NCBI RefSeq assembly: GCF_964194155.1
Contig: NC_135891.1
Location: 24,676,001 to 24,740,000, forward strand
Direction: 5' to 3'
DNA: 64,000 bases
From: Cetorhinus maximus
Taxonomy: Eukaryota
Positions 1 through 64,000 of the stretch are shown one piece after another; position 1 is the first letter of the stretch, and every line of letters starts with the position of its first letter. The notes under the pieces were generated by a model that did not search any database, had not been told where the DNA came from, and worked only from the letters and a program-made list of their open reading frames with translations. A program made the position numbers and the translations under genes.

Positions 1-670
1 TTAATCACAGAGCTTTGTCATGAAAAGTACATTGACCAGCATTGTTTAAGTATTGAGATGCATTAGAGCACTTTTCCCATTGGGAAAAGTGTTCTTTTGC
101 ATTTAAAACTGCAGATAACACTGCTTGGGATCTCTAGTGTATTGATCTGAAGTGATGTACATGCCCAGAGCCATTTAAAATTGAACAAAACCCCCGCATC
201 TTTCACTTAGAGTAAAAAACAGCCATCAGCTCCTGGACTGTGTTGATTGACTGGACATCCGTAAATTTAGTCAATATTTTTAAATACAAACATTTTGAAT
301 GAATTTATCATGTTCTAAATTTTATTGAAGCAGACTTCTATTTAGCATATTTCAAATCAGAGGGGGCCAATGGAATAACTTTGCCAGGCTAGATCTGGAA
401 AATAAAATTGAAACTTTAATTAGATGTTCCCTTGTTACTGCTTCATAAGGGTACACTTTACAGCATGGAGTGGAATCATTGGAACCGAGGTTAGTCAGTG
501 GAGCCACAAACTAAACATACAGACCCATGCGACTAGTTCTCCAAACAAGCAAAGTTTCATATCCAGATCAAAGCTTCCCAAAATTTACATTGTAGTACTA
601 ACTTTTATTACCTCAGCAATTCATAATGTTTACTGAAACATATCCTGACTATTTAACTGTGCTGTACAAA

Positions 671-721
671 TTAAAATGTGACATTTATTTTTAAAATGTG
701 ACATTTATTTTTAAAATGTGA
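671..721. repeat. Tandem duplication, 20-bp unit x2.5
   Basis: ttaaaatgtgacatttattt repeated exactly twice plus a half unit. Confidence 0.9.
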
Positions 722-1335
722 ATGTTAATCATTTGGATGAGTAATATTTGAAGTGGAAGTATTCAAACTTATCCAAATAAATGTCCTGGGTTCATAATGG
801 GAATCGTTTCAAGATATTAAGGATATTCATGTAATTTGATTCAATCCTGATAAACATGCCTTCCAATTAAACACAAATCAAGTGGAACATCCCTTCTAAA
901 TACTTTAGCTAAAATTCCTCTAGCCACAATGGTATCATGTTCCCAAGTACCCTCCAATGCTAACCTTGCTAGAGTATGCAGGCTCATGGAGCACCTTCTT
1001 AACATAGGACCAGTGATTATTCACTTCAAAAAGAGCACATCTTTAGGGTCTGCCTCCTTTAGAATGAATGGATCTCCCCAAAAAATGCAATAGGAAACTC
1101 CTAGGTAAGGACATCACCCAGCATATCTTGATTTGAGCCTATTTCCCAGAATTGTGCAGGAACTGTACCAAAGTGCTGTAGAATTTCAGCTTCATCTTTA
1201 AGTTCTTCAAAGGAACAGTTTCTACATGACTATTAAAAGCGTAAGCAACACCCATTTCTTACCTCCAATGCTTCCTTTTTACTTTCTGCATCCATTGATA
1301 TTCTTGACCTTGCTATCTCCTTAGATGTCATATCA

Positions 1336-3000
1336 AAAGATCCACTGGGAAATAGTGATCATAATACAATTGAATTCTAAATTAAGTTTGAAAGTAATGT
1401 ATTCCAATCGAAACAAGAATCATAAACTTAATCAAAACCAATTTCTTAGGCATGAGGGGAGAGCTGGCTAAGGTTGATTTGGTAAACAGACTAAAAGGTA
1501 TGGTAGTAAATAAACAATAGGAAACATTTAAAGGAACAATTCAAAATGTTCAACAAAAATACATTCCATTGAAAAACAAAAACTCAGCAAGAAATATCCA
1601 TCTGTGGCTTACTGTAGAGGTGAAGGATTGTATGGGATTAAAAGAAGTGGCTTATAATGTTACAAACAATAGTTGTAAGTCTGATGATTGAGAGTGTTTT
1701 AGGAGCTAGCAAAGGGCCATCAAAAAGTTCATAAAAAGGGAAAAAATAGAATATGAGAGTAAATTATCCAGGAAAATATATGAAACAGATTGTAAGAGAT
1801 TTTACAACTATATAAAAAAGAAAGTAGCTATCACAAACAGGAGAAATTATCATGGGGAGTGAGGAAATGGCAGAGATATTAAACAAATATTTTGTGTCTC
1901 TCTTCACAGTAGAAGAAAAGAGTTACATACCAGAAATAAAGGCAAATAAGATTGAGGAAATGAAGGTAATTTATATCAACAGAGAAGAAGTACTGGAGAA
2001 ACTCAAGGGACCAATATCCAACAAATCCAAGGGCCTAATGGCCTACATGCTAGGGTTCTAAAAGAGATAGCTGCAGAGACAGTGGATTTACTAGGGAATT
2101 CTAGATTCCCTAGATTCTGGAATGGTCCCAGCGGATTGGAAGTTAGCAAATGTAACACTGCTATTCAAGAAAGGAGGGCGAGGGGAAACGTGGAACTACA
2201 GGCCATTAAGCCTGACATTAGTCATTGGGAATGTGCTGAAATATATTATTAAGGAAGTCTTAACAATGCATTTTGAAAAGCATAGTATGATGAGAACATA
2301 TCAACATGGCTCTACAAAAGAGAAGTCCTGTTTGACAAAGTTATTAGAATTTTGTGAGGATGTAACTAGTTGGGTAAATAAAGAGGACTTGGATTTCCAA
2401 AGGCATTCAATAAGATGCCACACAAAAGGTTCTTACAGAAAAAGGCTGTATGGAGTGGAGGTGATATATTAGCATGGATAGGGATTGGTTAATGGACTGG
2501 AAGCAGGGAGTAAGGATAAATGAGGAATTTTCAAGTGGGCAGGCTGTGACCAGTGGAGTGTTGCAATGATCAGTGCTAAGGCCTCAGCTATATATAATCC
2601 ATTTTAATGACTTAAATATATTACTCTTTCTCTCTCTCTTTGTCTAAGTTTGTTGTTGATACAAAGTTAGGTGGAAATGAAAACTGAGAGGAGAACACAA
2701 AGAGGCTGCAAAGAGATATAGACAGGTTAAGTACAAGATGGCACAAAGAGTATGAATAGCAAAGCGGAATATTAAAAAGTGCAAAGTTTTGATGATGATG
2801 TTCATAGAAACCAGGTTGTACTCATACAGGGAACACAAAACGTTAGCATGCAGGCACAGCAAGCAATTTGAAAAGCAAATGGCATGTTGGTCTTTATTGC
2901 AAGGGGATTGGAGTACAAAAATAAAGATGCCTTACTACAATTGTACAGGGCTTTGGTGAGACCACACCTGGAATACTATGTGCAGTTTTGGTCTCCATAT
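1336..3000 (+). mobile_element. CR1 LINE ORF2 remnant (end of endonuclease through RT), 5' part
   Basis: Broken ORFs with CR1 motifs: LGNSDHN, VPADWKLANVTLLFKKG, NYRPLSLT, HGSTKEKSCLTKLLEF, RPHLEYYVQFWSPY; many stops and frameshifts. Confidence 0.92.
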
Positions 3001-4293
3001 TATTATCAAATAGAGACAGTTTAAGTAAGTCATATTGGTATTTGTGGGTGTTAGGAATGAGTTTTAGCTTTAAAGTTTAAGTTTGATTTGTATTTCTGTG
3101 TGTGTATGTGTGTCATGTGTATTAAGAAAGGTCAAATTGAGTTTTAGTTTCACTTTAAAAGGGTGCTTGCATTTCCAATGAGGTTTTTACAACTCCTAAA
3201 GGAAAATTAAACAAACATAACAGTAGAAGACTGGCTTTTGCTTAGCAACAGGGATCCAGAGAGGCAGGTCCCTCCCACACACACACACACATGAGAAGAG
3301 AGACAGCAATTTGATTTTGGAAGCTGTTTGAGTGCAGTTGGTTTTGAAAGTAACTGCCAGGAGAGACTGGAGCAAAGGGAACAGAGCCAGTCCAAATCTA
3401 AATAAAATACCCCAAACCACAGGGGAGTGGAACAAGAGAAAGTCCCAAGCAGACCTTCTAGTCAAAGGAAGGACAGGAACCTGGAAACTGTCCTGTTAAG
3501 TGAAGTTAGTGAAGGGCAGAGAAAGGCTCCAAGTTTAAAACTTCAAGCTCCAGCAAACAGATTTAAAGCAAGAACAGCTTTCAAGAGGCAAGAAGGTCCA
3601 AAGAGACAACTGAAGGTCCGAAACATTTGCTATGGGCATGTGACACAGTTGACGGCTGAGTCAGTAAGAGAGAGACTGCGTGGAAGACAGCTTGAATGCA
3701 TGTGGTGATCTAAGGGAGAGGGACATCAGAAGGAGAGTTCGAAACCCTGGAGGTAAACCCTTGCGGAAGGTGTCTGAGAGAAAGCGTCAGGTTGGGAGAA
3801 GATTCCAAAGCAAGGGCTTGGAGAGCGGTGAGTGGAAACCCTCTTGTGAAAGACGGAGTTCAGTGAGACCAGTTGGATCATGGTGTAACAAACCTCTGGG
3901 GGGAGTTAAGGAGAGATGTGGTTGAGGTGGCATCTGTCACTTAGTTTCAGAGTGTGGTGTGTCTGACCACAGGGTGCCTATTGGTACATGGACTGTGTAC
4001 TTACTGTGGACATTAGAGTATAAGATAGCTATTGTAACTTGTGTTACCCTTACAAATATGTATATATCTGTAAAGGTATAGTTGTGGGTGAAGAAGTATT
4101 GTAATATAGTTCATCTTTTCTTGTTGTATAAATGTTTTCTTTTGTTAAAAGTTCATTAGCTGGCTCCAGTGACTCTGTTCAGTGGCCACTCTCCACATAT
4201 CTAAGCAAACAAATTAAAAGTTAGGATCTATCAAGCTGGGTTCCACTCTGGGATCAGGCTTGTCCAGGGGTAACCTCAGCTGGGATCCTAACA
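3001..4293 (+). mobile_element. Solo LTR (~1.3 kb) inserted in CR1
   Basis: Splits the CR1 coding sequence WSPY|LRRD; termini TATTA(TGTTA)...TAACA; 4-bp TSD ATAT (2997-3000 and 4294-4297); no recognisable coding content; strand inferred. Confidence 0.8.
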
Positions 4294-4803
4294 ATATTTA
4301 AGGAGGGATATGCTTGCATTGGAGGCAGTACAATGAAAGTTCACTAGATTGGTCCCTGGGATGAGAGGGTTATCCTGTGATGACAAGCTGAGTAAATTGG
4401 GTCTATATTCACTGGAGCTTAGAAGAATGAGAGGTGATCTCATTGAAACATACAAGAAGGGGCTTGACAGGTTAGATATTGAGGGGTTGTTTTCCTGCTG
4501 GGAAATTGAGAACAAGGGGGCACAGGCCCAGCATAAGGAGCCGATCATTTGGAACTGAGATGTGGAGAAATTTCTTCACTCGAAGGATGGTGTGTCTTTG
4601 GAATTCTCTACCCCAGAGGGTTATGGTAGCACCATCATTGAATATATTTAAGGCTTAGATAGACAGATTTTTGGTGTCTCAGGGAATCATATATAGGGAA
4701 CGAGCAGGAAAGTGGAATTGAAGCCCATGGGTAGCCATGATCATATTGAATGCTGGATCAGGCTCGGTCTTCTCCTGCTATTTTTTTTAAGTTCTTATGA
4801 TCT
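4294..4803 (+). mobile_element. CR1 LINE 3' part (continuation of 1336-3000)
   Basis: LGLYSLELRRMRGDLIETYK, typical CR1 3' UTR and ttcttatgatct tail. Confidence 0.92.
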
Positions 4804-5011
4804 CAAATGATACATCAACATCTCCTTCCTGTTGATAGAGATATCTCCAAGAAGTTTAGTTTCCTTTTTCTTCATAAATATTTTCCTTTCAGCAACTTGT
4901 AACTATGAAATTGAAGTGCAGATACTTTGAGTACCACTCCCATATTCTTAACCCACTTCCCTTCCCCACCCCACCCCTTTCTCTCAATCTCTGGTGATAC
5001 CTTGAAACATG

Positions 5012-5137
5012 CAGTGAATTTTTATGGTCCTCCCGCCGACAGAATTTTCCATTCCTGCTGAAGCCAATGGAGCTTTGAATGGCTCGCCGCATTTTATGGC
5101 CCCACCTCCGCTGCAACGGGGCCATAAAATTCCGCTC
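5012..5137. mobile_element. Very short Harbinger-type MITE (~125 bp)
   Basis: Imperfect TIRs cagtgaatttttatgg / ccataaaattccgctc; ATG on both sides. Confidence 0.55.
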
Positions 5138-5835
5138 ATGATGTTTACTCTGCACCTTGGTTCCAAAATACGTTTAAAAAAACCAACTGGCACTCAATCA
5201 GAGGAGCTGTGAGGCTACCTGATATGGAAAACAGAAATGTCACACTGGTGAAGAATGAGTTAAAGTATAGATACTCAATAGTGTAAATGGATCTTTGCCA
5301 TGCTTTCAACCTTACTGTTTCTGGCCTGGGGTTACTTGGTGCTACCAATCAGTTTAAAGATTGAAAAATATTTCATTCTCATCATAAGCTTGCACACAAA
5401 AATTCAGAGATGAAAACTGTTTCTTTCATGAATACAATTGGCTTGTTTTGGGTTTAATTTGTTTAGAGTGGTATAAAAATGCATTACAAAAACACTCTAG
5501 CACTGTTGTATTATCATATTCTATGCTTTGATTGGTAGCAGTATTGATCGTTTGGCCCCAGTGGAGGAGGGAAGATATTTGAGATAAATCTGGTCTGCTG
5601 TGTCAAGTGACATGATTGTTTTTTGTATAAAATAGGTATTGCATAGACAATACTCTGATGACGCTCATGAGTGAAGTCTGATAGTTGCATAGTAAAAGGA
5701 ACCGTACTTTGTGATTTTTCATGAAACAAGCTCCATTGAATCCCTCTTATCTCTGTGGGGGAGAAGTTCAATGTGGTTTGTGATCATTTGCTCAACCTTT
5801 TATAAAAATAACTGAACTAGCATGGGAGGACTAAT

Positions 5836-5910
5836 CCAAAAGCAAAATACTGCAGATGTTGGAAATCTGAAATAAAAACAGAAAATGCTGGAAATGCTCC
5901 TAACCAGACA
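5836..5910 (-). mobile_element. Penelope-like pLTR 3' tail fragment
   Basis: aaaagcaaaatactgcagatgttggaaatctgaaataaaaacagaaaatgctggaaa closely matches 60485-60541. Confidence 0.65.
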
Positions 5911-5941
5911 TGGTAAAAGTGCAAATGTAGTGTGAAACATG

Positions 5942-6676
5942 AGCCAGAATTTTACGCTCCCCCACCTCCAGTGGGTTCTGAGGAGGCGAGGGTGGGCAGT
6001 GGAGAATGAAATTGCATGGATGGGATTCCCTCTGGGTTCCTGCAAGCCCCAACCTAGTTATGATTTTATGCTGGGATGGGCAGAATCTTGGACGGGAAGC
6101 CAGCCCTTGCCCCAGTTATGGCCCTTAAGTGGCCACTTAATGGCCTTTTCCTACCCAGCCTCAATTTTTAGGCTGGCGGGCAAATGACAGCTCAGCGGGG
6201 GGAATCCCGAAATTGAACAAAGTTCGATCTCAGGTGGGAAGGGGGAGGGCCGCCTAAATCAGAAACCCCAATCTGACTGGGGGCACCCTCTCCTTAGGGC
6301 CCAGAAACCTCCGGACCTCCCTCCCCCCACCCCCCCCACCCCCAATTGCACCCCCACCCCGCCCCGGTGAGCTCCCAGGCCTTCCCTACCCACTCCCCAT
6401 GCCTCCACCTTGACCCCTGCCACTTTCCTCTCCTCCGCTTCCCAGTACTTAGTTCCAGGCAGCTAGCAGCAGCACCTCTTCCAGCCACTGTAGCGCTGTT
6501 CCTGGAATTACCAGAGAGCTACCAGCAAATCTGATTGGCTGGCAGCTCTCCAAGGTGGGACTTCCTCCCAGTGACAGGCGGAAGTACTACCGTCTTCCAA
6601 TCCATGCTTCTTAGAGAGTTTCTGTGAAATGGCATCGGGGCTGCTGGAGTTGACTGCCATCCCGAAAATTCTGGCC
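5942..6676. mobile_element. Harbinger-type MITE
   Basis: TIRs agccagaatttt / aaaattctggcc (same right end as the 52389-56462 element); 3-bp TSD ATG. Confidence 0.8.
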
Positions 6677-7274
6677 ATGGAAATACTGATGTTTATGACC
6701 TTATAAAGCTGTCACATAGGGAGTTGCCCTGGTCCTGTGATCTGTGAATGCTGTTAGCACTGATATCACTACAAATATTAACAACAATCTCTGGATTTGG
6801 GCCACTTTGCCACCTAAATGAATTTTCATTGTTGGACCAGGCATGCAAATGTATTACAGTTGGCTATTTTGTAGCATTAATATTCATATTTGGTTGTTAT
6901 AATTTCAAGATTTGCCCTGCCTGTATGAGATTAATACATTCTGAACCGTCTCATGGGCATCTGCAAGAAGGTTTTGTAAACTGAGATTGAAATATGAACA
7001 GCTGCTGATTAAATTTGAATGCTCCATGATATTTATATTTGCCTCGTGGACTGAATTAATGTGCTGAATTCATCCAAACCTTAGCTCTATTGATAAAACT
7101 AAAATCTGCACAATTTTGATCAACTGACCTTCAGGTTGATTTATGTGCAGTATTTCAGTCATCTTTACCTTTACTTACAGCAAATATTTTAATTAATGTG
7201 AATACAAGTTCCAATATGCTTGTTTTATCACATACAGGCTCAAAGTTTGGGGATCCAAAATCACATGTAAATTT

Positions 7275-7517
7275 TGTAGTATGGAAGAGAGAACCTGACT
7301 GGAAGACATTTTCTGGAAGCCAGCAGATGCCCCCATGTTTTACAATATTGGAGGGTGGGAGTGGAGGGGGAGAGGGGAAGGGAAAGAGAGCCAGCCAGCC
7401 CTTGGAGTCTGTTCTCTAATTAAACAAGTCAGCAGCAAGCTTTTGTGAGTTTAAAATAAAGATGGTTATTTATTCTCTCTCACCCTGAATTAACACAACA
7501 TAATACACTTGGTCTCA

Positions 7518-7550
<33 letters not shown>

Positions 7551-7555
7551 CCCGC

Positions 7556-7587
<32 letters not shown>

Positions 7588-8365
7588 CTCAAAATATGGA
7601 TACAGGTAAAGATGGTGCACTTTTATGGATTACAGCTCATTCAGGCTCTGACTTATGATTTCTGGTCTCCATGTGGCAGGTCAATGGTTTTGGTGATTTA
7701 AAGTTGAAGTGAGGGTCTTGTAAAGAGAAGGGTTCACAGCAGGCTGTGAGGCTTCTTGTAGTTGAATATCTAGGAGGTTGGTTCTCAAGTGAACACGGGA
7801 GCAGGTTAAATACTAGGCTTCTTGATCACTTAAAGCAAATTTCAGAGTCTGGTTCTCAGGCTAGCTGATGACTGATGATTCTTAAAAAGCAAAGATGGCA
7901 CAACCGTTTTCTGCAGCTATTATCTTGTTGGTGTTTTACAGGTCTCTTCTGGGTCTTGGCATAATAAACAATCTCCACATCAGAAGCCAGTTTTGGTCAC
8001 ATGGTCAATGGCCAATGTTTACCCATAAGGGCTTAAAGCTAAAAGATCATTGATATACAATAGAAGATAGATGGCGGTCTTCCAAGCTCATAATGTAGAT
8101 AAGTGGTCTTGTCAGCTTCCTTTTACTGAAATGCAAACCTGGAGGCACAGAGTCTAGGGGTCCATTCCTGGGGGAGGCCCCCACCCATAGTTAATCCATT
8201 GGGAATTTTCTGGAAGTTTGATAGTCTGTCTTGAAAAAGCAGAAGTCACCTGACTCTATGACAGCCTTTGTGACAGTTCATCAGCATCTATTTTAAATAA
8301 ATAAAAGACAGTTCCAGAAGCTCCCATACATGCACAGTCCAAGTTAAAAGTTGTGAAAATGACAT
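7275..8365 (-). mobile_element. Possible solo LTR-like element
   Basis: TG...CA candidate ends, minus-strand AATAAA near 7470, internal (CA)n, organisation reminiscent of 30433-31327; no convincing TSD. Confidence 0.3.
7519..7583. repeat. (CA)n microsatellite, interrupted
   Basis: Two CA runs separated by a short spacer. Confidence 0.95.
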
Positions 8366-8519
8366 TCCTTTACTGGGCATGCCACTAGCAATACTTAAGT
8401 GGAGTGAAGTTGGATGGGCAGTCAAGGAAAATAAACTTGCCGAACTACAAGAATAAAGTAGACGAGAGCTAGCATGTGCTCGGTAGGCAAAATAGACTCC
8501 TGTGCCATTATAAATTTAT

Positions 8520-8930
8520 GATGATATCCCAAAGCACAACACCATCTTCCACAGGTACATTGATGAGACCCAATTCTACCTAATTACCATCTCACTCTAT
8601 CCCTCCACTGTCCGGGCAGATGTTTTCACCAAGTAGATAATGGGAAGACCAAGTCCAATGTCTTTGGTCAATGACACAAAGTCTGTTTTGTAACCACCAA
8701 CTCCATCCCTTTTCTTGGCAACTGCATGAGGCTGAACCACACTGCTTATACTTGACTCTGAAATGACCTTCCACTTAGAAGGCTACCCATTTCCTCTTTG
8801 CTTCCCCCCCTCAACTTATTGTATTGGGCCTGGTTCTCGCACAAATAATTCATTTGACATGCACCATCTTTTTTGTTTCATCATATTCTCCATCTCCCTC
8901 ATCATCCATTCAGCCCTAGCTTTGGTTCCC
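8520..8930 (+). mobile_element. L2 LINE RT fragment
   Basis: KHNTIFHRYIDETQFYL resembles the L2 KH..FH.YADDTQLYL motif; heavily decayed. Confidence 0.6.
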
Positions 8931-8932
8931 TA

Positions 8933-11690
8933 AAGACATGGTTGCAAGGCTACCAAGACTAGGAACTCAATATTCAAGGGTACTAAACGTTCCAGAAAAA
9001 TAGGCAAAAAAGAAAAGGAGGTGGAGTAGCTTTGTTAATAAAGGTATCAGTGCGGGGTTGTGAGTAGTGAATAAGTAATAGATCTTGATGTGAAATCAGT
9101 TTGGGTGGAAATAAGGAATAGCAAGGGGAAGAAGTCATGGGCTGGAGTCGTCTATAGGCTCCTGAAGAGTTGCCTCACTGTTGGACAAATTGGAAAATAA
9201 TGGAGGCATGTAAGAAGGACACTACAATTGTCGTGGGTGATTTTAATCTGCATATTGACTGGACAAATCAGATTGACAGGGGTAACATGGAAGAAGAATT
9301 TGTAGTGTGTGTCAGGGATTGTTTCTTGGAGCAATATGTTGCAGAACCTACCTGGGAACAGGCTATTTCTAGTAATATGTAATGAGGTAGGATTAATAAG
9401 AGATCTCGTAGTTAAGGATCGTCTAGGGGGTAGTGATCACAGCATGGTAGAATTTCAAATTCAGTTTGAGGGTGAGCAACTCTGATCTCAAACCAGTGTC
9501 TTCAGCTTAAATAAGGGCACTTACAGAGGTATGAAGAAAGAGTTGTCTAAAGCGGGCTGGGAAAATAGACTAAGAGGAAGGTCAGTGGATGAGCAGTGGC
9601 AGACATTTAAGCAGATATTTCATAATGCTCAGCAAAAATTTACCCCAGTCAAAAAGAAGGACTCTTTGAGAAGGATGAACCACCCATGGTTAACATAGGT
9701 GGTCAAGGAGAGTATCCAATCAAAAACTAAGGCATACAAAATGCCAAAAACTAGTGGTAGGCCAGAGGATTGGGAATTTTTTGGGAACCAGCAGCAGATG
9801 ACTAAAAAGCTAATAAAGAGGGAGAAAATTGATTATGAAAGTAAATTGGCAAACACAAACAGGGAGAGCTTCTACAGGTATATAAAAAGAAAGAGAGTAG
9901 TTAAAGTGAACATGGGAACCTTGGAGGATGCAACTGGAGAATTGATAACGGGGAACAGGGAAATGGCAGATAATTTAAACCACTGTTTTGCATCGACCTT
10001 CATGGTGGAGACACTATAAACATCCCAAAGATATCAGATAAGCAAGGAGCTAATGAGAGAAAGGATCTTGTAACAGTCGCTATCATGAAGGACAAAGTGT
10101 TTGACAAACTAATGGGACTAAAGGCAGACAAGTCACCAGGACCTAATGGCCTGCATCCAAGGGTTTTCAAGGAAGTGGCTGCAAAGATAATGAAGGCGTT
10201 GGTTGAAATATTCCAGAACTCGATTCTGGGAGGATCCCAGCGGATTGGAAAACCATTAATGTGATGCCCTGTTCAAGAAGGGAGGGAGACAAGAAGTAGG
10301 AAACTATAGGCAAGTCAGCCTATCATCTGTCATTGGGAAAATGCTAGAGTCCATTATTAAAGAAGAAATAGCAGGACATTTAGAAAAGCTTAACGCAGTC
10401 AAACAGAGCCAACATGGTTTTGTGAAAGGGAAATCATGTATGACAAATTTGCTAGAGTTCTTTGAGGATGTAACAAGCAGAGTTGATAAAGGGGAACCGG
10501 CAGATGCAGTGTTCTTGATTTCCGGAAGGAATACGATAAGGTGCCACATAAAAGGTTATTGCACAAGATAAGAGCTCACAGTATTGGGGGTAATGTGTTA
10601 GCATGGATTGAGGATTGGTTAACACACATAAGACAGAGAGTCAGGATTGATGGGTCTTTTTTCAGGTTGGAAAGATATAACTAATGGAGTGCCACAAGGA
10701 TCAGTCTTAGGGCCTCAATTGTTTACTATCCATATTAATGCCTTGGAGGAGGGGGCAGAGTGTAATGTATCCAAATTTGCTGCTGATACAAAAATAGGCA
10801 GGAAGGCATGTTGTGATGAGGACATAAGGAATCTGCAAGGGGATATAGATAGGTTGAGTGAGTTGGCAAAAGCTTGGCAGATGGAGTTTAATGTAGGAAA
10901 GTGTGAGATCATGCAATTTGGTAAGAAAAATCAAAAGGCAGACTATTATTTAAATGAAGAGAGACTCCAAAAAAGTGCAGCACAATAGGATCTGGGTGTT
11001 CTTGTGCATGAAACACAAAAGGTTAGCATACAGGTGCAGCAAGTAATTGGAATGCAGACCTGTATTGCTAGGGGGTTGGAATTTAAAAATAGGGAAGTCT
11101 TGTTACAACTGTACAGGGTGTTGATGAGGCCGCACCTAGATTACTGTGCACAGTTTTGGTCCTCATATTTAAGAAAGAATATACTGGCATTGGAGGCAGT
11201 TCAAAAGAGATTCACTTGGCTGATTCCTGGGATGAAGGGGTTGACTTATCAAGAGCGGCTAAACAGGTTAGGCCTTTATTCAATAGAGTTTAGAAGAATG
11301 AGGGGTGATCTTATTGAAACGTACAAGATTCTGAGGGAGCTTGACGGGGTAGATGTTGAAAAGATGTTTCCACTAGTGGGGGAATCTCAAACTAGGGGAC
11401 ATAGTTACAGAATAAGGGGACACTCATTTAAAACTGAGATGTGAAGGAATTTCTTCTCTGAGGGTAGTGGATGTCTGGAATTCTCTACCTCAGGGAGTTG
11501 TGGAGGCTAGATCACTGAAAGTCTTTAAGAAGGAAGTGGATAGATTTTTGCAATATTGGGGAGTTGTGGGCTATGAGGTGCCGGCACGAAGGAGGAGTTG
11601 AGGCCTGGGGAAGATCTGTCATGATCTTATTGAATGGCAGGGCAGGGTTGAGGAGTCGAATGGCCTACTACTCCTATTTCTTATGTTCTT
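8933..11690 (+). mobile_element. CR1 LINE, near-complete ORF2 (APE endonuclease + RT) and 3' UTR, inactivated
   Basis: ETWL, VYRL, IVVGDFNL, HGFVKGKSCMTNLLEFFEDVT, GVPQGSVLGPQLF, KFAADTK, FNVGKC, RRMRGDLIETYKIL; tail cctatttcttatgttctta; stops and frameshifts. Confidence 0.95.
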
Positions 11691-12680
11691 ACCGTTCCCC
11701 CTTGGTGGAATGTGACTAGCCAGCACTTGAAGCATCTCCTCTTTAATGGTCACCCATTGTTCCGTAACAGTTTTTCCTGCAATGTCAGTCTTTAGTTCCT
11801 TTCACCATGGGCCTGCTCTTATCCCATTGAAGTTAGCCCTCTTCCAATTTAGAAGTTCTACTTTAGGTTACTCCTTGCTCTTCTCCATTACTAATCTAAA
11901 CCTCGATATGATAATCACTCTTTACCAAATATTCCTACACAGACAATTGTTCCACTTGACTCACCTCATTCCCTAGCAACAGATCTGGCATTGCCTCCTT
12001 CCTGAATCGATAAAGAATGTACTGGTCAAGGAAGTTCTCCTGAACACATTTCAAAACTTCTTTCAGCTCCTTACCCTTTATTCTAACAGTATTACAATTC
12101 ATATTTGGGTAACTGAAGTCCACCAATATCACAACTCTTACACATATGTGAATTCTCTGCTGCTTTGCTCCTCTCTCTCTCTCACTCTCTCTCTCTCTCT
12201 CACTATTTGGAGACCTGTGGAATGCCCCCAGTGTCATGATCATACCTTTCTTGTTTATTAACTCTAATCAAATGGATTCTGTCCCTGCCCCTACCAAGAA
12301 AATCCTCTCTTTCCAAAACTGCAATGCCTTCCCTAGTCAATACTACAATTCCACACCTCTCTTTTCTGTCCCTATCTTTTCTGAACACTTTGTATCCCTG
12401 AATATTAAGTTCCCAGTCCTCACCTTTTTAAGCCACGTTTCTATTATTGCCATTGCATCATAGTCCCACATGACTATTTGCGCTTGTAGCTCACCAACCT
12501 TATTAACCACTCTGTGCATTTTCATACATGCATTCTAAACCTGGTTCCTCCTTCTTAGGAGCAGACTATCTAATATGGTCCTACTTCCTTCTGTAATACT
12601 ATCCAACTCTCTCAGTCCTTCATGCACCTTATTCCTCTTTTCTACTGATAAACACTTGTGCCCATTTCCCTGTCAAGTTA
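11691..12680 (-). mobile_element. CR1 LINE 5' part of ORF2 (endonuclease), different subfamily
   Basis: Minus ORFs: VVNKVGELQAQIVMWDYDAMAIIETWLK, FRKDR, LKCVQENFLDQY; internal (CT)n at 12169-12201. Confidence 0.85.
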
Positions 12681-12685
12681 GTTTA

Positions 12686-12960
12686 CGTTGGCAGGGAACA
12701 GCAAGTGAATGGGAAATACCAGGGTGCCATGGATAGATCATTGAGGGATGCCAGCTGTAACAGCAGTGAAGCAGGAAGAGAAACAAATGGAGGTGATTCT
12801 CGGGCTACGATTGAATAGATAAGAATGGATAAGAATGGAACCAGGCGGGTGCAGTCCCACCCAGACAACTGGAGAGGTTTTGGAGAGGGATGGTGTGATC
12901 AACTGTTTCGAAAGTAGCAAAAATATCTCAGTGATCAAATTTTTTGTGGAACTTGGGAGG
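12686..12960 (-). mobile_element. L2 LINE RT fragment
   Basis: Minus strand reads ATFETVDHTI...AWFHSY...AGIPQ*SIHG, matching L2 AAFDTVDH...WF.SYL...GVPQGSILGP. Confidence 0.7.
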
Positions 12961-13261
12961 GCATCTTAAAGTATTCTAGTATATTATAATAGTTGTTGCC
13001 CTTTGTGCAGCAAAATAGAGCAATTTTGGAAGTATTCTTGAAACTACAAATCAAGGAAGAGATCAAAGTAAATTGATTTTGTTCTAGTCACTTCTATCAC
13101 TGTTGTGGTGCACTGTTAAATTTTCCTACAGGTTAATGCTTCCATTAAATAGTGGAGAAATGAATTGGAATGAGTGCTTTAAGTAGATCACCATAAATAT
13201 TCCAAAATCATTAATGTGACATATTACTGGCAATAAATAAAATTGATAAGGTGTGACATAG

Positions 13262-13360
13262 TAAGGTGGGAGAAAGCTTGTGTGGAGCATAAACAACAAT
13301 ATAGACCTGTTGGGCTGAATGGCCTCTTTCTATACTGTAAATATTATGTAATTATGTAAA
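13262..13360 (+). mobile_element. CR1 3' end fragment
   Basis: gacctgttgggctgaatggcctctttctatactgtaaatattatgtaa, typical CR1 terminal hairpin and tail. Confidence 0.7.
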
Positions 13361-13592
13361 GTGTCCCCACATTAACAATCCTTACCACAATCTCTACGTT
13401 AATTCCAGTGATTATTCATGCCCAAAACCAAAAAGGAATAAATGCATAATTCCATAATTCTGATATTAATAAAATCAGACAAAATTGTTGTGGCTATTTA
13501 AAAAAAACAAAAGGTCAAATTCAAAAATAATTATGAATTCCATGGCTGGTACTTTAGAATAATATTGAAGGAAGGCCTGTCCTTCAGACAAG

Positions 13593-14800
13593 GGCTGGGA
13601 TTTTCTGTGCCTGCCGGCATCGGACATGTTTGGAGGGGTGAACAGGCAATATGGCGCGATCGGTTTCACGACGGTGTGAAACCAGTTCACGATCGTCCGC
13701 TCAGCCTGCCGATGGCGAGCCGCGTTCACCACAATCGGATGTTGGGAACATCATTGTAATATATAAGCATATCATTATTTGGCCAGCACCCCCCACCCCC
13801 AAACTGGATCATCCACCCACATCGGCGGGAAAACCTGCCAACGTGTTTCACAACAGCACATAAGTGACGTGCACTTGAGGGGGGCTGCACTTAACTCAGG
13901 ATTTCAAGGTTTGTTTGCCTAACTTACTTTGGTCAGGACTCTCAGTCATCAACGCCAGGCTTCACAGACACCACCACATCACTTTTAGCGCGGCTCACGT
14001 GTAGGTCTCTATCTACCAGATCAGCGATGTGTGGGTGGCTTTTCAACGGCTGCAGAGCCAGGTCTTGAGGAAGGGGGAGAAGTGGCTTCAGGCAAGGGAA
14101 AAGGCTGCAGGACAAGATATGTACTGGAGAAGTACAGTAACCCAGGGTGTGTGGGGGGCACATGTTGATCTGTGCAAGTGACCTCAAGATGGTGATGCCT
14201 GAGGAGGCAGTCTCCAGAGGAGACGAGGCCAGATCGACATGTGAAGGCATGTGTGTGAGAATGGGTACTGATGTCCCTTGATCTGGCAGTGAGTGAGATG
14301 CCAGTGAATGTGTGATGGGCTTGCCTGTGTAAGTTTAGAGTGGTGAGATGGTTGCCATACCCTGGTTGCATGGATGAGATCATTCATCCTCTATCTGCAT
14401 TGGATGGCCAACCTCTTCCGTGCAGCATTGGCACTGATCACCACTGCCATCACTCAGCCAGAGCGGTAATGTAGTTGCCCCTGCTGCTGCCAGGGCAGGA
14501 ATAGAGGACATCACAGTGGGCCTCCACAATGCCCAAAAGGTGCTCGAGAGCTGCAGTCTTCTTGTCTTTCGGGTCCATGTTGCCTTTACTGCAGTCCTGG
14601 GCTGGAAGCAGTGAGGTGATGGCGTGGCAGGCAAATTGGAGCCTGCTCGCCATAGGAATGGCGTGTTTCCTGGGAATACATAATTAATGTGGTGGGTTTG
14701 GGATGATATGGCATGAAAACCCACCATTGCAGCCGGTGGGTAAAACCCCATTTGACCTGCCCACGACCGCAGTCAGTGCAACTCTGGGACAATTCCACCC
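13593..14800 (-). mobile_element. Internally deleted Harbinger element with Myb/SANT-like exon remnant (copy 1)
   Basis: TIRs ggctgggatttt / aattccaccc; TSD AAG; minus frames give MDPKDKKTAALEHLLGIVEAHCDVLY...MNDLIHATR; colinear with 39388-40635. Confidence 0.8.
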
Positions 14801-15022
14801 AAGGTCATGTGTCTTTTTTCAGTAAATGTTGAATAACACCAACTTGCGTTTCAAGATTTCATGGAATTACTTGAGGAAGGATAGTGAGTTCACCCGGTGT
14901 GCTGGCCAATTATCTTCCCTCAAACAATGTTACATCCTTTAAAACAAATTATTAGTTTCTTTCATCTCATTGCTAATTTATTGGGCCTCCTGCAAAACCA
15001 CATAATGCACTTTGGATTCATT

Positions 15023-15941
15023 GGCCCAAATCTTCCGGTCTCTGGATTTTTGGAAATGGCGTGTAAGTTGGGAGATTCACATCAGGACCCCACGGAAGTC
15101 CTGAAGCACAACCGTGGAGATTGCCTGAGAAATTTAAACTTCTGATGGACTGATTTCTGCTGCCCGGGACCTTTCATGAATGTCCCCGCCTTTGAGCTCA
15201 GGGCAAAACTTTGGATCAGATGCATGGGACTTCCTGCTTACCCAGGAAATGCTACATAGTTTAATACCTGGTCTAACTCAGTGTAACTCAACTGAGCAAT
15301 ACAACCAATCCCTCCAGTCACCACCCCTCTGAGCTGACTCGATTACGCCCCTGACCATACAACCAGACCTGATTTACCTCCACTGACCACCCGACATCCA
15401 CTCAACCACCTAACTATCTCACAGACCACCTGATTACCACTCCCAACCCGACCTGACTAACCCCCTGACCACTCAACAATCCCCGACCACCCGACTATCC
15501 CCTGACCACTCAAATGTCTTCCCCATCTCCCCAACTACCCACACACCCATCTGCCCACCTACTAACGCACTCACTCACCGCTTACCCACCTCACCCAACT
15601 CAGCCACTCACCCATCTACCCACTCTCAAATTCACTCACTCACTCACTCACTCATCCACTCATCCATTCACCAACTCACTCACTTATCAAAAGACTTGGA
15701 CCTTTAAAAACTTACCTGAATATGGCAGCCACTGTTGTGAAATGGTGGGGGAGGCATGTAGTTCCTTCTTCTGCCTCATTTGCGTCCAACTGTCTTCCCC
15801 TGGAGAGGCTGTGCTGACCTTTCAATATTTCGTCTGGGATTGGAAGATACGGCTGAAACATTGTAAAAGGGTCGGGTCATAGAAATCTTTGTGGGTAGCA
15901 TCAATGCACTCAGCTTCAACTCTGACTGCAAGATTTGGGCC
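15023..15941. mobile_element. Harbinger-type MITE with central C-rich low-complexity tract
   Basis: Perfect TIRs ggcccaaatctt / aagatttgggcc; TSD ATT; ccacccgact/cactcacc repeats about 15310-15685. Confidence 0.88.
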
Positions 15942-18900
15942 ATTGGTTGAAAAGCCATCCTTGGCGATATAGTAGGTAATGGTCCTCACTGAAACCTCAA
16001 GGACTCATGAAGAGCATCACAAGCCATAGGCTAATGAAGGGTTTACCCTATGTTTTAAAACTGTAAATTGGGATACACTAAAGAGCGCTTCTCCAGGTTT
16101 TTCCTATGGGCAGCCACCCATCCATGATTGCACTTTCCCTTCTGCCCTGCTTTCCCGCTGTCCCTCCCACGACTTAACCCGATGGCCACTGCCAGTGAAG
16201 CAAACAGCCTGAAAATGATCGTTAGTCAATTAAAATGGGCCATAAACAATTTTTACCCTGAGACACTGTATAAATGCAAGTTCTTTGTAATGCAAACAAC
16301 ACGCTGTGAATTAATTGGATTATAAGAAGTTCTTGGATATTTTTGGATAAACAAAACCCAACATGTTTTCAAGATGATCGTTAATATCAAATTATTTTTA
16401 TTAGGAAATAAATAATGCTACACTGATCTGTTTGAGTTCTTTCTCATTCACTATGCACTGTTGATAAAAGTGAATTTAAATGATGCAGTATTTTAATGCC
16501 ATTTGTTCAAAACAGTGCATGAAATTAAAACAAAAGAAAAACTACCTCATCGTATTCCGTCTTCTGTTATAGCTCAAACACAGTCTTTACAACTTTTCAG
16601 TTTCAGTGAAGATAGAACATTTTGTACAGTGCTTCAATCACAGCATGTGGGCTTATGCAATACCATCTCCTGCAGCGTTGCAATGTTATAAAGTAAATGG
16701 TATCAGCATGTAGCTTGGCATGTATTAAGAGTTTTCAATAATATTGCCATGTGACACAGAAAGTAGCAGTGTTGAGTAGCAATTACAAATGGTGTTGAAC
16801 ATTTTTTTTTCTGAATAGGTGGTCAAAAGTAATTTGAAAAACCTGTTTCCCAGTTTAAAGGTAAAGGCTTTATATAAGATCTTTGATATCATTTATGCAT
16901 CTAGCACACAGTCCAGTTGATTTTTGTGCTGCTTACACAGCTGATAGTCATCTGCAGAAGCAGCAATGATCTGCACTGTTCTCCTACTTTGACTATAGCT
17001 TGTTGAAACCCCAGCTGCAGGAAGCATAGTCCATGCCATCCATGGCACTCTGTCAATGATGAGCAAAATTTCTAGTAATTAGGCTCCTGTAGCAAGCTGT
17101 TAACCTTGGGGCAGCATCTGATTGTCTTCACTTAACTTCATATTATAACAATGTGCTTTGTCTAAAAACCCACAGAGACAAAAGAATTGCTGGTTTCCAG
17201 TGCATGCTTGGTAAGATCAGTTATGAGGTATTGGTACAGTTAATCAGCTGGGCCCACATATTGAATTTTATAGAAAAACGTAAGTGTTGAAATGCAAAAT
17301 AACACACCCATCTCTGAATTGAAAGGAAATGAACTCTTATTGTGCCAAAGCATACATTTCTTTTTCTAATTTGTAGAAACAAAAGCACCTAGATTGCACC
17401 CTATACAGTCTTTGCATTAAACGTCAGTATTTCTCAAACTATACTTTCTCAATACGCAAAAAAGACCCTTCATTTCTGAATAAACATGCAGAAAATAGAT
17501 TTTTGGCAAGGTTATCACCTAAACATTTCACAATGATCTGTAACAGGCAATGGCCATATCAATGAATAGTGGAAAAATTCAGTGTAGTACGTGTTGGATG
17601 TACGATTTCCATGTAATCATCCTCGATTATTTCTCTGTAACCTGGAAGTAACAATGTCGCGTTCGTTCAATGTCCTTCTGTGAACATCATTTCACTAGTT
17701 ACAATTGTCAGTATACCCCAGAACGCACAAGAACGAAAACAGTGCAAATGAGAAAAAAACTCAGTGCTGCAATTTGGAAACAAAAATTGCTGGAAATGCA
17801 GAGGGTGTTTGTTAACATCTATAAAACGAAAACTTTCTCCCAGAACCGAACCTTGAAAGCCTTAGTAAAAATTTTGAAAGGAAAAAGAAAAAGGAGTTAA
17901 AAAGATCAGTTCGTCCTCCCAAAGCTATATTAAAATATCATTTCCATCTGTGTCAATCATCGACCGCTGGTGCGAGTTTCAGATATTTTTATAAGCCAGC
18001 ATGCGAGCCACAGCAATTTTTTTAATTGCTGCAACAAAACTTCCGCAGATCCAGGAAGACCAAAATATTCGGGAGAGAAACTGAAATCTTTGGCATATAT
18101 TACACACTGCAGATAGGAGGGACTGATTTTACAGCTGTAACCTAATCCTGGTACTCAGATAGCTTTATCAATCATGAGACTAAGTTCTATTTATTATCTG
18201 AAATGCCAAGGTTAGATAACAGCCTTGCAATCATTCTAAGTGTAATTGAGAGAAGGGTGGGTGGGAGCAGCTGTCGACTCACCAATCAACTATTTTAGCA
18301 CATTCTGGGCTGCTTTCTGAGCTTTGACTAGAGTACTGGACACAATCACTTTATTACGGTCAGCGCTCTTGGTGAAGTAAACAATCCAGCTCCCTCAGCG
18401 TCTATTGATGCCTACAGTCCAGCAGGGGGTGTCACTGGATTTTGACCAGGTGGTGGAACCGTGGCTTACTTCCTTTTCTTGCCTCTGGCCAAGTTGCACC
18501 AAGTCCAAATATGGTTTACTTTCATCACAGCAGCTAATTCAGCACAGATGGGTCACTGAAACTGTAATCTTTCTATCATAGGGAAGTGGTTAAATTATAA
18601 CAGCTGGAATCACATTAAGTAACATTTACAGCTACAGCTGCTACTGGCCTATATTACTGCTTTCTCTGGCTGAGCTCAGTGAAGAGGGGACAGAGCGTGC
18701 AACCTGACTGTATCTGCAGTTTTTTCTCAGATTGTACTGTGCACTTTCAAACTAAAAGTGTACTCAGGTTCCTTTCCCTAACTTTGCTAGACATGGGCAT
18801 ATAATTGGCAAATGAGCTCCAACATAGAGAAGTGCAAGGTATATAGTAAAAAAAAAAATAGGAAGCCACATACCCTTTGGAAAATAAGCCTCTAAATTGG

Positions 18901-20365
18901 GTAGAAAAATGGACTTCCTTGGGATAAGAAATGGCTCCCAGTCATATAAAATATTTTTGTTCCTTACATTAACATTTATTTCACCTTATAATTTTGCTAT
19001 TTTGGACTAATCTTGCCCATGACAGGCATATATTAATGTACAAAATCATGCAAGGGTTACTTTCATTTGGATGCTGGAAAGTAATTGCAGTTTGTGGTCT
19101 GGTGAGGAGGTGCTAAGTTGAGCTGAGAACATTTGTGAGGTTTGGGGGTTGCGGAGCAGGTACTATTAGTAGCAAATCTCGTAGTCATTTACAGTACAAA
19201 AAAAGCTTTTGTCGAATTATATATAATGAAGATAATACATAGGAGAAATTTGATACCCCAAGGGCATTTTGAATGTATTCTGTTCACACAATATTTAAGA
19301 AAGACCAAACCCACATGTACTTCAATGCTGTTTATTGACTAAATGGCAGCTACCAGTACTAACACAGAAAGAAACAAATGCTGCAGCAGTGTCTCCGTCA
19401 GCTTGGATTCCAACAATAGTACTGCTGTCCTTATTTGTGAGATATTTGGCAGGGATAGGTGCAAGGAAGCAGTGTAAAGAGAACGATTTATGAGCTCGAA
19501 ACCACCTCCTAGGGATCCGCACTGGGCTGAATTGAGGAAAGAGAGAGCCTAAAACCTTGAACACAGCAAAAGACGCAGACTGCATGGAGATTCTTCAGGC
19601 AAAAGCCTGAAGAATCCACTTGGGTTTGATAGAAGTTCTGCCCAGTAGTTGCCACCACAATGATATTTTCCAAAATATATGATTTTTTTCCTGTCTACAA
19701 TTAGGAAGGATAAACTATTCATTATACCTTGACTCTATGACATCACAGAGTCAATATCTGGGCATTAATTTTATCAATTGAAGTACATACAGGTGGAGAT
19801 ATTGATTGGATGGTTACTTGAGCACATATGAAGAGACACTTAGTGACACAGGAGTAGAGTGGAGTGAGGAGATATATACCTGTAATGTTTCACTCTGCAA
19901 ATAAACCTATTTCTCCTTCACCAACTGGCTATCTGGAGTATAACACCAGTGCCAACAGCCTGTGTTACAAACTCCATTTATTTGCACTTTTTCTCTCAGT
20001 CAAATTGAAATAAAAACTTCTTGCAAACCGGGAACGTATCACTTGCATAAGCAAACATATTTGCATAACTGCTTTGGGCTGATTGCCTGAGGAACACAGT
20101 GAAGTAGTGCTCTGAGGTGTCTCACTGCTTCAAAGAGTTGATTTAACTCTCATTAGAAGAATAAGTCCTGGTGCATCTCTCAGTACACAATTCTCATGCA
20201 ATCTAGAGAGCACATCTTCTGCATTAACATTAGCAGTTTTCAGTTAAGATAAAGATTGTAACTTTGCAAAGCGCTTGGGAAAACCCGGACATGAAAAAGG
20301 TCGATATAAATTCCAGTTTTTCTTCTTGTTGGAATGTTTAACACTTCCAAGCACAAAAGTTTAAG

Positions 20366-20710
20366 CTGACACTCCAGTGCAGTGCTGAGAGAGTATTGCA
20401 CCATCAGAGGTGCCATGTATCAGAAACATTAAATTAAGACCCCATTTCCCCCTCAGGTGGCAGTGAAAGATCCCAAGTCACTATTTTAAAGAAGAGTGGG
20501 GGAGATATCCCTGATATCCTGGCTAATATTTATCCCTCGATCACCAAAATAGTTTATCTGGTCATTATCACTTTATTGTTGTGGGATCTTAATGTGCACA
20601 AATTATTTGCTGAATTACCTACATTGCAAAAGCGACTGTACTTCAAAATTACTTAATTGGCTGTAAAGCACTTTGGGGCTTCCTGAGCTCATGAAATGCA
20701 AGCCTTTCTT
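20366..20710 (+). mobile_element. DeuSINE (SacSINE1/AmnSINE1-like) remnant
   Basis: Deu-domain-like core aaagatcccaagtcactattttaaagaagag...tcctggctaatatttatccctc and L2-like tail ggctgtaaagcactttggg. Confidence 0.7.
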
Positions 20711-20815
20711 GTTTTCTACTGGATTCATATATGTACTTTTTTTGCACAGATATTAGCTTGAGTTAGCTTAGGTAAAAATATTGCACTCAAATATAGTATG
20801 AGTGTGTTAAGTGTT

Positions 20816-21050
20816 TGTAGTAATTATAGTTTTGATAAACGTAGGACTGTAGCTTTAAGAGTAGTCCTACGTTGTAAGATCACATGATCTGTGTAAACCA
20901 ATCAGTTAGCAGCATGGGGAACCTCTAGTGGAGAGTTCTTCTTTAGTTACAGAGTTAGATGCACATATGTGGCTGCTGCTGCTGCTCTCTTGGAAATAAA
21001 GTTCAATGTTTCCACCAAGAAAAGTTGCCTGGACAGTTGACTCTATAACA
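20816..21050 (+). mobile_element. Solo LTR (235 bp)
   Basis: TGTAG...TAACA termini, perfect 5-bp TSD GTGTT, AATAAA near 20995. Confidence 0.85.
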
Positions 21051-21299
21051 GTGTTCAAACATGAACTTTGCCAATTGGAGGTTCTACTCGAATTCTGCCC
21101 TTCTGTGGTGCAGTTGCTGAAGTTTTGCACAAGCTGGCATTTGCTCTGGCATGGTCAGAGTTCTTCTTGTCTTCAGAAGTAACTTGAAGGTTCATCTTCA
21201 GTGAGAAATCAGGTGAAAGAAATCTAAAGCCATCTAAGGAGCCGATCATCATTTTTTTCCCCTCTTTTTAAGTCATCTATTTTCTGCTTTTCAAATTTA

Positions 21300-22745
21300 C
21301 AAAACATTTCACAGTATCTGCAGCACAGAAATAGACCATTCGCCCAAACTGGTCCAGGCTGGTTTATTCTCCCACCCTACTTCCCCTCACCCTATCACCG
21401 TTTCCTTCTATTCCTTTCTCCCTCGTGTTTATCTAGCTTTCCCTTCAATGCATCTGTGCTAGTCACCCCAACCACCAGGGAGTGAGTTCCACATTCTAAT
21501 TATTCTTTGGATATAGAGGTTTACCCTAAATTCTCTGTTAGATTTATTGGTGACTATGGGCTGAATCTTCCTGGAAGGGCAATTACATTGGATTGCCACT
21601 TGGCACCTTTTTACTTACCTTAGTCTGGAGCTGCATATTTCTCGCCTGGACTTCTGACGCGGGCCTGCTGAGCAATGTGCAATGCAGCTGCTCCTGAAGG
21701 TCTTCAGTGCAGGGCAGCAACATCAGGGGAAGTAAAGCCTTTTTATGGCACTAACTGCTGTAAACCAGTAAGTTTAAAGGTCCCAGCCACTTAGATAAGC
21801 CAGGGAGAAGGTAAGTGTGTTAGGTAAGTGGGTGAGGGGCTAGGGTGGGTCAGGGGGGGTCGAGGCAGTTGGGGGGTTAGGGGAATGGGTGGTCGGGCGG
21901 AGGTGTCAGGTGGTTGGTGGGGTTGTCAGTTTGTGGGGGGGTGGTCGAGTGGTCAGGTGGGTGTAGGTGGGATTGGGTGGTCAGGGGAGATAGTCCGGAG
22001 ATGGGGGTTCGGGTAGCCAGGGGTATTAGTCTGGGGAGGGAGGGAGCGGGGGGTGGGGAGTCTTCGGGTGGCCAGGGGTGGGTTGGGTGCTTGAGGGGTA
22101 GTCAAGAAGGGGGAAGGGTCCGGTGGTCAGTCAGTCAGGAGGTTGGAGGTGAGCACTGTCTAGGCTGGGGTGAGGTGAGTAATGTCTGGCAGGTGGGAGG
22201 GGTTAGCCCTGTCCGCAGCAGAGGGTGGTGGGTGGGGAGGGGGTGGTTGTTGAGCATTGTCAGGAATGGGGGGTGAACATTGCTTTGACACTCAGCTGAT
22301 TTATTTAGACTATTGTTGATTTTATATCTGCTATGAAAAGCTCTACATAAATCCACATAAAAACCAGGATAGGTATAGGGCAAACAGCCCAAGTCTGCGT
22401 GGTTCTGGCCAATCATGGAGCAATCCAGGCAGGGTAAAACCAATAATCGGAAGCTTAAACTTTCTGCGTAAGTACCAGGGAGGTGCTTGCGTTGGGACTT
22501 CGAATGGGCCTCATGTGTATCTTTCAGGATGTCTTCGGTCTCCGACAATCCAAAGACAGGAAGTTCTGGGCCTATGTTTTATTTATGGCCCCTAGTTCTG
22601 GTCTCACCCACAAGTGGAAGCATCTCTATGTCTACTCTATTAAACCTTTCCATAATCTTCAAGGTTTATATTAGGTTCTCCTCAGTGTTGCCCCAGCCTG
22701 TTCAATTTTTCCTGATAGTCATAACCTCTTGGTTCTGGTATCAGA
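21300..22745 (-). mobile_element. CR1 3' fragment split by the MITE at 21558-22572
   Basis: Reverse-complement CR1 3' UTR at 21300-21557 continues into C-terminal ORF2 sequence at 22573-22745. Confidence 0.7.
21558..22572. mobile_element. Harbinger-type MITE with central G-rich tract
   Basis: TIRs gggctgaatctt / aagttctgggcc; TSD TAT; left arm homologous to 29133-29400 and 63440 onward. Confidence 0.8.
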
Positions 22746-23089
22746 ATGCATTTGATTAAAGCAGGATGTTTTAAGTGAAAATCTCCATTTGAAAGTAAAG
22801 TCCAGTGCACTAGGCCACATCAATTAGCTCTTACACATATGGTAAAATTAATCAGGTAGAAAAAGTAAATTAAATCAATCATGTAGACATGATGTTAATA
22901 ATAGGTTTAATTAATTTATCGACATTTTTGGTCCTGTGATGATGGACACAGTGTAATTGTGAATGAACGTGTGATATGGATTTAAAATGCTTGTGGTTGA
23001 GAATATTCTCTTCAAGGGCCCTCCAAATTGGGGTTAGTATGTACAACACCAGTGACTGACCCTGGCTGGGAACAGAAAAGTTAAAATTC

Positions 23090-23476
23090 GGGGGAGACGG
23101 TGGCATCGCTGGACTAGTAATCCAGAGACCCAGGCTAATGCTTTGAGAACATGGGTTCGAATCCTACCATGGCAGCTGGTGGAATTTGAATATAATTAAT
23201 AAATCTGGAATATAAAGTGAGTCTCAGCAATGGTGGCCGTGAAATTATCATTGATTGTCATAAAAATCTATCTGGTTTACTAATGCCCTTTAGGGAAGGA
23301 AATCTCCTGTCCTTACCTGGTCTGGTCTACATGTGATTCCAGACCACATAACAATGTGGTTGATTCTTAACAGCCCTCTGAAATGGCCTAGCAAGCCAAC
23401 TCAGGCCAAGGGTAATTAGGGATGGGCAACAAATGCTGGCCTTGCCAGCGATGCCCACATCCCATGAAAGAATAAA
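23090..23476 (+). mobile_element. tRNA-derived SINE with CR1-clade LINE tail
   Basis: B box ggttcgaatcc; 3' tail gggtaattagggatgggcaacaaatgctggccttgccagcgatgcccacatcccatgaaagaataaa shared with the LINE end at 34345-34415; second copy at 36980-37314. Confidence 0.85.
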
Positions 23477-23921
23477 GAAGATAAAACTCCTAGTGGCAAA
23501 TGTTGCTGCAGGCAGAAGTTAAAATTCCCTGTGTGAAAGTGGAGCTAAAATCTTTAGTGGTGATTCTTTCAGCCACCATCAAACTTGCAAAGACCAGTTT
23601 CAAGCTGCGTTACATGTTTACTGGCTCAACCAGTGCTGCCCTCTTCTGATCTACAGATGCTACTCCAGCTGCTAGTTAATTTGAAGTAGAGTTCAAATAA
23701 CAGGATTACAATGAACACTTTTTAAAAAAAAGTGAAAGACTTTATACAGAATCTATTATTATTACGTGCAGTGATCTATTATTATTATGTGCAAATTATG
23801 TGCAGTGATAGTGCACAGTGTATTATTTGAGCAGCATTGCTCAATGCTAGTATTTATTGCACAAGAAACAGTGGGTAGAAAGAGACTGCATTACAACCCT
23901 GGCAGCCTCTCATGTCAGGAG

Positions 23922-26900
23922 TGTTGTGTTGTTATAATGATACAAAGGCACCAATCGCTCATAAGGGATTGGGTAACCATCTTGTGAATCCATTTATTTA
24001 AACTAGGCACATGAGAATAGATATACATGGATCGAAAGCCTGAAGACATCAACAGCAGAGCTGTGGGTATGTGTGCGTGTGCAGTCTGCTCAAAAGCAAA
24101 AGTGAAACTAAGGCTGGATCACCTGGCACACTTCCTTTCTAGCAATAGCATGCTGTTATCCATTAAAGGTATATTACAACATCCCCCTTTCTTTTTAAAT
24201 ATACTTTTCCCCCTTCCAAAGAAGTACAACTATTTATAATACATGTTCATGTTTAGTTACCATTGCATGAGTGTATAGAACTGATGAATTAATGAGTCTC
24301 TAAAACCTAGTGGTAATCTGCTGGTACACCCGGATCCTGTAATGGTAACCGTGTCTGGAGGTTTCTTTAGCTGCTCAGTGATCTGTGGGGTTTTCGTTCT
24401 TGGATGTTGCTCCTGGTTGCATTTGGGATCCTGTCTTCGATGCAACAGGACTGCACTGTGGTTGAGGAGCTGGAGTGGATCTGATTTGTCCTAAGTTATG
24501 CCTCATGTGGTGCCTTTGTGTGTAATGACTTCATATGACCTTGCTTCTGAACAAATCCTTGCCACCTCGGCTGGTTGCCACAAGCTTTTTGTGGGATCCT
24601 GGATGTGGCCTTGTTGTCCCAATTGTAAATTTGGCAATTCTGTACCCGCATTTTTCTAGTGCAAGTTGGTTATCCTCCCTTTCAGCTTCAACAGTTGCTC
24701 TCTAGTTTCTGAGCAAGTAGAATGGGTAAGAGTAGGTAAATTGGTATGCACTGGTCTACCAAACATGAGCTCTGTGATGAAATAATTGTACTTAAAGGTG
24801 TAGGTCCAAGATGTAACATTGCAATGTGTAGAAATTGCTTGGTCTGTCTACATTTGTGAATTAGTGATTTCACCACGTGAATCATTTATTCAGTTAGGCC
24901 ATTAGATTTAGGGTAATGAGGAGAAGAAGTAGTATCATCGATATTCCACTTCTACACACATCCTGAAATGGCTTACTAATAAATTGCAGACCGAAATCTC
25001 TCTAGGCATTGAATAAACTTAAAATAGTACTTAGTGTGCATGACAGTTGTGCTTGACGTATTCTGCAATTGCTAATTAATGGGGTACTTAGTAAAGCAGT
25101 TGACGATGACAATGAAGTCAGTGACATAGACATGATAGAGGTCGGGTGCAAATTTGAACTTTGGATGGGTAGGAAATTCATGTGGAATCAGTGGTGCTTT
25201 GTGCTGACTTGGCGTATGTTCTTGACATGCCTTGCACTTCTTGACAATGACTTCAATGTCACTGTACATAATCGGCGACTAGACTGTCTCTCTTCTGAGT
25301 CTCCTCATCTCATCAATGTCCATGTGTATGATGAAGCTGTTGAAGAATATCAGGTCTCAAAGATTCCAGCATCATGACTTCCTACCTTTAAAAATGACTC
25401 CCTGGGAGATGCCATCTCATCCTGAAATGGCCAAAATGGTTTCATGTTTGTGGGCATGCTGAATTGAATCAGGCATTCCATAAGTTTCTGCAGGGTGGAA
25501 TCTTTTGCCATTTCTTCTTGTAACTGCTGGCATTTGCATTGTGTAAAATGTATTAGATCAATTGACGGACTTGCATTCCCCTGCAAGCGTAACGTTGCAG
25601 CTCCTTTGTAACTGCCAATTTTGTTGAAACATCCTGGAAAGTTTGGTCCTCAGTAATGAACTGAGGCGATGGGAATAGATTCTGAGGTTGATATGCTGTG
25701 TTGAGGTCTGACAGATTCCATCGATTCTAACTAGTACAATGTCACAGCATGCCTTTAGCCTACATGATGTAGAACATCTGTGATACCCAGGGGGATTGAT
25801 TCTACTTGCACCCCAGGACTATGGATCATGCACATGGAATAAGTGAACCATTGTACGCTTAGTGTTTCACAGTAGCAGGCTTTGCCATGACCCTCCATGT
25901 CTGTGGATACATGTCTTTCAGAATCCACAGAGGTAGTATGTTGGCACTTGCCTCATGCCAATCTTGACCAATAATAAGTTGTTACAAACTTTTTTAGGGC
26001 AGATAATTTAGAGTTGGCAAACACTTCGGACGGTGTGATGGCACCTAGGTTTTCCACGAGATTGATGTGGAAACCGCTCTTCATCTTGTCATATACATCA
26101 TTGTTGTTTTCTGGTTTGTCAGTCACCTCATATATATTTCTGATGGGATACTGCCGGTCATTCTTATTGCTTGAAGGTATAGCATAGACTGTTGTGTGTG
26201 CTCTGTTTGTATCAGTGCAAGGCTCTTTGAAGCTCAATTAGCCTTTGCTCTAGTGCACTGCCACTGCCAAGAGCCCTTTTTGCCCCGCGCCTTACAGAAT
26301 TGAAGGAAAGCTGGGCATTTCCTTCGTGCATGCAGAAGGCCACGCCTTCCACATGTTTTGCTAAGTTTTGGTGTTCTAGTAAGTGCATCAACTGTGGGGT
26401 TGTACTTAGGACCTGTAAGCTTTGTTGACCTGTGAAAATCATTTCATGCTTATATTCATTATTGAATAGCTCTTCAATGCTATATGTTTTGGTCTTGTCT
26501 AGCAAGACTTTCTGGAATGCTTCCATTAGAGTGGATGTGATCAGCAACTCAACAAATCTGTCTGCTGGCTCTGAACTTGAAAAATCGCAATACATACCTT
26601 TTTCTCTGCATTTGCTGATAAAGTGGTCTGTGGATTCTGTAAGGCTGTTGCCAAAATGACATGACTTCTAATTGATGAATACAGAAGTTTAACCTCATTT
26701 TGATCCAGTCTTCCAATATAGTCCATATCTTTTGGGGATCCTTTAGCTTTTCTTCTGTTAATCCTGACACATTCAGTCTATGTAGACCTTCTTTCCCAAT
26801 TGCTAGGAGAATTTTTATGGCTTGATTGTCCGGTTCAGACACACCTGAATCAAGAAATCATAGCTTTCTACGCTGTTTAAAATTTTTGAATTTGATTAGT

Positions 26901-27231
26901 AGGTCAGCTGCATCCCAATTCAAGCTGGGAAATTTTGTGGACATTCTGACAATATGCCTTTAACCTTCTTTCTTCTGTAGAACCTGGGATGAATGTCGCC
27001 ATCGACGCCTTAGCACGCTTTTCCAAAGCTCCATCCATTATAATCACAACCTTAAACTAGGCACATGAGATCAGATATACAGAGATAGAAAGCTAGAAGA
27101 CATCAGCAGCAAAGCTGTGTGTTTATGTGTGTGCTCTGCTCAAAAGCAAAAGTGAAACTTGGACTGGATCGCATGACACACTTTCCTTTTAGTGATATCA
27201 TGCTGCCATCCCTTAAAGTCAGTTCACAACA
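23922..27231 (-). mobile_element. Gypsy LTR retrotransposon, deleted and decayed
   Basis: LTR copies 23922-24181 and about 27052-27231 (partial); 5-bp TSD AGGAG/AGAAG; PPT (tccccctttct on +) at 24182; gag, protease and integrase remnants (CKACQEH, PLIPHEFPTHP, IVNCFTKYP). Confidence 0.9.
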
Positions 27232-27659
27232 AGAAGCATATGTCGCATAACCAATTATTTTGGATATAACTGCTTTATACAACACTTGTTGTTACCCAGG
27301 GCAATGATTACTGAGCTGTGTCATATTGTAGCGCTCCAACTATCAATCCATCAGGAGCACAGCTCAGACTGTGGCTACTAAAGTGACCACAGGCATAAAT
27401 CTCTAAGCATCAGGGGTCTTTCAAGCTGCCATTTGGAATCTGACCAGACTAAGCTGTTTCTCAATGTATCAACTCATTCCCAACTCTCAGGAGCTCTGCT
27501 GAGCTCCACGTTGTGCAGTTTGACAGTGAGAAGCAATAAATTAAAGCAAAGCTGCATTCGTATCCCTAGTTTTACGAGGGTGCAGGAGATTATTGATTGC
27601 ACATGTGTTTATCAGTCTAGACTGTACCATAGACAAAATCGAAAAGGACATTAAATCAA

Positions 27660-27840
27660 AGCAAAGAAAGGCTTTCATTTATTTAGCCATTTTCAACACC
27701 CCAGGAAGACCTAAAGCACTTAGTAGCCAGCAAAATACCTTCAAAGTGTAGTCACTCTTGTTATTTAGGAAAGCATGATGGTCAATTTGCACACAAAAAG
27801 CTCTTGCAAAAAGCATTGCAATAATGACAAAATAGTCAGT
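27660..27840 (-). mobile_element. DeuSINE/L2-tail fragment
   Basis: Reverse complement of the tail seen at 20560-20710. Confidence 0.55.
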
Positions 27841-27899
27841 TGAAAAGGACAGGGTCCTGTTTGTGAATATATGTAGCTTCTAACACATGTAAGTGAATC

Positions 27900-28370
27900 A
27901 CACTGTGAATCCATCTGATAATCTTAAATGGGTTGTCAGTTAGGTGCTGAAATATGGTGCATCAACGTCATCCTGCTGGATAATGGCTACTCTAATCATA
28001 TCATTGCTTGCGGTATATCTCACAAACCCATGAATGGGCCTAAGGCAGCCACTTTTGGTCCTGCAAAGTGCCCATTCTACCCCAGGTTACAGGTGAAGCT
28101 AGCCATTTCATGCTGCTACTAAGCAGTAGAAACACAAATGGTATTCAGAATGCTGCCATCAAGACAAAGAGATGTTCTGCCTAGCACGCAAGTGAGTAAT
28201 GTGGTATATGAATTTCAGTGCCGGTATCATGTCAGGTATGTTAGCTGTGTATCCGAATGATTGTTGGGTCATAGCAAACAGCATGTACCTTCGGCTGGTC
28301 ACAACAGCCAAAGCACTGATCATATCCAACAAGCCTATGCTGGCAAAACTCAAAACACTTATAAAATCAT
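27900..28370 (+). mobile_element. Penelope-like element fragment (RT C-terminus and GIY-YIG endonuclease)
   Basis: ILLDNGYSNHII and DVLPSTQVSNVVYEFQCRYHVRYVSCVSE*LLGHSKQHVP resemble PLE NGYP and SNVVY.F.C.C...YVG.T...L..RI.QH motifs. Confidence 0.75.
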
Positions 28371-28409
28371 AAAATGATACAGAAGGAGGCCATTTGCACC
28401 ATTGTCCCT

Positions 28410-28415
<6 letters not shown>

Positions 28416-28443
<28 letters not shown>
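28416..28443. repeat. (CT)n microsatellite
   Basis: Pure CT run. Confidence 0.95.
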
Positions 28444-28499
28444 CTTTGCCTCAATCCCAAGAGGATAGTCATCAGCTGGCCATGAGACAGTTGGCAAGC

Positions 28500-28700
28500 G
28501 TGGGTTTGATCCCTCACAGTGCAACTCATCATAAGAGGCTCGAGTACATTGCTATCATCCTCCTGACCACAGAAAGAACACCTTGCATACTCCATCAAAT
28601 AATGGTCACACAAGATGGAGATGTGAGGCTTCAGGAGTACAGCTTTTCTTCTGCAACTCAATCATGGCACACAACAAATCTGGATATATGAGTTGGTGCC
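28500..28700 (-). mobile_element. Possible non-LTR retrotransposon C-terminal CCHC zinc-knuckle remnant
   Basis: ARCSFCGQEDDSNVLEPLMMSC resembles C..C...E...H....C with the His lost. Confidence 0.3.
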
Positions 28701-29591
28701 GCCCTATCCTGAAAGTAACAGCATCCAGCAGCTGTCATTGCAAGTCTGAGCTTCCTCACAAGTTACATGATAGAATTTCCCTTCATCATGGTGCAAGGAC
28801 TTATCAGGCCAGTGGGCTATCTGTTGGGCACTTTTATGGTTCAGACCACAATGGCACACCAGTTTTCATGACATTAGGATAAGGAAAAAGAAGAGACACT
28901 TTACACTGGATTATTAGTGTGTGTGCATAATCCTGAAGAAGTACAAAGATTGCATCAGAAAACAGCCCAGACATTTAAATATTATCAAATCATGCAGTCG
29001 AATCATCGCGATGACCTTCACGTCATTTGTTGCCATTAGCATGGGTCCCAAGTAGGGTAAGAACATTCGTGTAAACTTTGAAAAGTTGTGCCCAAGATGA
29101 AAAGAAAGTTAAGCAGGTAGGCAGGAAATATCAGACCAAATCTTCTGTGGAGTGGCAATCATCATCGGATTGCCACTCTGCTCCTATTTTCTTACCTTAC
29201 ACTGGAGCTCCATATTTCTTGCCCAACTTTCCGTTCCAGGCCTGCTGAGAAACGTGGAGGGTACCTGCTCCTGGAGTCCTTCTCTCGTGGTGTAGGAGCG
29301 TCGGGATAGTAAAGCCATTCCCCCTTTTTACAGCACTGGCAACCATATTCCAGTCAGTTTAAATGTCCCAGCCACTTTGACAAGCGAGGAAAGAAGGTAA
29401 CTGTGTAAGGCCAGAGATTGCAGAGGGTAGGGTGGGTCTGGGGAAATGGGTGGAGGTTGAGTGATCGGGGGTGGGTCAGATGCTCTGGGGGTGGGGAGGG
29501 TAGTTGGGTGGTTGGGGGGACTGGGGATTAGTCGGGGGTGGGGAGTTCTGGGGATAGGGGTTTAGGGGTTCGGGCAGGTAATCAGGGGGTG

Positions 29592-32500
29592 TGTTGGCTT
29601 CACCATGTTCTTGGGGTCTAGATGAGGCTCTTGGGAGTTTGTTTATTTTCCCTAAGTAAGCTACTTAAAACTGTAGTTTGTTAAAGCCATTATAATTTAT
29701 TTACAGCTCCATATACATCTTAAGAACTATGCTCTAGGTTTGACCTCTCCTCCTTCCAGATCTCTGTTATTTGGTTATGTGTCATTACATCATAGTTACA
29801 TCAGCACCAGATGCTTCTGATGTTAACCCTTTACTCTACATCTCCCCCAAGTCTTTAGCCCAACTATATACTTCCTCCTACACCTCCCCACAAAGTCTAA
29901 CTTCACAGGGTTAGTCTCTGAGGTGCCTTGACCAATCTCCCTGGTCCTGTTCCGATCTCTTTCTGAGGCCGAGAACATTCTGCACTCTCCCTTCATTTCA
30001 TATGCGTGTCCTTCTCCTGGGGGCTGTAGAGCTTTGTCTTGTTTTTTGTTCCTTATCTCCGTCTGGATCCGAATAGTAAGCCCAAGTTTCTGTTGGCTTT
30101 CTATCCGAGGATATTAAGGCTGTGTGGTTTCTCCTTATATTTTGCTGGTCCATCTCAATCCTGTAACATCTCTGTTGTAGAGCTCTTTCTGTTATTACTT
30201 GGCCTCATACCCACACACTCTCACTGATAAGTCTCATGCTCTGTGCCTGAAGTTGAAGCTATGAGCCTGTTTGTGTCTCTGTTCTGCCTCTTGCTTTTTA
30301 ACTCTCTCATGGTATTCACGGATATATTTGGTTCCAGTTTCCTTTGCAGAACCAAAGGTTGTTTTCTCAGTTGTCTTCCCATTAACAATTCTGATGATGA
30401 CAACCCATTTTGAAGTGGTGAGGTTCAATAGCTGTCATGGCACAGTGGATGGTAAATGCTGAACTGCTCAAATCTCAGAGGGAAACTTGAAACAGCTGCC
30501 ACAACTGTTTTGCAATTGCATTGTTATTTCGAGATGCGTGCTTTGAATTTAGTAGTAATGAGCCCACCAAGACTTAAAAAAGGTTTTTTACAAAACTAAA
30601 TTAAACATTTATTAATAGAAGATGTTTTAAGCACGTACAAAGGTCTACAAATTACTGCTATAACTCCTAAATCTCCTAATTAACCTAGCTCCCATTAAGG
30701 CAACAGGAAAACAACAAAGATTTCAACAGACCCAAGCAAAGCACACAATACCCTGGACAGTGATATTCAAAGCGAATTTTCTTAGCTTCGGTTCCTGTAG
30801 ACAGCAGCTTGATACATAGAGGTTGGAGGCTTTTCACACTTGTTCAATCTTAGAATTCCTTCTGCTTGCAGAACCCCAGCTCCTTTATCCATGTTTCCCC
30901 ATTTTTAGTGTAAATCCCATTGTTCCAATATGTCTTTGCAACTTTACTTTTTCCATAATAGAAATCTTTCATAGCACTCACATTATCAGTAATCTTTGGG
31001 GAAAATAAACACACTGTTTGTCTTAGCCTCTTATGGCTAGGTGTAACACCTTCCCATCGCTTTGAAATTCACTTCTCTGGTTTATCTGAAAATGCAAATG
31101 CTCTTCACACCTCACATTCTAAAACTTCAGCCATGATTACATATTTAACATTTCAAACCTAGCTTCTCTTTTGATAACTCAAAAGCTCCAGGCTAGCTGC
31201 CGGCAATTCAATTAAAACCTCCACACACGCACAACCTCACACAGAGAAACTAATCCAAAACCCACTATTAACCTACCTTTACAATAAATCACAATAATAT
31301 TATGAAAATTATTATACTTTCATGACATTAAGCAGGCTGAGTTGAGATCTTCATTCATCTTCATCGCTTCTTTGGTTTGAACACCTCTCTCAGCTTCTCC
31401 ATTCACTTGAGGATACCAAGGTGAGATAGTCACCTGAATGAATCCATATTTTTCTCAAAGTTGTGGAATAATTCATTAACAGGCTGTGGACCATTGTCTG
31501 ACACTACAATGTCCGGAATGCCATGTGTTGCATAGATTCTCTTCAGTGAGAAAATGACTGCTACCACCATGATGCTGTTCAGTCTGTTCACTTCAATCCA
31601 CCTGGAGTAATAATCAGTGACAATGAGGAATACCTTGCCTTTAACATCAAATAAACCCATTCCTGGGCACTCCTACAGTCTTGATGGAAAAGTGGAGGGT
31701 GAGAGTGGTTCCCTTTGCTTTTGGCTGTTCACTGCACACTTAAGGCAATTGAAAATTAGTTCTTCAATAAAATAAGTAATGCCTGGCCACCAGACTGATT
31801 GCTATCCCTGAGGGACCTTGAATTTTTTGGAGAATATCAAGTTGGTGAAGTGTTCTCGGAATGACTATTCTGTTATTAAAAACTAGGAGATCATCAATAA
31901 TTGTGAGGTGCTTTCTCTGGTCGAAGTATTGTCATAGTACTGGGTTGTTAGGAGTGTAGTCTGGTCATCCTTCCAGGCAGCATTCCTTTATCTGGACACA
32001 TTCATCATCTTACTGTTATACTTCTTTTATCTCTTGCAGCTTCTTTGCAGTAGCCAGTAGGTGTTTGGTAATGAATGATGTATATGCTTCTACCACCTCA
32101 ATGAAATTCAAATACTCTATTTTGGTTCCTTCAGCTGGTAATTTTGATAGTGCATCTGCCATCGTCTGGCACTTCCCTTGAACATACTCTGTTATTGAAT
32201 CATACCTCACTAGTCTCGATCTGAAGCGTTGAATTCTAGGCGGCATCTTCACAATCTCCTTTATGTTGAGATGAGTGACTAATGGCTTATGGTCAGCTTC
32301 AATTTTAAACAGCAATCCCATCGCATAGAGAACACTCTACGTTGCTTTCTGACCTAGTTTGCCTTTTGATTTGTACTGCCTCAATTAGAGTTAGATGTTC
32401 TATTTTTTGCAAAGCAACTGATAGAATTTAATCTCAGACCCCAACTATTATGCGATCATGAATCAAATCATCCTTTAATATTCCTTAGTTGCAATTCTTT

Positions 32501-33359
32501 TCAGGTCTGTAAATATCATTGATGATTGAACCAATGCTTTCAGTTGGCCTCTGATTTCACTTGTTAAATTTTTCCCATTCTATAATTAATCTTTTGCAAA
32601 TGCTGAAGCATGAATCAAATACCTGGAGGAACTAATGGTGAGAGCTTAAAGTCTCATAGACTCCCTGTCTCGCTATTACATCATCGGCAATAGCTCCAAC
32701 TGCACAGACTAAAGTACTGACCTGATTCTTTTGTTCCTTTTTGTGCAAACCAGAAACAGTTCTATATCTGGAAAATCTCATTCTCCAGTTGTCCCAGTGC
32801 TAAGTGTATCACGAGCCTTCAGCGCTTTGGAAAGATTCTGGGAATGGCACTGTAGATTCTATGCTTGGATCAGGCTCTGGACTTGTTGCTGCTTTACTAC
32901 TGTTGCTTGGTGATTCTGATTTGTACTGACTGTTGTCCAAGCTCTGTGCCTGTGTCTCAGCTTGTGTCTGCTGCACCCATAATGCTCCAACATTTTGGTG
33001 AGTCTTTAACCTGCTCCTTTCTGCATTCTTTCAAGGATCTAGAGGCTTGACAGGTCTGTAATCTTTTGGAGTATTTTGGGTTGTTTATCCACTGTTTGTT
33101 GCCTTGTTGCCACCATGTTTTGTCATGTTTCAGGATCTAGATGAGAATCTTCAGGTTTGTCTGTTTTCCCCAAGTAAACTACTCAATACTGCAGTTTGTT
33201 AAAAACCATTATTATTTATTTATAGTTCTATGTACATCTTAGAAACTCTGCATGAGGTTGAACTTCTCCTCCCTCCAGATCTCTGTTACTTGGCCATGTG
33301 TCATTACATCATCATTACATGAGCATCAGGTGCTTCTGATGTTAACCCTTTACTCTACA
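29592..33359 (-). mobile_element. Gypsy LTR retrotransposon, deleted and decayed
   Basis: LTRs 29592-29840 and 33116-33359 ending ttaaccctttactctaca; PBS-like tggtggcaacaagg and PPT gggggaga on minus; approximate TSD GGTG/GGTA; RNase H end (EADHKPLV, MPPRIQRF) and integrase (VTDYYSRWIEV, HGIPDIVVSDNGPQ, ELLMGRQLR). Confidence 0.93.
30433..31327 (-). mobile_element. Solo LTR-like insertion (895 bp) inside Gypsy integrase
   Basis: Termini TGTCATG...CATGACA; integrase reading frame resumes on either side; minus-strand AATAAA near 30608; TSD not evident. Confidence 0.75.
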
Positions 33360-33939
33360 GGTAGGGAGGTAGTTGGGGGTTAGTTGACTGGTTGGGGGAG
33401 GGGCCGGGTGGTCTGGGGGGGTCGGGTGATCAAGGTGGATGTGGGTAGTCGGGGGTTGGGGTAGGTAGTTAAGGGGTCAGGAGGGTATTGGGGTGGGGGT
33501 GTGGTCATGTGGTAGTCATGGTTTAGGGTTAGTCGGGGTGGGTGTCAAGGGAGGGTCGGGGTGTGGTTTTCGAGGGTCATCACAGGGTCTAGTAGGAGGT
33601 CATGAGGAGGCCAATAGTATAATTACCCAGGAATTAGAACTGGTTTTAATCCTTCTAACTTTTCCTAACTATTCCGCTAAGTAAGCTGGAGTCATCTGAA
33701 GTCTCCAACTTTAAATCAGGGTTTCAGAGGGTTCTAGTCGGTGGGTAATTGCCCAACAGAATTTGAAACTTCCCAGGCAATTTCCATGTACTCCTTGTCT
33801 GAGGACCTCTGAAGGGTACCCCAGTACATCTTCGGGGGTACTTTCAGGGTACGACCATCCGGAGAATGGAAGATTTGGGCCATCATTTTGCTGTAATTCT
33901 TTGTGGAAAATTACTTCAATCTATCATGCAAATTAATTC

Positions 33940-34780
33940 AAAAGAAAGAAAGTCTTACATTTATATAGTGCCTTTTAGGGCCACCGGAAGTCCTGAGGTG
34001 CTTTACAACAAATGAAGTGGAGTTACTCCACCACCGACGCACGGTCGCAGCAGTGTGTACCATCTACAAGATGCACTGCAGAAACTCACCAATACTTTTT
34101 AGACAGCACCTTCCATACCCACGACCACTACCATCTAGAAGGACAAAGGCAGCAGATACATGGGAACACCACCACCTGGAAGTTCCTCTCCAAACCACTC
34201 ACCACCCTCACTTGGAAATATATCATCGTTCCTTCACTGTTGCTGGGTCAAAATCCTGGAATTCCCTCCTTAACAGCACTGTGGGTGTGCCTACATCGCA
34301 GGGACTGCAGTGGTTCAAGACGACAGCTCACCACCACCTTCTCAGGGGTAATTAGGGATGGGTAATAAATGCTTGATCAGCCAGTAATGCCCATATCCTA
34401 TAAATGGATTAAAAAACACTGTTGTGATGTGGAAAACACAGTTGCCAATTTGTGCAGAGCAAGCTCCCAAAAACAGCAAAGTGATGATGACCAGATTTTG
34501 TGATATTAACTGAGGCCTAAGTGTTGGCTAACCGACCAGCAATAACTCCCTTGCTCTTCTTCGAAATACTGACAATGAAATCTTTTACCTCCACCTGAGC
34601 GAGGGTAGACAGGTCCTGGACTGAACACCTAACCTTAGAGATGGCACCTCAGCTTCAGCTTCTGTCTCAGTACTGCACTGGAGTATCAGCCTTCATTTTT
34701 ATGCACAAATCTTAGACTTGAACACACAACGTTCTGCCACAGAGGCGAAAGTGCTGCCAACTATGTCACAGCTGACACTT
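33940..34780 (-). mobile_element. DeuSINE-like element split by a LINE fragment
   Basis: Tail at 33940-34018 and body/head at 34416-34780 are the reverse complement of 20366-20710 and 43440-43815. Confidence 0.7.
34019..34415 (+). mobile_element. 3' end of a CR1-clade LINE distinct from the main CR1 family
   Basis: HHRRTVAAVCTIYKMH...RRTK...SFTVAGSKSWNSL...FKTTAHHHLL then short 3' UTR and A-rich tail. Confidence 0.8.
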
Positions 34781-35715
34781 TGACAGTTGTGCAGTTAGGT
34801 TATATCATAAGGGATCAATAGATATGAATGACTGTTTCCAACTGTGTATTTTCTCAGTTATTAAATTTCCTCTTTGCATACTGAAGTTCCACTATACTTA
34901 TTTTATAATGATGGAAAGGAGAGTGGTGAGGAAGACCTTCTAAATGCAAGGCAAAATTGTAAAATAGCATTTATTCTGCCAAGAAAATATAAGGGTCCTG
35001 TCACAATTATGTGGACTTAATTGAGGAGAAGTGTCTTTGGAGGCTCTGATTTGTGGTTTACTCTAGTCATCACCATCTCTCTATCATTTTGTGCTACCTT
35101 ATCCTACAAAACTGGATTCATGTATTGAATGGATCACATCATGAGCATGTCATATTCTGAAACCCAAGTGTACAAGTGGCATCAATAGATTTTACAAAGA
35201 CATTGATACAACATGAAGAAGCTGTACATGGCAGGATCCTGTCTTCTGCAATGTCCTAGTGAAAGGTCGAAAATGAATTAGGAAGTGCAATGTGAACTCT
35301 AATGAGATATGTGGAAATCTGAAGACATACTGAAGGAATGCTTAAGTAGGAAGCAAGAGTTCCTGCTAGCAATAGTTCCTGCAATGCCTAAATATGTAAT
35401 AGCAGTTTTTGCTTTGACGTTCCAGTGAAGTCATTGTACTTTTTACAAGACTTCATCTTCTGTGCAGTGGTACGGGCATTGACCTAATTATCTGCCTCCT
35501 TTCATGCTCTGTGGCCCACACTTTTGTTAAGCCACACACTAATGGTGAGCACCAATTTGGAGGCCTGTCTCTTACGCTTTGTAATATAATTGGGTGAACC
35601 TGTGTGCAAGTTAAGTGATGTTTATTTTGGCTTTGTCTAAATTGTGCATTACCTGACTTAAGGCTGAGATGAGGGACCTCATATGAATACTTTGTCAAAG
35701 TGATTGTCATTCCTG

Positions 35716-36022
35716 ATAAAAACAGGAAATACTGGAAGCATTCAACTGGCAATGTTTGTGGAGAGACAAATAAAGTTAACATTTCAGGTCATTGACTTAT
35801 CATCAGAATAGGAAAAAGTTAAATATGTAACATGTTCGAAGCACGACTAGAGACAGGGAAAAGTGGGAGGGGAGGAAGGAAGGAACAAAAGGGCAGGTCT
35901 CTAATAGGGTGGCAAACAGGAGGCATTAAATGACAAGAAGGGGTGGTGGCACAAAACAAAAGGGGGAGATAATGGGACATGTAAAGAAGCAAAAAGGGAT
36001 GACTAGAGGAGGTGTGAATGGG
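35716..36022 (-). mobile_element. Penelope-like element 3' end with degenerate hammerhead motif
   Basis: Similar to 60520-60620; minus strand of 35774-35810 reads ctgatgataagtcaatgacctgaaatgttaact. Confidence 0.65.
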
Positions 36023-36979
36023 AACGTTTCTTGTGAGGCTGACCCCTCCTGCAGAGCGCTCAGTGACAAGTCAATGTAGGCCAGAGCTTTTATCACAAAT
36101 GTATTTCACAGCTAGGACCTGGATCTTGCACATGGGCTGGAGAAAATCCTCCCATTGCATATGTAAGAGTGCTAAACCGTGAAGGACTATTTGGACATAT
36201 ATCTAAAAGGCCGGAATATAACCCTGCAGTGGGACTTTGCTGTCATTGAAGAAAAATGAGAAAGATCAGAGTGCCCTTTGTTCCTTTTCATCAAAGTCCC
36301 AAAGGATTGTGTTTTGGCTAGAGCTGGCATCCACCAGACAAAGTGCAGATATAAATCAGCAATTAGGACAGAAGAAACTTTTATCTTCCTATCAGTTAAT
36401 ATGGATGGACTGAAATAAAAAGCTATGATAAAGTAAGTTTAAAGGACAATATTCGGGTGTACAATGTATCATCCTATCAAAGATCATAACAGAGTTAACT
36501 AACTGGTATTCAGACTTTGTAAAGAGGATTTTTGGGGCTAGAAAAGCAATTTCAAATTGGTGTCAAGTTTATTAGAAACTAGTACAACAACTAGCACCTG
36601 TTACATAAGATTGTGACAGGAGAGAGCAAGTTAATGTGTTTTTAAAATTGAATTTTGATAGACAATTGTCAACACTATTTTGGATCTTTATATTGTGTTC
36701 TTACTAAGTCTAGTTTTTCACTTTTGCTCAAAGTAGATTTATATTATGCTTTCGCTAACTGATCTAAGAGTTACTAATTGCAAATGATTTGCAAAATTAG
36801 CCAGTCCTTTTATAACATGTTTTGTTTTATTTCAAATTAATATCAATTTCGGGCAGATGTAATTGAATCACCCCCTGTCTCAACTCATTAATTTCTGGGA
36901 GGGAAGTCTGCCACTAGTTAGTGGATTTTCAACTCTTAAATTTTTGGACAATCTCCAAACGTCAATTTTTTTCAAAAAG

Positions 36980-37314
36980 TTCATTCATGGGATGTGGGCA
37001 TCGCTGGCCAGGCCAGCATTTATTGCCCATCCCTAACCCCTTGTTTAGAGAGTATTTAGGAGTCAACCACATTGCTGTGGGTCTGGAGTCACATGTACGC
37101 CAGATCAGGTAAGGACAGCAGATTTCCTTCCCTAAAGGACATTAGCGAACCAGATGGGTTTTTACAACAATCGACAATGGTTTCATGGTCCATATTTTTA
37201 TCAAATTCAAATTCCACCATCTACCATGGTGGGATTCGAACTCCGGTCCCCAGAGCATTACCCTGGGCTTCTGGATTACTAGCCCAGCGACAATACCGCT
37301 CCGCCACCATCTCC
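36980..37314 (-). mobile_element. tRNA-derived SINE (same family as 23090-23476)
   Basis: Colinear reverse complement; B box appears as ggattcgaact on +. Confidence 0.85.
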
Positions 37315-37939
37315 TCATCCAATAAGGATGCTGGGGACAAATTGCAGATACAAATGTGGTACTGAATTAGATTTGGGGCTAGGAAATGCCCAGATGAATG
37401 TATCCATTGACCATCTGCTATTTTGGAGATAAGAAATCTTGAAACCTCAAACTAAGATTTTTCATAATTTTGCAGCTGTCTATTTGAAATGTTTTCTGCA
37501 TTGCAACTAGATTTGCAGAGGAACAGACAGTGACTGGAAGACTGGTGATAAGCTCATAATGGTCCGAGGGAAATTGATGTCCTTTTAATTATTTCAGGGC
37601 AGTTAAAACAATTCTATTGCCTCTGGTTTTAAAAACAGTTTAAGTGACTCAGTCAAGATGCAGGAATATGAAGTAAGATATTTGATACCCACATACTAGA
37701 AAAAAAATAATATTTAAATTAGAATCTTTAGAAAAAAACGTCTAAAACATCAAGGTCAACAATGTCCTTTGTGAGATATGAGATTACTTCATACTGTGAT
37801 TGATTTCATCCCTAAATTCCACAGTGAGTGGATGTGCACCAGTATAATTGACTATTGAACCCACTTTCTTTATAATGATACCAACAGATTTTAGCCTAAA
37901 AACTACTGTTGATATTAGCAAACATTTAGTGCATTGATA

Positions 37940-38362
37940 CGCTGTGAGGAAAGACTGGGGTTGTTTTCCTTGGAACAGCGAAGGTTGAGAGGAAACCTGA
38001 TGGAGGTGTATAAGATTGAGGGCCATAGATGGAATGGATAGCAGGGCACTTTTTTCATTAGTAAAGGAGTCAATAACCAGGGGGCAGAGATTCAAGGTAA
38101 GAGGTAGAAGGCTAAGAGGGGACTTGAGGAGAATTTTTTTCACCCAGAGGGTGGTGGGAGTCTGGAACTCACTGCCTGAAAGGGTAGTTGAGTTAGAAAC
38201 TCTCGTAACATTTAAGAAGTATTTAAATATTCACTTGCATTGCCATAGCCTCCAGGGCTATGGGCTAAGTACTGGAAAATGTGATTAGTGTAGTCAGATC
38301 TTTGTTGACCGGTGCGGACATGATGGGCAGAATGGTCTCCTTCTGTGCTGTAAATGTCTATG
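37940..38362 (+). mobile_element. CR1 3' fragment
   Basis: TRGQRFKVRGRRLRGDLRRIFFTQRVVGVWNSLPERVVE; terminal hairpin and tail. Confidence 0.9.
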
Positions 38363-39387
38363 AGATAAAAGATTCTTCTGAGCTCTATTCTAACAGGCAA
38401 AGGAATATTATGCTAACCTTTTAAGCTTTAACTCTTTCAGTACCTCAAGTTCTTGGGACACAAGCTTTTTTCATTCATCTTTGTAAGTAGAGTGATGATG
38501 GATTGAAGGTTGAACTATAGTTGTCAGTTTATAAAATATTATCTAGAAAATGTTAATTCTATAGATTACAGGGCAAGAGAACTTAGAAAACTGGCAAAAG
38601 TTAAGGTTTGTAAATAAAATGTGATCAATACCTAATGTTTGGAATGGTGTTATGCATATTTTAGTAGAAGCAAAACCTCTGGAATCATTTGAAAGCTCTG
38701 GGAAGATGGGAAGATTGTAGGATTTTATGGAAAGGTGATTTGGAATGGCTGAATGGCATCCCTCAACTGTAACTATCTGTGTGATGTTGTGTCTGCTGTG
38801 TTCCTGCTCTAATCATCTGTGACGATTCTTGACCTGGAGGCACCTTGCTTGCTACATGACAGATGGGATGTGTCCTGTTCCTCAGGTGTTTGCTTTGATA
38901 AACTTATTCATTCCTTTCCATCCTGTGCTCTCCCTTGAGTCACTGGAACTCAATGCCACCTCAATGGATACCACTATTGACACAACCCTGAAGAGGCGTT
39001 TGTTGTGTGGGACCTGAACCAATTATTTATTTAGATATTAATGTGTAAATTGTGATTTTAAGCATTTCGCCACATGATTGTCCGAAGAGCTATAATTTTA
39101 AACATTAATTTTCAAACTGAGTTAGATTTAATAAATTCAGATTCCTGATGCGGGAAGGTGTCAGAATTTGCAACATCTATCATTATATTTACTGTTCAAA
39201 CTTATGGAATGAAAACATGTAAAGACAGGGATTTGTTTGTATTCCATGTCTTTGATGTGTGTAAAAATGAATGGCATGACATATATCTGTACTGGAATTG
39301 TGCTGTTGGAATCAGAACAGTCAGTTGGTTTGATGCTGAAAATTTAGCCTAGTAAGGCTTCTTGCATTCTGCTTTTTATGAGACATA

Positions 39388-40635
39388 GGCAGGCAGAGAT
39401 TTTCTGTGTTCGCCGGCATCGGGCATATTCCGTGGCGTGAGCGGATATTATGGCGCGATTGGTTTCACGATGGCGTGAGCCAAGCTCACGATCGTCTGCT
39501 CAGCCCACCAATAGCAGGCCAAGTTCTCCGCCATCGGGCATCAGGAACCTCATTGGAATGCATCAGCAGATCATTATTAGGCAGCCCGCCGGAATTGACC
39601 CCCCCGCTAGATCATCCACCCATGTCGGCAGGAAAACACGCCCATGTGTTTTACAACAGCACATAAGTGACGTGCACTTGGCGGGCTGCACTTCGCTCGG
39701 GACTTCAAGGTTTGTTTGCCTACCTTGCTTCAGTCAGCACTCACGGTCATCAGCGCCAGGCCTCACAGACAGCACCATGTGACTTTTAGGGGGCTCACGG
39801 CAGATCTCTACCTACCAGATCAGCCATATGTGGGTGGCTTTTCAATGGCTGCAGGGCTAGGGCTTTCTTAGGGAAGGCGGAGAAGTGGCCTTAGGCAAGG
39901 GAAGAGGCTGCAGGATGATGGCTGTACTGGGGAAGGAAGATAGCCCAGGGTGCGTGTGGGGCACATGTTGATCTGTGCAAGTGGCCTTAAGATGGTGATG
40001 CCTGAGGAGGCAGTCTCCAGAGGAGATGAGGCCAGATGGACATGTGAAGGTATGTGTGTGAGAATGGGTGGTGATGTCCCTTAAGCTGGCAGTGTATGGA
40101 TGGGCTTGAGTGTGAGAGTTTAGAGTGATGAGATGGTTGCCATACCCTGGTTGCACGGATGAGATCATTCATCCTCTATCTACATTGGATGGCCAACCTC
40201 TTCTGTGCAGCATTGGCACTGATCACCACTGCCATCACTTACCAAGCCAGAGTGTTAATGTTGCTGCCCCTCCTGTGGCCAGAGCGGGGGTAGAGGACAT
40301 CACAGCGGGCCTCTACGGCATCCAAAGGGCGCTCAAGGGCTGCAGTCTTCTTGCCTTTTGGGGCCATGTCTTGTTTGCTACAGTCCTGGGCTGGAAGCAC
40401 TGAGCGCAGCTGTACTTTAAATGGGGTGCTTGGCGTGAGGAAACGGCGAGGTGAAGGCGTGGCAGGCGAATCTGAGTCCGCCCACCATGGAAACGGAGTA
40501 TTTCCCAGGAATGCATAAATAATGGGGTGGGCTTGGGACACTACAGCGTGAAAACCCGCCATCACGGCCAGCAAGTAAGTCATTGTTTTATTCACCCGCT
40601 ACTGCACTTAGTGGAAATCTGGGACGATTCTGCCG
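39388..40635 (-). mobile_element. Internally deleted Harbinger element with Myb/SANT-like exon remnant (copy 2)
   Basis: Colinear with 13593-14800; probable TSD ATA; MAPKGKKTAALERPLDAVEARCDVLYPRSG...TLAW...MNDLIRATR followed by a GTATGG donor-like site. Confidence 0.82.
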
Positions 40636-42204
40636 ATAGCTTTGCCTTTTACTCTTTTTATTCAGTGTGTGGGACCTTGAACCTGGAAAAACTGGTACCT
40701 CAACCTTGTCTTATGCCTCTGAATCCCTGATAATTTGAATACTTTGCTAACTTATTTTGGCTACATTTCTAGAAAATTAAAAGCAAATAAATGAGGGTGG
40801 AAGTATTTCACCCAATGTGTAAGAAGGTTGCTGATTAAGTTGCCAGGGTAGAACACTGAAGCAGGGAGTGCAAATTCAAACAAGACTGAATTGGATGAGT
40901 TTCTGGAGAAGGGCAATGGTGAGACAAGGGCTGGGCAGAGCTGATCTATGGAATTAAGGAATACGTACTTGCACTCAAAGGCCTTTTCTTATTCTTAAGG
41001 ATTTAGTATAGGCATTTTGTGCAGGTAATGCAGAAGGACACCTTCATAAAACCTTCATGCCTTATGTTAATTTTTTCCAGCAAAGGTTTCAACCATTTTT
41101 GCGTTTCTAGTTTCCCCTTGAATTTCAGCATGTATGTCGTTCAGAGGATTTTTACCGGTAGGAACTAAACCAAACTCTTTAGTAGAGAGATCAGGCAGTT
41201 CATTTCCAATTGTTAAGGTGGTATATTACCATAATTCATTTAAATTGACAATGCTAGCTTAACCTACTACTGGCAGTTAATTGCGATATGAGAATTCCCC
41301 CCATGGAATTGGAAACAATTATGTCTAAAGAAAACATAAAAGCGCCTTGCTCAATATTGTACTCTCAGCAAAATCTGGCTCAGCCTTTTCAATACAGCTG
41401 CGCAAACAGAATCATCAGGGTGGTTATTGCTTCTCTAAAACTAAATGGTATGAATGAAAAGTGATTAGGTTATTTCAGTTTTACAAACTGTAAGTTAATT
41501 TATACAGAATTAGCTTTTGCAGATGGAGTGAAAATGAGAAGAAATGTTTTCACACAAAACAATAGTAAAATATGGATTGCTTTACCATAAGTGGCTACTG
41601 AGACAGAGGAATTAAATAAATATTCGCATAAAAAGAAATAGGAAAATGGGATTAACATAAATAGTTCCAGTTGAAGACCTAGGATCAGCACAGGCATGAT
41701 TTTATAATTAATTGTTTACTTGGAATAGAGCTCTGTTTAGTTATTTTTGAATATTTCCATCATAAAATCAAGTGGAATCTTGTGTTTTTCTTAATCCTTT
41801 TAGCGTTTGAATTTTTTAGAATTGTGTAACAATACCTCAGTGTGACACACCATTTTTATTTATCTCCAGTTTATTATATTTGTGTCCCAGAGATTTTTTT
41901 ACACTGTGCAGTAAAACAACAAACTTCAAGGTATATAATTGAAATGCTGTTGGTACTGTTAGATATTTGACATCTTACAGGTTTCATCTAAAGCTCACTT
42001 TAAATACAGTGATATCACAGGACAAAATTGTTTGTTATAGTAGCATGGTTCTTTGAGTCACAGAGAGTTGATCATAAATGATCAACTTTTATCATCATAG
42101 ATGATCAGCTTTTGTCCTTGCTTTTGAACTGTTAAATTATTTCATTGATAATGAATTACCTCAGGACTTCGATATTATTTTAGACCTGTAACTGTGTCGA
42201 CATA

Positions 42205-42480
42205 TGGATTAAATCTTGCTGGAGCATGGAATCTCACAGTATGTGCCATTAGTTAGACTTTCTCCTGTACCCTTCATCTCAAATATAATCGGTGTCATAA
42301 TGGTGGAAGTATGAAGGCAGTTGGGCACCTGGGACCTTAGTGAGTGACAGAACCAACAACCTATCTCTTTAACCAATGAGATTTAAAGATTTAGAAAGAA
42401 ACAGAGTGAACGACAGTGAAGGAAATTAGATGAATTAGAGTCAAATCAGGTACAGAGAAAGAAATGAAGAGGGGAAACTA
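42205..42480. mobile_element. Fragment of an interspersed repeat (MITE-like), related to 57250-57467 and 58283-58440
   Basis: tcaaatcaggtacagagaaagaaa is the reverse complement of the host sequence around the 57468-58282 insertion. Confidence 0.45.
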
Positions 42481-43439
42481 TTTTTAGTGCCCAGACACCT
42501 TAATCCCTGTCTTGGCAGAGCCTAAACATGAAGCCTGTTAGCACTGTTTTCTCTCTCTATAGGTTCTGCCAGTCCTGCTGAGTATTTTCTGCATTATTTT
42601 GTTCTTACAACACAAGTTGTAGAGTGGTTTGCAGTCCATAAAATATTTCTATTTCCCTGCTTCTTGTTATCTTTTTTGTGAAAAGAGGGTGCTGGGGAGG
42701 ATATAGATGATGAAGATTAGTGGCTGCATTACATTACAGATATTGCACACGCAGTTATCAGAAGCAATATAAATTGGTTGGCGTAAGAGAGAAAAATCCT
42801 CTTTGCCCTAGCAATGTTATTTTTTGATTGTCCTATTGATACGGCTCCAATAGTCATTCTGCGATTCTATGGACAGGAGACCATAAATCTCTTCAAACCC
42901 TACCGGGAGCCTCCATTAGTTGGAAAAACACACTGCACTACTTGCTTCATTGCATCTGATGCCCTTGATAATAACCAGCTCACATCACTGGGAAAGATTT
43001 GCCCTGTTCTCAATGAGCAAGATTGTAACCGACTCTTTACAATTGTATTCAAGATTTTGAATGGATTTGAATGAAGCATGCTGTGTGAGCTATTTGAACA
43101 AAGTTAAAAATAATGAACAAAAGAATTACGTTACTAATGTTGCCCAGTGTTTTTTCAAGCCCAAGTTTGGTAATCTCATCTAGATGCCAGAATAATGATT
43201 GGTCTGGGTGGTGAAAGAATTTATTCTGATGTAGAGATTGGAGTCTGGGCAAAGGAAACTTTGCTCTACAGCTGGGTATGTGATAGATGACCAGGAATGA
43301 TTAAAATGGAAATAGTATTCAACTCTTCAATACAGGCATTTTTCATAAATTCAACCTCAACCCCCTTGTTAAACAAAGAGGGGGATAAAACATAACAATT
43401 GTGGCTGTTCTTTTTAATTCCAAACAGATTGGTCTACAA

Positions 43440-43815
43440 CGCTGTGGGTTCAGGTTCCACTTCAAGGGCTTCAGCACATAAATCTACGCTAATCCTCAGT
43501 GCTGTACAGTCAGATGAGATGTTAAACCAAAATCCCATCTGCTCTCTTAGGGGACAGAAATGATCCCATGCCACTAATTTGAAGAGCAGGAGAGTTATCT
43601 CTGGTGTCCTAGCCAATATTTAATCCCTCAATGAACATCACTAAAGAAAAAAAAACGTTCAGCTGGTCATTATCACATTGCTCTTTGTGGAGTTTGCTGT
43701 ACTTAAATTGGCTGCTACTTTTCCTACATCACAACAGTGACTACACTTGATTAGCTGCAAAGCACTTTGGAACATCCTTGGGCTATATGAGACGCTATAA
43801 AAATGCAAGTCTTTT
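43440..43815 (+). mobile_element. DeuSINE (SacSINE1-like)
   Basis: cagatgagatgttaaacc...gatcccatgccactaatttgaagagcaggagagttatctctggtgtcctagccaatattt core; tail aaagcactttggaacatcc...gctataaaaatgcaagt. Confidence 0.75.
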
Positions 43816-44548
43816 TCAGTGGTAAATTACAACAAGGCTCATTTGACTATTTAACTGATCATGTTGTATTGTCTTGCTTCTTGTTAGTTTGATGATATTG
43901 TTGGTGATTCTTTGCGCTAAGCTGAAAACACCTTTGAAGCTTGCTTATTTGACTGAGTTATTTAAAATGACAAGTGTATGATAAACATGCACTGCTGTAA
44001 ATTACATTCTGATTATGAAAAAAAATCACTGGTTTTAAAAAAACAAAGCTGTGCATGGAGTTGATAGTGAACTTTTCATGTAAGATTGATTCTGCACAGT
44101 GCTACCTGTATCGATTGAACAATCTGTTTTATGGTGATGAGGCTCCATATAACCATTGTATCGGACTGTGCCAAAGCATCATATTAATTCCACTTATAAG
44201 TTACAGAATCCAAGAATATTTTGAACACAGGAAGTGAGCAAAAATATCCTTCCATAACCCGATGGGAGATGGGCAGTTAACACAGCAGTAGTCCATTTTC
44301 CCATAACCTTTTCGCTTTTGTTGTCAAAAATTTGAAGGATTCAGCAATAAACTGTTTGGATTGCCGGTCAACTTTAATTAGTATTACTGTCGGGAAAACT
44401 GAAAGGATTTGCAATGAACACAGCATTACTCAAGTCAGAAAGCATCAAGCAACCCTAAGGAGTGTAACAGCAACTGCTTGCATTTATATAGCACCCTTAA
44501 CATACAGTCACACATCTCAAGGCACTTCACATGAGCATAATCAGACAA

Positions 44549-44930
44549 TCTTTCTTGTTCATTCTTCGAGGTGACGATGGCCATATTCATCATCTGGGGG
44601 TGTTTGACAGTGTTTTGGTGGATGCGTAGGTGACTGCAAAGTCCGATCTTGCATCCAAAGGTTCTGTTGCAAATAGGACAGGATAGTGCAGATGACTGGG
44701 TTTTGGATGGGATTTCCTTATGTTTTCTCTTTGCCTTTGAGGTTTGCTTGCTTCTGAAGGAGGCCACATTGTTTTTACTTGGTTGTGCTAGGTGCGGCGT
44801 TACTGGGCGAGCTTCTCCCAGGACTCGAAGCCAATATCAAAACTCCGAAGTGAAGCCTTCACAGAGTATCCTTGCAGCGCTTCTTTTCACCACCATGAGG
44901 GTGCACCCTAATCTCAAGCTCTCATTCGGA
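44549..44930 (-). mobile_element. RTE-clade LINE 3' fragment
   Basis: GGEKKRCKDTL and C-terminal C2H2 finger CPICNRTFGCKIGLCSHLRIH typical of RTE ORFs. Confidence 0.8.
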
Positions 44931-45574
44931 GAATAAAATTGATACCAAGCCAAAGATGGAGAAGTTAGGACAGGTAACCAAAAATTTGGTCAAAGAAGTA
45001 GATTTTAAAGACTGACTTATGGAGCTGGAGAGGCAGAAAGGTTTAGGGAGGTAATTCCAGAGCCCGGAGCCTACAGCTGAAGGCACACCAAAAGTGGAGC
45101 AAAGGAAGTCGGGCCAGAATTGGAGAAATGCAGAGTTCTCAGATGGGCGTAGGGCTGAAGGAGATTGCAGAGATAGGGAGGAGTGAGGCCATTGGAGGGA
45201 GTTGAACAAAGGGATTAGATTTTTAAATTAGTGACCAGGAGGCAACGTATATTATTGAGCTCAGAAGGTGATGGGTGAACAGAATGTGGTCCAAATAAGG
45301 ATACGGGCAGCAGAGTTTTGGATCATCTCAAGTTTATGGAGGATGGCAGATAGGAATCATTCAAGAGACCTTTTGAATAGCTGGGCAGGAGTCAGGCAAT
45401 ATTACAGAGGTATGATGGAGAGCATACAGAAGCTCTGTTCAGGGTCAGAGAGGGCACCAAGGTTGCAAATCTAGTTCTCCCTCAGTCAGTGGTCCCTGGA
45501 GGGAGACGATATTAGTAGCTGGGGAATGGAGTTTGTAGCTGTGATCCAAGTCAATGGCATTGATATTGACCACC

Positions 45575-46020
45575 CCCAATGATGGATCTTGGGGAGGGAA
45601 TTAAAAATTATAAAATGAAGAACACTTCCCCAACCCTTCACATACAGACATGTTCGCATTTTTCAGTGTCCATTTCCTCTCCACCCAAGTTTCGATCTGT
45701 GGTTTGATCTAAATTTAACTGCTGCCAGTCAAGTTTACCAGGGTCCAGGAACCCCAGAAATGATATGGCAGTGGGAGCTGCTGCCTCCAGAAAGTACATG
45801 CTTTTTATAGCACTCCTTACGGTCCAGGAGGAGTAAGAGTGCTCCCCTCAGCTCTCAAGGAAACCCTCAGCCTCCCGATAGTGACCACTCCCTCCGGAAT
45901 GCCTCTCTTTTCCTCCATCCCCCACTAAGTCTCAATCTTAGCTTCCTCCCTCTCAATTGCTGGGAACTGCTCTCAGGGGTCTCTAACTCTCCTGCACCCT
46001 CTTTGCCTCACCATAAATAC
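45575..46020. mobile_element. Unclassified MITE-like insertion in L2
   Basis: Interrupts L2 homology; C-rich stretch; termini not resolved. Confidence 0.35.
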
Positions 46021-46134
46021 TGGGCCCAGTGGCTTCAGTCTTCCCAAAGTTCAATTGGAAGAAATTGTTGCTTCTCCAATACTGGATGTCAGACCAGCAG
46101 CATGACAAACCAAAGACAGTGGTTGAGAGACATT

Positions 46135-46876
46135 GGACGGAATTCTCCCATCCGGGACTAAGTCCCGTGACAGGGACAGGGACAGGGAATGTTTCCCACC
46201 ACAGAGGCTGCCGGGAATTCACACCATATCATGCGACCCCTGCCTAATTAATGATGCAGTCAGGGGTTTCCCAACGTTTCGCGCAGTGGATCGAGCTGGA
46301 TGGCTCATGCCCTGCCATCATATCTGGGCACCATTTTTAAAAGGTATCCGGACATTAATGACCCATCGTTTAAAAAAAAAATGGACCTCCTGAAGAAAGA
46401 AGGTGGGCCTCTTGAAGACACTGAAGCTGGAAGGTCACAATGATAGATGCTCCCCCCACCCACTGCTGCACTATCCAGGGTCCATGGTCACTGGAAGCCT
46501 TCACCCCAAACTCCAGAGGCAGCCCCAGTCCTCCTTCAGGTATGTCCTGGTATGTTCCTGCCACATTGGTTCAGACGTGTTCTGGACCGGTGTGATTTCC
46601 TGCTGGTAGCGCTGACGATCGGGCGTGGGAGATAGCAATTCCGGTTGGGCCTTCATCTGCAGTGGGATGCAAATTGATTTTATGCTGGTCTCTGGCGGGA
46701 ATTGTGACCCGTCATGTTGGCCGGGAGTGGAAGATCCCGCCATCATTTTACGTCGGCATGAAACTGATTTTTGGACCTCCAGCTGCATTCTCCTCCCTCT
46801 CCCCCCCCACCCCCTCTTCTCCCCATTGCAATGGCATTAAACCTGCCACGGGGGGTGGCATGGGAGAATTCTGCCC
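46135..46876. mobile_element. Harbinger-type MITE
   Basis: TIRs ggacggaattctcccat / atgggagaattctgccc; TSD ATT/ATA; L2 resumes on both sides. Confidence 0.85.
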
Positions 46877-48304
46877 ATAGTGGTGAGTTGGAGCTGGGTG
46901 TCATTAGCTTACAAGTGGAACTATATATTGTACTGTAATTCATGATAGGTTAAACTACATATTACTTTGACTGCAAAGTCAGGTTCCCCAGTTAGCTGTA
47001 CATAGCATATTCCTGGCTGTTCTCGGGCGATAATATTAAGTTAAGATATTCTTATGTTTTAAATGCAAAATAATATGCTAAAATTAGAGCAAACCTTTTT
47101 AATGATCTAAAGCATACCTGCAAAACGTCTTCTGAGAACTTGTTAATCTGAGCAGTGCCATCTTCAATCAAATCATCCTGTGTTGATATAGAAGAAATAA
47201 AGATGAAGATGAAACATTTAAGATCTTATATATACATCAACAATTATTGTAAAATTGGATGCCTTTTGGAATAACTGATTTTGTTTTCCTGATGATTTTG
47301 TTTCACTGCCTCAAAAATGTCACATGCAGTTGGTACTTTTATTGTTTACTACTCTCTTGTTACCTATGACAACAATTTGATAAATGGAGCTGTGCTGTAA
47401 AGAACCACCACTGAAGTCAGCTGAGAGAGAAACTTGAGCCAAGATTGATTTCTTCCTTTTTTTCCCTCCCCCTGCTTCTATGCTTTGTCTCAGAAACCTT
47501 GAATTAATGAATGTGCCCCAGTGTCATCGATCAGCTATGCTAGCATGTGCCCTGGTTTAAATGCTTGGATCGGAGGGGCTGCTTGACTGAAGCTGTATCT
47601 AATGGCCTTGACTGTCCCTGCAGAGCTGAGAATAGTATTTCAACTCTTTTTCGAAGAATGTAGAAAATAACTAGTCACCGGAGACTTCCAGATTTCCAGT
47701 ATTAAGCTTGACAGTTCCTTAAGTGATTTTGGGAGTATATTCTGAAGTATCTGATTGGCCATGGGAATAGTTGGTGTTATTACTGTACATAGCCTATATG
47801 ATTTAGATATTAGGTAAATTCAAAAGGTATTTTGGAACATTATTCAAATATTAATTAGTTGCAGTTTTATACTTTGAGTTAAAAGTTAGTGGGCTGAATT
47901 CATTAGTTGAATGCAAATAGCTGTAAAGTGATCATAGAAATTTAGATCATTCAATATAAAGGTAGGTGCTATGTGCACAATGTCCCAATTAAAAAGCCAA
48001 CACAAATTCCTATTAAACTATAAATCCAAGCAACCCTAGACTATAAAACAATACATAAAGCCACATATATTTGGTATTATACAAGTAATCAGCATATCCA
48101 ATATAAAGTATCAGTTCACAAAATTGCCTGATATGAATGAATTTCATCGTACAAACTTAGATATAATAACAGATATAGAACTTGGGTAAGATTGTTCTTT
48201 GTAATACATGCATTCCAGGCTCACAGTTGTATAGCCTTTGAACAAGTTATAACATACCAATTGTTATTTGAAAATAATGCTTAAAAAGATAGCGGCAACT
48301 CTGA

Positions 48305-48470
48305 CAGATTACCATTTATCCCATTGCTGCTTGTGGGACTTGCTGTGTGAAAATTGGATGCACCCTTTCCTACAACAGTGACAACAATTACAAAAATTAA
48401 GGCATTGGCTGTAAAGGGCTTTGGGAGGTTCTGAGGTCACAGAAGGTGTTACATAAATGTAAGTTTTTTC
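48305..48470 (+). mobile_element. DeuSINE/L2-tail fragment
   Basis: ttgtgggacttgctgtgtgaaaattgg...ggctgtaaagggctttggg; a second decayed tail in opposite orientation follows at about 48520-48650. Confidence 0.6.
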
Positions 48471-49117
48471 TTTAATAGATATGTGGCAAGAGTTTTGCAG
48501 TGAAATCATGTGTTAAGAGCTGCCATTTATATATAGCATCCTGTCATTGTCAGGATGTGCCAAAGTGCTTCACAGCCAATGGATAAATCTGAAGTGCCAC
48601 CAGTATTGTTGTATCAGGAAACATGGCAGTTAAATTGTACACAGTGAAATAAATGAATCAGCAGTAAGTCTATTTTTCAAAGTTGGTTCTTTGAACAGTG
48701 ACATGGAATGAGGAACTAAAATTCCAAGATATTTGTGGTGCAAAAAGGGCGTAGTTCAGACCAGAATTTGGGGTCTAGGTCAGATACACCAGAGGTATAG
48801 CAGTCTAAAATTCAAGCTAACTTCCAATAGGATTGACTGGTGACAGCAGTATATGCTTTCAAAGTGAAGCGTGTATGTAAATGACAGGGCAAGGAGGACA
48901 ACAAAAACTGTCACCCTAACAATTCTGACTCATAGATGTGATTATGTGAATTGAACCTGACTTATGCTAAACCTGTAGAAAAGAGGGGTAGGATACCAGT
49001 ATAATTTCTCAAAACAGATTGTGGCTGAGTCCTAGGCTTTGAATGGCCATGAGTTTTGTTGAAAACATCAGCTTCGATTGAAGTGGTTAGAAAATTCTGG
49101 TCTCATTTGGTTCACTA

Positions 49118-49205
49118 CCACCTTCTCAAGGACAATTAAGGATGGGTAATAAATGCTGGCCTAGCCAGCGACACTCACACCCTGTGGACAAATAAATAAA
49201 AATAA
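49118..49205 (+). mobile_element. Isolated 3' tail of the CR1-clade LINE/SINE pair
   Basis: ccaccttctcaaggacaattaaggatgggtaataaatgctggcctagccagcg matches 34332-34390. Confidence 0.75.
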
Positions 49206-51327
49206 AGCTAAAAAAGGAGTCTGCAAACTGCTTTTCACCAGCTTCAGGCAGGGAATTAGTTTCTTTACCGCCTTTTATCATGGAGGCCTTAGCATTTAGT
49301 TCAGTATGGGGATCACCATATATGTCCAAATGATAGAAGCAAAGCAGAAGGAAGAATACATGACAAAGGCACTTAATGCCAAGGAAGAGAATGGAACACC
49401 TTTGGTGTTAGCTGTGGTACTATAAGTCACTCACATTTGAGGTTGCCCTCATTTTAGGATGTTTGAGCCCCAGGAAGACTGTTCAGCAAGCTTTGTCAAC
49501 TGTGCATGTAATCAGGCAGACCAATCCTCTATCCTAACACAGGCATGAGCAGGCATTTGACAGAGCTTGCTGGGAAGGCTCCATGAATTGTCAGCAGGAG
49601 AAATGATGTTATTATGAGGTGGACTTTAGTCATATCATGTGCTGGGACTTGGACCTGAGCTCACTGATCAGCGAGAGAGCAGACATTGTTTAGATCCCTT
49701 TGAAAGATAGCACCCTGAGGCATTCAGAAATGACTTTCAATTGTTCTTTTCAAACACTCCCCCCAAGGTCTGGAGGCCAATTTTTCAAAAATTCACTTTG
49801 GATTCATTGACTGACCTGAAGGTCTCTCCATTGGGTGACAGATGCAAAGGTTCTTGATGTCATGTTGTCTTTCCATACTCATACCCTCTTATTCTTTATC
49901 TACTCCCTTGTTATTTTCTGTGCTATTTTTCACTCTTTATTGTTTTTTAATCTTTATTTCTATTTTTTTCCTTTTATGTATTTCTTGCCTTTTTCTGACA
50001 TTCTTTGTCTTTGCCTCTCTCTGTGTCTCTCTTTTTTTCCCTCTCCTATTTGTTTCCCTCTGTCAGGACTTAGGATCATGATGCCAATTTTTTTCACAAA
50101 AAGCCTTGTAATGTAAACAATTTTAATACATGCTTTGAGCAGAGGCTTGACCAAAAGAGAGGCATTTTCCCAAACAGTGCCACATTGAGTTGTTCATCTA
50201 TGGGTAGATAAGAGGTGATTTGAATGCAGGCTGGATGATCGTTTTGCATAGATCCTAAGCAATGGCCAATTCATAAGCAATATCTGGTCGATTTAAGAAA
50301 GCATATAATACAGTGGTGTTGGCAAACTCTTTATGAGCCACTTGAGTCTTTGAAGGAAGGCCTTTACAGAATCAGCATAGATATCAGAGCTGAGTCAGAT
50401 AAAGTGACTAAAAAAGCTGGAGAAAAGATGAAGAAAGGCTACAAACAGATTTAAGGTGATAAAAAGGTGGTAGAGATAAAAATAACCTGCATATGGTTGG
50501 TTGGAGAGATCGCAAAGTGAATTTATCTTTCTGCATTAAATCAGAATTCCCTCCCCCCACCCCCACCCTCCAAGTAGACGAGTGTAACTGTGTTCTTACT
50601 TCTTGTAATGATGCACAAACAGAAGCTCCAATAATACACTAGGTAATTTTCATTATGGCCTGTGTTCTATACGTTTTGTCTACCAGGACATAAAACAGCT
50701 TTCGAATCGAAGCAAATGGCAACTCACCTAGTGTTGACTTGCTCCGTCCTTGGAGTGATTATGTGTTTAAGAGGCAGAGATCGAATTCACATAATGAGGG
50801 AATTTCATCACTACACTCCTGGGTCCTGCCAACATGCACACAGGACAGTGGGATGCAGTCAGACTGTTTAAAGGAGCAATTGACTCCACTGCACCCAAGT
50901 AGATACCTGAGGCAAAGCCATATTTGTAATAGATAGCTCTTTTTTATTTGCTGTGTCTTCACAGCCTAGCTAAGTACAGGCACAGTATACTTTCACTTCT
51001 CTAATTAGAAAGAACATGTTGAATCTGCTCTATAACTAATAGGGAAATTATACTGATGTCATAGATTCTGGGAAAATCCTACCTCAAGAGTATTCTTCTG
51101 TTGTCGCAGATTCTCCAAGAAAGTGAAAGAACATCATAATACTGGGCTTTATCAGCACAATGAGGCCATAGAGTTCCTGATCCTTCTGTGGGAATGCAGA
51201 TCATGATTTCCCTCTTGAGATTTCGATCAAGTGCATGAGAGTTGATCAGCCAGCTGGTGTGCACCAAGTCTGTCACATCAAGAAAGATGTCCTGGTTCTA
51301 AAACAACTTTAGCCCCAGACATTAGCA

Positions 51328-51612
51328 CCATAAGACATAGGAGCAGAAATTAGGCCATTTGGCCCATCGAGTCTGTTCTGCCATTCAATCGTGGCTGATA
51401 AGTTTCTCAACTCCATTCTCCCGCCTTCGCCCCGTAACCTTTGATCCCCTTACCAATCAAGAACCTATCTATTTCGGTCTTAAATACACTCAATGACCTG
51501 GCGTCCACAGCCTTCTGTGGCAATGAATTCCATAGATTCACCACTCTCTGACTAAAGAAGTTTCTCCTCATCTCTGTTCTAAAAGGTCTTCCCTTTACTC
51601 TGAGGCTGTGCC
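51328..51612 (-). mobile_element. CR1 3' fragment, relatively young
   Basis: ccataagacataggagcagaaattaggccatttggcccatcgagtc is the reverse complement of a CR1 tail; CpGs retained. Confidence 0.9.
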
Positions 51613-52699
51613 CACATCTGAGTGCCTGGGAATTATTTTTAACTCCTGGCGATTTTCAGGGGAGAGGGGTGAGACAGGCATAAGATGCAACTGTGGATAT
51701 TAGGCCATGGGTATTTTAACTATCAGGTCTCATCTGCAATCTGCTGGCCAGCTGCCCACTTGAATGAGATGCAAAGCAGCAGTTACCCAGTAAGTGGCAG
51801 CCACCACCTGACATAAAGGAAGGCTCTCTGGAAAGCAGGGAATTCATAGGGAGTTTCCTGAGGGTCCACTGCGGGGGAAGGGAATGTGTCTTGGGCAGCG
51901 AAGCCTGCGACTTTCCTTGGAATGCCTGGAGATGCAGCTCTGTTTCTCCTAGCCCCACAGGGGAAAGATTTTGACTTACATTGAAGGATCTCTTCATCTT
52001 CCCAACAGCTGTAGACCTGCTTTAGCCTGAGAGGAGAGTAACTTCCCTGTTCGGGCCAGAGCCAAAATTCAGAGTCCCATTCCCGGTGAAGTATGACTCT
52101 TGGCTCTGATGTCTTTCCCATTTGTTACTGACCGATATTGAAAACAAATGCTGCCTGCTTTAAGAAGTGAAAAGCCTTACTGAAGTAACCGAAGGGATCT
52201 TCTGGTGGATATATTATTATGCGCACAATTGCATCCCAAGCTGTTATTTCATAGTTAAGGTTTTGGCTTTGTTGTACGCGTAATTAATGTTACCTCATTT
52301 TTCAAGTATTTTTTGATGGAATAATTTGTATAGAAGTTAAACGCACTGTCCTTTGTGCATTGTGTATAATTGCACCCTGTGACAGACAGGCCTGAATTTC
52401 GCGCTCGTCGGGCGTGTGTGATCGACAGACCCGGAAGCACCGCGGTGTCCGCTTCCGCCCGCGAATGTCGGAATGACACGATTTCACATTGGTTGGCCAT
52501 TGGTGCAGCACTGCCGGTGGAGGCGGGAGTGTGGTGGGCACCAGGTCGAATAGTGACCCGGAGAGGGGTATAAAACGAACCCAGGCAGCTCCCCGAAGGC
52601 TGCCAGGAGTTGGGGAGGAGCCTAACGGAGCGGTTGATGAAAGACTAGAAAATTTGGCATAAGTGATGGCCTCAGCACCTGGTGGGCACGGCAGTGGGA

Positions 52700-54320
52700 T
52701 GCCAATGCTGTTGAGCACTCTGCCTCATGATTTTCAGACAACTGCATGAGCGCTCTAGTGGAGACAGAGTGAGTGCCCAGTATGAAATACTCATGCCACG
52801 GGATGACAAGAGGAGCCCATCCTACCACACGAAGAAGGCCTGGTTGGAGGTGACTGCCCAGGTGAGTGGGTATGATGTGGTGCACCACACATGGATCCAG
52901 TGCTGGAAATGGTTCAATGATCTTCCACGCTCCACATGGATGAGTACTTGGCATGGAACTGAGTATAGCTGTCTTGGAGAGTGGACATAAGTCGTGGCAC
53001 TTGGGTGTGAGATGCATGGTGCCAAATGGCACATATCCCTGTGCCTGCCAAGGGTGAAAGGTGTTGCCGCTCACCTTGTGTGTTCAGAAGAGTGAGGAGT
53101 GTCAATCTGATGGCCGCCTCAAGCTGGCTGTCCAGGGGGGTGGGTTGCGAGACTGGAATGGTGTTGCAGGTAGAGGATGGACTAATGAATGCACTCGTTT
53201 ACATTCGGGAGAAGAAAAGTCATAATGCGTGGAAGCGGACATAAGCGGGTGGTGGGGTGCTCAACATCCTGATCCTGTCCAGGTTTAAGATGGACGCCCT
53301 AAACGCCATCTCCAATGAGAAATTCAAGTCCAGAGTACCCATCGCTTGGCCACTCACAGTGCCTCAGTGAGGCATGTGTCCATTTTGGAAAGCAACCGTT
53401 GTGCTTGCACAGGCACTTATGTTGATGTACTGAACTGATGAAACCTGGTTCATCCTCAGGAGCACCATGCTCACGATGCAGGCTGACTCTGAATACCCCC
53501 CACCTTAACACCCGAGGAGGAGCTGCCAAGCAATGCACCCGTGCCACATCCACTCCCTGCGCCAAGCACTAGTGCAGATACAGGCAGGTCAGTAGGCTAT
53601 AGCGTGTCGGCTCTGTTTGGAGTGTACTGTTGTGAGGGCACACCACACTTGCATGAGGAGCTGGCAGAGGCAGAGAGTGCCCAGGGTGACGGCAGTTGGA
53701 GGACCGCTGGTGACCAGGACCATGCTGAGTCTGAGGCAGATGACTAGCCTCTGGAGTCGTCCATCAGGTGGCAGATGCTGCTTGTCCAGCGAGATGTGCA
53801 AGAAGATCTGGCAGGGGCCCCTGAGGATCTGCATGCCATGGTATCTGTCATGGAGGAGTCCAAGCAGAGCTTGGGCACTGCGTTGACCCTGAGTACCGAG
53901 CACATAGTCTCTTCCATTAAGAGAGTGGCAACTCTCATGGAGAGGCAGTTTCAGGAACAGAATCAGGGGTTCCTGGAGTCGGGCTCAGGCCTGCACCCTC
54001 ACACTGGCTGTCACCTCAGGTATCCTCAGATGAGGCACCTAGTCTCTCTTCTGGGTGCCTTTCCACCAGTGATGAGCAGAGAGGTCCAGGCGTGCCTCAC
54101 ACTAGCAGACGAGCTGCCTGTTGTTTCTGTGGGCTCCTCTCATGGCGCTCCAGACAAGGGCGGCAGCTCCTCCGCCTCTCTGCCAGTGACTGTGGCATCT
54201 TCTGAGGCCCCATTGACTGAGGAGTGCCCAGCCATGTCGCTGGTCGCACCCTCCCAGGCAGAGCCTGCTTGGGCCCTGCCAGCCAGAGGACATCCACCAA
54301 GGTCATCAGGGTCAACATGA
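52700..54320 (+). pseudogene. Harbinger Myb/SANT-like DNA-binding protein gene, decayed, multi-exon
   Basis: YEILMPRD...TKKAWLEVTAQVSG...HTWIQCWKWFNDL matches the Harbinger Myb/SANT (trihelix-like) pattern; downstream low-complexity/coiled ORFs 53541-53747 and 53775-54320 probably the last exon. Confidence 0.75.
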
Positions 54321-54722
54321 CAACAGGGTCAGCAATCTGCCTCCAAAGCCGCTGCCAGTGTGGGGTGGGGGCACCAGGATGCAGCACTCTCAAATTTAAG
54401 GCAACATGAGCACAGGATAGGGTTTTCACAGGTGACATGCATTCATTTCATTGATGCTATGTATTGTTTTGTGTCACTTTAGCAGCCATATTATGTTTTG
54501 TTCCTTGTTTGCATCTCTGGTAAAGATATAAAGCAAGATTTTGTTTCAATGCCCTGAGTGTCCCTCATGTTTTCTATAGGTGCGGACCTCATCAGTGCCT
54601 TATGATAGACGGCAGGGACAGCAAACTTTATCACGGAGGTTGTGAGGCGACATTGAGGTCATGGCCTTTGCCTTCACAGAAATGTGTGTGATGAAGGCAG
54701 TGCCCTTGCACTGAGATGGAAG

Positions 54723-55981
54723 TCAAGCCCTGGCAACCCAGCTGAAGGAGCGTTGAATCAAGGCCTCCCTGGTGTCCCTGCTTCCTGGAAGGTTCATCAA
54801 GTCTGCCTTCTTGTCCTCACCATGTGTCTGCCTGGGCTTCTCATCAGATCCATCTGTAGAGTCTTCATCTGAGGCCTGTGGAGCTGCCTCAGTATCCTCA
54901 TCCTCGTGTGGGTCCTCCCTTGCCAGTGCCAGATTGTGTGGCATGTAGCAGACTATGATAATAAGCAACACGCGCTCTGGAGGAGATTGTAGGGAACCCC
55001 TGGAACGTTCCAGGTAGCGCAACCTCATCTTCAGTAGCCCGATTATCCACCCAACCACCACCCTTGTGGAGGCATTGTGTACCTCTCTTTTGCCTCTGTC
55101 CTAGGGTGCCGGAGTAGTGTCATAAGCCATCCTTTCAACGGATACCCTTTGTCACCCAGCTGCCAACCATCCAGCTGAGCTGGAGCCACAGACAGCCTTG
55201 GCACCTGGGTGTGTCGCAGGATGTTTGAATTATGGAAGCCCAGGTACCTTGCATAGACTTGCAGAATCTGGGTCTTGTGATTGCATACTAGCTGCATGTT
55301 CATGGAGTGGCAACCCTTCCTAATCACAAAGGCACATGGCAGAACCGCTGGCACCTTGATGGTCACATGAGTGCAGCCTATGGTATGTTGGATGCAGGGG
55401 AACCCAGCAGTAGCTGCAAAGCCTCTGGCTTGCTCAGTCTGGCTGGCTTCGTCCATCCGGTAATGAATGAATGTGAGGACCCGTCTGAACAGAGTGTCAG
55501 TTATGAGATTGACGCAGCTATGGACAGATGATTGGGACACTCCACACAGATACCCCACTGACCCCTGGAAAGATCCAAATACATAAAAATTGAGGGCTAC
55601 TGTGACCTTCAGAGCCACTGGCGTTGGGTGCCCACCCACACATTTGGAGGCGACCGCTGGCCCAATGATGTCACGGTATCCCTAGAGAGGCGGAGCCTCC
55701 TGCAACAGTGGACCTCTGACATGTTGAGGTAGCTCAATCACTGCCTGTACACTCTGGCAGCAGGGTAGTGGCGTCCTCTGAGGTCTTGCCCACCTTGCTG
55801 GCCCTGCACCCACTGTGCCTCTGCCTCTGCCTCTCCCCCCACAGGCCTCTCCCATGCAAGGCTGCCTGCGGACACCTGGCCTGCTCTCTCTTCTGCCCCT
55901 CTCTTCCTCCTCTGAGGAGGTGCCCCCAGTGAAGTACACAAGCCCCATCTGTTGAGATGCAGATGGCACTGCCCCGTACAC
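54723..55981 (-). pseudogene. Harbinger (HARBI1-like, DDE_Tnp_4-type) transposase, frameshifted
   Basis: VALKVTVALNFY..GSFQ, GVSQSSV, AGFP...IGCTHV, RKGCHSMNMQLVC, LGDKGYPLKGWLMT, IIGLLKMRLRYL; first catalytic D and the E replaced by G; stops and frameshifts. Confidence 0.92.
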
Positions 55982-57467
55982 CTGAAGGCTGCACTGGGCA
56001 GAAGTGTTCCAATAGAGTTGACAGAAGAGCCCTTAGAACAAGGTTAACAAAGCAAATACTTCAGAAGAAACCGGAGGTAAATGTCTGAAACCTCAACAGT
56101 AAAGCAACAGCAAACTCTCACCTGAACTCCTAACAACTTACACAGTCAATGCTTCTGTCCCCTTTTATCCCGCCCTTGGGTGAGAAAAGTGAAAAAACGG
56201 GATAGCCGCCTGTTTGTGTTGCCCGTGCGCCGACCAAAAAATTACCCGGCAACATAAAATTCCAGTCAGGTGCTCTTTTAGTTGCCTTAAGTGGCTGATT
56301 AGTTGTCAGCAGGAGTGCTGCCGACTCCCGCACATGCCCACCGACCATTATAAACGCGCATTTGCGCGGTGATGTCAGGACGTGCAGCCAACATCATCGC
56401 GCGCAATTTAATGTCCTTTTGGCTCGGTCGCATGCACAAAATTAACACACAAAATTCTGGCCATAGTGACACAAGAAAATTATCTCATTCCCAATTTACT
56501 TTTTCTCAAAAAACATGATATTAATTAAACCACTTTCTGTTTTCAGATCAAAATTGGACTTCCGTTCAGAAAATATATTTAACTTTTGATTATTTTCATG
56601 CATCTGAAAAAAGATGATCTGTCTTCTCTGTGGAAGAAGAAAGCATGAACTTTCAAAATAAAACCTCAAACTGTAAATGAGATCACAATGGTTAGGCCAA
56701 GAAATGAGTAGGGTATTTGGCAGGTTAAATCCAAGATCAATCGCAATTAAAATGAAGGACAGCTCTGATAATAGTATTAAATACAATAGCAAATTCCTGG
56801 GAGACTTAACCAATCATGATTCTGTTTGAAGCATTCAAGGGCTCAGTTTTTGCTGTACTAATAACAGCGAGGCAGTCAGCAGAGGGTAAAAGTGAGAGCA
56901 ACTTCTGGCATCTGCATATGGTGTGAAGTTGCTGTACTTAACTCTTAGATGCACACTTCACACTGTTCAATGTATTTGAATGAGGATCTAGAAGACTAGA
57001 TGCCATTTTGGCTTTTACTTTGGAAAGGCAAGTCACCTTGGACAGCAACTTAGGAATTTCCGCATTTAACTGCAAATATGTGGTTGCCAGAAGTTGCTTT
57101 TTGATTTCCACATAAAACTTGGGAAAACTGTATAATAACAGAAAAAAAATCAGCAATTTCCAATCTATAGAGAAACATCTACAGCGAAAGTGATCTGCAA
57201 TTAGATACAAACTAACATTTTAAGAAAAATAAAAGGTTTGTCCATTCCAGTGTAAGTGCCTTTTTAACAACATAGTAAGTCTTAATTACTGCCAAAAAAG
57301 CCTTCCTGGTACTAAGTTTTTACAAATGTGGAGCCTTATTCCTTCAGATTTAAATTATTGTTGTAGATTTTTCTTAAATGTAATTTTATTTTACTTTCTC
57401 TTTCTGTCCCTTTTATATTACTCTTTAAATGCAATTTTATTTCACTCTCTTTATTTTGCTTTCTGTG

Positions 57468-58282
57468 CAATATGCCCTCATTTTAAGTTGTAGTTGCATT
57501 CCTGGAAATTGTAACTTTATGTGAATTGTGAGTTCACAGAGGAAATAGTGTTAAAGCTGGAATTAGATTCCATTGGACGTTTATCACCCAGAAGAAAAAC
57601 AATCCAAGCTGAAATAACTTCCAAAATAAAATAAATCACTAAATATAAAATAAATCCTCTATGAATTCAAATTAGATACACTCAGCAGCCTCAAGCCATT
57701 TTAAAACATCCATATTTCACTGCTAGGCTGATGGCTTTCCTTGCTTTCTTTACAGCAGCAGACACACAACCAGCACTTACTGGGCATTTCTGGCTCATGT
57801 TTAAAAGTGATTTAAAACAACCACAGCAAGCATCTCTGAAACTCCAAAATTTAAATCAAACTTAATTCCAACTTTTTTGCTTAAAAGGAAACAATTCTAA
57901 CTTTAGATGCCTCTGGGTTTTAAAAAAAAATCAATGTTGCCTCGAAAATAGTACAAATAGCCTCCTGAACAATGGCGCCAATCAGGTCGCAGGACCCGAT
58001 GTTGCATGAAGGGAGCCAAGGCGTGATGGCACGTGCAGCGCGATGGCAATGGGTGATGATGCCACACCTGCCAATGAAAACAGACGGCAATGGAGACAGG
58101 TGGTGATGAACGCGCGTTCCAGTGCATGCAATGAAAACGATGTTGATAACGTGAGACGGCAATGATATGACACGACTCTAAGGCAGAAATCACAACTTAA
58201 ATCAGGGAAACGGGTCCTAAAACAAAAACGACTTTAAAACGAAACGACTTAAAGCGGGGCGACTTAAAATAGGGAGTTACTG
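57468..58282. mobile_element. Non-autonomous Tc1/mariner (pogo/Tigger-like) element
   Basis: Right end cgacttaaaatagggagttactg|TA; degenerate left TIR caatatgccctcattttaagttg; host repeat rejoins across the insertion (ttctg|tacctg). Confidence 0.7.
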
Positions 58283-59544
58283 TACCTGCTTCGACATTGA
58301 ATTCAATATTCTATTTGACACTTCTTGGTTCAAATGCTGCTCATTAATGATTCTTTAACCTGATTCACAAAAGTCCTAGAGCCCTGTAGATGGTGTTGCA
58401 TTTTTTGGACAGTTGGTCGACAGGAACTTGCTATGTGTAAGTGCATAGAAGCTCTATGGATAAGTGCAAGTCTAACCATCAGCTGGTTCTGTTCACTGAG
58501 CGCTCAGAACAAACAACTGCTCATTACCTTCTATCGTTTATAGGCAACAAAGAGAGGAATGAATAAGTCTGGGGGACCATTCTATTGTATAAAATATATG
58601 GTCAATTCAATGTGTTGCCTGAGTTTGTAATAGATTTGTTGCTCCGTAGGTTAGCAGAATTAACTAAACAAAACTTGCACTTTATGAACAAAGAAAAACA
58701 AAACAGGTGAGCAAATATTACGATAATCACTTTGCATGACATATATTCTGAGATTCTAAAAATATCAAGAGTTATTGACAAATATGGCTATCAATTGAAG
58801 ACTTACATAAACATAAGGTCCTTTAATAAGTAAATTTAACTACTCTTTTCAGAATTTGTTAGAAATTATTTAAATACACAAGGAATGATTTTCAACTGTC
58901 GTCAGTCACACTTACCCATGAAATGAGGACATTAGGTAAAAAATTGAAAAACAAAATACATCCTGCACATTGGCTGCCAACTCAATCTTTGAGTGAGCCT
59001 CAAACGGTAAGAATGGCACTCTCACCTTTCTGAGATGTTTCAGTGGGGATCCTACTCAAATTGCAGGAATCCACTGTAATTTTTCAATACCAACGTGCAC
59101 ACATGCCTTTTGCCCATTGCCACCCAGCAGTGCCCAGCCGAATGTGCTGAAGGCCACTCAGAAAACTCTCAAAGTCCTTTTTATAATTATTTTGTTTAAA
59201 TGAATTCTGCTAAGTCATTGTAGCTGAACCGGGTTTTTTTTTTCAATTATTGTTCCAAGTTGTTCCAAATACATCTTAACCATATCTGATTTGGAATTGT
59301 TTACATTGACCAGATTTGAAAGCTCAAATTGGAATAAGTGAATGGTCCAATTACTTCAAGTTTTTGGAAACTACTTACAGTGCTGTTACCATAGTAGATT
59401 GTTTCTGGCTAATTTTATAATCATTTGAATACATAAGTTTTGTAGCTAAACTTTGTTTTTTAATGTTTTCATCAATGACGCACCCATGATTTTTATCTTC
59501 CATACAAATGTATAAACAATGGAGGACAGGGAAAGACTCTCTGG

Positions 59545-59750
59545 TCCATCCACAATTGTGACATTTAAACCATGTACACACCATACCCCTTCCAAAAGCA
59601 TGAAATCTCCTGCGAGAGGGGACAAATCAGACAAAAGCCCAGGCCAATTCAGGGAGAAAAAGCTTGAAAATTCCTCTCCGACATCCCTAGGTGATAAAAA
59701 CTATTTTAGGAGATCATTCAGGCCCTGATAATTCCTTGCAGTGCCTACCT
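59545..59750 (-). mobile_element. CR1-like 3' end fragment
   Basis: Reverse-complement 3' UTR-like sequence. Confidence 0.45.
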
Positions 59751-59849
59751 GCAATATTGCTTGTGATTTCTGATACACCCCTGCGATCTCCAACTCTTCC
59801 CCTGCAGTTCATAATTCCCCCTGTGCTTTCTGATTTCCGCCAAACAATC

Positions 59850-59985
59850 TTTGATCCCCCTCTGAAATCTCTGACCCCCATCCTTTCTGCAATCGCTCAC
59901 CCATCCCCTATGACCTTCGACCTCCAACAATCTCTGACCCCTCTACACAATTTCTGACTCTCCCTATTTACCTGACATCCACTCT
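59850..59985. repeat. Degenerate C-rich tandem repeat
   Basis: Recurrent aatctctgacccc-like units. Confidence 0.5.
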
Positions 59986-60581
59986 GCAGCTGTTTTGCGG
60001 CCCTACAAACAGCCAGCCTGTCAATTATATTGGCTGTCGGATGGGAAACAACTGACGATGTAAAAAACGCCCTGCAGTTAAATCCTGCTGTACACGTAAG
60101 ACATCCTTCAGGCCTAGATTGGGTGAAACAGTAAATTAGAATAAATTTGAGTGCTATCAATTCGACTCAAAACTCGTCTAGGCTGATGGGCATGAGGACA
60201 AGTCAGATAAAATGAAAGGAGAAAAACACGTGTACATATGAGTGCTAGACTCTGTAAAGACATGCCCTACAGTTGTTGTGAAAGATGATAGACTATTATA
60301 AGTAAAAGGAAGATGTTAATTGTGCAAACTGTAAGAGGCCTTGAATCCAGAAGAAGCTATATAACCAACTTGATTCAATGGAGTTACTTCTTTACAAACA
60401 TTTTACTAATAAGATTTTAGGAAGTTTTGTCAAACTACAACATAACCCAAAAAGGAAAGGACATTACAGGAGTGAAGTTAGGATAAAAGCAAAATACTGT
60501 GGATGCTGGAAATCTGAAACAAAAACAAAAATTGCTGGAAAAACTCAGCAGGTCTGACAGCATCTGTGGAGAGAAAGACAG

Positions 60582-60620
60582 AGTTAACGTTTCGAGTCCG
60601 TATGACTCTTCGTCAGAACT
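60582..60620 (-). ncRNA. Minimal type I hammerhead ribozyme motif, intact core
   Basis: AGUU-CUGACGA-A-GAGUC-AUACG-GACUC-GAA-ACGU-U-AACU: stem I AGUU/AACU, 5-bp stem II, palindromic ACGU in place of stem III, GUU cleavage triplet. Confidence 0.75.
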
Positions 60621-60625
60621 TCATC

Positions 60626-60664
60626 AGTTCTGATGAGGAGTCATACAGACTCAAAACATTAACT
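60626..60664 (+). ncRNA. Minimal hammerhead ribozyme motif, mutated core
   Basis: AGUU-CUGAUGA-G-GAGUC-AUACA-GACUC-AAAACAUU-AACU; GAAA changed to AAAA and ACGU to ACAU, both at CpG sites. Confidence 0.55.
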
Positions 60665-60981
60665 CTGTCTTCCTCTCCACAGATGCTGTCAGACCTGCTG
60701 AGTTTTTCCAGTGACGTTAGGATCATTTGCACCTATTTTTGAGGCACCACAAGTGTCTGTAGAGCTCCAAACTGTGATCCACACTACCATAAACTGCTGG
60801 GGTGAATTGAGGTGGACACCATATTGGTAAGTGCGTGTGCAGTGAACAGCTGCCAGAAATATGCGGAGCAGATAGATCATGATGTTAATCAAAGAGCAAT
60901 ATTAACTTGATGCCATTTTGATTCTGAGCAACAGCCTGAAGGAAGAAGTGGCTCAGTAATATCATCACAGCTTGACATACT

Positions 60982-61260
60982 ATGGATCAACAAATTATTT
61001 TATTCTGGGCTGTTCAACATGAAGCCCACAGAAAATACGGCTCACAGTCCTTCCTGTCTTCTATCACAGAGGTCTTGGATGACATCACATGGGACAGTGT
61101 GGACAAACTACTAATCCTGGGCAAGCTGACAAAGGTTGTTGGGTCCTTCGAGATGAGTAAAACTCCCAGAGTGATGTCTTATTGGCTGAATTGTATTCAA
61201 CTCTATGGGATTGATTGTACCAGACCTGCTGAAAGCATACAAGAGTATGCTTCTGGCTGG
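60982..61260 (+). mobile_element. Possible RTE-like endonuclease remnant
   Basis: EVLDDITWDSVDKLLILGKLTKVVG resembles the APE motif DKLI.LGDFNARVG; catalytic residues lost. Confidence 0.35.
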
Positions 61261-61263
61261 CAG

Positions 61264-63310
61264 TGTTGTGTATTGCACTGAGGAAATATTAACATGTGGA
61301 CTCACAGTTGGCAGCCATTATTGAACTAACTTTATTTACACCACCCCAACAGAGAGGACAGCAGAGAGGGAAATATAACAAAATGCTCAGATCTTGCAAT
61401 GTACCACACTCCTTCACCACGTAACACAAACACAACTTATACATTAAAATGTAAAGTGGTACATGTACCTAAGTTCCCAGAATATGACTAAACCAATATC
61501 AACAATACCTGAAAATTTAATAGGTTGGGTTGCATACTTGTTTTTACCGTAACCACAACCAAAACTATATGACCGATACTACCAGAGTAATTCACATGTG
61601 GTATTTAACAAAAATATCAACATTTTACAAGAAAGATTGAAAATAACAACTTAGGCCTTCTTCTTTCCTATATACTTTTTATGAACCTACCTGGCTTCTT
61701 TCTCTCTCTGCCTGGGTATCTCCTTCCATTTCCATTAACTTGATTCTACTCTCTCAACATCTCTGACTGTGTTAAAACTGAACTTTGACCTTGAATACCA
61801 ACTCCACTTAATGGTTGGAACTGTGACACTGATTGATTTGTTTTAATTAAAGACCCTGACTCACTTTGCTCTACCGCTGGATTCTTTTTCACTTTCACTT
61901 TCTTTCTGACTTTCACTTTGGGCTGTTGGAGGAATTTGGGTTATAAGATGTTTATCATGCTCTCCTTTTGTCAGATTCCCTCTTTCAAGCAAATGATCTA
62001 CATGAAACTGATACAGTCTCTCTCCAGTCTTCACTAGATATGTGAATGCACCTAGTCTTTTCACAACAACTCCAATCACGTACTTCTCCTTATCACCTTG
62101 GTGTTTTTTATGCCGTGACCTTCTGACCAGCAGTGAATTCTCTAAGTTTCATGCCTCATGTATCGTGACTCATCTTCACTTTCTCTTGCTTTTCTCTTAC
62201 TTTGCTATTGACATCGGTTTAAGCAAACTAAACCTTGTCCTAACACTAACTTTCTGTCTGATAACCAATTCTCAATCCATACTGGTATGTTCCCCCAATT
62301 CCATACCCTCTAATTTTATTTACTAAACCTGTGTGGGACCTTATCAAAAGCCTTCTGAAAATCCAAATACACCACATCCACTGGTTCTCCTTTAGCTATA
62401 CTACAAGTAACATCCTTAAAAAGCTCAAGTTTGTGTGACATACTCCTGCAATTTCTCATCATCGCATTCTTTAGACCAGCCATTCATGGCATAATTGAAC
62501 ACTTTGCTGAGCACCATATCCTTGCGAGTTTCTTCATTAATTTCCCTGGCAGCCTCTGGCATGACACTTGTGAATACAAAGTAATTCACAGATAACTCTG
62601 GCAAGAAAAAAAAGGTTTCATGGGAAATATCGAAAGAATTTCTGCATTAGTATGGTCTGCTGACTTATAAAATCTAATATCATACTGATGGCTAATTTTA
62701 TCATTAGGTCCTCCTTGCTCAAAGATCACATTGTGCTCTCTTAGCACTTCCTCAATGACAGATGTACTCTTACTGACCCCTACTGTAAATAACTCGGCGC
62801 AGTTTAACCATACCTTCATAAGCCCATCAGGGAGGCTTTGTTCCCTCCTACTACTACCAATGGCAAATAGTAGGGTGCATCATTGTATTCCACTGTTAAT
62901 TAACTTGACCTAGCACTGGAATACTGTTGTTGGAATTATTAGTCAGTTTCACACCAGATTTGCATAAAGGAAGGTGACTTAGGGACCACTTGTACTCTCC
63001 TTCCGAGATAACAGACATGGCTGTATCAGCAATAAAAGTAAGTTTTGAATCTCCAACTTTTTGACTTGGCACTGGAATTTTATCTTCAGCTCTATCAATC
63101 TCCATGTGTAGCTTTTCATGCACTCTGACTGTGCACAACTCTTGATTTTCCTGCTGGATAACATCAACTTCTTTTTCCACATCTATCATATGAGCATTCA
63201 AGGATTTCCAAACTCCTGAACTATCTTACGGTCTATCACAACCTTGACTTGCTGCATAGCTGTGACCTGGAGCTTCACCACAATCTGCAACATGGTCCAA
63301 ATTCCTCCTA
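61264..63310 (-). mobile_element. Gypsy LTR retrotransposon remnant (3' LTR, integrase C-terminus, protease)
   Basis: Short LTR candidate TGTTG...CCACA 61264-61408 with purine tract on minus; GVVVKRLGAFTYLV...HVDHL; YDIRFYKSADHTNA; LTFIADTAMSVISE; small CR1 RT piece inserted at about 62325-62420. Confidence 0.75.
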
Positions 63311-63439
63311 AGTTCAGGTCTGACACAGTCAGAAATGTTACGAGAGCAGAGTCTATCTAATGGAAAAGGAAGGAGATACTGAGACAGAAAGAGATGCCAG
63401 ATAGATTAATGAAAGTATGTTGGAAGGAAGAAGAAATAA

Positions 63440-64000
63440 GGTGCCATAACTTCCGCCGATTGGAAATCACAATCCGATTTTCACTCTGCTCCTTTTCACT
63501 TAAACTGAAATGCAGCCTCACCTTTCTCATCTGAACTTCCAACTCTAGCTGGATGAGGATAGTGCAGTGCAGAGAGTTCCTGAGGCCTTCTGTCGAGTCC
63601 AGTAGAGCCTGGGGAAAAGAAGACATGGTCCCTTTTTAGGGCATTAGCTCATGCTAGGGGTTGGGGGGGGGCCATTGGGGAGGCGCCCGTGGGAGTTCAG
63701 GAGGGCAGCCGGGAGGGTAGTCGGGGGTGGGTATGTAATTGGGGGTTCTGGGGTTAATTGGGAGGTCAGGAGCATAGCCCCCTGGGCTTGGGTGTTAGTC
63801 AAGGGGTTGGGCGGGTGGTTGGGAGATGTAATTTGGGTGTCAGGGAATGTCATATACTATAGTTACCCAGGAGTTATAAATGGTTTTAATTCTTCTAACT
63901 TTTCCTGGGCAACTATTCCAGTAATACAGTCAGAACCGTCCAAAGGCTGCAATTGAAATTAGAGTATCAGATGGCTCCCAGTGCAGGGCAATTGCCCAAA
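63440..64000. mobile_element. Harbinger-type G-rich MITE, runs off the window end
   Basis: Left arm similar to 29133-29200; 63860-64000 similar to 33620-33760; G-rich centre. Confidence 0.7.

What the first reader, a model, noticed from the sequence alone, without database searches (positions are those of the whole stretch)
60471..60723. Tiny fold-back insertion with two opposed hammerhead ribozymes and a 14-bp target duplication
Seen: near-perfect 86-bp inverted arms whose inner ends each begin exactly at the 5' strand of hammerhead stem I; the minus-strand motif has an intact CUGANGA/GAAA/GUH core with a palindromic ACGU replacing stem III; the plus-strand motif is disabled by CpG-type transitions; the unit is bounded by a 14-bp direct repeat with one mismatch. 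The spacer also forms a small secondary palindrome (cttcatcag-tt-ctgatgagg). Established: Penelope-like elements carry minimal type I hammerheads in their pLTRs, thought to act as dimers, and often insert with an inverted 5' pLTR. Inference: either an extremely truncated PLE insertion or a member of a non-coding, retrozyme-like family mobilised as a unit; transcription from either strand would give a long dsRNA hairpin containing one ribozyme and its antisense.
Basis: partly seen in the sequence, partly recalled or inferred. Interest (0 to 1): 0.7.

Follow-up and report, generated by a model that had tools for sequence, protein, structure and literature searches.

The report
Twice-primed Penelope retroelement hairpin stub
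This small hairpin is one of hundreds of mirror-image stubs left by a known kind of jumping gene (a Penelope-like retroelement); it is ordinary in itself, but the stubs' ends suggest that each was likely built at its landing site by copying the uncut front end of one RNA twice, once from each cut DNA strand.

Summary
In detail: 86-bp arms, 14-bp duplication, intact minus-strand minimal hammerhead, plus-strand copy dead (G12A). It is not a unit-mobile retrozyme. It is a stub insertion of a Neptune-like Penelope element (RT plus GIY-YIG parent found), with the published layout: inverted copy, one-sided tail, TSD. At least 153 fold-backs meet at the same point, with varied junctions. Family data constrain the mechanism. 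52 of 52 junction-selected loci carry the tail on exactly one arm. Inner ends pile up at the A of AGUU (25 of 78 ends in 5 nt), 29 nt below a TATA-like box, and not at the ribozyme cut. The two arms share source variants and template class. 19 of 50 junctions have a 1-nt loop, too tight for snap-back. Best model: both nicked target strands prime on one uncleaved RNA starting at AGUU, and the two cDNA ends are joined. The start site is predicted, not shown; no RNA data. The insertion is shared with two related organisms, so no empty site was seen. This scan noted the same thing before (251 notes, at least 22 genomes).

The parts
60471..60484 (+). Left target-site duplication (14 bp); its last bases resemble the parent RNA just beyond the tail (likely priming microhomology)
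   Evidence: TSDs of 9-18 bp, 24 of 45 at 14 bp, found in 45 of 48 junction-selected loci scored
60484..60620 (-). Long arm: complete short pLTR copy, from the A of AGUU (60620) to the end of the tail
   Evidence: matches the parent pLTR
60484..60517 (-). Penelope tail (~34 nt), present on this arm only; lies between the two inferred RT start sites
   Evidence: tail on exactly one arm in 52 of 52 loci; tail = interval between two RT starts in vitro (PMC11167929)
60582..60620 (-). Minimal type I hammerhead motif with intact core; palindromic ACGU at 60590-60587; predicted cut 60586/60585; activity untested
   Evidence: features as in PMC4209133
60621..60625 (.). Spacer TCATC, a short copy of neighbouring arm sequence, likely a templated insertion made when the two cDNA ends were joined
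60626..60711 (+). Short inverted arm, from the A of AGUU to an internal start 52 nt in from the tail end; lacks the tail
60626..60664 (+). Second hammerhead motif, disabled: G12>A (60653), G16.2>A (60658), loop II G>A (60647), bulge A>G (60637)
60710..60723 (+). Right target-site duplication, overlapping the short arm by 2 nt (AG)

Best explanation
This is a short insertion of a Neptune-like Penelope retroelement, likely built at the landing site when both nicked target strands primed reverse transcription on the same uncleaved RNA. Shown: the arms are pLTR sequence of an RT plus GIY-YIG element; the tail sits on one arm only; both arms stop at the A of AGUU; junctions differ between copies. 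Inferred: (1) the RNA starts at that A, from a predicted TATA-like/Inr promoter in the pLTR, either as the 5' leader of the full-length mRNA or as a short transcript from a downstream pLTR; (2) the endonuclease nicks the two strands about 14 bp apart; (3) one 3'-OH primes at the tail end and the other about 35 nt inside (52 nt here), helped by a few bases of microhomology; (4) both cDNAs run to the RNA 5' end, straight through the uncleaved hammerhead; (5) the two cDNA 3' ends are joined blunt, by 1-3 nt microhomology or with a short templated insert, and filled in. The two opposed hammerheads are a by-product. This copy is an old, decaying insertion with no sign of function.
For: Parent: RVT_1 E=1.9e-7, above cut-off; GIY-YIG E=4.6e-4, just below cut-off; C-x4-CxxC linker. 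Tail on exactly one arm in 52 of 52 loci picked by junction alone; none with two or none. In 99 loci picked by tail alone, 40 have an adjacent inversion; 27 of these 40 outer ends lie at reference 26-37 and none reaches the tail. Inner ends: 25 of 78 ends in the 61-200 interval fall in 131-135 (binomial p 2e-17). Junction patterns of equal design: 153 loci at AGUU, 21 at an arbitrary position, 10 at the cut site. Template class is coupled: if the tail arm passes position 140 the other arm does too in 16 of 16, otherwise in 3 of 24 (Fisher p 1.5e-8); in 13 of 13 copies with an arm ending at 131-135 the partner does not pass 135. Arms of one copy differ at 5.3% of non-CpG sites versus 8.2% between copies, 0 of 5000 permutations as low; the diagnostic base at reference 50 agrees in 41 of 41 scorable copies. 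19 of 50 listed junctions have a 1-nt loop (counted by eye). The inverted arm reaches further in than the tail arm in 20 of 40. A TATA-like word starts at -29 in 27 of 37 long copies, before TT-A-GTTC. Two of the 12 upstream pLTRs shown begin at about +1 and run on into the ORF (L204, L206). Raw DNA reads of another sample give loose ends at reference 1 and 34 and strand-switch joints at +1. In vitro, the anole PLE protein extends both strands from two internal start sites and does not need ribozyme cleavage (PMC11167929).
Against: No RNA evidence for a start at +1. The box is TATATTT, not canonical. The same stretch also reads as a 3' splice site (CTCAT, pyrimidine tract, TAG), and in D. virilis an intron ends at the 5' end of helix I (PMC4209133). 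A cap-derived extra G is not resolved: before AGTT, 14 G, 14 C, 4 A, 2 T by eye, much of it explained by templated inserts. In 5 of 49 copies the arms differ at a 2-nt indel, 3 of them with a linked substitution (L002, L008, L018), which one RNA does not explain. The test for 5'-leader versus downstream-pLTR origin was flat (mean match beyond the tail 2.5 versus 2.2 nt, p 0.9). End positions come from BLAST against one reference copy and are blurred by microhomology. The in vitro data are from the Poseidon clade and saw no strand preference of start sites.
Confidence: 0.72

Rival explanations
1. Same double priming, but on two sibling RNA molecules held in one particle (a protein dimer, or a hammerhead dimer paired through ACGU), usually from the same source locus.
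For: 3 of 49 copies have arms with different linked haplotypes. Minimal hammerheads need dimers (PMC4209133). The anole protein is predicted to be a dimer (PMC11167929).
Against: Independent RNAs give no reason for a strictly one-sided tail (52 of 52) or for coupled template class. Rare variants are shared between arms in 15 of 49 copies. L018's odd arm looks recombinant, which fits gene conversion.
Confidence: 0.13
2. Self-priming: one cDNA folds back and copies itself, stopping about 35 nt short of the tail because protein still covers it (the reading offered for palindromic junctions in PMC3846280).
For: Explains identical arms and a one-sided tail. 9 of 40 inversions have inner ends within 3 nt of each other. 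Several spacers are small palindromes.
Against: 19 of 50 junctions leave a 1-nt loop and 2 leave none. In 20 of 40 the second arm holds sequence that the first lacks, by up to about 630 nt; this would need frequent later deletions.
Confidence: 0.07
3. The shared stop at AGUU is a reverse-transcription roadblock or a processing point at a 3' splice site, not a transcription start.
For: Branch-like CTCAT, pyrimidine tract and TAG directly precede the stop. The D. virilis intron ends at the 5' end of helix I.
Against: A chance roadblock should give mixed copies (one arm stopped, one through); 0 of 13 were seen. No common upstream exon appears in the listed spacers, and several non-inverted stubs run straight into their TSD.
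Confidence: 0.15
4. A non-coding retrozyme- or SINE-like hairpin copied as a unit from a few master fold-backs.
For: Hundreds of similar-sized fold-backs; some junctions recur (32 and 7 exact matches).
Against: The recurring junctions occur in both orientations relative to the tail and in different subfamilies. Arms track each copy's own variants. Inverted arms come in all lengths up to about 1.2 kb. The motifs are head-to-head, not tandem.
Confidence: 0.04

Closest known systems
EN+ Penelope-like insertion with inverted pLTR, optional 30-40-bp tail and TSD (Adineta Pen2a, PMC3846280; general scheme, PMC8557442; passages read)
   Same: Inverted 5'-truncated copy next to a pLTR, tail on one end, TSD, TATA/Inr-like motifs in the pLTR.
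   Different: Here there is no ORF between the arms, and both arms stop at one fixed base. PMC3846280 reads palindromic junctions as self-priming; the family data here favour two primers.
Poseidon element of the green anole in vitro (PMC11167929; main text read, supplements not)
   Same: Both target strands extended, two internal RT starts that bound the tail, uncleaved RNA as the main template.
   Different: Different clade. The text read does not describe head-to-head products, a strictly one-sided tail or a fixed 5' stop. Its ORF starts inside the hammerhead; here the long ORF seems to start beyond the tail.
Minimal hammerheads of metazoan PLEs (PMC4209133; main text read)
   Same: Short helix I, bulged base before stem II, G10.1-C11.1, palindromic 15.2-16.2. 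The paper already notes pairs of motifs 100-700 bp apart on opposite strands in Schistosoma.
   Different: The two motifs here are 5 bp apart and on opposite strands, so one transcript holds only one of them and it is buried in a hairpin.
Non-LTR retrozymes (bioRxiv 10.64898/2026.07.22.740005; first part and passages read)
   Same: Non-coding, PLE-derived, hammerhead-bearing.
   Different: Defined as head-to-tail tandems with a ribozyme in each unit; this is a head-to-head pair with a TSD.
L1 twin priming (recalled; no paper read)
   Same: Second target strand primes on the RNA and gives an inversion joined by microhomology.
   Different: In L1 the two cDNAs copy adjacent parts of the RNA; here they copy the same part, with starts about 35 nt apart.

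Membership tests
EN+ Penelope-like element (Neptune-like) | Parent with RT and C-terminal GIY-YIG endonuclease | tested here: met
   RVT_1 in 4 of 6 frames tested, one above cut-off; GIY-YIG in 2 of 9, below cut-off at E 5e-4 and 7e-4; both lie upstream of the same pLTR.
EN+ Penelope-like element (Neptune-like) | CX2-5CxxC linker between RT and EN | tested here: met
   CNHKRCNTC in L130; feature taken from PMC8557442.
EN+ Penelope-like element (Neptune-like) | Placement in the Neptune clade on an RT tree | not tested
   No reference PLE proteins were at hand; the clade rests on the linker only.
EN+ Penelope-like element (Neptune-like) | pLTRs from partial tandems | tested here: met
   12 of 20 loci with the 5' ORF part have a direct pLTR just upstream.
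EN+ Penelope-like element (Neptune-like) | Inverted truncated copy, one-sided 30-40-bp tail, TSD | tested here: met
Minimal PLE hammerhead | CUGANGA / GAAA / UH core, bulge before stem II, G10.1-C11.1, palindromic 15.2-16.2 | tested here: met
   Minus-strand motif meets all; plus-strand motif fails at G12. No Rfam hit.
Minimal PLE hammerhead | Self-cleavage as dimer or with protein | not testable with these tools
   No pile-up of copy ends at the cut site, so cleaved RNA is rarely the template in this subfamily.
Non-LTR retrozyme | Head-to-tail tandem units, each with a ribozyme | tested here: not met
   Head-to-head pair at this locus.
Non-LTR retrozyme | Mobilised as a unit with inherited structure | tested here: not met
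Non-LTR retrozyme | Circular RNA expression | not testable with these tools
   No RNA run on record among the holders.
MITE / fold-back DNA transposon | Symmetric terminal inverted repeats and fixed TSD length (recalled) | tested here: not met
   Ends asymmetric in 52 of 52; TSD 9-18 bp.

The most novel reading that the evidence does not exclude
The stubs are a genomic record of the unsolved PLE integration step: one RT-endonuclease dimer copies the 5' leader of a single uncleaved mRNA twice, from two target nicks and two start sites about 35 nt apart, and joins the cDNA ends. This would explain the inverted pLTR and the one-sided tail together, replace the self-priming reading, and map the PLE start site to the first base of the hammerhead, which makes the ribozyme the very 5' end of the mRNA.
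Probability: 0.5. Interest if true: 0.62.

Novelty: new member of a known kind. Interest (0 to 1): 0.38.

Why it matters
The single insertion is ordinary. The family statistics bear on an open question: how Penelope-like elements, the closest retroelement relatives of telomerase, make inverted ends and a one-sided tail. They give sharp predictions for an existing in vitro system: opposite strands of one target should use different start sites, both arms should carry one RNA barcode, and the RNA should be capped at the first base of stem I. Hundreds of dispersed 170-230-bp hairpins could also feed dsRNA silencing or editing when read through; that is untested.

Tried and rejected
Rfam scan: no hammerhead family, only miRNA hairpin models below cut-off. 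Empty site: contigs of two related organisms (runs X7, X11; X8 on the right side only) run from unique flank into the element, with 22-23 differences in about 710 flank bases, so the insertion is shared and no empty allele was seen. Expression: no RNA holder listed; one run guessed to be RNA, held as contigs, could not show starts or splicing. Cut-site templates: 10 loci, 2 exact, against 21 at a control position; this pattern covers only the long-indel subfamily. Cap-derived G: inconclusive. 5'-leader versus downstream pLTR: flat. Arm homogenisation after insertion: TSD pairs differ at 3.0% (19 of 639, biased low by detection) against 5.3% between arms, so no sign of it, but the locus sets differ. 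Pfam missed RT in 9 of 9 short frames and found it in longer ones. L120 was left out of the arm comparison because its inverted hit is a different subfamily; L013 duplicates L007; L009 fell below the overlap filter. Four of 52 loci were not scored for TSDs because the script's tail pattern missed them. Paper searches found no account of twin priming in PLEs or of these stubs. Subscription papers, Repbase/Dfam entries and the supplements of PMC11167929 were not seen and may hold it.

Full report
Observation. The sequence is as described. Inverted arms lie at 60535-60620 and 60626-60711 (80 of 86 complementary, spacer TCATC) and a 14-bp repeat with one mismatch bounds the unit. The minus strand from 60620 carries a minimal type I hammerhead with an intact core, a 4-bp stem I, a 5-bp stem II and palindromic ACGU; the predicted cut is between 60586 and 60585. 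The plus-strand copy has lost G12 and G16.2 by CG>CA changes. Rfam has no matching hammerhead model. The left arm is 50 nt longer than the right.

Family. A DNA search gave 2803 candidates; all 40 scored covered most of the unit. A 44-nt tail pattern has 2272 exact matches. I fetched 99 of the first 100 listed, all on contig C1 and picked by the tail alone. In these, 40 have an adjacent inversion, 43 stop at or before reference position 140, 38 run more than 260 nt into a longer element, and 20 are short fold-backs. Scaling 20 of 99 to 2272 gives roughly 460 short fold-backs among exact-tail copies; this is a rough lower figure.

Parent. [quoted passage not shown] These are Neptune-type features according to PMC8557442 (passages); no tree was built. 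Twelve of 20 loci holding the 5' part of the ORF have a direct pLTR upstream, and two of these begin at about the A of AGUU. So the stub equals the first ~137 nt of such a unit, and also the last ~137 nt of any copy.

Outer ends. In 52 loci picked only by junction patterns, the tail is on exactly one arm every time; the other arm starts at reference 29-43 in 36, at 49-60 in 8 and further in for 8. Seven of these loci were already in earlier sets. Among tail-picked inversions, 27 of 40 outer ends lie at 26-37 and none reaches the tail. Raw DNA reads of another sample show large loose-end piles at reference 1 and 34. TSDs are 9-18 bp, 24 of 45 at 14 bp. Flanks match the parent's continuation beyond the tail for a mean of 2.2-2.5 nt against 0.5 in a control, which fits priming by short microhomology or a start that wanders by a few bases. 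PMC11167929 (main text) shows that the anole PLE protein cuts and extends both strands and starts at two internal sites that bound the tail.

Inner ends. 25 of 78 inner ends between 61 and 200 fall in 131-135, the AGUU of stem I (p 2e-17 against uniform). Junction patterns of equal design give 153 loci there, 21 at an arbitrary position and 10 at the ribozyme cut. So the template was uncleaved, as in vitro. In long copies the A is preceded by TT and by a TATA-like word at -29 in 27 of 37. The same bases also look like a 3' splice site, and a D. virilis intron ends at this point of the ribozyme (PMC4209133). A roadblock would give mixed copies, but 13 of 13 copies with one arm ending at 131-135 have a partner that does not pass 135, and 16 of 16 long tail arms have long partners. 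A real RNA 5' end fits best. It is predicted, not observed.

One template, two cDNAs. Arms of one copy differ at 5.3% of non-CpG sites against 8.2% between copies (49 copies, 0 of 5000 permutations), agree at a subfamily-diagnostic base in 41 of 41 scorable copies, and share rare variants in 15 of 49. Against a strict one-RNA rule, 5 of 49 differ at a 2-nt indel, 3 with a linked substitution. Snap-back of one cDNA is disfavoured: 19 of 50 listed junctions have a 1-nt loop (counted by eye), and the inverted arm reaches further in than the tail arm in 20 of 40. Copying as a unit is disfavoured: the window's junction recurs in 7 loci, 3 in one orientation to the tail and 4 in the other, in different subfamilies and with different TSDs.

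This copy. Contigs of two related organisms run from unique flank into the element at the same place, with about 3% flank divergence. The insertion is therefore older than that split and decaying. No empty site and no RNA evidence were available. In a read-through transcript the intact ribozyme would sit inside an ~86-bp helix, so it would likely not fold.

Comparison. The layout is published: inverted pLTR, tail at one end, TSD (PMC3846280 and PMC8557442, passages), and close opposite-strand hammerhead pairs were noted in Schistosoma. Retrozymes are head-to-tail tandems. PMC2377424 (passages) places the D. virilis promoter inside the pLTR, TATA-less. Six paper searches did not find the strict one-sided tail, the coupling of arms or the fixed stop; unseen papers and supplements may hold them. 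After I had stated my reading, the scan's index showed 251 notes in at least 22 genomes with these words, and the listed ones mostly reach the same model. They are unchecked AI notes and not independent support. Two of them report starts at the cut site in other genomes; this subfamily shows no such excess.

Verdict. Real, a new member of a known kind, ordinary as a single locus. The family-level pattern is a useful and testable constraint on PLE integration. Identity as a PLE stub is about 0.97; the full mechanism about 0.72; interest 0.38.

Noticed in passing
window 55043-55681 (-): Open frame of 212 aa that resembles a Harbinger/HARBI1-type DDE transposase fragment (label recalled, not searched).
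   Followed up: no
window 61040-61400: High-copy repeat pieces just downstream of the stub (depth peaks); not identified.
   Followed up: no
window 60617 to 60483 joint in runs X7, X8, X11: Contigs that go back 135 nt, i.e. head-to-tail tandems of the short pLTR unit somewhere in related genomes; these would be retrozyme-like.
   Followed up: no
L103, about 100-330 nt from the tail: Three extra tandem copies of a ~43-nt unit spanning just the hammerhead.
   Followed up: no
L123:5221-7600: A 2.4-kb palindrome of the same element, arms about 1.2 kb, 91% identical.
   Followed up: partly
L002, L008, L018: Fold-backs whose two arms carry different linked haplotypes; two templates or gene conversion.
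   Followed up: partly
parent pLTR, e.g. L196:2110-2250 (-): An ATG inside the pLTR, right after a splice-acceptor-like CCACAG, opens about 30 codons through the tail to a TGA; the long ORF seems to start in the same frame about 45 nt past the tail.
   Followed up: partly
L042, L043, L056: A related Penelope subfamily inserted into or beside copies of this one.
   Followed up: no
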